Source: Escherichia phage 6948. Taken from it: a DNA stretch of 44,545 nt. Positions within the stretch are counted from its first letter, which is position 1, and the number at the start of each line of letters is the position of its first letter. The position numbers and the translations under genes are program-made. The notes below the pieces were generated by a model. The model made no database searches. It worked only from the letters and a program-made list of their open reading frames with translations, and had not been told where the DNA came from. The stretch lies in sequence record OL362272.1. One strand, given 5' to 3'. Shown piece after piece: positions 1 through 44,545 of this stretch.

Positions 1-300
1 TTGAGCGTACACAATAAACATGCAGCTACAGAGGATGAGGTTGGCATTCTGCATGGTGCTATTACCAAAATCTTCAATAAGAAAGCACAGGCAATACTGG
101 ACACTATAGAAGAAGACCCTGATGCAGCATTACATTTAGTGTCTGGTAAGGATATTGGTGCGATGTGTAAGTGGGTTCTTGATAACGGCATTACCGCCAC
201 ACCTGCTGCACAGCAGGAAGAGTCCAAGTTATCTAAGCGCCTCAAGGCTATCCGAGAGGCATCCAGTGGTAAGATAATTCAATTCACTAAGGAGGATTGA
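1..300 (+). CDS. terminase small subunit, 3' portion (5' end lies outside the window)
   Basis: Open frame runs from window start to TGA at 298-300, overlapping the large-terminase ATG (ATGA). Assignment is by position immediately upstream of the large subunit as in T7 gene 18/19; no diagnostic motif recognised. Confidence 0.45.
   Translation: MSVHNKHAATEDEVGILHGAITKIFNKKAQAILDTIEEDPDAALHLVSGKDIGAMCKWVLDNGITATPAAQQEESKLSKRLKAIREASSGKIIQFTKED
92..114 (+). promoter_or_regulatory. phage-RNAP promoter (inside the small-terminase gene)
   Basis: CAATACTGGACACTATAGAAGAA; matches the window consensus ATTTACYGGACACTATAGAAG except at -17 to -14. Confidence 0.5.
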
Positions 301-2198
301 TGGCTAAGGCAAGAGAATCACAAGCGGAGGCTCTTGCCAGATGGGAGATGCTACAGGAGTTACAGCAGACCTTTCCTTACACAGCGGAAGGTTTGCTTCT
401 CTTTGCAGATACAGTTATTCATAACTTAATTGCAGGCAACCCTCATCTGATTCGTATGCAGGCTGATATCTTGAAGTTCCTATTTTACGGACACAAGTAC
501 CGCCTCATCGAAGCGCCTCGTGGTATCGCTAAGACAACACTATCAGCAATCTATACGGTATTCCGTATTATTCATGAACCGCATAAGCGTATCATGGTTG
601 TGTCCCAAAACGCCAAGCGAGCAGAGGAAATCGCAGGTTGGGTAGTTAAAATCTTCCGTGGCTTAGACTTTCTTGAGTTTATGCTGCCGGATATCTACGC
701 TGGGGATCGTGCATCCGTTAAGGCGTTTGAGATTCATTACACCCTACGTGGTAGTGATAAGTCTCCTTCTGTATCTTGTTACTCAATCGAAGCAGGTATG
801 CAGGGTGCTCGTGCTGATATTATTCTAGCGGATGACGTAGAGTCGATGCAGAACGCTCGTACGGCAGCGGGCCGTGCCTTGCTTGAGGAACTGACTAAGG
901 AGTTTGAATCTATCAACCAGTTTGGGGATATCATTTACCTTGGTACACCTCAGAACGTAAACTCTATCTACAACAACCTACCTGCTCGTGGTTACTCTGT
1001 TCGTATCTGGACTGCGCGTTACCCTTCAGTAGAGCAAGAGCAATGTTATGGCGACTTCCTTGCACCTATGATTGTTCAAGATATGAAGGACAACCCAGCA
1101 CTTCGCTCAGGGTACGGGTTGGATGGTAATAGTGGTGCACCTTGTGCCCCTGAAATGTATGATGATGAAGTTCTGATTGAGAAGGAAATCTCTCAGGGTG
1201 CTGCTAAGTTCCAGCTTCAGTTCATGCTTAACACTCGCATGATGGATGCTGACAGATACCCATTACGCCTGAACAATCTAATCTTCACCTCGTTTGGTAC
1301 AGAGGAAGTCCCTGTGATGCCTACGTGGAGTAATGATTCCATAAACATCATTGGTGATGCACCTAAGTATGGTAACAAGCCTACGGATTTCATGTACAGA
1401 CCTGTAGCTCGCCCATATGAATGGGGTGCTGTCTCCCGCAAGATTATGTATATTGACCCTGCGGGTGGCGGTAAGAATGGGGATGAGACGGGTGTGGCCA
1501 TCGTATTCCTGCACGGCACATTCATTTATGTGTATCAGTGCTTTGGTGTACCTGGCGGATACCGAGAATCGTCCCTGAATCGCATTGTGCAGGCCGCAAA
1601 GCAGGCGGGTGTTAAAGAGGTATTCATTGAGAAGAACTTTGGTCATGGCGCGTTTGAGGCGGTAATTAAGCCGTACTTTGAACGAGAGTGGCCTGTAACT
1701 CTGGAAGAAGATTACGCCACCGGACAGAAAGAATTGCGTATCATTGAGACGCTGGAGCCGCTCATGGCAGCCCATAGGCTTATCTTCAATGCAGAGATGG
1801 TGAAGTCAGACTTTGAGTCGGTACAGCACTATCCGCTTGAACTACGCATGTCCTACAGTCTTTTCAATCAAATGTCGAACATAACGATTGAGAAGAACAG
1901 CCTCCGGCACGATGACCGCCTAGACGCCCTGTATGGCGCTATCCGGCAATTAACTTCTCAGATAGACTATGACGAGGTTACACGGATTAATCGCCTCAGA
2001 GCGCAGGAGATGCGAGATTACATCCATGCTATGAACACACCTCATCTACGCAGGGCAATGCTATATGGGGATTACGGTACTGAGCGAAGAGTGACCAACA
2101 CTTCCGTAGCGATGCAGCAGCGAGTTTACGGGCAGAACTACCGAAATAAATCGGCAAGCAGAAATACACTTTCTGCAAGGATTTCAAGGACTTATTAA
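300..2198 (+). CDS. terminase large subunit (DNA maturase B)
   Basis: 632 aa; Walker A-like segment EAPRGIAKTT near the N-terminus, acidic nuclease-type segments (ILADDVES, MYIDPAGGG), size and position typical of T7 gp19-like terminases; RBS GGAGG before ATG 300. Confidence 0.9.
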   Translation: MAKARESQAEALARWEMLQELQQTFPYTAEGLLLFADTVIHNLIAGNPHLIRMQADILKFLFYGHKYRLIEAPRGIAKTTLSAIYTVFRIIHEPHKRIMVVSQNAKRAEEIAGWVVKIFRGLDFLEFMLPDIYAGDRASVKAFEIHYTLRGSDKSPSVSCYSIEAGMQGARADIILADDVESMQNARTAAGRALLEELTKEFESINQFGDIIYLGTPQNVNSIYNNLPARGYSVRIWTARYPSVEQEQCYGDFLAPMIVQDMKDNPALRSGYGLDGNSGAPCAPEMYDDEVLIEKEISQGAAKFQLQFMLNTRMMDADRYPLRLNNLIFTSFGTEEVPVMPTWSNDSINIIGDAPKYGNKPTDFMYRPVARPYEWGAVSRKIMYIDPAGGGKNGDETGVAIVFLHGTFIYVYQCFGVPGGYRESSLNRIVQAAKQAGVKEVFIEKNFGHGAFEAVIKPYFEREWPVTLEEDYATGQKELRIIETLEPLMAAHRLIFNAEMVKSDFESVQHYPLELRMSYSLFNQMSNITIEKNSLRHDDRLDALYGAIRQLTSQIDYDEVTRINRLRAQEMRDYIHAMNTPHLRRAMLYGDYGTERRVTNTSVAMQQRVYGQNYRNKSASRNTLSARISRTY

Positions 2199-2219
2199 TT
2201 ACTGGACACTATAGAAGGA
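2197..2219 (+). promoter_or_regulatory. phage-RNAP promoter after the terminase gene
   Basis: AATTACTGGACACTATAGAAGGA. Confidence 0.7.
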
Positions 2220-2362
2220 AGGCCCAGATAATAAGAGAAATAATAGGTAATATATAGGTTAACCTAGGTTATATAGGTATGCCTTAGTGTGGGTGTACTC
2301 CTGTACACCCTATTCATTACTACCTTACTACCTTACTATATTTACATAATAGGAGAGAGACA

Positions 2363-2641
2363 ATGGCTAATGATTATAGTAGTCAACCATTAACAGGTAA
2401 GTCTAAGAGAAAGCAGGTACAACCTGTAAGTGAAGAACTAATGCTTCCGGTAATCAAAAAAGAGGAAGCTAGTAAGAAAAGCAATGTCATTAATGATGCC
2501 ACCAAATCAGGTAAACAGAAAGGGGCCATGGTGTGCCTTGAAGTGGAAGGTGGTGTATTGAAGATTGCTATCGCGGTTGATGGCAAAGAAGATTCAGAGT
2601 GGAAGTTAGTAACAGTGGAACCAGCTGTTAACCCAGTTTAA
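2363..2641 (+). CDS. hypothetical protein, tandem paralog A
   Basis: 92 aa, RBS AGGAGAGAG upstream; shares the block SGKQKGAMVxLE...IAxA with the next ORF. Confidence 0.5.
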   Translation: MANDYSSQPLTGKSKRKQVQPVSEELMLPVIKKEEASKKSNVINDATKSGKQKGAMVCLEVEGGVLKIAIAVDGKEDSEWKLVTVEPAVNPV

Positions 2642-2659
2642 GATAAGGAGGAAGATTAC

Positions 2660-2950
2660 ATGGCTAAATATGGTACTACAGGTTCTGTTACTGGTCAAGC
2701 TTTTCGAGTAAAAGCAGTACAAACTATTGCAACGGCGATCCCGATGCCTGTTGTTAAAGAAGCAGACCTTAAGAAGAAAGACCACCCTATCAACATCAAA
2801 CATTTATCAGGTAAACAGAAAGGTGCAATGGTTGCTCTTGAGAAAACTGACACAACTCTGCATATTGCTGTTGCACGTGGCAGTGAACCAACAGACCCAT
2901 GGGATGTAACTGGTATGGAAGAGGACGCTGTTACTCCAGCAGGGGAATAA
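2660..2950 (+). CDS. hypothetical protein, tandem paralog B
   Basis: 96 aa, RBS AAGGAGG upstream; shares SGKQKGAMVALE...HIAVA block with 2363-2641. Confidence 0.5.
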   Translation: MAKYGTTGSVTGQAFRVKAVQTIATAIPMPVVKEADLKKKDHPINIKHLSGKQKGAMVALEKTDTTLHIAVARGSEPTDPWDVTGMEEDAVTPAGE

Positions 2951-2952
2951 TA

Positions 2953-3297
2953 ATGCTTAATAAATACTTCAAGCGTAAAGAGTTTGCTTGCCGTTGTGGG
3001 TGCGGTACATCCACTGTTGATGCTGAATTACTACAGGTAGTCACAGATGTGCGTGAGCACTTTGGTTCTCCTGTAGTTATCACTTCGGGTCACCGCTGTG
3101 CTAAGCACAATGCTAATGTAGGAGGAGCTAAGAACTCCATGCATCTTACTGGTAAGGCTGCTGACATTAAGGTGTCTGGTGTTGGCCCAATGGAGGTACG
3201 TGCATACCTCTGCAATAAATACCATGATAAGTACGGTATTGGTGCTTATCCTACTTTTACCCATATCGACGTTAGAGATAACAAAGCAAGATGGTAA
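2953..3297 (+). CDS. endolysin, peptidase M15-type (zinc D-Ala-D-Ala carboxypeptidase / L-Ala-D-Glu peptidase fold)
   Basis: 114 aa from ATG 2953 (MLNKYFKRKEF...); motifs SGHRCxxHN, MHLTGKAADI, FTHIDV match the His/Asp zinc site of M15 peptidases. Confidence 0.8.
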   Translation: MLNKYFKRKEFACRCGCGTSTVDAELLQVVTDVREHFGSPVVITSGHRCAKHNANVGGAKNSMHLTGKAADIKVSGVGPMEVRAYLCNKYHDKYGIGAYPTFTHIDVRDNKARW

Positions 3298-3405
3298 GAT
3301 GCATTGAATGGTGTGAACGCATGGTTGCTAAGGCTTCAGAGGAAGGTAATTATGAAGATTGGCAGAACTACTCAACTTTATTAGCACAATGGAAAGGGAG
3401 GTGCA

Positions 3406-3555
3406 ATGAAAAAGCTGTTCAAATCTAAGAAGGTTGTAGGTGCACTAGTTGCATTGGCAATTGCTCTTGTTTCTGTAGGTCTTGGTGTAGACCTTGGCTC
3501 TGGCACGGAATCCTCTGTGACAGATGTGGTCTGCCAAGTGATCACCTGTGAATAA
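3406..3555 (+). CDS. small single-TM membrane protein, possible lysis accessory
   Basis: 49 aa, RBS GGGAGG 8 nt upstream; basic N-terminus then hydrophobic helix VVGALVALAIALVSVGLGV; absent from the ORF track because <60 aa. Confidence 0.35.
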   Translation: MKKLFKSKKVVGALVALAIALVSVGLGVDLGSGTESSVTDVVCQVITCE

Positions 3556-3769
3556 GTTTCTAGAAGTTCTGGCAGGTCTTATTGGCCTGCTTGTCTCTGC
3601 TAAGAAGAAACAAGAAGAGAAGGAGGCACAAAGTGAAGCGAATCATGTTAGTGACAACCCTTCTGATTGGTTCGCTGACCACTTCCGGGTGTCAGCAGGC
3701 GTTACCAGAGAAAGCAATGGTGAAACCCCTGAGGCCGACGCTGACGGCAGTTTACGAGGTAGACGATAA
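3548..3769 (+). CDS. putative i-spanin (Rz-like)
   Basis: 73 aa, GTG start overlapping the previous stop; N-terminal hydrophobic helix FLEVLAGLIGLLVSA then charged region; the o-spanin-like frame is partly embedded in it. Short for an Rz, so tentative. Confidence 0.35.
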   Translation: MNKFLEVLAGLIGLLVSAKKKQEEKEAQSEANHVSDNPSDWFADHFRVSAGVTRESNGETPEADADGSLRGRR

Positions 3770-3842
3770 GGTCTGCTTTAGTAAGCCTGACGCTACAAAA
3801 CTTGGTTTGTACATTCTCTCGCTAGAACGCGGATACAATTAA
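3633..3842 (+). CDS. putative o-spanin (Rz1-like outer-membrane lipoprotein)
   Basis: GTG start with AGGAGG 8 nt upstream; signal peptide KRIMLVTTLLIGSLTTSGC with lipobox LTTSG|C, Pro-containing short mature part; overlapped arrangement with the preceding frame is typical of Rz/Rz1. Confidence 0.55.
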   Translation: MKRIMLVTTLLIGSLTTSGCQQALPEKAMVKPLRPTLTAVYEVDDKVCFSKPDATKLGLYILSLERGYN

Positions 3843-3871
3843 TACATAGCTTTATGTATCAGTGTCTTACG

Positions 3872-3894
3872 ATTTACTGGACACTATAGAAGAG
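3872..3894 (+). promoter_or_regulatory. phage-RNAP promoter upstream of tailspike 1
   Basis: ATTTACTGGACACTATAGAAGAG. Confidence 0.75.
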
Positions 3895-3973
3895 GTAAGA
3901 TAGCGCCGTTCTTTTGAGCGGCCTATTACTAGCCAATCTTCATAGGGAGGGTTGGAAAGTAATAGGAGATAGC

Positions 3974-5872
3974 ATGGCTAAATTAACCAAACCTAATACT
4001 GAAGGAATCTTGCATAAAGGACAATCTTTGTATGAGTACCTTGATGCGAGAGTTTTAACATCAAAGCCGTTTGGTGCTGCAGGTGACGCCACTACTGATG
4101 ATACGGAGGTTATAGCTGCTTCATTAAACTCTCAGAAAGCTGTCACAGTCTCAGACGGTGTATTCTCTAGCTCTGGTATTAATAGTAATTACTGTAACTT
4201 AGACGGCAGGGGTAGTGGCGTGCTAAGTCACCGTTCAAGTACAGGTAACTACTTAGTATTTAACAATCTACGTGCAGGTCGCTTAAGTAATATTACGGTA
4301 GAAAGTAATAAGGCGACTGATACAACTCAGGGACAGCAGGTATCCCTTGCTGGTGGAAGTGATGTTACTGTAAGTGACGTTAACTTCTCAAACGTTAAAG
4401 GTACTGGTTTCAGTTTAATCGCATACCCTAATGATGCGCCACCGGATGGACTTATGATTAAAGGCATTCGAGGTAGCTATTCCGGCTATGCTACTAATAA
4501 GGCAGCCGGATGCGTACTTGCTGACTCCTCAGTTAACTCCCTCATAGATAACGTCATTGCTAAGAACTACCCTCAGTTCGGAGCAGTAGAGTTGAAAGGT
4601 ACAGCCAGTTACAACATAGTCAGTAATGTTATAGGGGCAGATTGCCAGCATGTAACTTACAACGGCACTGAAGGGCCAATAGCTCCTTCTAATAACCTTA
4701 TCAATGGGGTGATGGCTAATAACCCTAAGTATGCAGCGGTTGTTGCAGGCAAAGGGAGTACTAACTTAATCTCAGACGTGCTCGTAGATTACTCAACTTC
4801 TGATGCTAGGCAGGCTCATGGTGTTACCGTAGAGGGATCTGATAACGTCATAAATAATGTGCTTATGTCAGGATGTGATGGTACTAACTCTTTAGGACAA
4901 GGGCAGACTGCTACAATTGCACGCTTTATAGGTACAGCTAATAACAACTATGCGTCTGTATTTCCTAGCTACAGTGCTACAGGTGTTATTACTTTCGAAT
5001 CCGGCTCTACCCGTAACTTCGTAGAGGTAAAGCACCCTGGCAGGAGAAACGACATTCTCAGTTCTGCTAGTACTATTGACGGTGCAGCTACTATTGACGG
5101 CACTAATAATAGTAACGTAGTGCACGCACCTGCCTTAGGGCAGTACATAGGTAGTATGTCAGGTAGGTTCGAATGGCGGATTAAGTCCATGTCACTCCCT
5201 TCAGGTGTTCTTACTTCTGCTGATAAGTACAGAATGCTTGGAGATGGTGCTGTGTCATTAGCTGTAGGTGGGGGCACTTCTTCTCAAGTTCGCCTATTTA
5301 CTTCTGATGGTACTTCTCGGACAGTGTCCATCACCAACGGTAACGTGCGTCTTTCTACCAGTAGCACAGGCTATTTGCAGTTAGGTGCTGATGCAATGAC
5401 CCCAGATAGTACTGGTACATACGCATTAGGTTCCGCCAGTCGAGCATGGTCTGGCGGTTTTACTCAAGCAGCATTCACTGTTACCTCAGATGCTCGGTGT
5501 AAAACAGAACCTCTTACTATCTCAGATGCATTACTAGATGCTTGGTCTGAAGTTGACTTTGTGCAGTTTCAGTATTTGGATCGTGTTGAGGAGAAGGGTG
5601 CAGACTCAGCTAGATGGCACTTCGGTATCATCGCTCAGCGAGCTAAGGATGCCTTCGAACGTCACGGTATAGATGCACATCGCTATGGCTTCTTGTGCTT
5701 CGACAGTTGGGATGATGTATACGAGGAAGATGCCAATGGCTCTCGTAAACTGATTACACCAGCAGGTTCCCGCTACGGTATTCGTTACGAGGAAGCACTG
5801 ATATTAGAGGCTGCGTTGATGCGGCGGACTATTAAGCGTATGCAGGAAGCACTAGCTTCCCTGCCTAAGTAA
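3974..5872 (+). CDS. tailspike 1: beta-helix capsule depolymerase with C-terminal intramolecular chaperone (peptidase S74-like) domain
   Basis: 632 aa from ATG 3974 (RBS AGGAG); Ser/Thr/Gly/Asn-rich beta-helix-like repeats; C-terminus TVTS-DARCK...LDAWSEVDFVQFQYLDR...WHFGIIAQ matches the autoproteolytic chaperone module of endosialidase/K5-lyase-type tailspikes. Confidence 0.85.
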   Translation: MAKLTKPNTEGILHKGQSLYEYLDARVLTSKPFGAAGDATTDDTEVIAASLNSQKAVTVSDGVFSSSGINSNYCNLDGRGSGVLSHRSSTGNYLVFNNLRAGRLSNITVESNKATDTTQGQQVSLAGGSDVTVSDVNFSNVKGTGFSLIAYPNDAPPDGLMIKGIRGSYSGYATNKAAGCVLADSSVNSLIDNVIAKNYPQFGAVELKGTASYNIVSNVIGADCQHVTYNGTEGPIAPSNNLINGVMANNPKYAAVVAGKGSTNLISDVLVDYSTSDARQAHGVTVEGSDNVINNVLMSGCDGTNSLGQGQTATIARFIGTANNNYASVFPSYSATGVITFESGSTRNFVEVKHPGRRNDILSSASTIDGAATIDGTNNSNVVHAPALGQYIGSMSGRFEWRIKSMSLPSGVLTSADKYRMLGDGAVSLAVGGGTSSQVRLFTSDGTSRTVSITNGNVRLSTSSTGYLQLGADAMTPDSTGTYALGSASRAWSGGFTQAAFTVTSDARCKTEPLTISDALLDAWSEVDFVQFQYLDRVEEKGADSARWHFGIIAQRAKDAFERHGIDAHRYGFLCFDSWDDVYEEDANGSRKLITPAGSRYGIRYEEALILEAALMRRTIKRMQEALASLPK

Positions 5873-5878
5873 GCAACA

Positions 5879-5901
5879 GGCAGTGCGTAAGCACTGCTTT
5901 T
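5879..5901 (+). terminator. intrinsic terminator between the tailspike genes
   Basis: Stem GGCAGTGC / GCACTGC(T), GTAA loop, then TTTT. Confidence 0.5.
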
Positions 5902-5958
5902 CACGCAACTTTTTCTTAAAGGTTATCATGGTGGTAGCCTTTCAGAAAAGGAGGTTAC

Positions 5959-7671
5959 ATGCTTCAAAGATTAAGTGCTTACTTGGTGAAGTACAAGAGT
6001 AAACTAACAGGTACTATTGAGCGCCTGCTATCTGATAAACTATCGGATACAATAGATGTTGCGGATTTTGGAGTTACTCCATCTTCCAATGACAACAGGC
6101 AAGCACTTCAAGCTGCGTTCAATGCAGTCAGAGTGTTAGGCGGTGGCACTGTATTAGTCACTAAAGCTGGAAAATACAAACTCAGTGGTACTGTTGAGAT
6201 ATTTGCTAATACACACTTCAAGGTGGCTAAAGGTGTAACATTTGTACGTGACTACGAAACAGGAGATACGCTATTCAGATTATCACAAGGGCAAGCTAGT
6301 AATGTAACAGTCAGTGGAGGTATCTATGAAGGCAATGGTCACACTAAGGGAGATACACCTTTTGTAGTATTTGCATCTACTAGTAATAATGATTTGAAGT
6401 TTGAAGGCATAACAGTTAACAATGTAGTGGACTACCACGCCATAGATTTAGCAGATTGGAACAACGTAGTTATTCGTGATTGTAAATTCCTAGGTTTTAA
6501 GAATACAGGCAGTCGTAACTTCTCAGAGGCTATACAGTTAGACCCAGGTCTTATTACAGTTGGTCACTATGTACAGTCAAGTGGTATGCTGGTGGAGAAT
6601 TGCTATGCTGGTCCAAACACAGAATCAGGGTTTGGAGGTTATGGTGCACTAATTGGAAATCACGCCTCAGCTTACGGTGTACAGGACAACAATATCCGTA
6701 TCTTGAATTGCACTACAGATGGTGCTCTCTTTGCAGGTGTACGTGTATTTAACTGGAAAAACTGGACAGTGCGTGGTTGCACATTTAGGAACTCTAATGC
6801 AAGAGGTGTCCATGTTACACCTGTCTCATCTCAGACTAAACCGCAGGGTACTCGACAAGGTAGTATTGTAGATTGCACTTTTGATGGCGTAAGGACACCA
6901 GTGCTAATTGCTGCACCATCTTGGCCTTTTACCGATATTAGTGACATTTGGCATGACCATATTGAAATTTCTAATAATACTATGATCCTCACAGAGGATG
7001 TATCCTATGGTGTAGATGCAAGGTGGTGTAAGAATTTAATTGTAAAAGGTAATACAGGCTCTGGTGGCTTAGGGTTAATCGGTTTACGCTTTGGGACAAA
7101 ATACCACATCGAAGGTAATACTTGGGAAAACGGAAGAGGTAGTGGGATTTGGTTAGGTGAGTCTGATGCTACTACATTCATTGGTACTGGTTTATCAGGA
7201 GAAGGTATACTTAGTCGTAATATCTTCTCTAAATTAGGGCAATATGGTATTCATGTAAACTGCAAGGCTAGCTGTCTAGTGATTAAAGCCAATAATATGA
7301 AGGAAGTATCTACAGCTGAAGCAGGTAGGCACTTCATTAGTATAGACACAGGGGCTAACAACATCCTAGTAGAAGGTAATATTGGAGTAGACGGAGAAAG
7401 CCCTAACAAGCCAAGCCTTGGTATTCGTGTTACTTCTTCTTGTTCCAATATTAAACTCATTGGCAATGATTGCTATGGCACACAGGCGCCTCAGAATAAC
7501 CAAGGAGTTGGTTCTAGTACGGTGATTGTTTATGGGCTAAATGGCAACCCTACAACTTTAGGCGTAGGTGCACCTGTAGGCTCTTTAGCAACTGATATCA
7601 ATGGTTCTGGTGGTAGTACATTGTACGTTAAAGAATCTGGTACATCTGCTCAAGGTTGGGTTGCAAAGTAG
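5959..7671 (+). CDS. tailspike 2: pectate-lyase-like right-handed beta-helix depolymerase
   Basis: 570 aa, RBS AAAGGAGG; N-terminal DVADFGVTPSSNDNRQALQAAF...GGGTVLV resembles the start of pectate-lyase-3/GH28-like phage depolymerases; repetitive NxxVxG/GN turns. Confidence 0.75.
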   Translation: MLQRLSAYLVKYKSKLTGTIERLLSDKLSDTIDVADFGVTPSSNDNRQALQAAFNAVRVLGGGTVLVTKAGKYKLSGTVEIFANTHFKVAKGVTFVRDYETGDTLFRLSQGQASNVTVSGGIYEGNGHTKGDTPFVVFASTSNNDLKFEGITVNNVVDYHAIDLADWNNVVIRDCKFLGFKNTGSRNFSEAIQLDPGLITVGHYVQSSGMLVENCYAGPNTESGFGGYGALIGNHASAYGVQDNNIRILNCTTDGALFAGVRVFNWKNWTVRGCTFRNSNARGVHVTPVSSQTKPQGTRQGSIVDCTFDGVRTPVLIAAPSWPFTDISDIWHDHIEISNNTMILTEDVSYGVDARWCKNLIVKGNTGSGGLGLIGLRFGTKYHIEGNTWENGRGSGIWLGESDATTFIGTGLSGEGILSRNIFSKLGQYGIHVNCKASCLVIKANNMKEVSTAEAGRHFISIDTGANNILVEGNIGVDGESPNKPSLGIRVTSSCSNIKLIGNDCYGTQAPQNNQGVGSSTVIVYGLNGNPTTLGVGAPVGSLATDINGSGGSTLYVKESGTSAQGWVAK

Positions 7672-7682
7672 TAGGAAGTTGA

Positions 7683-7832
7683 ATGCCATTAATCAAATCA
7701 GTTAAGCAAAGTGCTGTACGCCAGAACACAGAAGAACTTATTCAATCAGGACGTGACCCTAAGCAAGCCTATGCGATTGCCAAGGATGTACAACGTCGTG
7801 CTATGAAGAAACCTTCTGCATCTTCTGCGTAA
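7683..7832 (+). CDS. small hypothetical protein
   Basis: 49 aa basic peptide, RBS AGGAAG upstream; not in ORF track (<60 aa). Confidence 0.3.
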   Translation: MPLIKSVKQSAVRQNTEELIQSGRDPKQAYAIAKDVQRRAMKKPSASSA

Positions 7833-7902
7833 GCAGGTTAATATCTTAGTGTACACAAGGGCAGACCTAGGTTTGCTCTTAGTGTAATCCAAAGGAGGTA
7901 AC

Positions 7903-8031
7903 ATGCTGAAAGATGGTTGGGTTTCATATGACCCTACAGACCCTACGAATTGGCTACAGGTTATCGCTATAGCTTGTGCAGGTAGCCTATTGGCTGCCAT
8001 GATGTATTCATTATGGATGTACACAAAGTAA
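7903..8031 (+). CDS. small hydrophobic protein
   Basis: 42 aa, strong RBS AAAGGAGG 7 nt upstream; one predicted TM helix (LQVIAIACAGSLLAAMMYSLW). Confidence 0.35.
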   Translation: MLKDGWVSYDPTDPTNWLQVIAIACAGSLLAAMMYSLWMYTK

Positions 8032-8680
8032 CCAAAGTCAAAATTTTGATGTAGGCGTGTGTCAGCTCTCTCGCCCTCGCCCTCGCCGGGTTGCCCCCAT
8101 AGGGTGGCCTGAGGGAATCCGTCTTCGACGGGCAGGGCTGATGTACTCCTTGGATAGTACAAGGGGGGGCGGAGGGAACGCCTAGGGAGGCCCAGGAATG
8201 GCTTAGTGGTGGACAAGGTGATTACCTTAGTGAAGCCTCTTAGTGCAGTCCTGAGGCCATTCAGGGCCATTCCTGAGCGTTTGACAGGGTGGGAGGGTGT
8301 GGGCTATCTGTTCGTTTCGTTCACTCCGCTTGCGCTACGTTCACTCGCTCACGTGTACCTTAGGTTATTCCTTGATGGATAGCTTAGGTTAGCCTTAGTG
8401 GACTACCTTAGTTAAAGCCTTAGTGCTTCACTTAGTATCAGCTTAGTAGTGTGCCTTAGTAAGTCTTAGTGTCTTCTCTTAGTGATTGCACATGCAAGCA
8501 TGTAAGATGCCATTAGGTCGCGGTCGGTAGACCGCTAAAGAAGAAGTATAGTAATAAGATGCAGTAGGAGGAACACCAGAAACCTAGCCAACCTAGCCTA
8601 TCCTAGCTCTGTATCTATTGCTTTTCCTTAGTCTAACATGTGAGACAACCTAGATTTATCTTAGTGATGATATCTTAGTG

Positions 8681-8709
8681 TTGACAAGGCCATCTCAATA
8701 TAATACTAT
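8681..8709 (+). promoter_or_regulatory. candidate host sigma70 early promoter
   Basis: TTGACA (8681-8686), 17-nt spacer, TACTAT (8704-8709); upstream of the first early ORFs. Confidence 0.3.
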
Positions 8710-8781
8710 TCATCACGTAGGCAGCACTGAGGTGCTTAGTAGCCAGCTAGTAAGGCATACGAAGAGACTAGCGCTTACATT

Positions 8782-8794
8782 GCTCTTTAACAAT
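8782..8794 (+). promoter_or_regulatory. conserved early-region 13-mer GCTCTTTAACAAT (copy 1), candidate RNase III processing element
   Basis: Exact 13-mer occurs three times in the early region; the same motif sits just upstream of gene 0.3 in T7, as recalled. Confidence 0.3.
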
Positions 8795-8810
8795 TTGCTT
8801 AGTGTAACCT

Positions 8811-9032
8811 ATGTATGCCGTGGTTAATTACTTATTGAATGAGGGATTAACTATGACATTAAACAACCGTGAACTATCCGTTCTCTTCACTCTGTTGTGC
8901 TACATGATTCGTAACAACAAATTGCTTACAGATGACGAGTTGGCACTGTATCACCGCTTTCTTAACGAAGGTTGGACCGATACAGTTAATCAACACCGTA
9001 ACATGATAGATGAGTTGAGGGAGGGTAAATAA
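8811..9032 (+). CDS. early hypothetical protein
   Basis: ORF of 73 aa; an internal ATG at 8853 with GAGGGA upstream is an alternative start. Confidence 0.35.
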   Translation: MYAVVNYLLNEGLTMTLNNRELSVLFTLLCYMIRNNKLLTDDELALYHRFLNEGWTDTVNQHRNMIDELREGK

Positions 9033-9256
9033 TGTATCAACATGAGGTATTCTTTGAATCAGCTAGCGAAGCTATTCGCTTCTTTGAGGACATGCTGCGA
9101 AATGGTGTAGGTGTGCATGTACATAGCTTTCTACTAGATTATGACACTGAATATCACCGAGTTACCTTAGTATCTGAGTATGACAACCAAGTCATTACTG
9201 AGTATCTAGGCAGTGAAGATTACGATTACGATGAAGTAATCACGACAAATATCTAA
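9032..9256 (+). CDS. early hypothetical acidic protein
   Basis: 74 aa, RBS GAGGGAGGG; acidic, Tyr/Asp/Glu-rich C-terminus (SEDYDYDEV). Confidence 0.45.
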   Translation: MYQHEVFFESASEAIRFFEDMLRNGVGVHVHSFLLDYDTEYHRVTLVSEYDNQVITEYLGSEDYDYDEVITTNI

Positions 9257-9264
9257 ATTAACTG

Positions 9265-9293
9265 TTGACAGCCACGGCATACAAGGTTACATT
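9265..9293 (+). promoter_or_regulatory. candidate host sigma70 early promoter
   Basis: TTGACA (9265-9270), 17-nt spacer, TACATT (9288-9293). Confidence 0.3.
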
Positions 9294-9326
9294 AAGCATC
9301 AAGACGGCGACGTCTTTAAACATCCC

Positions 9327-9339
9327 GCTCTTTAACAAT
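9327..9339 (+). promoter_or_regulatory. conserved early-region 13-mer GCTCTTTAACAAT (copy 2)
   Basis: Exact repeat; preceded by palindrome AAGACGGCGACGTCTT (9301-9316). Confidence 0.3.
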
Positions 9340-9385
9340 ACGGTTTGTGTCTTGATAGGCTAACTAACTAACTAAGGTAATTATC

Positions 9386-9496
9386 ATGAAAGGTTTAATT
9401 TGTGTAGAACGTATGGTCAATGGTAAACTTGAAATATTACCACTGGAAAACCAATCTAGCTTCAAAGAGTGGTATGGCTGTTTCTCACTGATTTAA
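9386..9496 (+). CDS. small early hypothetical protein
   Basis: 36 aa; preceded by the multi-frame stop string TAACTAACTAACTAA and an A-rich RBS; flanked by inverted repeat CTTGATAGGC (9349) / GCCTATCAAG (9513). Confidence 0.25.
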   Translation: MKGLICVERMVNGKLEILPLENQSSFKEWYGCFSLI

Positions 9497-9538
9497 GGTA
9501 AAGGCTGGCACTAGTCAGCCTATCAAGGCGCAAACCAA

Positions 9539-9551
9539 GCTCTTTAACAAT
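9539..9551 (+). promoter_or_regulatory. conserved early-region 13-mer GCTCTTTAACAAT (copy 3), upstream of the Ocr-like gene
   Basis: Exact repeat about 95 nt upstream of the gene 0.3 start. Confidence 0.3.
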
Positions 9552-9647
9552 TTGGATGGTAGCTTCTTAGTCTGGATAGGTTAAACCTAGGGGATTCTCT
9601 TGAGTCTCCTATAATGTAACCTAACTAACTAAATGAGGATTAATAAC

Positions 9648-10001
9648 ATGGCTATGTCTAATATGACTTACTCTCAGGTTTACAACACCGCTCATGCTGC
9701 ATTAGTTGAACGTATCTGGAATGATGCTATTGATTGTATTGATAACGCACATGATGCAATCCATGATGCGGCGGATAGTGCTGTACCAATCTATTATGCT
9801 GACATCTTCTCCGTGATGGCGAGTGAAGGAATTGATCATTTCTTCGAAGACTCCGGCCTGATGCCAGACACTAAGGATGTAACCGTAGTATTGCAAGCCC
9901 GTATCTATGAGCAACTCACAATTGATCTATGGGAACGTGTTCAGTATATGATTGTTGAATACGTCAACTCCGCCGAATATTTAGAAGAAGAAGAGGAATA
10001 A
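9648..10001 (+). CDS. ocr: Ocr-like DNA mimic, anti-restriction protein (T7 gene 0.3 homologue)
   Basis: 117 aa starting MAMSNMTY..., contains [45 protein letters not shown] and a poly-Glu C-terminus, matching T7 Ocr as I recall it; RBS GAGGA. Confidence 0.85.
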
Positions 10002-10003
10002 GA

Positions 10004-10117
10004 ATGGAAAAGCTATACAACTTCATCTTTTCAGACGGTGTAACCCTGAAGTGTTCCCTGCGTTTCGCACAAATTCGTGAGGAAGTACTAGGCACTACAT
10101 ACAAACTATTTAGCTGA
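10004..10117 (+). CDS. small early hypothetical protein
   Basis: 37 aa; ATG 3 nt after the Ocr stop. Confidence 0.25.
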   Translation: MEKLYNFIFSDGVTLKCSLRFAQIREEVLGTTYKLFS

Positions 10118-10130
10118 CACTATAAGAGAA
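10106..10130 (+). promoter_or_regulatory. variant phage-RNAP promoter-like site in the early region
   Basis: TATTTAGCTGACACTATAAGAGAAG; closest in this window to the SP6 form ATTTAGGTGACACTATAG but the initiating G is displaced. Confidence 0.4.
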
Positions 10131-10193
10131 GGCTTAACAAGGCGTTGCTACGGTAGCGCCTGATTAAACTTTCACTTACTAGGAGTTAAGACT

Positions 10194-10421
10194 ATGGATT
10201 TAGATAGCATCATTATGGCATTTGCTCTTATTGGCTTAAGCTGGTGCTCCTATCACCTTTACCGTGAGTTCTTATTTGATAAAGCTAAACGCAAACTAAG
10301 AAAGGAAGGCGGCAATTACCTTTGTGTAAGAGGTGGGCTTGTAGAATACATTGCACCTAACGGCACGGAATGCGCCATTAGCAAAGATGCATTTATAGAA
10401 ACGTGGCATTACATCAAGTAA
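10194..10421 (+). CDS. early hypothetical membrane protein
   Basis: 75 aa, RBS TAGGAG; N-terminal hydrophobic helix IIMAFALIGLSW. Confidence 0.45.
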   Translation: MDLDSIIMAFALIGLSWCSYHLYREFLFDKAKRKLRKEGGNYLCVRGGLVEYIAPNGTECAISKDAFIETWHYIK

Positions 10422-10484
10422 CTAGCCTATAGCCTACCTGAGTGGGCTATGTGATATTTACTTACACTATATAAGGTGACTATT

Positions 10485-11408
10485 ATGACTACTGAAAACA
10501 TCCTCCTGTCTGTCCGTGAAGCTGCAACCGCTGAGATTAAGCAGCATTTGGATAATATCGGCACTTCTTACATCAAAGTTGGCGCTTGTCTGAATGAATT
10601 ACGCGGTGATTTCGAAGGTCAAAAAGACTTTTTAGCTTATGTAGAATCAGAGTTCGGCATCAAGAAAGCACAATGCTACAAGCTGATGAGTGTAGCCCGT
10701 GTCTTTGAAGGAGACGAACGCTTTAAAGGTGTGGCTATGCGTGTAATGCTGGCGCTTGTTCCTTTCGCTGATGAAAATATGATCATGGAGAAGGCCGCAG
10801 AACTCGCCGCAGAGGGCAAGCTGGACACTAACGCCGTAAACGCCCTGATTGATCCTAAGAAAGAGACAAAGGCCGAGACGGTACAACCTAAGGTTGAGTC
10901 GGTAAAACCGCAGGAGAACGCGACTGAGGCCGCAGAAACTATGCAAGGACATGCAACCTTTGAGGATTTCATATTAGAGAAGGCGAAAGAGGAGCTACAA
11001 AGTGTGCCGCCAGCAAGTGAGTCGGATGACGACAAATCAGCACCGTGGGAAGAGGAAAGCAAGCCGGAAGCGCCAAAGGCCGCGCCACTGGACAACACGG
11101 CTAACACCGAGAGTGCCGCTATTGCTGGCCTTCTGGCACAAATTAAAGCACTGACTGAGCAATTACAGGCAGCCAATGACCGCATCGCCTCCTTAAGTAG
11201 CGCACGCGAAAGCAAGAAGGCAGCCGCGCCTATGCTGCCGCAATTCAAATCTTCCTGCTTCTATGCTCGCTTAGGTTTAAGCGCTGAGGAGGCAACGAAG
11301 AAAACAGCAGTTAACAAGGCACGCCGCGAACTGGTTAAGCTAGGCTACGGCGAAGGCCATGAAGCATGGCCCTTAATCTCTGAGGCAGTAGAAGAATTAA
11401 CTAAGTAA
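10485..11408 (+). CDS. early hypothetical protein (gp0.7 slot; no kinase motifs seen)
   Basis: 307 aa from ATG 10485 (RBS AAGGTGA); structured N-terminal part followed by acidic/Ala-rich coiled-coil-like region. Confidence 0.55.
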   Translation: MTTENILLSVREAATAEIKQHLDNIGTSYIKVGACLNELRGDFEGQKDFLAYVESEFGIKKAQCYKLMSVARVFEGDERFKGVAMRVMLALVPFADENMIMEKAAELAAEGKLDTNAVNALIDPKKETKAETVQPKVESVKPQENATEAAETMQGHATFEDFILEKAKEELQSVPPASESDDDKSAPWEEESKPEAPKAAPLDNTANTESAAIAGLLAQIKALTEQLQAANDRIASLSSARESKKAAAPMLPQFKSSCFYARLGLSAEEATKKTAVNKARRELVKLGYGEGHEAWPLISEAVEELTK

Positions 11409-11471
11409 CCTTATCGGTGGCATCTTCTTAGGTGTCACCTATTAAGGTTTCTTTCACTAGGAGTAAACAAG

Positions 11472-14099
11472 ATGCAAGACCTACACGCTATTCAACTTCA
11501 ACTTGAAGAAGAAATGTTTAACGGCGGTATCCGTCGCTTTGAAGCGGACCAACAACGCCAGATTGCATCCGGTAATGAATCAGACACGGCATGGAATCGC
11601 CGCTTATTGTCCGAGTTAATCGCGCCAATGGCTGAAGGTATTCAGGCATACAAGGAAGAGTATGAAGGTAAAAGAGGCCGTGCACCGCGTGCATTAGCTT
11701 TCATTAACTGCGTAGAAAACGAAGTGGCAGCATATATCACGATGAAAATCGTTATGGATATGCTGAACACGGATGTAACCTTGCAGGCTATAGCCATGAA
11801 TGTAGCTGACCGCATTGAGGACCAAGTACGTTTTAGCAAGCTGGAAGGTCACGCCGCCAAATACTTTGAGAAAGTTAAGAAGTCACTTAAGGCAAGTAAG
11901 ACTAAATCATATCGCCATGCGCACAACGTAGCGGTCGTGGCTGAGAAGTCAGTAGCTGACCGTGACGCTGATTTCTCTCGCTGGGAGGCATGGCCTAAAG
12001 ACACCTTGCTGCAAATTGGGATGACCTTGCTTGAAATCTTAGAGAATAGCGTATTCTTCAACGGGCAACCTGTCTTCCTCCGCACCTTGCGCACTAATGG
12101 TGGCAAGCATGGTGTTTACTACTTACAGACCAGTGAGCACGTAGGGGAGTGGATTACAGCATTTAAAGAACATGTAGCGCAACTTAGTCCAGCCTATGCT
12201 CCTTGCGTCATCCCTCCGCGTCCGTGGGTATCACCTTTTAACGGCGGTTTCCACACTGAGAAAGTAGCAAGCCGTATTCGTCTGGTAAAAGGAAACCGCG
12301 AACACGTCCGCAAGCTGACCAAAAAGCAAATGCCAGCGGTTTACAAGGCTGTTAACGCTTTGCAGGCGACTAAGTGGCAGGTTAATAAAGAGGTTTTACA
12401 GGTTGTGGAGGACGTTATACGTCTAGACCTCGGCTATGGTGTACCTTCCTTTAAACCACTCATCGACCGTGAGAACAAGCCAGCTAATCCGGTGCCGTTA
12501 GAGTTCCAGCACCTGCGAGGCCGTGAACTGAAAGAAATGCTTACGCCGGAACAATGGCAAGCCTTTATCAACTGGAAAGGTGAATGTACTAAGCTGTACA
12601 CCGCTGAAACTAAGCGCGGAAGCAAATCGGCGGCAACCGTTCGCATGGTTGGTCAGGCCCGTAAATATAGCCAGTTCGACGCAATCTACTTCGTGTATGC
12701 ACTGGACAGCCGCAGCCGTGTATACGCGCAATCTAGCACGCTCTCGCCGCAATCAAACGACTTAGGCAAGGCATTGCTCCGTTTTACCGAAGGGCAGCGT
12801 CTTGATAGCGCTGAGGCGCTTAAGTGGTTTTTGGTGAACGGGGCGAATAACTGGGGTTGGGATAAGAAAACTTTTGACGTGCGCACCTCTAACGTGCTGG
12901 ATGGCGAATTTCAAGACATGTGCCGCGACATTGCAGCCGATCCGCTGACCTTCACTCAATGGGTAAATGCTGATTCCCCTTACGGCTTCCTTGCATGGTG
13001 CTTTGAATATGCGCGTTATCTGGATGCACTGGATGAAGGCACGCAAGACCAATTCATGACGCATCTACCCGTCCATCAAGACGGTAGTTGCTCTGGTATC
13101 CAGCACTATAGCGCGATGTTACGCGATGAAGTAGGTGCGAAAGCAGTAAACCTTAAGCCTTCTGACTTCCCTCAAGATATTTATGGCGCGGTTGCGCAGG
13201 TTGTTATCCAGAAGAATTACGCCTACATGAATGCAGACGATGCAGAGATTTTCACATCTGGAAGCGTCACACTTACAGGTGCAGAACTGCGTAGCATGGC
13301 TAGTGCGTGGGATATGATAGGAATCACTCGCGGATTGACCAAAAAGCCCGTAATGACACTACCTTATGGCAGCACACGTCTAACCTGCCGTGAATCAGTG
13401 ATTGATTATATCGTTGATTTGGAAGAAAAAGAGGCCCAACGAGCTATTGCGGAAGGGCGTACCGCCAATCCTGTACATCCTTTTGATAATGACCGTAAGG
13501 ACAGCCTGACACCTAGTGCAGCTTATAACTATATGACGGCTTTAATCTGGCCTTCTATTTCGGAAGTGGTTAAAGCTCCTATAGTGGCAATGAAAATGAT
13601 TCGTCAGCTTGCCCGTTTCGCAGCTAAAAGGAATGAAGGCTTAGAGTATACCTTGCCTACTGGCTTCATCTTGCAACAAAAGATTATGGCTACCGACATG
13701 CTACGCGTATCCACTTGCTTGATGGGTGAAATCAAGATGAGTCTACAGATTGAGACTGATGTAGTGGATGAAACGGCTATGATGGGCGCTGCTGCTCCTA
13801 ACTTTGTTCACGGGCATGATGCTAGTCATCTCATCCTGACTGTATGTGACCTCGTTGACAAGGGCATTACATCCATCGCAGTCATCCATGATTCTTTCGG
13901 TACTCACGCAGGCCGTACAGCCGATCTACGTGATAGTCTAAGGGCAGAAATGGTGAAGATGTATCAAGGCCGTAATGCCCTGCAAAGCCTGTTAGATGAG
14001 CATGAAGAACGCTGGTTAGTAGACACCGGAATCCAAGTGCCAGAGCAAGGAGAGTTTGACCTTAACGAAATCTTAGTATCTGACTATTGCTTCGCATAA
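11472..14099 (+). CDS. single-subunit DNA-directed RNA polymerase (SP6-type)
   Basis: 875 aa; motifs [31 protein letters not shown] and C-terminal ...YCFA typical of T7/SP6 RNAP; N-terminus [16 protein letters not shown] resembles SP6 RNAP as recalled. Confidence 0.95.
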
Positions 14100-14107
14100 T
14101 ATTAATA

Positions 14108-14138
14108 GGCCATTCCTTCGGGAGTGGCCTTTTCTTTT
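14108..14138 (+). terminator. intrinsic terminator after the RNAP gene (early terminator analogue)
   Basis: Stem GGCCATTCC / GGAGTGGCC with TTCG tetraloop followed by TTTTCTTTT. Confidence 0.6.
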
Positions 14139-14172
14139 ACCTACTACCGGTAACATTTCATTAACATAAAGT

Positions 14173-14188
14173 GTCTCACATGTGAGAC
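14173..14188. repeat. conserved palindrome GTCTCACATGTGAGAC (copy 1)
   Basis: Perfect 16-bp palindrome, 3 nt upstream of promoter 14191. Confidence 0.8.
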
Positions 14189-14190
14189 TT

Positions 14191-14213
14191 ATTTACCGGA
14201 CACTATAGGATAG
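14191..14213 (+). promoter_or_regulatory. phage-RNAP promoter downstream of the RNAP gene (first of a tandem pair)
   Basis: ATTTACCGGACACTATAGGATAG. Confidence 0.7.
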
Positions 14214-14353
14214 CCGTCGGAGACGGGAAAGAAAGGGAAGATAAAGGATATAAAGGAAGTAATAGGTATTAAAGGTTATATAGGTTATCTAGGAATACCT
14301 ATTACCTTCTTCCTTCCTCTTATTACCACTTAGAGGAAGGGCAGATCTAGGTT

Positions 14354-14369
14354 GTCTCACATGTGAGAC
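14354..14369. repeat. conserved palindrome GTCTCACATGTGAGAC (copy 2)
   Basis: Identical 16-mer, 5 nt upstream of promoter 14375. Confidence 0.8.
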
Positions 14370-14374
14370 TTCGT

Positions 14375-14397
14375 ATTTACCGGACAGTATAGATAAG
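14375..14397 (+). promoter_or_regulatory. variant phage-RNAP promoter (second of the tandem pair)
   Basis: ATTTACCGGACAGTATAGATAAG; C-to-G change at -5. Confidence 0.45.
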
Positions 14398-14422
14398 ACT
14401 AACTTACTTTGGAGATTTAACC

Positions 14423-14551
14423 ATGCGTAACTTTGAGAAGATGACCCGTAAAGCTAACCGTTTTGACATGGAAGAAGGGCAGACGAAAGGCAAGAAGCTG
14501 AATAAACCTGTCCGTGACCGTGCATCTAAACGCGCAGCATGGGAGTTCTGA
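14423..14551 (+). CDS. gp1.1-like small basic protein
   Basis: 42 aa MRNFEKMTRKANRF...LNKPVRDRASKRAAWEF; same length, start and position after RNAP as T7 gene 1.1. Confidence 0.6.
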   Translation: MRNFEKMTRKANRFDMEEGQTKGKKLNKPVRDRASKRAAWEF

Positions 14552-14554
14552 GTT

Positions 14555-14773
14555 ATGGCTAAATACAGAATCAAGACCTGTTTAAATAGTCACGGGCAAG
14601 AGTTCTACGTAGTGCAACGTAAAGTATTAGGCTTAATATGGGTCACTTGTATGATGCCTATTGGCTATACTGATACAGAGGCTATCTTCTGCACCGAAAG
14701 GGATGCAAAGAAGTTTATCTCTAAGCGTAGAAAAGCTGACTCTTACCAACCTAGAATTATTAAGGTGAACTAA
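14555..14773 (+). CDS. hypothetical protein
   Basis: 72 aa ORF, GGAG upstream; stop overlaps the primase/helicase start. Confidence 0.5.
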   Translation: MAKYRIKTCLNSHGQEFYVVQRKVLGLIWVTCMMPIGYTDTEAIFCTERDAKKFISKRRKADSYQPRIIKVN

Positions 14774-16761
14774 TGGCTATTATTAATAACATCCCGTGCC
14801 CTGCCTGCCAGAAGAATGGGCACGATAAATCAGGCAATCATCTCATGATATTTGATGATGGTGCTGGCTATTGTAACCGTGGTCACTTCCATGATAATGG
14901 GAAGCCCTATTACCATAAGCCAGAGGGTGGTATCGAGATAACCGAATTGCCTATTACTGGCAATATCAAATATACACCTTCTCAATTCAAAGAAATGGAG
15001 AAGGAAGGGAAGATAAGCGACCCTAAGCTACGCGCCATCGCTCTTGGTGGTATGCGTATGAAAGACCGTTGGGAGGTCATGAATGAGCAAGAAAGGGCAG
15101 ACCAAGAAGCAGAGTGGAAACTTGATGTTGAATGGTTCCTCACGCTTAAGCGTAAGAACCTTGTTTCCCGACACATTCGCGGCGACATTTGCGCATTGTA
15201 TGATGTACGTGTCGGACACGATGAAGAGGGTAGAGTCTCGCGGCATTACTATCCACGCTTCGAGAAAGGTGAGCTAGTAGGAGCTAAGTGTCGTACCTTA
15301 CCTAAAGATTTCAAGTTTGGACACTTAGGTAAACTCTTTGGTATGCAAGATCTTTTCGGTATGAATACTTTGTCTCACGTGTTAGACAAGGGGAGACGAA
15401 AGGATTGCTTGCTTATTGTAGGCGGTGAACTTGATGCACTAGCAGCGCAGCAGATGCTCCTTGATTCTGCCAAAGGTACTAAGTGGGAAGGTCAGCCATA
15501 CCATGTATGGTCTGTCAATAAAGGTGAGTCTTGCCTTGAAGAGATAGTGCAAAACCGTGAGCACATAGCCCAATTCAAGAAGATTATATGGGGCTTTGAT
15601 GGCGACGAGGTGGGGCAGAAGCAGAACCAACAAGCTGCTCGCCTGTTTCCTGGCAAATCCTACATCCTCGAATATCCATCTGGTTGCAAAGATGCTAACA
15701 AGGCATTGATGGCTGGCAAGGCTAAAGAGTTTGTAGATGCATGGTTTAATGCCAAGTCATCTGATGAAGTCTTTGGTAGCCAGATTAAATCTATCGCATC
15801 TCAAAGGGATAAGCTCAAGGCTGCACGTCCAGAGCAAGGACTATCATGGCCTTGGCCTAAGCTGAACAAGGTAACGCTAGGTATTCGTAAGAACCAACTT
15901 ATCATTGTAGGCGCAGGCTCTGGTGTAGGTAAGACTGAGTTCCTTCGTGAAGTAGTTAAGCACCTCATTGAAGAACACGGTGAATCTGTAGGCATCATTT
16001 CTACAGAAGACCCGATGGTCAAGGTGTCCCGTGCTTTTATCGGCAAGTGGATTGATAAGCGTATTGAGTTACCGCCAACCAACGACCCGAAAGAAGATGG
16101 ATACCGTGAGGTGTTCGACTACACCGAAGAAGAGGCTAACGCCGCCATTGATTATGTAGCTGATACAGGTAAGCTGTTTGTAGCTGACCTAGAGGGTGAC
16201 TATTCGATGGAAAAGGTAGAGCAAACTTGCCTAGAGTTTGAGGCTATGGGCATTTCTAATATCATCATTGATAACTTAACGGGGATTAAATTAGATGAGC
16301 GTGCTTTTGGTGGGAAGGTTGGTGCACTTGATGAATGCGTCAAGCGGATTGGTACTATCAAAGACCGACACCCGGTTACTATATTCCTTGTATCACACCT
16401 TACACGTCCTCCGGCAAACCGTACCCAACACGAAGAAGGTGGCGAGGTTATCCTTTCTGACTTCCGAGGTTCAGGCGCTATCGGATTCTGGGCATCTTAC
16501 GCCTTGGGGATTGAGCGTAATACAAGAGCTGAAACGCTTGACGAAAGGACTACCACGTACATCTCATGTGTCAAAGACCGCGACCAAGGTATCTGGACTG
16601 GAACCAAGGTCATGCTTAAGGGTGACATTCAAACCGGACGTTTAATGGAACCACAAGCCCGTACTAAGTCATTTGACACCGGCGAAGCAAGGCAACAAGA
16701 AGTACCGGATTTACCGGACACTATAGAAGAGACTAACTTCGATGAAGAAAGTGAGTTCTGA
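14773..16761 (+). CDS. bifunctional DNA primase/helicase (gp4-like)
   Basis: 662 aa; N-terminal zinc ribbon CPACQ...CNRGH, central TOPRIM-like region, Walker A GAGSGVGKT, Walker B IIIDNL; acidic C-terminus ending ...DEESEF. Confidence 0.9.
   Translation: MAIINNIPCPACQKNGHDKSGNHLMIFDDGAGYCNRGHFHDNGKPYYHKPEGGIEITELPITGNIKYTPSQFKEMEKEGKISDPKLRAIALGGMRMKDRWEVMNEQERADQEAEWKLDVEWFLTLKRKNLVSRHIRGDICALYDVRVGHDEEGRVSRHYYPRFEKGELVGAKCRTLPKDFKFGHLGKLFGMQDLFGMNTLSHVLDKGRRKDCLLIVGGELDALAAQQMLLDSAKGTKWEGQPYHVWSVNKGESCLEEIVQNREHIAQFKKIIWGFDGDEVGQKQNQQAARLFPGKSYILEYPSGCKDANKALMAGKAKEFVDAWFNAKSSDEVFGSQIKSIASQRDKLKAARPEQGLSWPWPKLNKVTLGIRKNQLIIVGAGSGVGKTEFLREVVKHLIEEHGESVGIISTEDPMVKVSRAFIGKWIDKRIELPPTNDPKEDGYREVFDYTEEEANAAIDYVADTGKLFVADLEGDYSMEKVEQTCLEFEAMGISNIIIDNLTGIKLDERAFGGKVGALDECVKRIGTIKDRHPVTIFLVSHLTRPPANRTQHEEGGEVILSDFRGSGAIGFWASYALGIERNTRAETLDERTTTYISCVKDRDQGIWTGTKVMLKGDIQTGRLMEPQARTKSFDTGEARQQEVPDLPDTIEETNFDEESEF
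16709..16731 (+). promoter_or_regulatory. phage-RNAP promoter inside the 3' end of the primase/helicase gene
   Basis: ATTTACCGGACACTATAGAAGAG. Confidence 0.7.
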
Positions 16762-16781
16762 TTAGTGTATTTATCAGGGCT

Positions 16782-16799
16782 TGTCTCACACGTGAGACA
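16782..16799. repeat. conserved palindrome family, TGTCTCACACGTGAGACA (copy 3)
   Basis: 7-bp arms TGTCTCA/TGAGACA with CACG centre; flanks extend the stem (GGGCTTG...CAGGCTC); after primase/helicase. Confidence 0.75.
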
Positions 16800-16837
16800 G
16801 GCTCTTATTAAGTACATTAAATAACTGGAGATTGATT

Positions 16838-17521
16838 ATGTATAAATTAGTATTGAATGTAGGTGATTATGTTCGTAACATCAATGTAACCTCACGTAGA
16901 TATCGTTGCCGTGGTACTGTGACTAATGTAAGTGAAAACAGCTACTATGTAGAATACAGTAATGGTATTAGACAGGCTTATCAAAAGGAATCAGCACATA
17001 ACTACCTTGAGAAGATTGGAGAGGTAAGCAATCAATGTAAGTGCGTACACGATGAGATTTGCGATAAGTGTGCCCGCCAGCTGCATAAAATGCTATTATA
17101 CCCTCTTCGCTATGGTGCTGGTGTTCAAACATTAGCAGAGGCATATGGCAAAAGTAAGACCACACTCAAGAAAGAGCGCCGCAATGTAATCACTGGTAAG
17201 ACTCAAAGTGAAATGATTAAACTATGTGGCACTGCATTAGGTGTTACGCAGTTTAATACTCGTTCATTGGGTAAATCCACAGGGCAAGCTATGGTAAAGA
17301 TTGGCGAAGCCATGATGCATCCAAATGTACCTGTACGAATCATGGATGTTGACCATGCAATCACAGAACACGGTACGCAACGACGTGTAATTAATAAGCA
17401 TTTTGCCGACACTATAGAAGGTATTATTCGTAAGCAAGAGTTGAAGGGTCTTCACATCTTAAATGGTGAAGAATTACTGTACCTACCTATCGTTACTGAA
17501 GAAACCTACGTGAATATCTAA
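16838..17521 (+). CDS. hypothetical protein
   Basis: 227 aa from ATG 16838 (GGAG 9 nt upstream); Cys cluster CKCVHDEICDKC. Confidence 0.5.
   Translation: MYKLVLNVGDYVRNINVTSRRYRCRGTVTNVSENSYYVEYSNGIRQAYQKESAHNYLEKIGEVSNQCKCVHDEICDKCARQLHKMLLYPLRYGAGVQTLAEAYGKSKTTLKKERRNVITGKTQSEMIKLCGTALGVTQFNTRSLGKSTGQAMVKIGEAMMHPNVPVRIMDVDHAITEHGTQRRVINKHFADTIEGIIRKQELKGLHILNGEELLYLPIVTEETYVNI
17400..17422 (+). promoter_or_regulatory. variant phage-RNAP promoter
   Basis: ATTTTGCCGACACTATAGAAGGT; upstream half diverges. Confidence 0.4.
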
Positions 17522-17531
17522 GGAGTTAATC

Positions 17532-17750
17532 ATGACTAAGGTATTAATTTATATGCGTGGACCTCATAAATGCTATGCAGTTGTAGCACCAAATGGCGTT
17601 AAGCCTTATCGTACTTCAAAAAGATTGGCACTAATAGGTGCTAGTAGTAGTGCAAGTTTCCAAATGGAACTTTTTGGTCATTGGACTGAAAGGCAATTCC
17701 GTGAGGATTTTAAAGTCATTGGCAGTTTCATGGTGAAATATGCAGAATAA
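17532..17750 (+). CDS. hypothetical protein
   Basis: 72 aa, RBS AAGGAG. Confidence 0.4.
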   Translation: MTKVLIYMRGPHKCYAVVAPNGVKPYRTSKRLALIGASSSASFQMELFGHWTERQFREDFKVIGSFMVKYAE

Positions 17751-17916
17751 ACATAGTCTTAGAATGTTCGATGGTCATGAAGACCTGCAAGCCAAGATTA
17801 CTAACCAAGCCTTCCTGTTCGCACAGTTAACTATGGCTGAGGCCAAGAAGAATAGTCTCACTCGTGAACAGGTTATCAAGGAAAGTGAAGTGAAACGTAA
17901 GATTCGCAGTCGATAA
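17740..17916 (+). CDS. small hypothetical protein
   Basis: 58 aa; followed directly by a hairpin plus T-tract. Confidence 0.25.
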   Translation: MQNKHSLRMFDGHEDLQAKITNQAFLFAQLTMAEAKKNSLTREQVIKESEVKRKIRSR

Positions 17917-17925
17917 GTCAAGGGT

Positions 17926-17943
17926 TGTCTCACGTGTGAGACA
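17926..17943. repeat. conserved palindrome family, TGTCTCACGTGTGAGACA (copy 4)
   Basis: Extended stem GGTTGTCTCA/TGAGACAGCC followed by TTTT, so also terminator-like. Confidence 0.75.
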
Positions 17944-17973
17944 GCCTTTTATCATGTTGATTGGAGGTGCATT

Positions 17974-18081
17974 ATGCCACGTGATTATGATTCTGATTGG
18001 GACTACTATGACTCAATGAATCCAAAACCAGAACGTTCAGATGATTACTACGAAACAGAGGCAATGTATGAAAACTATTAA
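17974..18081 (+). CDS. small acidic hypothetical protein
   Basis: 35 aa, RBS GGAGG; Asp/Tyr-rich. Confidence 0.2.
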   Translation: MPRDYDSDWDYYDSMNPKPERSDDYYETEAMYENY

Positions 18082-18286
18082 AGTCAGTAAGGTTTGCTCT
18101 TGCGGTAAAGGTTATCGCAGTCGTATTGATGGTAAGTGTGGACATTGTAGGTCTAAGAAAGAGGCTGCTTTGTTTGACAAGTACCACAATGAATTAGCCT
18201 ATAACTACCCACATCTAACACCTAATTCTTTATTAGGGCTTGGTTATAGGGCTAAATACTTTGGAGCAATCTATGAAATCAATTGA
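18068..18286 (+). CDS. small zinc-ribbon-like protein
   Basis: 72 aa from ATG 18068; CxCG...CGHC motif. Confidence 0.4.
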   Translation: MKTIKVSKVCSCGKGYRSRIDGKCGHCRSKKEAALFDKYHNELAYNYPHLTPNSLLGLGYRAKYFGAIYEIN

Positions 18287-20819
18287 TTGGAAGAAGGAGG
18301 CAGAAGGTCGTATCCTCGTGATGGATGCGGAAGCTAAAGGACTCCTTGACGCTATCCGATATGGACACCGTGAAGATGTGCATATCATTTGCTGCATGGA
18401 TTTGCTTACTACCGAGGAGTTTCTCTTCTTTGACCCGTATGAGATGCGTGACCCTGAAGCAAGAGAACGCCTGAAGGAATGGGAAGGTCATCAAGACGGA
18501 ACCTTGGTTGATGGTGTTAACTTCCTGAAGCATTGTGAAGCTATTGTGTCACAGAACTTCCTAGGGTATGACGGACTTCTCTTTGAGAAAGCATTCCCTG
18601 ATATTTGGAAAGGCTTTAACTATACCGAGAAGCGCGGTAAGGGCAGACTCCGTGCTGACCTGTGTCCGGTGCGAGTCATGGATACGCTGGTGATGAGTCG
18701 CCTGTTAAACCCCGATAGACGCCTTCCTCCGCAAGCATATGCCAAAGGTATGGGTAACGTCGCCCCTCACTCAATTGAGGCGCACGGCATCCGTATAGGT
18801 CGCTATAAACCGGAGAACGAGGACTGGTCTAAACTAACTGACCACATGGTTCACCGTGTACGTGAGGACGTGGCGATTGGTCGTGACTTGTTCCTCTGGC
18901 TCTTTAACGGGGAATGGATGGAGCACAAACGCCGTGGCGTGAATAAACGCACGGGCCTAGGCATTGAGACAGCCTTCCACATGGAGTCCATTGTGGCGCT
19001 GGAGATGAGCCGTCAGGCCGAGCGCGGGTTCCGTCTGGACATCGACAAGGCTTTGGCCCGATGCGAAGAATTGGACGCTAAGATTGATGAGACAGTCGCA
19101 GCGTTCCGCCCTCACATGCCTATGCGTATCAAGTCTAAACCTTTTAAACCGGAAGAAAAGAATGAAGTATGCCAACGCGCAAATGAGTATGGAGCTAGCA
19201 ACAATATACCTACTGTCCTTGACCCCTCACACTTTCTTCATGCCGAGAGACGAGGAGATCGCAAGACAGTATGGAGTGTCACTACTAAGTCTGGTGATTG
19301 GTCGGCTAGTGTCAAGAAAGACTTTCCTCACCTTAGAGGAAACCGTAATGACACGCCAAGCATCAAGTGGATTGGCGCTTACTCGCCTGTTACTTTCGAA
19401 GAGATTCCCTTGGGTAACAGGGATACAGTTAAGCAAGTGCTCTATGAGTATGGATGGAAAGGTGTTGAATTTAACGATACCGAGCAAGCTCATCTCGATG
19501 AGCACGGAGTGTTACCAAAACCTTGGAGTGGTAAGATAAATGAAAAGTCCCTCACTTTATGGCAAGAAAGAGCCGCACGTGAAGGTAAAACAGTCCCTGA
19601 TTGGTGCTTGGGTATCGCTGCATGGTACATACTCGTATCCCGTCGTGGTCAGATACTCAACCGTGGTGACGTTGAAGCCTTCAACGAGAAGGGAACGTGG
19701 CCCTCGCAGGCTGGTGTACGAAAGTGTCGCGGCCTTGTACCTGTAGCATTCAACAAGGAGCTAGGAATCAATGCGCAGCAATACTACGAGAGGTACGGAT
19801 GTTGGCCTACGTCTGACAAAGATGACGGAGAGTGGCGTGTTCCAGCTGTTGCTATTAGTATTGGCACTTCTACGTTCCGTATGCGTCATCGTAACGTGGT
19901 TAATATTCCTGCCCGTGGCTTGTATCCTTTACGTGATTTATTCATAGCAGGGAAAGGCAAGCTAATCCTTGGTTGTGACGGTGCAGGTCTTGAACTGCGT
20001 GTCCTGTCTCACTTCATGAATGACCCTGAGTACCAAGAGATTGTACTGCACGGTGATATTCATACGCATAACCAGATGAAGGCTGGTCTTCCTAAGCGTG
20101 ATATGGCGAAGACGTTTATATACGCCTTCCTCTATGGTTCTGGTATAGCCAACCTTGCAGCAGTCTGCGGTGTTACTGAGGAAGAAATGAAGGAAGTTGT
20201 GGCAAGATTCGAGATTGAACTACCGTCTCTTGCACGTCTTCGTGAGAATGTTATCGCACAAGGTAACAAGTTTGGCTACCTGCAAGCACCTGACGGGCAT
20301 TGGGGTCGCATCCGCATGTCTGGTGGTGAACTTAAAGAGCACACGATGCTTAACGTATTACTCCAGATGACTGGCTCTTTGTGTATGAAATATGCATTAG
20401 TCAAGGCATTTGCAGTAATGCGCAAGGAAGGTGTAGCTTTGGATGCTATGGGAAATCCTTGTGGTGTGGCTAACGTGCATGATGAAATCCAGATGGAAGT
20501 TCCTGAAGAGGAGGTCTTGTATCTTAACTACGACCTACCTTTCACCTTAGATGGGTTCGAAACAGAGAAGGCTGCTGTGAAAGCAGTTTTCGATGCAGAG
20601 GAGAAACGTGTTCATGTGGATTCTGAAGGACGTATGTGGTCTGCTGCAAACCTCGTTAGCGTTGATGCTGATGCTGGTGTATTGCATTGCCAGCGCCGTT
20701 ATCACCGTGCAGGTCATATCATTGCCGACGCCATGACTTGGGCAGGGCAGTATCTGAAGATGCGTTGCCCGATGGCAGGAGAATATAAGATTGGCGCAAG
20801 CTGGAAGGAAACACACTGA
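18273..20819 (+). CDS. DNA polymerase, family A
   Basis: 848 aa from ATG 18273 (GGAG upstream); motif A DGAGLELRV, motif B KTFIYAFLYGSG, motif C VHDEIQ; N-terminal exonuclease-like acidic residues. Confidence 0.9.
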   Translation: MKSIDWKKEAEGRILVMDAEAKGLLDAIRYGHREDVHIICCMDLLTTEEFLFFDPYEMRDPEARERLKEWEGHQDGTLVDGVNFLKHCEAIVSQNFLGYDGLLFEKAFPDIWKGFNYTEKRGKGRLRADLCPVRVMDTLVMSRLLNPDRRLPPQAYAKGMGNVAPHSIEAHGIRIGRYKPENEDWSKLTDHMVHRVREDVAIGRDLFLWLFNGEWMEHKRRGVNKRTGLGIETAFHMESIVALEMSRQAERGFRLDIDKALARCEELDAKIDETVAAFRPHMPMRIKSKPFKPEEKNEVCQRANEYGASNNIPTVLDPSHFLHAERRGDRKTVWSVTTKSGDWSASVKKDFPHLRGNRNDTPSIKWIGAYSPVTFEEIPLGNRDTVKQVLYEYGWKGVEFNDTEQAHLDEHGVLPKPWSGKINEKSLTLWQERAAREGKTVPDWCLGIAAWYILVSRRGQILNRGDVEAFNEKGTWPSQAGVRKCRGLVPVAFNKELGINAQQYYERYGCWPTSDKDDGEWRVPAVAISIGTSTFRMRHRNVVNIPARGLYPLRDLFIAGKGKLILGCDGAGLELRVLSHFMNDPEYQEIVLHGDIHTHNQMKAGLPKRDMAKTFIYAFLYGSGIANLAAVCGVTEEEMKEVVARFEIELPSLARLRENVIAQGNKFGYLQAPDGHWGRIRMSGGELKEHTMLNVLLQMTGSLCMKYALVKAFAVMRKEGVALDAMGNPCGVANVHDEIQMEVPEEEVLYLNYDLPFTLDGFETEKAAVKAVFDAEEKRVHVDSEGRMWSAANLVSVDADAGVLHCQRRYHRAGHIIADAMTWAGQYLKMRCPMAGEYKIGASWKETH

Positions 20820-20935
20820 TGGATAGGCTTGACATTATTTGCCTATTCTTCACTCTCTTTCTTACACTCCTTATGCTTGCTTGTTATGGGAGTATGAGAC
20901 TAGATATACCTGATGAAGAAGAGGGTTACGACTAA
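20819..20935 (+). CDS. small membrane protein
   Basis: 38 aa, ATGA overlap with the DNAP stop; hydrophobic helix. Confidence 0.25.
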   Translation: MDRLDIICLFFTLFLTLLMLACYGSMRLDIPDEEEGYD

Positions 20936-21033
20936 TGCAAACTGCTTTTATTATTCTTGGTATCATATTATTTATGGTAGTACTCTGGGCCTTCTCTGGC
21001 ATTGACCCAGATTGTGATGGTAACTACGACTGA
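20935..21033 (+). CDS. small membrane protein
   Basis: 32 aa, TAATG overlap; hydrophobic helix FIILGIILFMVVLWAF. Confidence 0.25.
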   Translation: MQTAFIILGIILFMVVLWAFSGIDPDCDGNYD

Positions 21034-21092
21034 GTTATACTCAAGGTCACTTACGAGTGGCCTTTATGAATAACTTAACTGGAGGAAATATA

Positions 21093-21650
21093 ATGAATGA
21101 ACTGAACACTAAGATGCTCAAGAAAGTTTATAATCTTGTATATAGTATCACGGGCCTACAATTCTACCCTGTAGGCGGTGCGGTTCGTGACACCCTGTAC
21201 GGATTAACACCTAAAGACTATGATATGGTGTTGCCTGTAGGGTCTATGGCAGATTCTCAGGCGCACGAAATCATGGAAAATATCTCTGAAGAGATGGCAA
21301 TTATGGGATTTAGTACCAAACTCTACCAATCATACGGTATCAATTTAGGTTATGAAATCAACCCTACCTCTTTTCAGGCTATGTTCCTTAGCTGCATGAA
21401 AGTGCAGATGCGTAATTGCCAACTTGATTTGCTTCTTTCTAAGGCTGAAACCATCCAAGATCATGTACGTAAGCACGATTGCAATATGAATATGGTGTGG
21501 TTCGATGGTAAAGATATCAAGTGGGAGCACGGCGGTGTTACTCCTTTCGTTCCTGTGTTAGAGTTCAACCCTGACGGATGTGATCGTCGCATTGCTTACA
21601 TGGACAAGAAGCGCCATGAACTTATCCGTCACAAATTAATGCATCTTTGA
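21093..21650 (+). CDS. polymerase-beta-superfamily nucleotidyltransferase, CCA-adding-enzyme/poly(A)-polymerase head-domain-like
   Basis: 185 aa from ATG 21093 (GGAGG 8 nt upstream); YPVGGAVRDTLYGLTPKDYDMVLPVG matches the GGxVRD...DxD signature of class II tRNA nucleotidyltransferases. Confidence 0.6.
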   Translation: MNELNTKMLKKVYNLVYSITGLQFYPVGGAVRDTLYGLTPKDYDMVLPVGSMADSQAHEIMENISEEMAIMGFSTKLYQSYGINLGYEINPTSFQAMFLSCMKVQMRNCQLDLLLSKAETIQDHVRKHDCNMNMVWFDGKDIKWEHGGVTPFVPVLEFNPDGCDRRIAYMDKKRHELIRHKLMHL

Positions 21651-21672
21651 TTTACCGGACACTATAGAAGGA
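21650..21672 (+). promoter_or_regulatory. phage-RNAP promoter
   Basis: ATTTACCGGACACTATAGAAGGA. Confidence 0.75.
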
Positions 21673-21736
21673 AGTCCTAGGTAATCTAGGTTTATAAGGT
21701 AGTATAGGTAATTAAGTAAATATAGGAGATATAAAC

Positions 21737-22114
21737 ATGTCTATGGTAACTACTCTGGTATTTGTAGCTCAATACTTTCGTGGTCTGGCTAATAAGTTCA
21801 AGTCCAAGGCTATCAAAGCTATTGAGTCTCGCATCGAGGCAGTACAGGCAGAGCAAGTTAAAGTTGAAGAACATCGTAGTTCTCAAATGATTGACTGCCA
21901 TAACCGCTACTATGCATCTCGTGATGACCTTAATGCACGCCAAGTCAAAGAGGTTGAAGAGATGCTGGCACGTCACCAGCAAGAGCGCGACAGCCTGAAA
22001 GCTGAATTTGAAGAGAACAAGGCATCCATCGCCCTTGTACATCAAGCCGCATCTGACAACCTGAAGAAAGAGATTGTTATGCTGGAAATTGAGTTAGACA
22101 ACCTGACCAAATAA
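21737..22114 (+). CDS. hypothetical coiled-coil protein
   Basis: 125 aa, RBS TAGGAG; heptad-like charged sequence. Confidence 0.5.
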   Translation: MSMVTTLVFVAQYFRGLANKFKSKAIKAIESRIEAVQAEQVKVEEHRSSQMIDCHNRYYASRDDLNARQVKEVEEMLARHQQERDSLKAEFEENKASIALVHQAASDNLKKEIVMLEIELDNLTK

Positions 22115-22135
22115 TTACTGGACACTATAGAACAA
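22113..22135 (+). promoter_or_regulatory. phage-RNAP promoter upstream of the SSB-like gene
   Basis: AATTACTGGACACTATAGAACAA. Confidence 0.7.
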
Positions 22136-22191
22136 TAGGTCGGCTTAGTTCGGCCTATGATTGTGTAGTGTAACAACAGGAGACTAAATAA

Positions 22192-22998
22192 ATGGCACGT
22201 GGTGATTTTGATTTTGGTGCTCAGGTTACTAAAGCTGAAGGTAAGGTTTTTAAGAACCCTGAAGTTGGCGATCATGAAGCAGTAATCTCTGGCATCATTC
22301 ATGTGGGTTCCTTCCAAGATATCTTTAAGAAAGGTAATACCACTGAAGTTAAGAAGCCAGCAAACTTTGTTCTTGTTAAGATTGTACTGATGGGTGACGA
22401 TGACAAGAACGAAGATGATTCTCGCATGGAACAGTGGATGGCTGTGCCTCTGAAGTCTGGTGACAAGGCAACCTTGACTAAGTTCCTGAATGCAGTTGAC
22501 CCTAAAGAGCTGCTTGGTGGTTTCGATGACTTCATCGGTGAATGCCTGACTGCAACTATGGTTGGCTCTGGCGACAAGAATGATGATGGTACTTTCAAGT
22601 ATGTTAACTGGAAAGGCTTTGGCGGTATGCCTGATAAGTTGAAGAAGCTTGTACTGGCTCAGGTAGAAGAGGAAGGTCTGTCTATGACAGGTCATATCAC
22701 CTTCGACAAGCTGACCAAAGAAATCCTTGATGACATTCCTGCTAACTTGGTGCGTCAATACTTCCTTAATGAAACACCTCGTGGTAAGAACCTGTCTGTT
22801 GCTGGTTCTCACGTAGAAGCAATCATTAAAGCTGCTCGTGAAGAAGACCCAGAGTGGAAGAAAGCCAAGAAGAAAGATGACGAGGATGCTACTCCAGCTA
22901 ATCGTAAATCTCTGGATACTGGAGAGTCTGTTCCACAGGAAGTACCTGAAGCAGAAGATACTCCTGCACCGGAGATGGATGAGGACGCGGAATATTAA
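22192..22998 (+). CDS. putative single-stranded DNA-binding protein (acidic C-terminal tail)
   Basis: 268 aa, RBS CAGGAG; position between DNAP and exonuclease; highly acidic C-terminus ending DEDAEY, like the gp2.5-type tail. No direct sequence similarity to T7 gp2.5 recognised. Confidence 0.5.
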   Translation: MARGDFDFGAQVTKAEGKVFKNPEVGDHEAVISGIIHVGSFQDIFKKGNTTEVKKPANFVLVKIVLMGDDDKNEDDSRMEQWMAVPLKSGDKATLTKFLNAVDPKELLGGFDDFIGECLTATMVGSGDKNDDGTFKYVNWKGFGGMPDKLKKLVLAQVEEEGLSMTGHITFDKLTKEILDDIPANLVRQYFLNETPRGKNLSVAGSHVEAIIKAAREEDPEWKKAKKKDDEDATPANRKSLDTGESVPQEVPEAEDTPAPEMDEDAEY

Positions 22999-23007
22999 GG
23001 AGAAAGG

Positions 23008-23226
23008 ATGAAAGTACAAATCGTAACCCTGCACTGCAAGAAAGGTATCACAACGCTAGGAGGTGGCACTTTTCACTCCTTCTCTGAAGGGGACACATAT
23101 GCTGACCTGCACTACATCTGGCGCGACGGACAGCACGTGGTGAACTACAGCGACCCAGCTACGGGGAAACGCCACGGCGTATCGCTTCCGGCGCATGACA
23201 TTGCTCAGGTGAACACAGTTTTATAA
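23008..23226 (+). CDS. hypothetical protein
   Basis: 72 aa, RBS AAGGAG. Confidence 0.4.
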   Translation: MKVQIVTLHCKKGITTLGGGTFHSFSEGDTYADLHYIWRDGQHVVNYSDPATGKRHGVSLPAHDIAQVNTVL

Positions 23227-23227
23227 A

Positions 23228-23243
23228 GTCTCACGTGTGAGAC
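23228..23243. repeat. conserved palindrome GTCTCACGTGTGAGAC (copy 5)
   Basis: Perfect 16-mer immediately after the 23226 stop and upstream of promoter 23259. Confidence 0.8.
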
Positions 23244-23258
23244 AAATCGGTGTCCGGT

Positions 23259-23281
23259 ATTTACTGGACACTATAGAAGAG
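23259..23281 (+). promoter_or_regulatory. phage-RNAP promoter upstream of the 123-aa acidic protein
   Basis: ATTTACTGGACACTATAGAAGAG. Confidence 0.75.
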
Positions 23282-23331
23282 AAGAATTTTAATCGGCGAT
23301 AATGCCATAACCAACAAAAGGAGAATTTAAT

Positions 23332-23703
23332 ATGTTCAAGATTGAAACTATCGTAAACCGTGTTGTTAAAGGTGCTGCTCTGGTATCCGTTGAGTCTTTC
23401 ATTATCGTCGATGAAGCTGATCAACTGGTAGCTGGTACTAAGGCTTACGATACCCGTGAAGAAGCTCAGGCTAAGATTGACAGCATGGGTAACTTCGCTG
23501 CTGGTCTGGAGTTCGCTCGTGCTTGCTTCCCTGAGCAGGCTGACAAAGCTCAGATTGGTAAGGCTAATATCGTAGCTGAATATCTGGATTGGGTAGCTGC
23601 TGGTAAACCAGTGAAAGAAGTTAAGGCTGCTGAAGAAGCTGAAGATCCAGCAGAAGAAGTAGCTGCACCGGAAACTCCGGTAAGTGAAGAAGAAGAGTTT
23701 TAA
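23332..23703 (+). CDS. hypothetical acidic protein with its own promoter and terminator
   Basis: 123 aa, RBS AAAGGAG; biased codon usage like the capsid gene; C-terminus ...EEVAAPETPVSEEEEF; flanked by promoter 23259-23281 and terminator 23710-23742. Confidence 0.6.
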   Translation: MFKIETIVNRVVKGAALVSVESFIIVDEADQLVAGTKAYDTREEAQAKIDSMGNFAAGLEFARACFPEQADKAQIGKANIVAEYLDWVAAGKPVKEVKAAEEAEDPAEEVAAPETPVSEEEEF

Positions 23704-23709
23704 TTGATG

Positions 23710-23742
23710 CCCTGTCTGCCTTAGTGTAGGCAGGGTCTTTTG
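23710..23742 (+). terminator. intrinsic terminator
   Basis: 10-bp stem CCCTGTCTGC / GTAGGCAGGG (two G-U pairs in RNA), loop CTTAGT, then TCTTTTG. Confidence 0.55.
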
Positions 23743-23767
23743 CGTAATAGTTATTGGAGAATGAATT

Positions 23768-24058
23768 ATGCCGACTATTGAAGAACGTTTCCTGATTCAC
23801 GTAGACTTCTCACCCATACATCTTGGTTATCTTATCAATATTCTCTTAGGAGAGGAGGTTTATCTACATAAGTATCTTCTACCTGAATATGTATGTTTTA
23901 GAGACAAGATACACCCTCTTACTTGGGCGAAAGAATGGCTGCGTGAACATGTGCTGAAGGAGTGGCCTACATGCGACCAAACTTCGACTTCGGAGCTACA
24001 GTATCGGAAGACAATAACCTGTTGCTGTGGCCAACTGAAGGTAATAGAATCGCTTTAA
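23768..24058 (+). CDS. hypothetical protein (overlaps exonuclease start)
   Basis: 96 aa, GGAG upstream; its 3' ~90 nt overlap the exonuclease frame, so extent is uncertain. Confidence 0.25.
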   Translation: MPTIEERFLIHVDFSPIHLGYLINILLGEEVYLHKYLLPEYVCFRDKIHPLTWAKEWLREHVLKEWPTCDQTSTSELQYRKTITCCCGQLKVIESL

Positions 24059-24999
24059 TAGATGCTGACATGTTACCCTACATCGTAGGTTATACAATCA
24101 GTGACATGACTTATGTACGAGCCACAACTCGTGTTAAGTCAGGACAAGTCCCATCAATCAAAGATACACCTGAGTGTAAGCAAGCGTGTGACCGTGTGAA
24201 CTCCTTGCTCAACTCTTGGGTGTATGCAGCAGAGTGTGATGCAGCTAAGTTATTCATGACGAAATCAGAAGCTAACTTCCGTGTTCGCCTAGCCTTCACC
24301 AAGCCTTATAAGGGTCAACGTAAGACCGAGAAGCCTCCGTTCTTCTATGAATTGCGGGAGCATCTCTTAGAGGTTCATGGTGCAATCTTGGCAGATGGAG
24401 AAGAGGCTGATGACCTCATGAGCATTGCACAATGGGACAGCCACCGCCGCTTCCAGCAAGATACAGGTAACGAGTTCCCTATCGGTAGTCCAGAGCATAA
24501 AGCATTCTCTGATACTTGCATCGTTTCCTTGGATAAGGATTTGATGATTGTTCCCGGTTGGCACCTTCAGCCGGGACAAGAGAAGAAATGGGTAGAGCCT
24601 ATGGGTTGGCTTGAGTTACGCCGTAAGGCTAATGGTCAGGTTAAAGACCTTAAAGGTGCTGGCCTCATGTTTCATTATGCACAGATGATTATCGGTGATG
24701 ATATTGATAACTATGCTGGCATACCTGGACGTGGTGCTAAATACGCCTATGATCTTCTCAAAGATTGTAAGACAGAGAAAGAGTTGTACATGGCAGTGCT
24801 TGGTGCTTACAAGGCTAAGTTCGGACATGGACAAGTTAAGATTAAGAATTACCGAGGTGGTTATCGTATCGGCAAGGCTTTTGACCTGATGCTCGAATGT
24901 GGTCGCCTAGCTCACATGGCAAGATTCAAAGGTGATATATGGCGAGCCGATAAGAACCCAATCTTGTGGGGAGATGATGCGGAATGGTTAGCAAATTAA
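23971..24999 (+). CDS. 5'-3' exonuclease (FEN-like, gp6-like)
   Basis: 342 aa from ATG 23971; ALIDADMLPYIVGY, SLDKDLMIVPGW and IGDDIDNYAGIPG resemble flap-endonuclease metal-binding motifs. Confidence 0.8.
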   Translation: MRPNFDFGATVSEDNNLLLWPTEGNRIALIDADMLPYIVGYTISDMTYVRATTRVKSGQVPSIKDTPECKQACDRVNSLLNSWVYAAECDAAKLFMTKSEANFRVRLAFTKPYKGQRKTEKPPFFYELREHLLEVHGAILADGEEADDLMSIAQWDSHRRFQQDTGNEFPIGSPEHKAFSDTCIVSLDKDLMIVPGWHLQPGQEKKWVEPMGWLELRRKANGQVKDLKGAGLMFHYAQMIIGDDIDNYAGIPGRGAKYAYDLLKDCKTEKELYMAVLGAYKAKFGHGQVKIKNYRGGYRIGKAFDLMLECGRLAHMARFKGDIWRADKNPILWGDDAEWLAN

Positions 25000-25394
25000 A
25001 ATCATCGGAGGTAGCAGCTTATAAGAGGGAATTGCTAGAGAAGCAAGGATGGAAGTGCCCCCTATGTGGCGGCAGTCTCAAGGCTGTTACTCCTATAAAC
25101 CGTGTACTTGACCATGACCATGAGACAGGATTCTGCCGTGCTGTTGTATGCCGAGGCTGCAATGGTGCAGAAGGAAAGATTAAGGGTGTTATCTCTGGTT
25201 ATGGTAAGGCTGGTAACAACCGTTACTTCCAGCTTCAATGGTTAGAGCGACTATATGAATACTGGAAGTTACATAGTACGCCTCAGACAGATAAGTTATA
25301 TCACAAACACCAAACGGAGGCAGAGAAGCGCGAGGCTAAGAACCGTAAGGCACGCCTTGCTTATGCAAGAAAGAAGGAGGTTAAAGTTGGGTAA
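24984..25394 (+). CDS. endonuclease VII-type Holliday junction resolvase
   Basis: 136 aa; CPLCGG...LDHDHETGFCRAVVCRGCNGAEGK matches the Endonuclease_7 zinc/HNH-like signature. Confidence 0.8.
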   Translation: MVSKLKSSEVAAYKRELLEKQGWKCPLCGGSLKAVTPINRVLDHDHETGFCRAVVCRGCNGAEGKIKGVISGYGKAGNNRYFQLQWLERLYEYWKLHSTPQTDKLYHKHQTEAEKREAKNRKARLAYARKKEVKVG

Positions 25395-26394
25395 GCTTCG
25401 CAGCTTGTACAAAGACTCCGAGGTACTTGATGCAATCGAGCAAGCTACCGACGAGAAAGGTAATGTTAATTACAATGAGATGGCACGTGTATTATCGTGT
25501 CACCCTGTGGGTAAGAAGATTACCCGCCAGTTGGCTCGATACTGGCATGGTCAATTCAAGAAGACCAAGAAGAATGGTGATTATTACCAGACCCTTCTGC
25601 AAGAAGATAAGCGTATCAAAGAAGAGCGTAAGCTCAGGACTCCTGACCGCTACGAGGATTTGGCTATTGTTCCATTGCCTGACTCGCCTCATCGAAGTGT
25701 ACTGGTGATACCTGATACTCATGCACCTTATGAGCACCCAGATACCCTAGAGTTCCTTGCAGCCGTGGCAGCACGTTACCGTCCAGACACAGTGGTACAC
25801 CTAGGAGATGAGGCAGACAAACATGCCTTGTCATTCCACGATTCGGACCCAAATCTGGATAGTGCTGGCATGGAGTTAGAGAAGGCTCGTATCTTCATGC
25901 ACAAATTGCACAAGATGTTCCCTGTGATGCGCCTGTGTCACTCCAACCACGGCTCTATGCACTTCCGTAAGGCAAGCGCCAAGGGCATCCCTGTGCAATA
26001 CCTGCGCACCTACCGTGAAGTTTTCTTCCCGCAGGGAGGTGGCGACCAGTGGGATTGGCAACATACGCACGTCCTTGAGTTGCCGAATGGTGAACAAGTG
26101 GCATTCAAGCATCAACCTGCTGGCTCTGTCCTAGCAGATGCAGCGCATGAGCGTATGAACCTTGTGTGTGGTCACTTGCACGGTAAGATGTCTGTGGAGT
26201 ACGCACGTAATACACATGAACAGTATTGGGCTGTGCAAGGTGGCTGCTTAATTGATGAGTCATCCCGTGCATTTGCCTATGGTCGTGAGTCTAAATACAA
26301 GCCAGCATTAGGTTGTGTGGTCATTCTGGAGGGTGTGCCTCACATTGTCCCGATGCAAACCAATAGCGACAACCGTTGGATTGGCAAGATTTAG
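25387..26394 (+). CDS. calcineurin-like metallophosphoesterase
   Basis: 335 aa from TTG 25387 with AGGAGG 7 nt upstream; motifs VIPDTHAPYEH (DxH), HLGDEAD (GDxxD), CHSNHG (GNH). Confidence 0.7.
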   Translation: MGKLRSLYKDSEVLDAIEQATDEKGNVNYNEMARVLSCHPVGKKITRQLARYWHGQFKKTKKNGDYYQTLLQEDKRIKEERKLRTPDRYEDLAIVPLPDSPHRSVLVIPDTHAPYEHPDTLEFLAAVAARYRPDTVVHLGDEADKHALSFHDSDPNLDSAGMELEKARIFMHKLHKMFPVMRLCHSNHGSMHFRKASAKGIPVQYLRTYREVFFPQGGGDQWDWQHTHVLELPNGEQVAFKHQPAGSVLADAAHERMNLVCGHLHGKMSVEYARNTHEQYWAVQGGCLIDESSRAFAYGRESKYKPALGCVVILEGVPHIVPMQTNSDNRWIGKI

Positions 26395-26411
26395 TTGACA
26401 CTATAGAACAA
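26389..26411 (+). promoter_or_regulatory. phage-RNAP promoter (most SP6-like copy)
   Basis: ATTTAGTTGACACTATAGAACAA. Confidence 0.65.
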
Positions 26412-26494
26412 AGGGCTAGGTAAGACTTTATCGGCTGGCGTATCCAAATGATATTGCACTAGCCCTTGATTGTATAGTGAATGGAGGATTCAAT

Positions 26495-26998
26495 ATGTCA
26501 CACTATGAATGTAAGAAGTGTCATAAGCGTTATGATTGCTGTACTTGTGGTCAAGAGAAAACATCTTTTAAAGTTGGAGACAAGGTATTTCGTAATGAAA
26601 AAGATTCGATTCCTTGGAATCAATTCTGCAAAGAAGCTGGTATTGACCCTGATAGCCCTGTAACCATAGATGATATTGATGGCATTAACTTGTGCTTTCG
26701 TGAGGTGAGGGGTACAGGTTGGGATTCCAAAAAATTCAAACTTGCATCTGATAAGTTAGACAACAATATGGTTACTAAGCCTAAGCACTACGAGTTCTTC
26801 GATGGGGTAGAGGCAATCACTATCATTGCTCGTAGTATGACCGAGAAGCAATTCGCTGGCTATTGCATGGGTAATGCTTTGAAATATCGTCTGCGCGCAG
26901 GTAAGAAGTTCAACACTGAAGAAGACCTGAAGAAAGCAGACTACTACAAAGAGCTATTCCAGAAGCATCGTCACGAATGTATTGATGAGGATATTTGA
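26495..26998 (+). CDS. gp1.7-like nucleotide kinase (DUF3310-type)
   Basis: 167 aa from ATG 26495 (GGAGG); KPKHYEFFDGVEAITIIARSMTEKQFAGYCMGNALKYRLRAGKK matches the conserved C-terminal block of T7 gp1.7 as I recall it; N-terminal Cys cluster. Confidence 0.6.
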   Translation: MSHYECKKCHKRYDCCTCGQEKTSFKVGDKVFRNEKDSIPWNQFCKEAGIDPDSPVTIDDIDGINLCFREVRGTGWDSKKFKLASDKLDNNMVTKPKHYEFFDGVEAITIIARSMTEKQFAGYCMGNALKYRLRAGKKFNTEEDLKKADYYKELFQKHRHECIDEDI

Positions 26999-26999
26999 T

Positions 27000-27947
27000 A
27001 TGAATATCTTTGAGTTCCTAGGTCTTCCAGAAGATCACCGCAATCACCCATTCATGCTGGTGAAGCATCGCGGTGAAGTTCCTGAGAAGAAATTAACTTT
27101 TCCATGTTATGCACAGGTGAAACGAGATGGAATATTCAGTGCTGTTGTGGTGCGTAATGATGGTGCTGTTGCCATCTTTGGTCGTACTGGTAAGAAGCTC
27201 GCAAATGTTGAATCCTTGGAAAAGACATTTAGTGTATTTCCTGTCGGGTTGTATCTTGGTGAGTTGCAATCTATGGCTGTTGATGTTTATCTTGAAGCTC
27301 TGTCAGGAGTGGTAAACCCTAATCGTACAGAGCCACTTGACTTCATAGGCCAGCAGATTAAAGACAACCTGTATATCGACTTCTTCGATATGTTAACTAT
27401 TAAGGCATTCCATGATGGATTCACTGATGTTTCTTATCTCAAACGTTACGATGCTTTACATCGTCGCATCGGCACTCATCTTAGCGGGTACAACGCTATT
27501 CTTCCTATTACTCCTTGCCATAATGAGCGAGAGGTTGAAGCGTTTGCTCAAGAGCAAATAGATGCAGGCAGAGAAGGTGCGGTATTTAAACTTGACGTGG
27601 AGTACGAAAGTGGGCACAAGGGCTATCGTCAAACGAAGATCGTTCGTATGGTATCTTATGACCTCACCTGCATTGGGTGGGAGGAAGGAAAAGGTAAGTA
27701 TAAAGGTAAAGTAGCTAATTTAATCTTTAAATGGAAAGGTGGTAAGTCCGTTAAGGCTATGCTGGGGCGTGGCTGGTCACATGAGGATGCAGCACAGATG
27801 TATCACGATATTAAGCACGGTGGCGAACTGAACGTCATTGGGAAGATCTTCGCTGTCAAGGCGTTGCAGGAATCTAGCAAGGGAGTCCTGAGACTTCCCA
27901 AGGTTTCTGAATTACGCCACGATAAGGAGGTTCCTGATGTTTATTGA
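27000..27947 (+). CDS. ATP-dependent DNA ligase
   Basis: 315 aa; adenylation motif I AQVKRDGIF (KxDG), motif EGAVFK, C-terminal LRLPKVSELRHDK. Confidence 0.85.
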   Translation: MNIFEFLGLPEDHRNHPFMLVKHRGEVPEKKLTFPCYAQVKRDGIFSAVVVRNDGAVAIFGRTGKKLANVESLEKTFSVFPVGLYLGELQSMAVDVYLEALSGVVNPNRTEPLDFIGQQIKDNLYIDFFDMLTIKAFHDGFTDVSYLKRYDALHRRIGTHLSGYNAILPITPCHNEREVEAFAQEQIDAGREGAVFKLDVEYESGHKGYRQTKIVRMVSYDLTCIGWEEGKGKYKGKVANLIFKWKGGKSVKAMLGRGWSHEDAAQMYHDIKHGGELNVIGKIFAVKALQESSKGVLRLPKVSELRHDKEVPDVY

Positions 27948-28062
27948 TTTGAACGAAAAACAGCTTGAATTGTTAATAGAAGCCATTGAGCAATACTATT
28001 ACATGTGGGGCTATCAGTCAGAAGAATTAGACTCCTTATATTCACAACTAAAAGGGGGTTAA
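27937..28062 (+). CDS. small hypothetical protein
   Basis: 41 aa, RBS AAGGAGG; overlaps the ligase stop. Confidence 0.25.
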   Translation: MFIDLNEKQLELLIEAIEQYYYMWGYQSEELDSLYSQLKGG

Positions 28063-28064
28063 TT

Positions 28065-28262
28065 ATGTCTTTTGATTCTATGAAGGCAACTCGTGCTGTT
28101 GAGGTAGCAGAGGCCATCTTCGAAACTCTATCCTGTGGCATGGAAGTGCCATATACTTTACTGGCTGATGCAGAAGAACTTGGTCTTTCTGTAGAAGCTA
28201 TCCAAGAGAAGGTTGACGAATTATATGGTACAGACGAAGAAGAAACCGACGATTTCATTTGA
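28065..28262 (+). CDS. small acidic hypothetical protein
   Basis: 65 aa, RBS AAAGGGGG; acidic C-terminus TDEEETDDFI. Confidence 0.4.
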   Translation: MSFDSMKATRAVEVAEAIFETLSCGMEVPYTLLADAEELGLSVEAIQEKVDELYGTDEEETDDFI

Positions 28263-28266
28263 AGGA

Positions 28267-28395
28267 ATGGAGATGCTTGAGATGATTCTCAAGCCTTCTT
28301 CTCCTAAGGTGACTAAGACTCATGAAGAGTTAATCGTTGATGAGGTTAAGCGTTACATCATGGATTGTGTCAGAGCACAACTGGTGATCCAATGA
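28267..28395 (+). CDS. small hypothetical protein
   Basis: 42 aa; stop overlaps the GNAT start (ATGA). Confidence 0.3.
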   Translation: MEMLEMILKPSSPKVTKTHEELIVDEVKRYIMDCVRAQLVIQ

Positions 28396-28853
28396 TACGT
28401 CCAGCTTCCTTCCTAGATATTCCTGAGATTATAAACCTTGGGAATAAATATGTGGAAGAGGAAGTCAAGGTTGTAGCCCACCACTCAGCCTCATGGAATG
28501 CAGAACAAAGTGCACATAACCTTTGTGCATCTCTTAGTAGAGAAGATTTATTCCTATGGGTTGCTGTAGATGAAGGGCAGATTGTAGGGTTCCTGTGGGC
28601 TGGCTATCACGAGTTGGCCCCTTGGACACCTGTAAGAGTTGCCTCTGACATTCTCTTTTATATTATACCAGAGAGGCGAGGAACACTTCTTGGTATGCGT
28701 CTCATCAAAGCCCTAAAGCAATGGGCTAGTGATAATGAATGCTCTGAGGTTCGCCTGTCTATCGCCTCTGGTATTAATGAAGAACGTGTCGGACGTATGT
28801 ATAAGCGACTTGGCTTTGAACCGTTTGGCACTGTGTATAACATGAAGTTCTAA
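28392..28853 (+). CDS. GNAT-family N-acetyltransferase
   Basis: 153 aa; acetyl-CoA-binding motif A IPERRGTLLGMRLIKAL and C-terminal KRLGFEP, typical GNAT fold signature. Confidence 0.7.
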   Translation: MIRPASFLDIPEIINLGNKYVEEEVKVVAHHSASWNAEQSAHNLCASLSREDLFLWVAVDEGQIVGFLWAGYHELAPWTPVRVASDILFYIIPERRGTLLGMRLIKALKQWASDNECSEVRLSIASGINEERVGRMYKRLGFEPFGTVYNMKF

Positions 28854-28862
28854 GGAGATAAC

Positions 28863-29072
28863 ATGGGTGTTGTAAAGAAAGCATTTAAGGCTATCGGTCT
28901 TGCTCAAGATGCACCACGTATTGAAGCCAAAGTACCAGCACAGCAGCTTGAGCGTAAACCTGAGACTGAAGCTGAAGATATTCAAATTGGTGCAGGTGGT
29001 GATGATGCGACTGCATCTGCAAAAGGTAAGCGCGGCCTTGTCCGTCCGGTGGCTTCTAGCTTGAAGGTGTGA
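28863..29072 (+). CDS. small virion-associated protein (gp6.7-like), tentative
   Basis: 69 aa, RBS AAGGAG, low-complexity basic/Ala-rich; immediately upstream of portal. Confidence 0.4.
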   Translation: MGVVKKAFKAIGLAQDAPRIEAKVPAQQLERKPETEAEDIQIGAGGDDATASAKGKRGLVRPVASSLKV

Positions 29073-29073
29073 T

Positions 29074-30624
29074 ATGAAACAGAGCACAGATTTGGAGTAT
29101 GGAGGTAAGAGATCTAAGATACCTAAGCTATGGGAGAAGTTCTCCACTAAACGTAGCTCTTTCCTTGATAGGGCGAAGCATTACTCCAAATTAACCTTGC
29201 CCTATCTGATGAATGACAAAGGTGATAACGAGACTTCGCAGAATGGATGGCAAGGTGTAGGTGCTCAGGCAACTAATCATCTAGCCAACAAGCTAGCGCA
29301 AGTACTATTCCCTGCACAGCGTTCCTTCTTCCGTGTAGACTTAACTGCACAAGGTGAGAAGGTTCTTAATCAGCGTGGCCTGAAGAAGACAGAGCTAGCT
29401 ACCATCTTCGCTCAAGTGGAAACACGGGCAATGAAAGAGTTAGAGCAACGTCAATTCCGGCCTGCTGTAGTAGAAGCATTTAAGCATCTTATTGTTGCTG
29501 GCAGCTGTATGCTATACAAGCCGAGCAAAGGTGCAATCAGTGCTATCCCAATGCATCACTACGTAGTTAACCGTGATACCAATGGCGACCTGTTAGACAT
29601 TATCTTGCTACAAGAGAAAGCCTTACGTACCTTTGACCCAGCTACACGTGCTGTAGTAGAGGTTGGCCTGAAAGGTAAGAAGTGCAAAGAAGATGACAGC
29701 GTTAAGCTGTACACACATGCTAAGTATCTTGGTGATGGATTTTGGGAACTCAAGCAATCTGCTGATGATATCCCTGTGGGTAAGGTGAGTAAAATCAAAT
29801 CAGAAAAGCTACCTTTCATCCCATTAACTTGGAAGCGAAGCTATGGTGAGGATTGGGGTCGCCCTCTTGCAGAGGATTACTCCGGTGATTTATTCGTTAT
29901 CCAATTCTTATCTGAAGCGGTTGCCCGTGGTGCTGCGCTGATGGCAGATATCAAGTACCTGATTCGTCCGGGTGCTCAAACTGATGTTGACCACTTTGTT
30001 AACTCTGGCACTGGTGAGGTTATCACTGGTGTAGAAGAAGACATCCATATTGTACAGTTAGGTAAGTATGCAGACCTCACACCTATTAGCGCGGTTCTAG
30101 AGGTATACACTCGCCGTATCGGTGTTGTCTTCATGATGGAGACAATGACACGCCGTGACGCCGAACGTGTTACTGCTGTAGAAATCCAGCGAGATGCGTT
30201 AGAGATTGAGCAGAACATGGGTGGTGTATACTCCCTCTTTGCTACTACTATGCAATCGCCAGTAGCGATGTGGGGTCTGCTGGAGGCAGGGGAGTCCTTC
30301 ACTAGTGACCTAGTGGACCCTGTGATTATTACAGGTATTGAAGCTTTAGGACGCATGGCTGAGTTGGATAAACTGGCTAACTTTGCTCAGTATATGTCAC
30401 TGCCATTACAATGGCCTGAGCCTGTCCTAGCTGCTGTGAAATGGCCTGACTATATGGATTGGGTGCGTGGTCAAATCTCTGCTGAACTGCCGTTCCTTAA
30501 ATCAGCTGAAGAGATGGCACAAGAACAGGAAGCACAGATGCAAGCACAGCAAGCACAGATGCTTGAAGAAGGTGTGGCTAAGGCCGTGCCGGGTGTAATT
30601 CAACAAGAACTTAAGGAGGCGTAA
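29074..30624 (+). CDS. portal (head-tail connector) protein
   Basis: 516 aa; position and size; segment WQGVGAQATNHLANKLAQVLFP resembles the T7 gp8 N-terminal region. Confidence 0.85.
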   Translation: MKQSTDLEYGGKRSKIPKLWEKFSTKRSSFLDRAKHYSKLTLPYLMNDKGDNETSQNGWQGVGAQATNHLANKLAQVLFPAQRSFFRVDLTAQGEKVLNQRGLKKTELATIFAQVETRAMKELEQRQFRPAVVEAFKHLIVAGSCMLYKPSKGAISAIPMHHYVVNRDTNGDLLDIILLQEKALRTFDPATRAVVEVGLKGKKCKEDDSVKLYTHAKYLGDGFWELKQSADDIPVGKVSKIKSEKLPFIPLTWKRSYGEDWGRPLAEDYSGDLFVIQFLSEAVARGAALMADIKYLIRPGAQTDVDHFVNSGTGEVITGVEEDIHIVQLGKYADLTPISAVLEVYTRRIGVVFMMETMTRRDAERVTAVEIQRDALEIEQNMGGVYSLFATTMQSPVAMWGLLEAGESFTSDLVDPVIITGIEALGRMAELDKLANFAQYMSLPLQWPEPVLAAVKWPDYMDWVRGQISAELPFLKSAEEMAQEQEAQMQAQQAQMLEEGVAKAVPGVIQQELKEA

Positions 30625-31544
30625 TGTCTTTCTCATTTACTGAACCGTCAACCACTCACCCTACTACTGAAGAGGTTCCGGTAGAAACCAAGGAGGTAAC
30701 AACTGATGCTGCTACTACTGATGCTACTGCTGACGCTGGCACTGCTGTACAAGATGACAATGCTGGTGCACAACCTACTGAAGACACCGGAGGAGAAGCT
30801 TCTGGACAGCCTTCAGAAAAAGGAGACAATGGCGGAGAGAATGGTGAATCTAAGCCAGATGATACCGCGACCGACACTGAGGAAGTGCAATACTTCTTCG
30901 GAGAACATGAAGTAACAATAGACATCCCACAGGATGTAACTGACAGCCTTAAAGAGAAAGGCATTGATGCCAAGCAGGTTGCCAAGGAACTATATTCCAA
31001 AGGTGGCAAGTTTGAACTGTCAGATGCAACCAAGCAGAAATTGTATGATGCTTTTGGCAAGTTTGCGGTAGATGCTTACCTGTCAGGTCTTAAGGCTCAA
31101 AATGAAGCCTTCTTCCTGAAAGAAGCCAACGCAGCTAAAGAGTTGGAAGCAGTTAACACCCAACGATTCTCTGATGTTTCTAAGGAAATTGGTGGCGAAG
31201 AAGGTTGGTCCCGTCTTGAGGAGTGGGCGCTTGAAACGCTATCCGATGACGAACTCACGGCATTCAATGCTGTGATGGAGTCTGGCAACCAGTACCTCCA
31301 GCAGTACGCTGTGCGTGAACTGGAGAGCCGCCGTAAGGCTGCACAGGGTGATGATAGGCCATCCCTGATTGAGCCATCAGCACCTGCTAAGGCTAATGAA
31401 GAGAATGGCCCACTGACGCGAGATCAGTACGTTCAAGCAATCGCAACTCTTAGCCAGAAGTACGGCAATGACCGTAAAGCTATGGCAGAAGCTCAAGCTA
31501 AACTGGACGCCCGTCGCCGTGCTGGCATGGCTCGCGGTATCTAA
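30624..31544 (+). CDS. capsid assembly scaffolding protein
   Basis: 306 aa, acidic low-complexity N-terminus, helical C-terminus; between portal and capsid. Confidence 0.7.
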   Translation: MSFSFTEPSTTHPTTEEVPVETKEVTTDAATTDATADAGTAVQDDNAGAQPTEDTGGEASGQPSEKGDNGGENGESKPDDTATDTEEVQYFFGEHEVTIDIPQDVTDSLKEKGIDAKQVAKELYSKGGKFELSDATKQKLYDAFGKFAVDAYLSGLKAQNEAFFLKEANAAKELEAVNTQRFSDVSKEIGGEEGWSRLEEWALETLSDDELTAFNAVMESGNQYLQQYAVRELESRRKAAQGDDRPSLIEPSAPAKANEENGPLTRDQYVQAIATLSQKYGNDRKAMAEAQAKLDARRRAGMARGI

Positions 31545-31550
31545 TTCAGT

Positions 31551-31573
31551 ATTTACTGGACACTATAGAAGGG
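31551..31573 (+). promoter_or_regulatory. phage-RNAP promoter upstream of the major capsid gene
   Basis: ATTTACTGGACACTATAGAAGGG, followed by strong RBS. Confidence 0.8.
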
Positions 31574-31623
31574 AGAAAAGTTCTCCCTAGTTATCAATTT
31601 GATTTATAAGGAGATTATAATAC

Positions 31624-32832
31624 ATGTCTACACCGAATACTCTGACTAACGTTGCTGTATCTGCATCCGGTGAGGTTGACAGCCTTCTCATTGAGAAGTT
31701 TAATGGTAAGGTCAATGAGCAGTACCTGAAAGGTGAGAACATTCTGTCCTACTTTGATGTACAAACTGTTACTGGCACTAACACAGTGAGCAACAAATAT
31801 TTGGGCGAAACTGAGTTGCAGGTGCTAGCACCGGGTCAGTCTCCTAATGCCACCCCTACTCAGGCGGATAAAAACCAGTTGGTAATTGATACCACTGTCA
31901 TTGCTCGTAACACTGTGGCTCACATCCACGATGTACAAGGTGACATCGATAGCCTGAAACCAAAATTGGCTATGAACCAAGCCAAGCAACTGAAACGTCT
32001 GGAAGACCAGATGGCAATTCAGCAGATGCTGTTAGGCGGTATTGCTAACACCAAGGCCAAACGTAACAAGCCGCGTGTTAAAGGGCATGGCTTCTCTATC
32101 AACGTTAACGTAACTGAGAGTGAAGCACTGGCTAACCCTCAGTATGTTATGGCTGCGGTAGAGTATGCTCTGGAGCAACAGCTTGAGCAGGAAGTGGATA
32201 TCTCTGATGTAGCTATCATGATGCCGTGGAAGTTCTTCAATGCTCTGCGTGATGCAGACCGAATTGTAGATAAGACTTACACTATCAGCCAGTCTGGTGC
32301 AACCATTAATGGCTTCGTTCTCTCTTCTTATAACTGCCCTGTGATCCCGTCTAACCGATTCCCTACCTTCGCTCAGAATCAGGCTCACCACCTGTTGTCT
32401 AATGAAGATAACGGCTATCGTTATGACCCTATCGCAGAGATGAATGGTGCAGTTGCTGTTCTGTTCACTGCCGACGCACTGCTGGTGGGTCGTACCATTG
32501 AAGTGACTGGTGACATCTTCTATGAGAAGAAAGAGAAGACTTATTACATTGACACCTTCATGGCTGAGGGTGCAATCCCTGACCGTTGGGAAGCAGTGTC
32601 TGTAGTTACCACTAAACGTAATGCAACTACTGGTGCTGCTGAAGGTGCTGGTGATGATCACGCAACCGTACTGGCTCGTGCACAGCGTAAGGCTGTATAT
32701 GTCAAAACCGAAGGTGCTGCGGCTGCATTCTCTGCTGCCCCAGCAGGTATCCAAGCGGAAGACCTTGTAGCGGCGGTACGTGCTGTAATGGCAAATGACA
32801 TCAAGCCGACTGCAATGAAACCTGCTGAGTAA
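31624..32832 (+). CDS. major capsid protein
   Basis: 402 aa; strong promoter (31551-31573) and RBS AAGGAG; highly biased codon usage; followed by a terminator. Confidence 0.85.
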   Translation: MSTPNTLTNVAVSASGEVDSLLIEKFNGKVNEQYLKGENILSYFDVQTVTGTNTVSNKYLGETELQVLAPGQSPNATPTQADKNQLVIDTTVIARNTVAHIHDVQGDIDSLKPKLAMNQAKQLKRLEDQMAIQQMLLGGIANTKAKRNKPRVKGHGFSINVNVTESEALANPQYVMAAVEYALEQQLEQEVDISDVAIMMPWKFFNALRDADRIVDKTYTISQSGATINGFVLSSYNCPVIPSNRFPTFAQNQAHHLLSNEDNGYRYDPIAEMNGAVAVLFTADALLVGRTIEVTGDIFYEKKEKTYYIDTFMAEGAIPDRWEAVSVVTTKRNATTGAAEGAGDDHATVLARAQRKAVYVKTEGAAAAFSAAPAGIQAEDLVAAVRAVMANDIKPTAMKPAE

Positions 32833-32840
32833 TACCTATG

Positions 32841-32875
32841 CCCTATCTACCTTGCGTAGGTAGGGTTCTTTTTGT
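32841..32875 (+). terminator. intrinsic terminator after the capsid gene
   Basis: 10-bp stem CCCTATCTAC / GTAGGTAGGG, loop CTTGC, then TTCTTTTTG; near-identical architecture to the 23710 terminator. Confidence 0.6.
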
Positions 32876-32886
32876 TAGGAGGATTC

Positions 32887-33624
32887 ATGCCTGTTATTAA
32901 ACAACAAAGTTACACTGGCTATACTGTCTCAGATGTAGCCTTTCAAGTGATTGATAGTAAGCTGGAGGCTGTTAACCTTTGTATGCGAGCCATTGGTCGT
33001 GAGGGTGTGGATTCTCTCGACTCAGGCGACCTTGATGCTGAAGATGCTAGCAAAATGATTGATATCGTCTCCCAACGTTTCCAATACAACAAAGGCGGTG
33101 GCTGGTGGTTCAATCGTGAACCTAACTGGCAGCTTGCACCAGACACGAACGGTGAGATTAACTTGCCTAATAACTGCCTAGCTGTATTGCAGTGCTACGC
33201 ATTGGGTGAGAAGAAAGTGCCTATGACTATGCGTGCAGGTAAGCTCTACTCTACTTGGAGTCACACCTTTGATATGCGTAAGCATGTTAATGCTAATGGT
33301 ATGATTCGTCTTACCTTACTCACCTTACTACCCTACGAGCATTTACCTACAAGTGTAATGCAGGCTATTGCCTATCAAGCTGCTGTAGAGTTTATTGTGT
33401 CTAAGGATGCAGATCAGACTAAGCTAGCCACTGCGCAGCAGATAGCCACTCAGCTTCTTATGGATGTACAATCTGAGCAAATGTCACAGAAGCGATTAAA
33501 CATGCTGGTACATAACCCCACTCAGCGTCAGTTTGGTATCATGGCTGGTGGCTCTCAGAATGTGCCTGCTTACTCTCATTCACCTTATGAGAGTTGGGCG
33601 CTCCGTCCGTGGGAGGATCGTTAA
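32887..33624 (+). CDS. tail tubular protein A (gp11-like)
   Basis: 245 aa from ATG 32887 (AGGAGG); position after capsid. Confidence 0.7.
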   Translation: MPVIKQQSYTGYTVSDVAFQVIDSKLEAVNLCMRAIGREGVDSLDSGDLDAEDASKMIDIVSQRFQYNKGGGWWFNREPNWQLAPDTNGEINLPNNCLAVLQCYALGEKKVPMTMRAGKLYSTWSHTFDMRKHVNANGMIRLTLLTLLPYEHLPTSVMQAIAYQAAVEFIVSKDADQTKLATAQQIATQLLMDVQSEQMSQKRLNMLVHNPTQRQFGIMAGGSQNVPAYSHSPYESWALRPWEDR

Positions 33625-36026
33625 TGGAAGTACAAGGTTCATTAGGTAGACAAATCCAAGGGATTAGCCAGCAGCCGCCAGCGGTACGCTTGGATGGTCA
33701 GTGCACAGCTATGGTTAATATGATACCTGATGTAGTGAATGGTACTCAATCACGAATGGGTACAACTCATATTGCAAAGATACTTGATGCTGGGACTGAT
33801 GACATGGCTATTCATCATTATCGCAGAGGTGATGGTGATGAAGAGTATTTCTTCACGTTGAAGAAAGGACAAGTTCCTGAGATATTTGATAAGTATGGGC
33901 GCAAATGTAATGTGACTTCACAAGATGCACCTATGACCTACCTCTCTGAGGTTGTTAATCCAAGGGAAGATGTACAATTCATGACGATAGCTGATGTTAC
34001 TTTCATGCTTAATCGTAGGAAAGTAGTTAAAGCTAGTAACAGGAAGTCACCTAAAGTTGGAAACAAAGCCATTGTGTTTTGTGCGTATGGTCAATATGGT
34101 ACATCTTATTCCATTGTAATTAATGGGACCAACGCTGCTAGTTTTAAAACACCGGATGGTGGAAGTGCAGACCATGTTGAACAAATTCGAACTGAACGTA
34201 TCACTTCTGAATTGTACTCTAAGTTGCAGCAATGGAGCGGTGTGAGTGACTATGAAATACAAAGAGACGGTACTAGTATATTTATCGAGAGACGGGATGG
34301 TGCTAGCTTTACAATAACAACCACCGATGGTGCAAAAGGTAAGGACTTAGTGGCTATCAAGAATAAAGTTAGCTCTACTGACCTACTCCCTTCTCGTGCG
34401 CCTGCTGGTTATAAAGTACAAGTGTGGCCTACTGGCAGCAAACCTGAGTCTCGTTACTGGCTGCAAGCTGAGCCTAAAGAGGGAAACCTTGTGTCTTGGA
34501 AAGAAACAATAGCTGCTGATGTATTACTTGGGTTTGATAAAGGCACAATGCCTTACATTATTGAACGTACAGATATCATCAACGGCATAGCTCAATTCAA
34601 GATAAGACAAGGTGATTGGGAAGATCGTAAAGTAGGGGATGACTTGACTAACCCTATGCCCTCTTTTATTGATGAGGAAGTACCCCAGACAATAGGTGGA
34701 ATGTTCATGGTGCAGAACCGCCTATGCTTTACAGCAGGTGAAGCGGTTATTGCTTCTCGTACATCCTACTTCTTCGATTTCTTTCGTTATACGGTTATCT
34801 CTGCATTGGCAACTGACCCCTTTGATATTTTCTCAGATGCTAGTGAAGTCTACCAGCTAAAACATGCAGTGACCTTAGATGGCGCTACCGTGTTGTTCTC
34901 TGATAAGTCACAATTCATACTGCCAGGCGATAAGCCTTTAGAGAAGTCAAATGCACTGCTTAAGCCTGTTACAACATTTGAAGTGAACAATAAAGTGAAG
35001 CCAGTAGTAACTGGTGAATCGGTAATGTTTGCCACTAATGATGGTTCTTACTCTGGTGTACGAGAGTTCTATACAGACTCTTATAGTGACACTAAGAAGG
35101 CACAAGCAATCACAAGTCATGTGAATAAACTCATCGAAGGTAACATTACCAACATGGCAGCAAGCACCAATGTCAACAGGTTACTTGTCACTACCGATAA
35201 GTATCGTAACATAATCTACTGCTACGATTGGTTATGGCAAGGAACAGACCGTGTACAATCAGCATGGCATGTATGGAAGTGGCCTATAGGTACAAAGGTG
35301 CGAGGTATGTTTTATTCTGGTGAATTACTTTACCTGCTCCTTGAGCGAGGAGATGGCGTGTATCTGGAGAAGATGGACATGGGTGATGCACTAACCTATG
35401 GTTTGAATGACCGCATCAGAATGGATAGGCAAGCAGAGTTAGTCTTCAAGCATTTCAAAGCAGAAGATGAATGGGTATCTGAGCCGCTCCCTTGGGTTCC
35501 TACTAACCCAGAACTTTTAGATTGCATCTTAATCGAGGGTTGGGATTCATATATTGGCGGCTCTTTCTTATTCAAGTACAACCCTAGTGACAATACTTTG
35601 TCTACAACCTTTGATATGTATGATGACAGCCATGTAAAAGCGAAGGTTATTGTTGGTCAGATTTACCCTCAAGAGTTTGAACCTACGCCTGTGGTTATCA
35701 GAGACAATCAAGACCGTGTATCCTACATTGATGTACCAGTTGTAGGATTGGTTCACCTTAATCTTGACATGTACCCCGATTTCTCCGTAGAAGTTAAGAA
35801 TGTGAAGAGTGGTAAAGTACGTAGAGTATTAGCGTCAAACCGTATAGGTGGTGCTCTCAATAATACAGTAGGCTATGTTGAACCGAGAGAAGGTGTCTTC
35901 AGATTTCCACTGAGAGCTAAGAGCACGGATGTTGTTTATCGTATTATTGTAGAGTCACCTCACACATTCCAGCTTCGTGATATTGAGTGGGAAGGGAGCT
36001 ACAATCCAACCAAAAGGAGGGTCTAA
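33624..36026 (+). CDS. tail tubular protein B (gp12-like)
   Basis: 800 aa; N-terminal QGISQQP segment resembles the T7 gp12 N-terminus; size and position. Confidence 0.8.
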   Translation: MEVQGSLGRQIQGISQQPPAVRLDGQCTAMVNMIPDVVNGTQSRMGTTHIAKILDAGTDDMAIHHYRRGDGDEEYFFTLKKGQVPEIFDKYGRKCNVTSQDAPMTYLSEVVNPREDVQFMTIADVTFMLNRRKVVKASNRKSPKVGNKAIVFCAYGQYGTSYSIVINGTNAASFKTPDGGSADHVEQIRTERITSELYSKLQQWSGVSDYEIQRDGTSIFIERRDGASFTITTTDGAKGKDLVAIKNKVSSTDLLPSRAPAGYKVQVWPTGSKPESRYWLQAEPKEGNLVSWKETIAADVLLGFDKGTMPYIIERTDIINGIAQFKIRQGDWEDRKVGDDLTNPMPSFIDEEVPQTIGGMFMVQNRLCFTAGEAVIASRTSYFFDFFRYTVISALATDPFDIFSDASEVYQLKHAVTLDGATVLFSDKSQFILPGDKPLEKSNALLKPVTTFEVNNKVKPVVTGESVMFATNDGSYSGVREFYTDSYSDTKKAQAITSHVNKLIEGNITNMAASTNVNRLLVTTDKYRNIIYCYDWLWQGTDRVQSAWHVWKWPIGTKVRGMFYSGELLYLLLERGDGVYLEKMDMGDALTYGLNDRIRMDRQAELVFKHFKAEDEWVSEPLPWVPTNPELLDCILIEGWDSYIGGSFLFKYNPSDNTLSTTFDMYDDSHVKAKVIVGQIYPQEFEPTPVVIRDNQDRVSYIDVPVVGLVHLNLDMYPDFSVEVKNVKSGKVRRVLASNRIGGALNNTVGYVEPREGVFRFPLRAKSTDVVYRIIVESPHTFQLRDIEWEGSYNPTKRRV

Positions 36027-36748
36027 TGGCTATAGGTTCAGCCGTTATGGCTGGTATGTCTTCTATTGGTAGCATGTTTGCAGGCAGTGGTGCAGCAGCC
36101 GCTGCTGGAGGTGCTGCCGCAGGTGGCGGAGGTTTGCTAGGTTCACTAGGTGGATTCCTAAGTGGCTCTACTGCTGGTTTCTCTAATGCTGGCCTTCTTG
36201 GTGCTGGCCTTCAAGGGTTAGGCTTGATTGGTGATCTATTTGGTGGAAGTGATGAAGCCAAGGCGATGAAGAAAGCACAAGAAGAGCAATGGCGGCAGCA
36301 GCTTATTGCTACACAAGAGGCGTACAAGACAGTGGCAGACGCAGAACGTTCTGCTGCTAAACAATATCATGCAGATGCAATCAGTAATCAGGCTTCACTG
36401 CTACAGCAGCGAGCACAGGTTGCATTACTTGCTGGGGCTACTGGTACTGGTGGTAATTCTGTGTCCTCTATGCTTAATGACTTAGCAGCAGATGGCGGCA
36501 GGAACCAGAGTACTATCATTGATAACTATGAGAATCAGAAGATTAATTTCACCAACCAGCTTAAGTCTATCCAACGTGGTGGTCAGATGCAGATGCGTGA
36601 GTTTAAGAAGCCTTCTGCTATGAATACCTTGGTTAAAGGTATTCCAAGTCTGGCATCTGCCTATGTAACTGGTAGTAAGTCTGGCAAGGCATTGGGTAAA
36701 GCCTTAACTGATTCTCGCACATATTCATCTGGAACAAGAGGTATTTAA
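36026..36748 (+). CDS. internal virion protein A (Gly/Ala-rich)
   Basis: 240 aa, RBS AAAGGAGGG; Gly/Ala-rich N-terminus; first of three ejection-protein genes. Confidence 0.6.
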   Translation: MAIGSAVMAGMSSIGSMFAGSGAAAAAGGAAAGGGGLLGSLGGFLSGSTAGFSNAGLLGAGLQGLGLIGDLFGGSDEAKAMKKAQEEQWRQQLIATQEAYKTVADAERSAAKQYHADAISNQASLLQQRAQVALLAGATGTGGNSVSSMLNDLAADGGRNQSTIIDNYENQKINFTNQLKSIQRGGQMQMREFKKPSAMNTLVKGIPSLASAYVTGSKSGKALGKALTDSRTYSSGTRGI

Positions 36749-39696
36749 TGGCAATTGAGCGACAAGCAGTACAAGGTCTGCCACAAGTGCAGGCCACTTC
36801 TCCTAATGTCATGACCTTTGCACCTCAACAAGTGGGAGGTGTGGAGGCTGGCGTGGCTTCTACCTCCGGTAGTAGGTTTATCGAAGACCTTATTCGTGCA
36901 GCAAGCAGCGTGGCTGATGTTACCACTGGTATCCTTAATCAGAAGATTGAGGAAGATAAGGTTGTTCAAATGGAACGGGCATATAACGGATTAATGCCTT
37001 CTGAGGATGCAACTCGTGGTGGCGCTCGTGCTAACATGCTTGTCAAAGCTCAACTGCTAGCTAATGATGAAGCAGCACGAATGAAAGACATGGCTACTCG
37101 TTTCCAAGGGACGGATGACGAGTGGACACAACTTATGGTTGACTCTCGTAATGAGATGCAGAATAAGCTGTTCCAGCAATACCCTGAGTTGCAAGGTGAC
37201 AAAGATACTATGCGTATGGTCACTAATGTCTTCCAAGAACAGCAGCCTCAGATTTGGGCTACACGAACCCAGCATAAACTTGACCGTGAACAAGCAGACC
37301 GTGAGGATACCTTTGACGGGCGAGTGGCTTCTACTTGGGATTCTAATATTGACCCTGAAGCCTCTGGCTATGCTTTACAGGAACGAATCCGCGAAGGTCT
37401 TACTCAAGGATTACTACCTGAACAGATGCACAAGAAGTTAGTCCAGCGAGCAATTTCACTTGCACAAGGCGGTGATGTTAGCATGGCTGAAGCCCTGAAG
37501 TATGTGAAGGACGATAAGGGTGTTTCTGTTTATGCTAAGAATCCACAGCTTATCACAGCCATCACTAGTGGTAATGCAGTTTGGGCTAGGAATAATGTAG
37601 CTGATGTAACTCGTATGTCTTTCGAAGTTAAAGAATCCTACCTTGCAGGTGATTTAACTGATGAAGAATTGTTGGAACGAGCACAGCACATTAATAATCT
37701 GACAGGTAACTCTGTCTTCTCTAATCCAGAGCTAGAGGCACTGATGCGCCAACGGGCTAAGCAGAATGCAGAGCTAGGTGCAATGCAGGATATGCGACGT
37801 GAGCTTTACTCCGACCGCCTGACTGGCTTCCAAGGTAAGACTGATAAAGAGAAGAAGGCTTACATTGATGTTATCAAACAGGATAGCCAACTTTATGCAG
37901 ACCAGCAAATCAAACAACGTGGCTTGGACCCTTACAGTCAAGAGGCTGAAGCTATTCGTGGTGCAGTGGAAGTGCAGCGCCTGCAATTCATGAACTCCAA
38001 AGGCTTAGTGGATGATACCTTTGAGTCTCGTATCAAAGCCATGGAATCTATGCTATCGCCTGAGCACTTTGCCAAGGGCGAACCACAGGAGTTGATGACT
38101 ATTCGCCAGTTGTGGGAACAGTTGCCAGAAGAGAGCCGAGGTGTCTTTGGTGACACGGTGAATGGCTACATGGATAACTACAACACTGCACTACAAATGG
38201 GAGAGACACCTTTGCAGGCTGCAAGGTTTGCGCGTGAAGCACAGCAGAAATTCTCTCGTACTGAGAAGGAAACCAAGAAGTTCAACTCAGCTATTGGAGA
38301 TGCACTGGATGAGGTATCTGGTGCTGGCTGGTTTGATGGTAAAACCGAAGTGTCAGACTTAGGTAAAGCTATTGCGGAAGAAGAGTTACGAGCTAAGGCC
38401 AATATGTTGTGGTCTAGTGGTATGCGTAACATGGATTCTATCAAGAAGGCTTTAATTACTTGGGGCAATAAACGCTACACTCAAACAGAGGATGCAAAGA
38501 CTTCCGGTGGCTATTTCATTAAAGGTGATTACACTTCTGCATCTGATATGCTTATGTCAGTTGGGAAAGGCGTAAACCCTACTGATGTACCTCTGGCGCT
38601 TGGTAGGTATGTAGAAACACAGATGCCAGAATTGAAGAAGGAGCTTCAAGAGTGGGAAACTAAAGATGATATATACATTGATTACAATGAACAGAAAGGT
38701 ACTTTCGTGATTCGTGCTGGTGCAGCAGGTCGCCCTCTTTCTGGAGTAATCCCTGTAACCTCTTTAGATACCACTTCACTACTAGATTCTGCCTATCAGA
38801 AGAAAGTAGAGGAACGAGATAAAGGCGAGTATGTTCACCCTTATCGTACAGATATTGGTGCACAAGAGCCTATGCCAGCTAAACCAACTGCCAAAGATAT
38901 TGGTAAATTTGGACTAGCTAACTTCCTCATGTCTTCTGCTTTTGCTTCTGGTGAGAATCTGCCTTCTAACTTCGAGATTAACTATCGAGGTAATATGCAA
39001 CAATTCTATGACAAGCTAGCTATGGATGAGAATAAAGATAAAGTTGGCTTTAATAAGGCAACTGGAACCTTTACTCCATATAAAGATGCCCACGGTGAGT
39101 CTATCGGTTACGGTCATTTCTTAACGGAAGAAGAGAAGCGAAACGGGTATATTAAGATTGGTGATGAACTAGTTCCCTATCGAGGGTCTATGTCTCAGCT
39201 TACAGAGAGCAAGGCTCGCGCTCTTATGGAGCAAGATGCCAAGAAGCATGTGCCTCCTACTCGTGACTGGAAGATTCCGTTTGACCAGATGCATCCTGCA
39301 CAGCAACGTGGCTTGATGGATTTAACCTACAATTTAGGTAAAGGTGGAATCCAGAACTCACCGCGTGCTCTTGCTGCATTCAAAGCTGGTAAGCTTACGG
39401 AAGGCTTTATCGAAATGCTGGGCACTGCATCAAGTGAAGGTAAGCGTATTCCTGGCCTACTGAAGCGACGCGCTGAGGCATACAATATGGCATCTGCTGG
39501 TGGTGTGCCTAAGATTACCGAAGTGGAGACTCGTGAAGATGGCTCCATGTGGGTTAGGTTTGGTGGACCTATGCCAGCAGGTTCTGTCTCGGCATGGACT
39601 CATAAACGTATTGGCGCGGATGGTTGGTATCAGGTTTATGAGGCTGCACCTACCAAGTTAGCTAAAGGTTCTAAGGTAGGTAAATTTAAGTTGTAG
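36748..39696 (+). CDS. internal virion protein B with lysozyme-like (T4-lysozyme-type) domain
   Basis: 982 aa; C-terminal region contains GYGHFLTEEEK...LMDLTYNLG resembling T4 lysozyme GIGHLLT...AINMVFQMG. Confidence 0.75.
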   Translation: MAIERQAVQGLPQVQATSPNVMTFAPQQVGGVEAGVASTSGSRFIEDLIRAASSVADVTTGILNQKIEEDKVVQMERAYNGLMPSEDATRGGARANMLVKAQLLANDEAARMKDMATRFQGTDDEWTQLMVDSRNEMQNKLFQQYPELQGDKDTMRMVTNVFQEQQPQIWATRTQHKLDREQADREDTFDGRVASTWDSNIDPEASGYALQERIREGLTQGLLPEQMHKKLVQRAISLAQGGDVSMAEALKYVKDDKGVSVYAKNPQLITAITSGNAVWARNNVADVTRMSFEVKESYLAGDLTDEELLERAQHINNLTGNSVFSNPELEALMRQRAKQNAELGAMQDMRRELYSDRLTGFQGKTDKEKKAYIDVIKQDSQLYADQQIKQRGLDPYSQEAEAIRGAVEVQRLQFMNSKGLVDDTFESRIKAMESMLSPEHFAKGEPQELMTIRQLWEQLPEESRGVFGDTVNGYMDNYNTALQMGETPLQAARFAREAQQKFSRTEKETKKFNSAIGDALDEVSGAGWFDGKTEVSDLGKAIAEEELRAKANMLWSSGMRNMDSIKKALITWGNKRYTQTEDAKTSGGYFIKGDYTSASDMLMSVGKGVNPTDVPLALGRYVETQMPELKKELQEWETKDDIYIDYNEQKGTFVIRAGAAGRPLSGVIPVTSLDTTSLLDSAYQKKVEERDKGEYVHPYRTDIGAQEPMPAKPTAKDIGKFGLANFLMSSAFASGENLPSNFEINYRGNMQQFYDKLAMDENKDKVGFNKATGTFTPYKDAHGESIGYGHFLTEEEKRNGYIKIGDELVPYRGSMSQLTESKARALMEQDAKKHVPPTRDWKIPFDQMHPAQQRGLMDLTYNLGKGGIQNSPRALAAFKAGKLTEGFIEMLGTASSEGKRIPGLLKRRAEAYNMASAGGVPKITEVETREDGSMWVRFGGPMPAGSVSAWTHKRIGADGWYQVYEAAPTKLAKGSKVGKFKL

Positions 39697-39712
39697 TATC
39701 TAACTCAAGGCT

Positions 39713-39730
39713 TGTCTCACATGTGAGACA
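39713..39730. repeat. conserved palindrome family, TGTCTCACATGTGAGACA (copy 6)
   Basis: Between internal virion proteins B and D; extended stem GGCTTG.../...CAGGTC, then TCTTTAT. Confidence 0.75.
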
Positions 39731-39760
39731 GGTCTTTATGATAGGCACTATGGAGGAATT

Positions 39761-42700
39761 ATGGAACAAGACATTAAGACTAATTGGGCTGGATATGTCC
39801 AGTCTACTCCTGAGCCGTTTTCTATTGAGGCGGCTCCGGTATCGGCTCCTACGATACGCCAGCGTAATGAGTTACAAGAGCAAGTTCTTGAAGCTAAAGC
39901 TGATGCTGATATCTTAGGTGCTGTAGGTGCTGCCTTCCAGAATGAGTGGTTGGCATTCGGAGGCAAGCGGTGGTATGACCGTGCCACTGCTGATTTCACA
40001 CCTCAACCAGACTTCGAGATACAACCTGAGCAACGTGAAGCACTACGTTTCAAATATGGTACAGATATGATGCAGACAATCACTGAGGGTGTTCGTTCTG
40101 AGGATGAATTGAACTTCCGTATTCAGAATGCTGATGAAGACCTTGAGCGCAATAAGCGCATTGCTCAGGCTGGCTGGGTTGGCTCTGTGGCGACGATTGG
40201 CGCTGCTGTGCTTGACCCTGTGGGATGGGTTGCCTCTATTCCAACCGGTGGTGCCGCTAAAGTTGGACTCGTAGGCCGTGCTGTGCGTGGCGCTATCGCC
40301 GCTGGCGTAAGTAATGCCGCTATTGAATCCGTATTGGTCCAAGGTGACATGACTCGTGATTTAGATGACATTATGGTAGCACTAGGCTCCGGTATGGCTA
40401 TGGGTGGCGTTATTGGAGCTGTAGCGCGTGGTCGGGCCACTAAGCTCAGTGAGCAAGGAGATGACAGGGCTGCGAGCATTGTGCGCAGTGCAGACGCAGG
40501 GGACCGCTATGTGCGTGCTGTTGCTGATGACAGTATCGGTGCGATGCGTGTTAAGGGCGAAGAGGTACTCACTGAGGGCGCATTTGATATATCTAGTAAA
40601 GGCGAAGACTTGCTGAAAACATTGCAGAGGGAGGGAAACTCTATTGATATGACCCCTCGCCGCTGGGCCGGAACCATGTCTGCCCTTGGGACTGTCGTGC
40701 ACTCCTCTCATGATGCTAGTGTTCGTGGCCTCGGTGCTCGCCTGTTTGAGTCTCCGCAAGGTTTAGGTATGCAAAAGGCATCTGCCAGTCTTATGCAGAA
40801 TACCAACTTGAATCGACTGAAGTCTGCTGATATGAACCGTTTCAATGACGGGTTTGACTTATGGCTCAAAGAAAATAATATCAATCCAGTTGCAGGCCAT
40901 ACTAACTCTCACTATGTGCAGCAATATAATGAGAAGGTATGGGAAGCTGTACGCATCGGTATGGATGAGTCTACGCCTAAGTCTATCCGTATGGCAGCAG
41001 AGGGGCAGCAAGCTATGTACCGAGAAGCCTTAGCTTTAAGGAAGCGCTCCGGTGAAGCTGGCTTTGAAAACATTAAAGCAGATAGTAAGTATATGCCTGA
41101 TATCTTTGACACTATGAAAGCTCGCCGTCAATTTGATAGGATAGGAAAGGATATAGATAAAGAAGATATCATTGAGTTATTCTCTCGTGCTTATCAGAAC
41201 GGCGCTCGTAAAATTCCAAAAGAAGTAGCGGATGAAATTGCACGAGCACAAGTAAACCGTGTTGTGGATGCCACTCTGACAGGACGTATGAGTTTCGAAA
41301 AGGCTATGTCTGGTCAGACTAAAGCCGAGTATGAAGCAATAATGCGCAAGGCAGGCTTCAGTGATGAAGAAATTGAAAAGATGGTAGAAGCTCTGGATAA
41401 CAAAGAAACCAGAGATAACATCTCTAACCGAGCTAAAATGAGTTTAGGACTAGATGTTACTCAAGAATACAATGGTATTCGTATGCGTGACTTCATGAAT
41501 ACCAACGTGGAAGAGCTAACAGATAACTATATGAAGGAGGCAGCAGGTGGCGCTGCATTGGCCCGTCAAGGATTCTCTACCTATCAGGCTGCACTTAATG
41601 CAATTGACCTTGTAGAGCGAAATGCACGAAACGCGGCTAAGGATAGCAAGGCTAGCTTAGCACTAGATGAAGAGATTCGTCAAATGCGAGAAGGGCTTCG
41701 CTTGATTATGGGTAAATCTATCGATGTAGACCCACAGGCTTTGTCTACTAAAATGCTGCGACGTGGTCGTGACATTACAGGTGTGCTTCGCTTAGGTCAG
41801 ATGGGCTTCGCACAGCTAGGCGAACTTGCTAACTTCATGGGTGAGTTTGGTATTGCTGCAACCACTATAGCTTTAGGTAAGCAATTCCGCTTTACATCTA
41901 AGGCTTTGCGGAGCGGTGATGGCTTCTTTCGAGATAAGAACTTGGCAGAAGTAGAGAGAATGGTAGGTTACATTGGTGAGGATAACTGGCTAACAACCAA
42001 GGGTGCACGTCCAGATGAGTTTGGTGATGTAACCACAGTAAAAGGAATGATGGCTCACTTTGACCAATCCATGAACTCAATACGTCGTGCTCAGACCAAC
42101 CTATCACTTTTCCGCATGGCACAGGGTTCTCTGGAGCGAATGACCAATAGGCAAATAGCTTTGTCTTTCATTGACCACCTTGAAGGCAAGAAGATTATTC
42201 CTCAGAAGAAACTGGAGGAACTTGGTCTTACTCAGGAGTTCATGACTAATCTACAGAAGCACTATGATGCTAACTCTAAAGGTTCTGGCTTGCTTGGCTT
42301 TGATACAATGCCTTATGCCATGGGTGAAACTTTAGCTAATGCTATTCGTCGTAAGTCAGGTCTAATTATCCAACGTAACTTCATCGGTGATGAAGGTATC
42401 TGGATGAACAAAGCACTAGGTAAGACATTTGCACAGCTTAAGTCATTCTCTCTTGTATCTGGTGAGAAGCAATTTGGTCGAGGGATTCGCCACGATAAAA
42501 TTGGTCTTGCTAAGAAGACAGCTTACGGGTTTGCTTTGGGTTCAATAGTGTATGCGGCAAAAGCCTATGTGAACTCTATTGGGCGAGAAGACCAAGATGA
42601 ATATTTGGAAGAGAAGTTATCTCCTAAAGGGTTGGCCTTTGGTGCAATGGGTATGATGAGTACAACTGCTGTATTTAGTCTAGGTGGAGATTTCTTAGGT

Positions 42701-42958
42701 GGCCTAGGTGTTCTACCTTCTGAGTTAGTACAATCCCGTTATGAGGCTGGCTTTCAGACTAAGGGTTTGATAGACCAAATACCACTAGTAGGTGTTGGTC
42801 AAGATGCATATCGTTTAGCAGATTCTATAACTAAATATGCAGAGGGTGATACAGAAGGTGTAGATGTGGCACGTAGGGCTTTACGCTTAGTGCCTCTAAC
42901 TAATGTAATAGGAATCCAGAACGCATTGCGTTATGGCTTAGATGAACTGGAGGATTGA
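39761..42958 (+). CDS. internal virion protein D (large ejection/core protein)
   Basis: 1065 aa; largest structural gene, positioned as T7 gp16. Confidence 0.7.
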   Translation: MEQDIKTNWAGYVQSTPEPFSIEAAPVSAPTIRQRNELQEQVLEAKADADILGAVGAAFQNEWLAFGGKRWYDRATADFTPQPDFEIQPEQREALRFKYGTDMMQTITEGVRSEDELNFRIQNADEDLERNKRIAQAGWVGSVATIGAAVLDPVGWVASIPTGGAAKVGLVGRAVRGAIAAGVSNAAIESVLVQGDMTRDLDDIMVALGSGMAMGGVIGAVARGRATKLSEQGDDRAASIVRSADAGDRYVRAVADDSIGAMRVKGEEVLTEGAFDISSKGEDLLKTLQREGNSIDMTPRRWAGTMSALGTVVHSSHDASVRGLGARLFESPQGLGMQKASASLMQNTNLNRLKSADMNRFNDGFDLWLKENNINPVAGHTNSHYVQQYNEKVWEAVRIGMDESTPKSIRMAAEGQQAMYREALALRKRSGEAGFENIKADSKYMPDIFDTMKARRQFDRIGKDIDKEDIIELFSRAYQNGARKIPKEVADEIARAQVNRVVDATLTGRMSFEKAMSGQTKAEYEAIMRKAGFSDEEIEKMVEALDNKETRDNISNRAKMSLGLDVTQEYNGIRMRDFMNTNVEELTDNYMKEAAGGAALARQGFSTYQAALNAIDLVERNARNAAKDSKASLALDEEIRQMREGLRLIMGKSIDVDPQALSTKMLRRGRDITGVLRLGQMGFAQLGELANFMGEFGIAATTIALGKQFRFTSKALRSGDGFFRDKNLAEVERMVGYIGEDNWLTTKGARPDEFGDVTTVKGMMAHFDQSMNSIRRAQTNLSLFRMAQGSLERMTNRQIALSFIDHLEGKKIIPQKKLEELGLTQEFMTNLQKHYDANSKGSGLLGFDTMPYAMGETLANAIRRKSGLIIQRNFIGDEGIWMNKALGKTFAQLKSFSLVSGEKQFGRGIRHDKIGLAKKTAYGFALGSIVYAAKAYVNSIGREDQDEYLEEKLSPKGLAFGAMGMMSTTAVFSLGGDFLGGLGVLPSELVQSRYEAGFQTKGLIDQIPLVGVGQDAYRLADSITKYAEGDTEGVDVARRALRLVPLTNVIGIQNALRYGLDELED

Positions 42959-43920
42959 TGAGTTATACTTTCACAGAACATATAGCCAACGGTACGCAAG
43001 TAACCTATCCCTTTAGATTTGCTGGCAGGGATAAAGGCTATCTTCGTGCCTCAGATGTGATAGTGGAATCTCTTCAAGGTAACACTTGGATTGAGGTTAC
43101 ATCTGGCTGGCAACTAACTGGCACGCACCAGATTACTTTTGATGTAGCACCAGTTGCAGGTTTGAAGTTCCGTATTCGAAGGGAAGTACAAAAGGAGTAT
43201 CCATACGCTGAGTTTGACCGTGGTGTTACCTTGGATATGAAGTCTTTAAATGGTTCTTTCATTCATATACTGGAGATTACACAGGAGTTACTTGACGGGT
43301 TTTATCCAGAAGGATACTTCATTAAACAGAATGTAAGCTGGGGCGGCAATAAGATTACTGATTTGGCTGATGGCACAAATCCGGGAGATGCAGTAAATAA
43401 AGGGCAGCTTGATGCCATCGACAAGAAGCATACAGATTGGAACGCCAAACAGGACATTGAGATTGCTGGCCTTAAGGCTGGTATGACTTCTGGTATTGCG
43501 CACAGAACTGTTCCTTGGTACACGATAGCCAAAGGTGGTGAGATTTCCGTAAAACCACCTTATGAATTTCAAGATGCACTAGTTTTCCTTAATGGGGTGT
43601 TGCAGCACCAAATTGTAGGCGCATACTCTATAAGCAACAACACTATCACTTTCGCAGAGCCGCTTGTGGCTGGTACAGAGGTGTATGTGCTGATTGGTAG
43701 TCGTGTGGCTACATCTGAACCTAATATTCAGTTAGAGTTGAACTTTGACTTAGTAGAAGGCCAACAAGTAGTACAGATTGGCTCTGCATTTAAGTACATT
43801 GAGGTCTACCTTGATGGATTATTACAACCTAAACTTGCTTATCAGGTAGACGGTGACATTGTTACTTTCTCAGAGGGAGTGCCAGAATGCCGGATGACTG
43901 CTAAGATTATCACAGCATAA
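42958..43920 (+). CDS. tail-fibre adaptor protein (T7 gp17 N-terminal-domain-like)
   Basis: 320 aa; short tail-fibre-like protein lacking a receptor-binding distal domain, consistent with an adaptor that docks separate tailspikes. Confidence 0.65.
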   Translation: MSYTFTEHIANGTQVTYPFRFAGRDKGYLRASDVIVESLQGNTWIEVTSGWQLTGTHQITFDVAPVAGLKFRIRREVQKEYPYAEFDRGVTLDMKSLNGSFIHILEITQELLDGFYPEGYFIKQNVSWGGNKITDLADGTNPGDAVNKGQLDAIDKKHTDWNAKQDIEIAGLKAGMTSGIAHRTVPWYTIAKGGEISVKPPYEFQDALVFLNGVLQHQIVGAYSISNNTITFAEPLVAGTEVYVLIGSRVATSEPNIQLELNFDLVEGQQVVQIGSAFKYIEVYLDGLLQPKLAYQVDGDIVTFSEGVPECRMTAKIITA

Positions 43921-43929
43921 GGAGGTAGG

Positions 43930-44154
43930 ATGATTAACTCCGAACTGGTAGATAGTGGTGTGAAGCTTGCGCCACCTGCACTCGTATCAGGTGGGTACTT
44001 CCTCGGTATCAGTTGGGATAACTGGCTCGTAATTATGACCCTTATTTACACAGTAATGCAAATGGGTTGGTTTATTTATGAGAAAGTCCAGACTATAAAG
44101 AAGAGGAGAAAAGCTAAATGTACTCAGAAGTTGAAAGAGCAGGGTACATCATAA
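43930..44154 (+). CDS. holin (gp17.5-like)
   Basis: 74 aa, RBS AAGGAGG; one TM helix (WLVIMTLIYTVMQMGWFIY) and basic C-terminus KKRRKAK; position after the fibre adaptor. Confidence 0.6.
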   Translation: MINSELVDSGVKLAPPALVSGGYFLGISWDNWLVIMTLIYTVMQMGWFIYEKVQTIKKRRKAKCTQKLKEQGTS

Positions 44155-44545
44155 GAGAAGATGGTGTTATCTTGAGCAAGAAGGGACAACCGATGGTTGG
44201 TGCTATTCGTGAAAGAGGATACCGCACAGTAACATTAAGGATAGATAATAAATCCAAGACTTATAAAGTACACAGGTTGATTGCATGGAAGCATGTGCCG
44301 AACCCTCATAACTATAAGGTTGTTAACCATAAAGACCGCAACCCATCTAATTGCCATAAAGATAACCTAGAGTGGTGCACTCAACAGGAAAACACTATAC
44401 ATGCACACTATGGTTGTCTTGACATACAAGATAAAATAGATGAAGCCAAAGCATTAAGAAGCCAAGGCTGGTCTTATCCTAAAATCGGTAAATACTTTGG
44501 GTTAGACCATAAGACTGTTTGGTATTGGATTAATGGGAGAAGAAC
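44118..44545 (+). CDS. HNH homing endonuclease (3' end outside the window)
   Basis: ATG 44118, open to window end; HRLIAW...VNHKDRNPSNCHKDNLEWCTQQENTIH is an HNH-type motif; start overlaps the holin 3' end in another frame. Confidence 0.7.
   Translation, partial: MYSEVERAGYIIREDGVILSKKGQPMVGAIRERGYRTVTLRIDNKSKTYKVHRLIAWKHVPNPHNYKVVNHKDRNPSNCHKDNLEWCTQQENTIHAHYGCLDIQDKIDEAKALRSQGWSYPKIGKYFGLDHKTVWYWINGRR

What the first reader, a model, noticed from the sequence alone, without database searches (positions are those of the whole stretch)
23259..23742. Highly expressed 123-aa acidic protein as an autonomous promoter-to-terminator unit, with an aromatic-terminated acidic tail
The gene at 23332-23703 has its own consensus promoter, a strong RBS, capsid-like codon usage and a dedicated terminator. 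Its C-terminus (...SEEEEF) resembles the acidic, Phe-terminated tails that T7 gp2.5 and gp4 use to dock onto the DNA polymerase. In this window the primase/helicase (...DEESEF) and the SSB-like protein (...DEDAEY) end the same way. The protein could be an additional replisome-docking factor, or an abundant DNA-mimic or host-takeover protein.
Basis: partly seen in the sequence, partly recalled or inferred. Interest (0 to 1): 0.6.

Follow-up and report, generated by a model that had tools for sequence, protein, structure and literature searches.

The report
Abundant phage protein with docking tail
A small, very strongly expressed protein of unknown function in a K1-5/SP6-type phage carries the same acidic, aromatic-ended tail as the phage's helicase and a second replication-module protein, so it probably plugs into the phage DNA-replication machinery; what its folded part does is still unknown.

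Summary
ORF 23332-23703 is K1-5 gene 18 / SP6 gp20 (PHROG 4429, unknown function) in a K1-5-like Vectrevirus genome. It lies behind one of only two perfect-consensus phage-RNAP promoters and has an AAGGAG Shine-Dalgarno sequence. Its codon optimality is the highest in the genome (Fop 0.76; capsid 0.67). A hairpin terminator follows that is a paralogue of the capsid terminator. This layout and the capsid-like codon use recur in related phages of two subfamilies, although their promoter sequences differ completely.

The protein has a ~93-aa alpha/beta core without sequence or fold relatives, a variable disordered linker, and an invariant ...SEEEEF tip. The tips of gp18, gp16 and the primase-helicase are more alike within a genome than between genomes. 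In Aeromonas phage HJG all three end AAY/ASY, encoded by different codons. This argues for one shared phage-encoded receptor, by T7 analogy the DNA polymerase.

Docking and the role of the core are untested, and some divergent homologues lack the tail. The unit is not fully autonomous: two upstream promoters feed it, and the downstream nuclease genes need terminator read-through. A DNA-mimic reading is not supported. Verdict: new variant of a known kind, moderate interest.

The parts
23260..23281 (+). Phage-RNAP (SP6-type) promoter, a perfect match to the window consensus. The inferred +1 is the G at 23276.
   Evidence: It is identical to the site at 3873 and differs by 1 mismatch from the capsid promoter at 31552. 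Its spacing to the ATG equals that of the capsid promoter.
23318..23323 (+). Shine-Dalgarno sequence AAGGAG, 8 nt upstream of the ATG.
23332..23703 (+). CDS of the 123-aa protein = K1-5 gene 18 / SP6 gp20 / K1E gp29; PHROG 4429, 'unknown function'.
   Evidence: 203 homologues in the word-indexed search. 28 matches at E<=0.001 among 50%-identity cluster representatives, two of them spurious.
23332..23610 (+). Folded core, aa 1-93: beta-hairpin 3-26, then helices 42-51, 55-65 and 71-89. Nearly invariant residues are K37, A45, G58, K77-A78-N79, A82, W87 and G91.
   Evidence: AF2 model with pLDDT >90 over the core; alignment A2. No fold neighbour in PDB or BFVD.
23611..23679 (+). Disordered Ala/Glu/Pro-rich linker, aa 94-116, variable in sequence and length.
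   Evidence: Alignments A1 and A2. pLDDT 53-57. Net charge of linker plus tip is -10.
23680..23700 (+). Invariant C-terminal tip VSEEEEF, aa 117-123: the putative docking motif.
   Evidence: Invariant in A1. 120 of 120 close homologues end EEEEF or AEEEF.
23709..23741 (+). Intrinsic terminator: 11-bp stem, 6-nt loop, then CTTTT. It is a paralogue of the capsid-gene terminator.
   Evidence: Alignment with 32840-32866 shows compensatory stem changes. A terminator is annotated at the same place in phage R4596. Strong hairpins follow the homologue in most of the 18 phages compared.
22192..22998 (+). gp16 (SP6 gp18), 268 aa, with its own promoter at 22114 and the tail ...MDEDAEY (22978-22995). It is a candidate SSB/annealing protein and shares the tail type.
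   Evidence: It has no homology to T7 gp2.5.
14773..16761 (+). Primase/helicase, 662 aa, tail ...NFDEESEF (16741-16758). It shares the tail type.
21651..21672 (+). Upstream phage promoter (gene 15). Its transcripts also run to the terminator at 23709.
   Evidence: No + strand terminator lies between it and 23709.
22114..22135 (+). Upstream phage promoter (gp16). Its transcripts also run to the terminator at 23709.
23971..26394 (+). Exonuclease, endonuclease VII and metallophosphoesterase genes. They lie between the gp18 terminator and the next promoter (26390), so they are expressed by read-through.
23228..23243 (.). 16-bp palindrome GTCTCACGTGTGAGAC between the gp17 stop and the gp18 promoter. 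It is one of 8 copies in the window; its link to the unit is not established.

Best explanation
The ORF is a real middle-class (DNA-metabolism) gene, and the phage is built to express it at capsid-like levels.

Expression (shown from sequence):
- Three phage-RNAP promoters in series (21651, 22114 and the perfect-consensus 23260) feed transcripts into the gene.
- A strong Shine-Dalgarno sequence and the best codon usage in the genome drive translation.
- A Tphi-like hairpin, a paralogue of the capsid terminator, ends most transcripts just after the stop codon. The fraction that reads through supplies the downstream exonuclease, endonuclease VII and phosphoesterase genes at a lower level.

Protein anatomy (shown by prediction and alignment): a ~93-aa alpha/beta core of no recognisable fold, a ~23-aa variable disordered acidic linker, and an invariant acidic tip ending in Phe.

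Mechanism (inferred): the tip is a short linear docking motif of the same class as the tips of the phage's primase-helicase and gp16. It binds the same phage-encoded site. By analogy with T7 gp2.5 and gp4, that site is a basic patch on the DNA polymerase, or possibly the DNA-binding cleft of gp16. The flexible linker then tethers many copies of the core domain to replication and recombination intermediates.

My best guess is that the core is an abundant DNA- or nucleoprotein-binding accessory of the gp16-exonuclease-endonuclease VII module. Its biochemical activity is not known.
For: Expression unit:
- Promoter, Shine-Dalgarno sequence, codon bias and terminator are all present.
- The terminator is paralogous to the capsid terminator, and the promoter-to-ATG spacing equals that of the capsid gene.
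- In 13 of 14 related phages the regions upstream of the gp18 homologue and of the capsid gene share a 17-mer with 0-1 mismatch. In most of them it recurs 7-10 times per locus, as that phage's own promoter would; the sequence differs from phage to phage.
- A strong hairpin, with a T-run in most, follows the homologue in most of 18 phages.
- Capsid-referenced CAI of the homologue is 0.66-0.84 in 14 phages, against 0.48-0.62 for helicase, polymerase and exonuclease.

Synteny: the order DNAP ... gp16 ... gp18 - exonuclease - endonuclease VII is conserved in Molineuxvirinae, Colwellvirinae and metagenomic relatives.

Tail:
- Invariant tip behind a variable linker, and the tail region is modelled with low confidence (pLDDT 53-57).
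- Tips of gp18, gp16 and the helicase are more similar within genomes than between them. Permutation p values range from 0.0001 to 0.03 for the last 3-5 residues.
- Concerted cases: HJG has AAY/AAY/ASY; Njord has SFS/TFD/TFE; in Uliginvirus the aromatic residue of gp16 and gp18 is followed by 1-2 extra residues.
- The codons differ, so selection acts on the peptide and gene conversion is not the cause.

T7 precedent: the gp2.5 and gp4 tails were read from the T7 record. Their role in contacting polymerase and helicase is summarised in PMC10359462.
Against: - No interaction was tested.
- Some divergent homologues lack the tail although the gp16 and helicase of the same phage keep theirs (L030, L031). 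Seven of 26 cluster representatives also lack it, though some of these are fragments. The core therefore works without docking in some lineages.
- Within Uliginvirus the gp18 tip does not track the helicase tip exactly.
- The permutation test is not corrected for phylogeny.
- A protein made in great excess with the same tail would compete with the helicase and gp16 for a single site. That fits a regulator or decoy as well as it fits an accessory factor.
- The receptor is unidentified. In the only BLAST-alignable stretch, the T7 sequence KWKRRW aligns to WGRIRM in this polymerase, so only two basic residues remain. From memory this T7 stretch is the 'front basic patch' that receives the gp4 tail.
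- gp16 is not demonstrably an SSB.
Confidence: 0.45

Rival explanations
1. gp18 is itself the phage's single-stranded-DNA-binding protein, a small SSB with a new non-OB fold. gp16 would then be the annealing/recombination protein working with the adjacent exonuclease and endonuclease VII. The acidic aromatic tail plays the classic SSB-tail role.
For: - Capsid-like expression signals fit a protein needed in stoichiometric amounts.
- An acidic tail with a terminal aromatic residue is the hallmark of T7 gp2.5 and of bacterial SSBs (PMC10359462).
- The gene sits inside a gp16-exonuclease-endonuclease VII module.
- No other SSB homologue was identified among the proteins scanned around the gene.
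- The core has conserved Lys, Asn and aromatic positions: K37, K77, N79, Y84, W87.
- The T7 gp2.5 core is also mildly acidic at -2, so a core charge of -4 does not exclude DNA binding.
Against: - There is no sequence relation to any SSB family.
- Tail-less homologues exist.
- gp16, at 268 aa with its own promoter, high CAI and the same tail, is at least as good an SSB candidate.
Confidence: 0.15
2. gp18 is a host-directed takeover protein. It would be an abundant decoy whose acidic tail mimics ssDNA or the host SSB C-terminal tip, or whose core binds an abundant host protein. Possible targets are a nucleoid protein (as T7 gp5.5 binds H-NS), RecBCD (as gp5.9 does) or host RNAP (as gp2 does). 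The resemblance to the replisome tails would then be incidental.
For: - High abundance fits titration of an abundant host target.
- The gene lies between the DNA polymerase and exonuclease genes, where T7 keeps gp5.5, gp5.7 and gp5.9.
- Homologues that lack the tail show the core has a function of its own.
Against: - hhalign finds no homology to T7 gp5.5, gp5.7, gp5.9 or any other T7 class II protein encoded between genes 2.5 and 6.7 (probability <=2.2%; T7 gp2 was not in the set).
- The charge sits on a disordered tail, not on a rigid DNA-like surface.
- The tips vary between phage lineages in step with other phage proteins. From my own knowledge, the SSB tip of these gammaproteobacterial hosts is near-constant (...DDDIPF).
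- Tips with 1-2 residues after the aromatic, or ending AAY, would not present a free C-terminal Phe carboxylate.
Confidence: 0.15
3. The tail is a non-specific acidic appendage (for solubility, as an entropic bristle, or for autoinhibition). The main point of the unit would then be transcriptional: a strong promoter plus a leaky terminator that sets a low dose of the downstream nucleases. In that case gp18's own role is minor or unrelated to replication.
For: - Downstream nuclease genes have no promoter of their own and must be expressed by read-through.
- The same design is used for the capsid gene and the genes after it.
- Tail-less family members exist.
Against: - A non-specific acidic tail would not keep an invariant tip with a terminal aromatic residue behind a freely varying linker. 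It would not change in concert with two other proteins either.
- The core is highly conserved, with 57-98% identity across Molineuxvirinae and recognisable homologues in Colwellvirinae. The gene also has the best codon usage in the genome. Neither is expected for a mere spacer ORF.
Confidence: 0.2
4. gp18 is a virion or morphogenetic protein (decoration, scaffold-like or internal). That would explain its capsid-like expression.
For: Its promoter, spacing, codon usage and terminator are all of the capsid-gene type.
Against: - It lies in the DNA-metabolism block, 5 kb upstream of the portal gene.
- PHROG 4429 carries no structural annotation.
- Its tail matches those of replication proteins.
Confidence: 0.03

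Closest known systems
T7 gp2.5 (ssDNA-binding protein) acidic C-terminal tail
   Same: A flexible, strongly acidic C-terminal segment ending in an aromatic residue. T7 gp2.5 ends ...EEADEDGDF and this protein ends ...VSEEEEF. Both are class II genes in the replication module and both show high expression signals. The gp2.5 tail is reported to contact polymerase and helicase and to compete with ssDNA for the OB cleft (PMC10359462).
   Different: The folded part is unrelated: hhalign probability is 0.2% and the predicted fold is a hairpin plus three helices, not an OB fold. The protein is half the size. ssDNA binding is unknown.
T7 gp4 primase-helicase C-terminal tail
   Same: An acidic tail ending in Phe (...WSNDTDF). 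The window's own primase-helicase ends ...DEESEF, and its tip resembles the gp18 tip within each genome.
   Different: gp18 has no helicase or primase domain. It is a separate, far more strongly expressed small protein.
Bacterial SSB C-terminal tip (SSB-Ct, ...DDDIPF) as a hub motif
   Same: The general logic is the same: a disordered linker plus an acidic tip ending in Phe, used as a docking peptide (my own knowledge of the SSB interactome).
   Different: Here several different proteins carry the tip, presumably for one receptor, rather than one protein docking many partners. The tips vary by phage lineage (AAY, EFGE, TFE), which argues against mimicry of the constant host tip.
T7 phi10 - gene 10 - Tphi expression unit (capsid gene)
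   Same: A consensus phage promoter, a short leader, a strong Shine-Dalgarno sequence, optimal codons, and a hairpin terminator that is read through to serve downstream genes. In this window the gp18 and capsid units share promoter spacing and a paralogous terminator.
   Different: Here the design is applied to a 123-aa non-structural gene inside the DNA-metabolism block. From memory, T7 has no internal class II terminator of this kind. That a terminator follows this gene was already noted for SP6-type genomes (PMC4837284; R4596 annotation).
T7 gp5.5 (abundant small class II protein, H-NS binder)
   Same: A small protein encoded between the DNA polymerase and exonuclease genes. From memory, gp5.5 is abundantly made.
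   Different: No sequence relation: hhalign probability is 0.1%. T7 gp5.5 has no acidic linker and tail, although it too ends in Phe (...VREVF). gp18 has its own promoter and terminator.
DUF1508 / UPF0339 (YegP-like) small beta-beta-alpha domain
   Different: None of 26 family members hits Pfam DUF1508, even at E<=10. The scores are in the noise range. DUF1508 itself has no known function, so the link would explain nothing.

Membership tests
PHROG 4429 / K1-5 gene 18 - SP6 gp20 family | Full-length sequence match to the family profile | tested here: met
   E 1.9e-57, residues 1-123 on profile positions 1-121 of 121. 98% identity to the closest database proteins. 99% DNA identity to K1-5 and LL11.
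T7-type acidic C-terminal docking tails (gp2.5 / gp4 class) | Strongly acidic C-terminal segment ending in an aromatic residue | tested here: met
   The protein ends ...VSEEEEF and the last 30 residues carry a net charge of -10. The T7 tails were read for comparison.
T7-type acidic C-terminal docking tails (gp2.5 / gp4 class) | Tail is flexible or disordered and separated from the fold by a variable linker | tested here: met
   pLDDT is 53-57 for residues 100-123 against >90 for the core. The linker varies in length and sequence while the tip is invariant.
T7-type acidic C-terminal docking tails (gp2.5 / gp4 class) | Tail binds the phage DNA polymerase (basic patch) and the terminal aromatic residue is required | not testable with these tools
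   No complex prediction or experiment was possible. The only indirect support is that the tips of gp18, gp16 and the helicase are more alike within genomes.
gp2.5 / DUF2815-type OB-fold SSBs | Sequence or profile homology to gp2.5-like SSBs | tested here: not met
   Pfam gives no hit. hhalign of the family against T7 gp2.5 gives probability 0.2%. A PDB profile search gives nothing.
gp2.5 / DUF2815-type OB-fold SSBs | OB-fold (five-stranded beta-barrel) core | tested here: not met
Phage DNA-mimic proteins (Ocr, ArdA, gp5.9 type) | Rigid folded scaffold displaying a dense array of acidic side chains that imitates the DNA backbone | tested here: not met
   The folded core has a net charge of only -4 (0 to -5 across the family). 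Acidity is concentrated in the disordered linker and tail. There is no homology to T7 gp5.9.
DUF1508 / UPF0339 (YegP-like) | Match to Pfam PF07411 or clear structural superposition | tested here: inconclusive
Hairpin (class I, Tphi-like) terminators for T7-type RNA polymerases | Stable GC-rich hairpin directly followed by a U-run, located just after a highly expressed gene | tested here: met
   11-bp stem with 6 GC pairs, then CTTTTG, 5 nt after the stop codon. It is a paralogue of the capsid terminator with compensatory changes. The feature is conserved in position in related phages.
Hairpin (class I, Tphi-like) terminators for T7-type RNA polymerases | Measured partial termination of the phage RNAP | not testable with these tools
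   Read-through is inferred from the absence of any promoter between 23282 and 26389. No transcript data were found.

The most novel reading that the evidence does not exclude
SP6/K1-5-type and Colwellvirinae phages run a multi-client docking system. At least three proteins (primase-helicase, gp16 and gp18), and possibly the ligase and a small gp25-like protein, carry co-evolving acidic, aromatic-ended tips for one receptor on the replisome. gp18 would be a new kind of abundant replisome component with a previously unseen fold. It could be a non-OB ssDNA-binding protein. It could also be a polymerase hand-off or processivity factor doing what host thioredoxin or gp2.5 does in T7.
Probability: 0.22. 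Interest if true: 0.7.

Novelty: new variant of a known kind. Interest (0 to 1): 0.5.

Why it matters
The T7 replisome is the textbook minimal replisome. Its organisation rests on two acidic, Phe-terminated tails, on gp2.5 and gp4, that dock on the polymerase.

The SP6/K1-5 branch is widely used for its RNA polymerase and for therapy against K1 and K5 E. coli, Salmonella, Klebsiella and Vibrio. Its replication proteins are essentially unstudied. Both gp16 and gp18 are 'hypothetical' in every record seen here.

If a third, capsid-level-expressed protein with an unknown fold shares the docking tail, the minimal-replisome picture is incomplete for a large group of phages. It would also supply a concrete, cheap set of experiments: tail peptides, a deltaF mutant and EMSA.

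The conserved promoter-gene-leaky-terminator design further explains how these phages set a large expression ratio between this protein and the potentially toxic nucleases downstream. That is useful for engineering these genomes.

Tried and rejected
Sequence annotation of gp18 gave nothing.
- Pfam returned only noise, NCBIfam nothing, and PHROGs 'unknown function'.
- A PDB profile search returned nothing relevant.
- hhalign against 15 T7 class II proteins (genes 2.5-6.7) gave nothing.

Structure prediction and fold search found no neighbour.
- The first AF2 run, on a shallow alignment, was poor (pLDDT 59.6). The second, with distant homologues, was good for the core (82.8 overall, >90 in the core).
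- Foldseek against PDB gave no hit with E<0.5.
- In BFVD only a family member scored.
- The afdb50 library was unavailable.

Retrieval of more loci was only partly successful.
- The search for related loci on the divergent alignment failed because there was no conserved stretch to back-translate.
- Contigs for the tail-less cluster representatives were too short (0.9-1.4 kb) to read their helicase and gp16 tails.

The test of gp16 as a gp2.5 homologue was negative by Pfam, NCBIfam, a PDB profile search and hhalign. Its whole family is unannotated.

The polymerase comparison was inconclusive. BLAST aligned only the palm and fingers region, so the presence of a thioredoxin-binding-domain equivalent could not be judged.

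Gene conversion as the cause of similar tips was rejected because the codons differ.

Rfam found no RNA family in 23000-24100.

Literature:
- The two primary SP6/K1-5 genome papers (Scholl 2004, Dobbins 2004) are not held.
- No transcriptome, proteome or functional study of this gene was found.
- One search was too broad to be useful.
- A Salmonella defence paper that mentions SP6 concerns only its tailspike.

The 818-aa and 2546-aa 'hits' of the profile search are repeat or low-complexity artefacts.
Full report
**Identity of the window and the gene.** The 601-bp region around the finding is 96-99% identical to Escherichia phages K1-5, LL11 and many 'Vectrevirus' genomes. The window is therefore a K1-5-like member of Autographiviridae, subfamily Molineuxvirinae, permuted relative to the GenBank K1-5 record. 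The ORF 23332-23703 is K1-5 gene 18. It is also SP6 gp20 and K1E PK1Ep29. It matches PHROG 4429 over its full length (E 1.9e-57), a family with no known function. Pfam and NCBIfam give nothing. Every public record seen calls it 'hypothetical protein'.

**Checking the observation.**
- Promoter: the 22-mer TTTACTGGACACTATAGAAGAG at 23260-23281 is an SP6-type phage-RNAP promoter. Nine sites in the window match it with <=3 mismatches, against none in 100 shuffles. Only two sites are perfect, 3873 and 23260.
- Ribosome binding: AAGGAG lies 8 nt before the ATG.
- Codon usage: the fraction of E. coli-optimal codons is 0.758, the highest of 38 genes (capsid 0.666; polymerase, helicase and exonuclease 0.47-0.51). 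CAI with the capsid gene as reference is 0.835, above the capsid scored on itself.
- Terminator: an 11-bp stem plus T-run starts 5 nt after the stop codon. Only two other + strand terminators of that quality exist in the window, after the RNAP gene (14107-14130) and after the capsid gene (32840-32866).
- Relation to the capsid unit: the gp18 and capsid terminators align as paralogues with compensatory stem changes (GCCCTGTCTGCC...GGCAGGGT against GCCCTATCTACC...GGTAGGGT). The two genes also share the same promoter-to-ATG spacing.
A scan of 78 + strand ORFs finds only these three and one 85-aa ORF with an acidic, aromatic C-terminus.

First, expression level is inferred, not measured. Second, the unit is not fully autonomous. 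The promoters at 21651 and 22114 have no terminator before 23709. No promoter exists between 23282 and 26389. The hairpin therefore closes a three-promoter high-expression block (genes 15-18, all with raised Fop). The exonuclease, endonuclease VII and phosphoesterase genes must be served by read-through.

**The design is conserved, not a local accident.** Profile search of 1.84 billion cluster representatives finds only 28 matches at E<=0.001, two of them spurious. tblastn finds homologues in about 200-215 phage genomes of 42-48 kb. The hosts include Escherichia, Salmonella, Klebsiella, Proteus, Erwinia, Pectobacterium, Pantoea, Vibrio, Pseudomonas syringae, Marinomonas, Aeromonas, Shewanella and Edwardsiella. 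The classified records fetched belong to Molineuxvirinae and Colwellvirinae.

The fetched genomes show four recurring features.
- Gene order: DNA polymerase ... gp16 homologue ... gp18 homologue - exonuclease - endonuclease VII is constant. It also holds in four divergent metagenomic phages, where the homologue is only 90-97 aa.
- Promoter: in 13 of 14 phages, the 160 nt upstream of the gp18 homologue and upstream of the capsid gene share a 17-mer with 0-1 mismatch. In most of them it recurs 7-10 times per locus, as that phage's own promoter would, and the sequences differ completely between genera. In phiA318 this site is annotated as promoter phiA54.
- Terminator: a strong hairpin, with a T-run in most, follows the homologue in most of 18 phages. 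In R4596 it is annotated as a terminator. [quoted passage not shown]
- Codon usage: capsid-referenced CAI of the homologue is 0.66-0.84 in 14 phages, against 0.48-0.62 for helicase, polymerase and exonuclease. gp16 is intermediate to high at 0.53-0.76.

**Anatomy of the protein.** With distant homologues in the alignment, AlphaFold2 gives a confident core (pLDDT >90 for residues 1-95). It consists of a beta-hairpin (3-13, 16-26) and helices 42-51, 55-65 and 71-89, followed by a low-confidence tail from about residue 93.
- Across 26 diverse members, the nearly invariant positions are K37, A45, G58, K77-A78-N79, A82, W87 and G91.
- The core is only mildly acidic, at -4 here and 0 to -5 in the family. 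The linker plus tip carries -10 here and about -7 on average.
- Among close homologues the core is almost invariant. The Ala/Glu/Pro linker varies in sequence and length, and the last seven residues VSEEEEF are invariant. All 120 listed homologues end EEEEF or AEEEF.
- Of 26 cluster representatives, 17 end in an aromatic residue and 19 have one within the last three residues. Several of the exceptions are fragments or chimeric assemblies.
- Weak hits of the N-terminal ~50 residues to DUF1508/UPF0339 proteins are not backed by any Pfam match in 26 members.
- hhalign finds no relation to any T7 class II protein encoded between genes 2.5 and 6.7, including gp2.5, gp5.5, gp5.7 and gp5.9.

**The tails of three unrelated proteins go together.** I extracted the C-termini of the gp18, gp16 and primase-helicase homologues from 18 phages, from three further Uliginvirus phages and from four metagenomic loci. 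Most genomes show acidic runs ending in F for all three proteins, with gp16 ending in Y in the K1-5, SP6 and PP1 lineage. Some lineages depart in a concerted way.

| Phage | gp18 | gp16 | Primase-helicase |
|---|---|---|---|
| Aeromonas HJG | ...EDAAY | ...EEAAY | ...EGASY |
| Pseudomonas Njord | ...ESFS | ...QTFD | ...KTFE |
| Alpheus and Achelous | ...SFEG | ...EFGE | ends in Y |
| Marinomonas CB5A | ...EESF | ...ESEF | ...SQEF |

A permutation test compared tips within a genome against tips paired across shuffled genomes. For the last 3-5 residues it gives p = 0.0001-0.0008 for gp18 with gp16, 0.007-0.03 for gp18 with the helicase, and 0.0002-0.001 for gp16 with the helicase. The test does not correct for shared ancestry, so these are not true probabilities.

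The codons encoding the similar tips differ (GCT GCT TAC, GCG GCA TAC and GCA TCC TAT in HJG). This excludes gene conversion and points to selection on the peptides.

The simplest reading is one shared receptor that is phage-encoded, since it changes with phage lineage. In T7, the acidic Phe-terminated tails of gp2.5 (...EEADEDGDF) and gp4 (...WSNDTDF) were read from the T7 record. They are reported to contact the replisome partners, notably the polymerase (PMC10359462; the details of the basic patches are from my own knowledge). By analogy the polymerase is the prime candidate here.

**Limits of the inference.**
- Within Uliginvirus, the number of residues after the aromatic in gp18 does not track the helicase exactly.
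- Two divergent phages have gp18 homologues without the tail (...APVAE and ...RKAKLAA), although their gp16 and helicase keep QEF or DFS/DFG tips. The core therefore has a function that does not need docking.
Its whole family is unannotated. Its SSB identity is plausible from size, promoter, CAI and tail, but unproven.
- In the only stretch where the polymerase aligns to T7 gp5, T7's KWKRRW corresponds to WGRIRM, so the docking surface cannot simply be transferred.

**How it most likely works.**

Shown:
- A real, conserved gene carrying capsid-grade expression signals.
- A terminator that must be leaky to serve the nuclease genes.
- A protein made of a folded core, a flexible acidic linker and a conserved aromatic tip.
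- Tips that co-vary with those of two replication-module proteins.

Inferred:
- The tip is a docking peptide for a replisome site shared with the helicase and gp16.
- The linker tethers many copies of the core to replication and recombination intermediates.
- The core is an abundant DNA- or nucleoprotein-binding accessory of the gp16-exonuclease-endonuclease VII module.

I give the docking mechanism about 0.45. The rivals are as follows.
- gp18 is itself a new-fold SSB (0.15).
- It is a host-directed decoy or inhibitor (0.15). This fits poorly with lineage-specific tips and with a disordered rather than rigid acidic surface.
- The tail is non-specific and the unit is mainly a transcriptional dose-setter (0.2). 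This fits poorly with the invariant tip and the highly conserved core.
- It is a virion protein (0.03).

**Comparison with the known, and novelty.** The gene, its promoter and its terminator already sit in public records, and the terminator position has been noted before. The acidic, aromatic tail as a replisome docking device is textbook T7 biology.

As far as the held literature and databases show, four things are not described:
- A third, non-homologous, capsid-level-expressed protein carries this tail.
- The tail type is shared and co-varies among at least three proteins across two subfamilies.
- The protein's core has no fold relatives.
- Its promoter-gene-terminator design is conserved despite complete promoter turnover.

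I file it as a new variant of a known kind. Interest is moderate at 0.5: not startling to a T7 specialist, but it names a concrete missing component of an unstudied replisome and is cheap to test.

Noticed in passing
window 8631, 14173, 14354, 15372, 16783, 17927, 23228, 39714 (16 bp each): A perfect 16-bp palindrome, GTCTCAC(A/G)(T/C)GTGAGAC, occurs 8 times in the window against 0.5 expected. Almost all copies are intergenic. Three lie just upstream of a phage promoter (14173 before P14192, 14354 before P14376, 23228 before the gp18 promoter). The same palindrome sits at the same place in K1-5 and R4596. It occurs 4 times in Erwinia phage Era103 and 5 times in metagenomic locus L030. Its function is unknown; it could be an operator or an RNA processing or stability hairpin.
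   Followed up: partly
window 27000-27947 (DNA ligase) and 28005-28262 (85-aa ORF); L006 19109-20107; L010 19089-20039; L009 21328-21552: The ligase ends ...RHDKEVPDVY, and the ligases of phiA318, HJG and Uliginvirus end ...DF. The 85-aa ORF ends ...TDEEETDDFI, and Era103 gp30 ends ...GDEDEQDY. More proteins may therefore use the acidic, aromatic tip than the three studied.
   Followed up: partly
window 9648-10001: An early-region 117-aa ORF is hyper-acidic (pI 4.05, net charge -20) and ends ...AEYLEEEEE. It has no NCBIfam hit. It could be an Ocr-like DNA mimic or anti-restriction candidate.
   Followed up: no
window 21737-22114 (K1-5 gene 15): RefSeq and PHROG 7450 call this a 'polysaccharide chain length determinant protein'. 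The only support is a 21-bit coiled-coil-like hit against a 279-bit cutoff (TIGR03007). The gene has its own phage promoter (21651) and high codon optimality (Fop 0.65), so the annotation looks unreliable.
   Followed up: partly
window 23768-24058 (K1-5 gene 19, 'DNA repair protein'): This ORF overlaps the start of the exonuclease gene in another frame. It has the lowest codon optimality in the genome (Fop 0.39) and is not annotated in SP6, PM85 or R4596. It may not be a real gene. The indel seen in many megablast hits probably lies in this terminator-to-exonuclease spacer; it was not mapped.
   Followed up: no
window 22192-22998 (gp16) and homologues (alignment A3): The 268-aa protein has its own promoter, high CAI and an acidic tail. 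It belongs to an entirely unannotated family restricted to the same phages. No Pfam, NCBIfam or PDB relation was found, and none to T7 gp2.5. It is a good candidate for structure prediction as the missing SSB or annealing protein.
   Followed up: partly
L014 2473-4458 (SP6 primase/helicase): In the SP6 reference record the helicase ends ...ENTQEFNG instead of ending at the Phe, as in K1-5-like, PM85 and PP1 phages. This may be a real two-residue extension or a sequence or annotation difference.
   Followed up: no
L011 (NC_047746.1, Vibrio phage Vc1): The record's taxonomy line places this 44.5-kb phage in Drexlerviridae/Jhansiroadvirus. Its gene content (single-subunit RNAP, T7-type replication and structural modules, gp16 and gp18 homologues) is that of Autographiviridae/Colwellvirinae. 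This is probably a taxonomy mix-up in the record.
   Followed up: no

What the first reader, a model, noticed from the sequence alone, without database searches (positions are those of the whole stretch)
43930..44545. HNH homing endonuclease between holin and small-terminase genes, overlapping the holin 3' end
An HNH-motif ORF starts at 44118 in a different frame, inside the last 37 nt of the holin gene, and runs off the window; by the permuted layout it would end just before the small-terminase gene at the window start. Such free-standing endonucleases are mobile insertions in T7-like genomes and mark a variable locus.
Basis: partly seen in the sequence, partly recalled or inferred. Interest (0 to 1): 0.45.

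Follow-up and report, generated by a model that had tools for sequence, protein, structure and literature searches.

The report
Mobile HNH endonuclease cassette beside terminase
A small selfish endonuclease gene sits between the lysis (holin) and DNA-packaging (small terminase) genes of this K1-5-like coliphage; most relatives lack it, and it brings its own replacement for the end of the holin gene, which is an ordinary homing-endonuclease insertion.

Summary
An ATG at 44118 opens an ORF inside the last 37 nt of the 74-aa holin gene (43930..44154), in another frame. It runs off the window. The window is a circularly permuted complete Vectrevirus (K1-5-like) genome, so the ORF closes at window 2..4 (143 aa). 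Its TGA overlaps the terS TTG start (TTGA).

The protein is an I-HmuI-like HNH_3 endonuclease with a C-terminal helix-turn-helix.

The homing interpretation is supported:
- The closest relative, phage 6949 (about 98% identity), has an empty site, as do K1-5, K1E and about 70 other records. Only four phages among 50,697 records carry an orthologue, always at this junction.
- The mobile unit is larger than the ORF. About 521 nt (44022/44026..44545 plus window 1) replace 83 nt. This includes a diverged 3' part of the holin gene that is found only in HNH-carrying genomes.
- Flanking markers show conversion tracts of different lengths.
- Two copies elsewhere are frameshifted. Intact copies show strong purifying selection.

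Nuclease activity and the target site are inferred, not shown. I predict the target lies in the replaced 83 nt of empty alleles. An orthologue at this junction is already annotated as a putative HNH endonuclease in phage ACG-C91, so interest is low.

The parts
43930..44154 (+). Class II (T7-type) holin gene, 74 aa. It is chimeric: codons 1-32 match the backbone and codons 33-74 come from the cassette.
   Evidence: Pfam PF10746 E=5.6e-19 and PHROG 920. Codons 1-32 are 99% identical in nucleotides to empty-site phage 6949. From codon 33 identity drops to 57%, and the gene is 10 codons longer than the 64-aa holin of empty alleles.
44022..44545 (+). Mobile cassette, continuing to window position 1. 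About 521 nt replace 83 nt of the empty allele. It holds the alternative holin 3' part, the HNH gene and the terS start codon.
   Evidence: Compared with phage 6949, the first cassette-linked SNP is at 44022 and block divergence starts at 44026. On the right only window 1 differs (T versus G), and window 2..628 is identical. All HNH-less matches stop at window 44025. GC is 38.3% against 45.1% for the genome, in the lowest 0.5% of 520-nt windows.
44026..44117 (+). Cassette-borne replacement of the holin second hydrophobic segment and basic tail, upstream of the HNH start.
   Evidence: This version is seen only in HNH-carrying genomes (EC120, ULINTec4, K1E KY435490, ACG-C91, L014, L015). The next best tblastn hit among 50,697 phage records is 51% identical. 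In IMG/VR the pattern is found only in ACG-C91, and not at all in JGI metagenome contigs. dN/dS between the two cassette lineages is 0.065.
44104..44108 (+). Shine-Dalgarno-like AGGAG, 9 nt upstream of the HNH ATG, inside the holin coding sequence.
   Evidence: Read from the sequence. The start position is conserved as ATG or GTG in all orthologues.
44118..44545 (+). HNH endonuclease ORF: codons 1-142 plus 2 nt. The ORF finishes at window 1..4 (last base of codon 143, then TGA).
   Evidence: Translation. HNH_3 E=5e-9 and PHROG 59 E=4e-36. PDB I-HmuI 1U3E by sequence E=1.4e-8, and by Foldseek E=9.1e-5 as the sole significant hit.
44262..44393 (+). HNH catalytic core (residues 49-92). H71, N83 and N92 align with I-HmuI H75, N87 and N96. 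N70 takes the place of I-HmuI D74.
   Evidence: Pfam stretch 49-92. Alignment to 1U3E. H52, H71, N83 and N92 are invariant in the 6-sequence alignment. The catalytic roles of the I-HmuI residues are from my own knowledge of the I-HmuI structure paper.
44424..44534 (+). C-terminal three-helix helix-turn-helix domain (residues 103-139), the presumed DNA-binding module.
   Evidence: HTH_23 E=1.8e-4, below the Pfam cut-off. The orthologue on L013 passes the cut-off at 24.9 against 24.6 bits. AlphaFold helices 103-115, 120-127 and 131-139 have block pLDDT of 75-95.
44535..44539 (+). GGGAG Shine-Dalgarno-like sequence for terS, inside the HNH 3' end, 6 nt before the TTG at window 1.
   Evidence: Read from the sequence. 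Empty alleles have GGAGGGAG before a GTG start at the equivalent place, inside the holin 3' end.
1..300 (+). Small terminase gene. Its TTG start (1..3) overlaps the HNH stop TGA (2..4). A phage-promoter-like site lies at 95..112.
   Evidence: Pfam DNA_Packaging_2 E=3e-16 and PHROG 891. The start codon varies with the cassette lineage: TTG, ATG or GTG. Promoter match.

Best explanation
This is a free-standing, I-HmuI-like HNH homing endonuclease gene carried in a roughly 521-nt cassette at the holin/terS junction of a K1-5-like (Vectrevirus) phage.

Shown here:
- The ORF is intact and has the HNH_3 core and a C-terminal helix-turn-helix.
- Near-isogenic genomes lack it.
- The cassette replaces 83 nt of the empty allele with a diverged but still holin-like 3' part, the endonuclease gene and a new terS start codon.
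- Flanking markers show conversion tracts of different lengths.
- Some copies elsewhere are decaying, while intact ones are under purifying selection.

Inferred mechanism:
1. The gene is translated late, from the same transcript as the holin and terminase genes. Its start lies in the holin 3' end and its stop overlaps the terS start, so terS stays translationally coupled.
2. In a mixed infection the enzyme nicks or cuts the HNH-less allele. The most likely target is the 83-nt holin-3'/terS-start segment that the cassette replaces.
3. The T7-type recombination system repairs the break from the HNH-carrying genome. This copies the cassette plus variable lengths of flank.
4. The cassette's diverged holin 3' part (57% nucleotide identity) makes the carrier genome immune to its own enzyme.
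For: Family and architecture:
- HNH_3 at 36.1 bits (cut-off 24.8) and PHROG 59 at 4e-36.
- I-HmuI (1U3E) is the only significant PDB match by sequence (E=1.4e-8, residues 11-104) and by fold (Foldseek E=9.1e-5, probability 1.0, 150 columns).
- H71, N83 and N92 are invariant.

Presence and absence:
- The closest genome, phage 6949 (about 98% identity), is empty. Its flanks are essentially identical to the window: 5 SNPs in 43532..44021 and none in window 2..628.
- K1-5, K1E AM084415, VEc3 and mutPK1A2 are also empty.
- Orthologues occur in only 4 phages among 50,697 records, all at this junction and in at least three different backbones.
- K1E AM084415 (empty) and K1E KY435490 (filled) form a second near-isogenic pair on the left flank.

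Linkage:
- The alternative holin 3' part occurs in every HNH-carrying genome and in no HNH-less one.

Conversion tracts in terS:
- In the window, the donor allele is present only at position 1.
- In L014 it is present at positions 1, 12, 15 and 33.
- In EC120 the pattern is mosaic and extends further.

Foreign composition:
- GC is 38.3% against 45.1% for the genome.

Life-cycle signs:
- ACG-C91 has a 1-nt deletion plus N70S. L014 has a 1-nt insertion. Both lose the helix-turn-helix.
- Between intact lineages there are 64.7 synonymous and 30.3 nonsynonymous differences. dS is saturated and dN is 0.105.

Context:
- Homing endonuclease genes commonly sit next to terminase and other essential genes (PMC10448857).
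- Relatives carry paralogous HNH_3 genes between terS and terL, and a putative homing endonuclease splitting terL.
Against: - No enzymatic activity, cleavage site or biased inheritance has been shown for this protein or any orthologue. I found no paper on it.
- The structure model is only moderate (mean pLDDT 66, TM 0.30 to 1U3E).
- The residue equivalent to the I-HmuI metal ligand D74 is Asn here. This is family-wide in the orthologues and in the terS/terL paralogues.
- The three K1-5-type carriers (window, EC120, L014) share four upstream SNPs. They may therefore descend from one invasion followed by ordinary recombination, not from independent homing events.
- The diverged holin part could be donor DNA that hitch-hiked, and not an immunity determinant. 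L013's holin tail is intermediate between the two types.
- The element is rare, about 5 of 77 matching records. That fits weak or past drive as well as active drive.
Confidence: 0.7

Rival explanations
1. Packaging accessory. Like HK97 gp74, the HNH protein next to the terminase genes works with terminase in processing DNA for packaging, and it is kept for that reason.
For: It lies immediately upstream of terS and appears translationally coupled to it. There is a weak helix-turn-helix similarity to Terminase_5, E=0.0017, below the cut-off. HK97-type phages keep an HNH protein next to terminase, and the authors of PMC10448857 note that the homing and packaging readings are not mutually exclusive.
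Against: It is absent from the closest relative and from most Vectrevirus genomes that have near-identical terminase genes, so it is dispensable. There is no similarity to HK97 gp74 (BLASTP E=22), and the Pfam family differs (PF01844 versus PF13392). Frameshifted copies persist in ACG-C91, an isolated phage. T7/SP6-type phages package from concatemers with direct terminal repeats, not cos sites (established knowledge; UAB_Phi78 has direct terminal repeats in PMC4837284).
Confidence: 0.04
2. Passenger of ordinary mosaic recombination. The cassette spreads by general homologous recombination, or by selection on the alternative holin tail (lysis timing). The endonuclease is inactive or irrelevant to the spread.
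For: The holin 3' part is always co-inherited and is itself under purifying selection (dN/dS 0.065). The carriers share upstream SNPs, which suggests common descent. The element is rare. Two of the eight known copies are frameshifted.
Against: The HNH ORF shows saturated synonymous change but only dN 0.105 between lineages, and all catalytic residues are invariant. This indicates selection on the nuclease itself. The same compact element occupies backbones that differ strongly in neighbouring genes: ULINTec4 gp37 falls to about 50-60% identity just upstream of the holin gene. The neighbouring terS/terL junction holds paralogous endonucleases with the same local recoding of flanks.
Confidence: 0.12
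3. Inter-phage competition nuclease. The enzyme mainly cuts the genomes of co-infecting HNH-less relatives to exclude their markers (marker exclusion or partial exclusion), benefiting the carrier phage. Copying of the gene is a side effect.
For: This uses the same data as the homing reading: a site-specific nuclease family, an immune-looking diverged target region, and a position next to essential genes. Free-standing phage endonucleases are known to cause localised marker exclusion (general knowledge of the T4 seg and mob genes; mobE paper PMC2790892 listed).
Against: Sequence data cannot separate this from homing. The short conversion tracts (the window has donor sequence only up to terS position 1) show little exclusion of neighbouring markers.
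Confidence: 0.1

Closest known systems
I-HmuI (Bacillus phage SPO1 intron-encoded HNH homing endonuclease, PDB 1U3E)
   Same: It is the only significant solved-structure relative by sequence (E=1.4e-8) and by fold (E=9.1e-5). Both have an N-terminal beta region, an HNH_3 core with the His/Asn/Asn positions aligned, and a C-terminal helix-turn-helix.
   Different: The window's gene is free-standing and not inside a group I intron. It is shorter (143 versus 174 aa). Foldseek identity is about 27%. Asn replaces the Asp74 metal ligand. Whether it nicks or makes double-strand cuts is unknown.
Orthologous ORFs at the same junction in Vectrevirus records: ACG-C91_0043 'putative HNH endonuclease', K1E KY435490 AQY55044.1 'hypothetical protein', and unannotated ORFs in EC120 and ULINTec4
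   Same: They have the same position, the same start-codon site inside the holin 3' end and the same linked holin 3' part. Protein identity is 100% (EC120), 98.6% (ULINTec4), 83% (K1E KY435490) and 76% (ACG-C91).
   Different: This window combines the cassette with a 6949-like backbone and lacks EC120's second endonuclease between terS and terL. The ACG-C91 copy is frameshifted.
Free-standing phage homing endonucleases that home without an intron (T4 seg and mob genes such as MobE; T5 F-Tfl HNH nickases)
   Same: They are inserted between or next to essential genes. They vary in presence among close relatives. Flanking markers are co-converted. The carrier allele differs in sequence near the site. 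T5-like phages hold homologues at 34% identity.
   Different: Those enzymes have mapped cleavage sites and measured inheritance bias. Here both are predictions.
HK97 gp74-type HNH proteins of packaging modules
   Same: It is a small HNH protein encoded directly upstream of the small terminase gene.
   Different: There is no sequence similarity (E=22) and the Pfam family differs (PF01844). HK97-type proteins are conserved in their lineage, whereas this one is absent from most relatives.

Membership tests
HNH_3 / I-HmuI-like HNH endonucleases | Match to the family profile above the curated threshold | tested here: met
   PF13392 at 36.1 bits against a cut-off of 24.8, E=5e-9, residues 49-92. PHROG 59 at E=4e-36.
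HNH_3 / I-HmuI-like HNH endonucleases | Catalytic His and the two Asn of the beta-beta-alpha-metal motif are present | tested here: met
   H71, N83 and N92 align with I-HmuI H75, N87 and N96 and are invariant in alignment A1. The D74 equivalent is Asn. The roles of the I-HmuI residues are from memory of the structure paper.
HNH_3 / I-HmuI-like HNH endonucleases | Extended architecture: N-terminal beta DNA-binding region, HNH core and C-terminal helix-turn-helix | tested here: inconclusive
   Foldseek aligns the whole length to 1U3E (150 columns, E=9.1e-5), but TM is only 0.30 and mean pLDDT is 66. The helix-turn-helix is confident (block pLDDT 75-95). HTH_23 falls just below the cut-off here and just above it in the L013 orthologue.
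HNH_3 / I-HmuI-like HNH endonucleases | Site-specific nicking or cleavage of DNA | not testable with these tools
   Needs purified protein and substrate DNA.
Free-standing homing endonuclease gene (functional class) | Presence/absence polymorphism at one site among close relatives | tested here: met
   Phage 6949, K1-5, K1E AM084415 and others are empty. The window, EC120, ULINTec4, K1E KY435490, ACG-C91, L014 and L015 are filled at the identical position.
Free-standing homing endonuclease gene (functional class) | Co-conversion of flanking markers with variable tract length | tested here: met
   Informative sites in terS: donor alleles reach position 1 in the window, position 33 in L014, and further as a mosaic in EC120.
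Free-standing homing endonuclease gene (functional class) | The carrier allele differs from the empty allele at or near the insertion site (self-immunity) | tested here: inconclusive
   The 83-nt replaced segment is only 57% identical and is strictly linked to the gene. Whether the target lies there is not known.
Free-standing homing endonuclease gene (functional class) | Cleavage of the empty allele and biased inheritance in mixed infection | not testable with these tools
   Requires phage crosses and nuclease assays.
HK97 gp74-like packaging HNH proteins | Sequence or family similarity to gp74 (PF01844) | tested here: not met
   BLASTP E=22. gp74 hits PF01844 and the window protein hits PF13392.
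HK97 gp74-like packaging HNH proteins | Conserved next to terminase throughout the phage lineage | tested here: not met
   Present in only about 5 of 77 matching Vectrevirus records and absent from the closest relative.
T7-type class II holin (PF10746), for the overlapped gene | Profile match and position between the tail-fibre/adaptor gene and terS | tested here: met
   PF10746 E=5.6e-19 and PHROG 920. The synteny is the same as K1-5 gene 38.

The most novel reading that the evidence does not exclude
The homing unit is a two-part cassette. The endonuclease travels with its own cleavage-immune replacement for the holin second hydrophobic segment and charged tail, and with a new terS start codon. 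On this reading, each homing event rewrites a determinant of lysis timing and re-couples small-terminase translation to the endonuclease. Spread of a selfish gene would then change the phage's lysis and packaging expression phenotype.
Probability: 0.2. Interest if true: 0.45.

Novelty: already known. Interest (0 to 1): 0.22.

Why it matters
As a class this is ordinary. Free-standing HNH endonuclease genes next to terminase genes are common in phages, and an orthologue at this junction is already annotated as a putative HNH endonuclease in a public record (ACG-C91).

It has some practical value:
- The ORF is unannotated in EC120 and ULINTec4, where a 390-nt gap is left, and should be called.
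- The holin gene in carriers is a chimera with a 10-codon longer, different C-terminus, and terS starts at a TTG that overlaps the endonuclease stop. This matters for anyone engineering or comparing K1-5-like therapeutic phages.
- The near-isogenic pair of this phage and phage 6949 gives a ready-made test system for homing in SP6/K1-5-like phages. The predicted target is narrowed to 83 nt.

Tried and rejected
- Single-sequence AlphaFold model: pLDDT 48, usable only for the helix-turn-helix.
- NCBIfam: no meaningful hit.
- I looked for an empty-site relative of the third cassette lineage (L013) to test whether its holin tail is native. No close backbone exists in the phage collection; the best matches are about 67% identical.
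- I looked for HNH-less carriers of the cassette-type holin part. There are none among 50,697 phage records. In IMG/VR the pattern matches only ACG-C91, itself an HNH carrier, and there is no match in JGI metagenome contigs. These pattern scans need an exact match, so diverged copies would be missed.
- The word-indexed protein search returned only 6 hits, so the census outside isolated phages is thin.
- Literature searches found no paper on this specific gene.
- The HK97-type packaging role is rejected on family, similarity and dispensability.
- I checked for a promoter or terminator inside the cassette and found none.
- I checked for further HNH_3 genes in the window and found none.
- The minus-strand ORF 7746..8270 has no Pfam hit and is not annotated in phage 6949. 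It is probably spurious.

Full report
**What the window is.**
The window starts with a small-terminase gene (1..300, Pfam DNA_Packaging_2) and a large-terminase gene (297..2198). It ends with internal-virion genes, a tail-fibre/adaptor gene (42955..43920), a holin gene and the ORF in question. Megablast places it in the genus Vectrevirus (K1-5-like phages, Autographiviridae, Molineuxvirinae). The closest record is Escherichia phage 6949 (OL362273), at about 98% identity over 97-98% of both halves. The window is therefore a complete genome written as a circular permutation that begins at terS.

**Check of the observation.**
- The holin ORF is 43930..44154 (74 aa; PF10746 E=5.6e-19; PHROG 920).
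- An ATG at 44118 is preceded by AGGAG at 44104..44108. It opens an ORF in a different frame that overlaps the last 37 nt of the holin gene and stays open to the window end (142 codons).
- Closing the circle adds one codon and a TGA at window 2..4. The product is 143 aa, and its stop overlaps the terS TTG start as TTGA.
- The same uninterrupted sequence occurs in the linear records EC120 and ULINTec4 and in two metagenome contigs. The join is therefore real.
- The protein passes the Pfam HNH_3 threshold (36.1 against 24.8 bits) and matches PHROG 59 'HNH endonuclease' at 4e-36.
- It is the only HNH_3-like ORF in the window.

**What the protein is.**
- Its only significant relative among solved structures is the homing endonuclease I-HmuI (1U3E). 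The sequence match is E=1.4e-8 over residues 11-104.
- A moderate AlphaFold model (6-sequence alignment, mean pLDDT 66) gives a Foldseek match of E=9.1e-5, probability 1.0, over 150 columns. The TM-score is low (0.30), as expected for an elongated multi-domain protein and a mediocre model.
- H71, N83 and N92 align with I-HmuI H75, N87 and N96 and are invariant among homologues. The catalytic roles of these I-HmuI residues are from my own knowledge.
- The position of I-HmuI D74 is Asn in this whole group, including the paralogues at the neighbouring site.
- Residues 103-139 form a confidently predicted three-helix helix-turn-helix.
- There is no similarity to the HK97 gp74 packaging HNH protein (BLASTP E=22), which belongs to PF01844.

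**Empty and filled sites.**
- Of 77 phage records matching the junction, most lack the ORF.
- In K1-5, K1E (AM084415), VEc3, mutPK1A2 and 6949, the holin is 64 aa and its last 17 nt overlap a GTG start of terS.
- tblastn of the protein against 50,697 phage records finds orthologues in only four phages: EC120 (100%), ULINTec4 (98.6%), K1E KY435490 (83%) and ACG-C91 (76%). All are at this junction. The next hit is 40% identical.
- In EC120 and ULINTec4 the ORF is not annotated. In ACG-C91 it is annotated as 'putative HNH endonuclease'.
- Three more copies were found in metagenome assemblies: L014, L015 and the more distant L013.

**Exact anatomy of the insertion.**
- Against phage 6949 the left flank is nearly identical up to window 44021, with 5 SNPs in the last 490 nt. 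A linked SNP lies at 44022, and block divergence begins at 44026, which is holin codon 33.
- On the right only window position 1 differs (TTG against GTG). Window 2..628 is identical.
- About 521 nt therefore replace 83 nt.
- Every HNH-less match stops at window 44025.
- The replaced part still encodes a holin-like hydrophobic segment and a basic tail, but it is only 57% identical in nucleotides to the empty allele and 10 codons longer.
- This version of the holin end occurs in every HNH-carrying genome and in no HNH-less one. The next best match in the phage collection is 51% identical in protein. In IMG/VR the pattern finds only ACG-C91, and it finds nothing in JGI metagenome contigs.
- The holin 5' part follows the backbone, not the cassette.
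- The cassette has 38.3% GC against 45.1% for the genome, in the lowest 0.5% of windows of that size.

**Signs of movement and of the usual life cycle.**
- Informative sites in terS show donor-type alleles reaching position 1 in the window and position 33 in contig L014. In EC120 they extend further as a mosaic, all on K1-5-like backbones.
- ULINTec4 carries a 98-99% identical cassette next to a tail-fibre gene end that is only about 50-60% identical.
- K1E AM084415 (empty) and K1E KY435490 (filled) are a second pair that is near-identical on the left flank.
- ACG-C91 has a 1-nt deletion and an N70S change. L014 has a 1-nt insertion. Both lose the helix-turn-helix.
- Between the two intact cassette lineages, synonymous sites are saturated (64.7 synonymous against 30.3 nonsynonymous differences; dN 0.105). 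The cassette-borne holin part has dN/dS of 0.065. Both coding parts have therefore been kept functional over a long time.
- A caveat: the window, EC120 and L014 share four SNPs just upstream of the holin gene. They may stem from one invasion of the K1-5-type backbone.

**Expression.**
- No sigma-70-like promoter on the + strand and no terminator-like site lies in 42900..44545.
- The nearest upstream phage-promoter-like site is at 31554. Another lies inside terS at 95..112.
- The gene is therefore part of the late transcript.
- Its start is embedded in the holin 3' end, and its stop overlaps the terS start. A GGGAG sits 6 nt upstream of that start. This mimics the holin/terS overlap of empty alleles.
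- I infer that this arrangement keeps terS translation coupled. That is not shown.

**Most likely mechanism (inference).**
1. The enzyme nicks or cuts HNH-less genomes in mixed infections, probably within the 83 nt that the cassette replaces.
2. Recombinational repair from the carrier genome copies the cassette and variable lengths of flank.
3. The diverged holin end protects the carrier from its own enzyme.

This is the standard intron-less homing scheme known from the T4 seg and mob genes. Homing endonuclease genes are known to cluster next to terminase and other essential genes (PMC10448857).

**Rival readings.**
- Packaging helper.
- Passenger of ordinary recombination.
- Competition nuclease.

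These are weighed in the Rival explanations section. The packaging role is the least likely, because the gene is dispensable in near-identical phages and unrelated to gp74.

**Novelty.**
The kind is well known, and an orthologue at this junction is already annotated as a putative HNH endonuclease in a public record (ACG-C91). I found no publication on it in the searched library. The strict linkage to a replaced holin end, the terS re-coupling and the near-isogenic empty partner are useful details, but they would not surprise a specialist.

Noticed in passing
window 297..300 (terS stop / terL start overlap); L001:1548-1991, L004:1110-1553, L008:1094-1426: Relatives have a second endonuclease site at the terS/terL junction. 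EC120 and VEc3 carry a 147-aa HNH_3 paralogue there, and mutPK1A2 a 110-aa one (phmmer E=5e-16 and 4e-21 to the window protein). AAPEc6 and KMB47 also list an HNH endonuclease at this junction, with the same match pattern. The last ~25 nt of terS are recoded in the aligned carriers EC120 and VEc3. The window is empty at this site, while EC120 has both insertions.
   Followed up: partly
L045:1478-2011 (phage K1E AM084415, record 38777..39310): In K1E the large-terminase gene is split into 40A and 40B by gene 40.5, annotated 'putative homing endonuclease'. This is a third endonuclease site in the packaging module. The window's terL (297..2198) is intact.
   Followed up: no
window 95..112 (and 13 other sites, e.g. 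2200, 3875, 16712, 21653, 23262, 31554): The SP6/K1-5-type phage-promoter-like motif TACTGGACACTATAGAAG occurs 14 times (0.19 expected by chance). One copy lies inside the terS coding sequence, about 95 nt downstream of the cassette.
   Followed up: partly
L001:856-1246 (EC120) and L003:838-1228 (ULINTec4): The public records of EC120 and ULINTec4 leave a gap of about 390 nt unannotated between the holin gene and terS. That gap holds an intact orthologue of this HNH gene (100% and 98.6% protein identity).
   Followed up: yes
L013:1295-1947 (ENA contig ERZ27260015 k141_223113): A third, more distant cassette lineage: HNH 147 aa, 71% identical. Its holin is 67 aa and overlaps the HNH start by 17 nt. 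The HNH 3' end reads 14 nt past the terS GTG, copying the holin/terS overlap of empty alleles. No close backbone relative was found, so its empty site is unknown.
   Followed up: partly
window 7746..8270 (- strand): A 174-aa ORF lies on the minus strand of a genome that is otherwise transcribed in one direction. It sits in the region between the tailspike genes and the early genes. It has no Pfam hit and is not annotated in phage 6949, so it is probably not a gene.
   Followed up: partly
window 43300..43920 versus L012 (ULINTec4): The 3' third of the tail-fibre/adaptor gene (gp37) drops to about 50-60% identity between the window and ULINTec4, although the adjacent cassette is 98-99% identical. 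This marks a recombination boundary just upstream of the holin gene.
   Followed up: no
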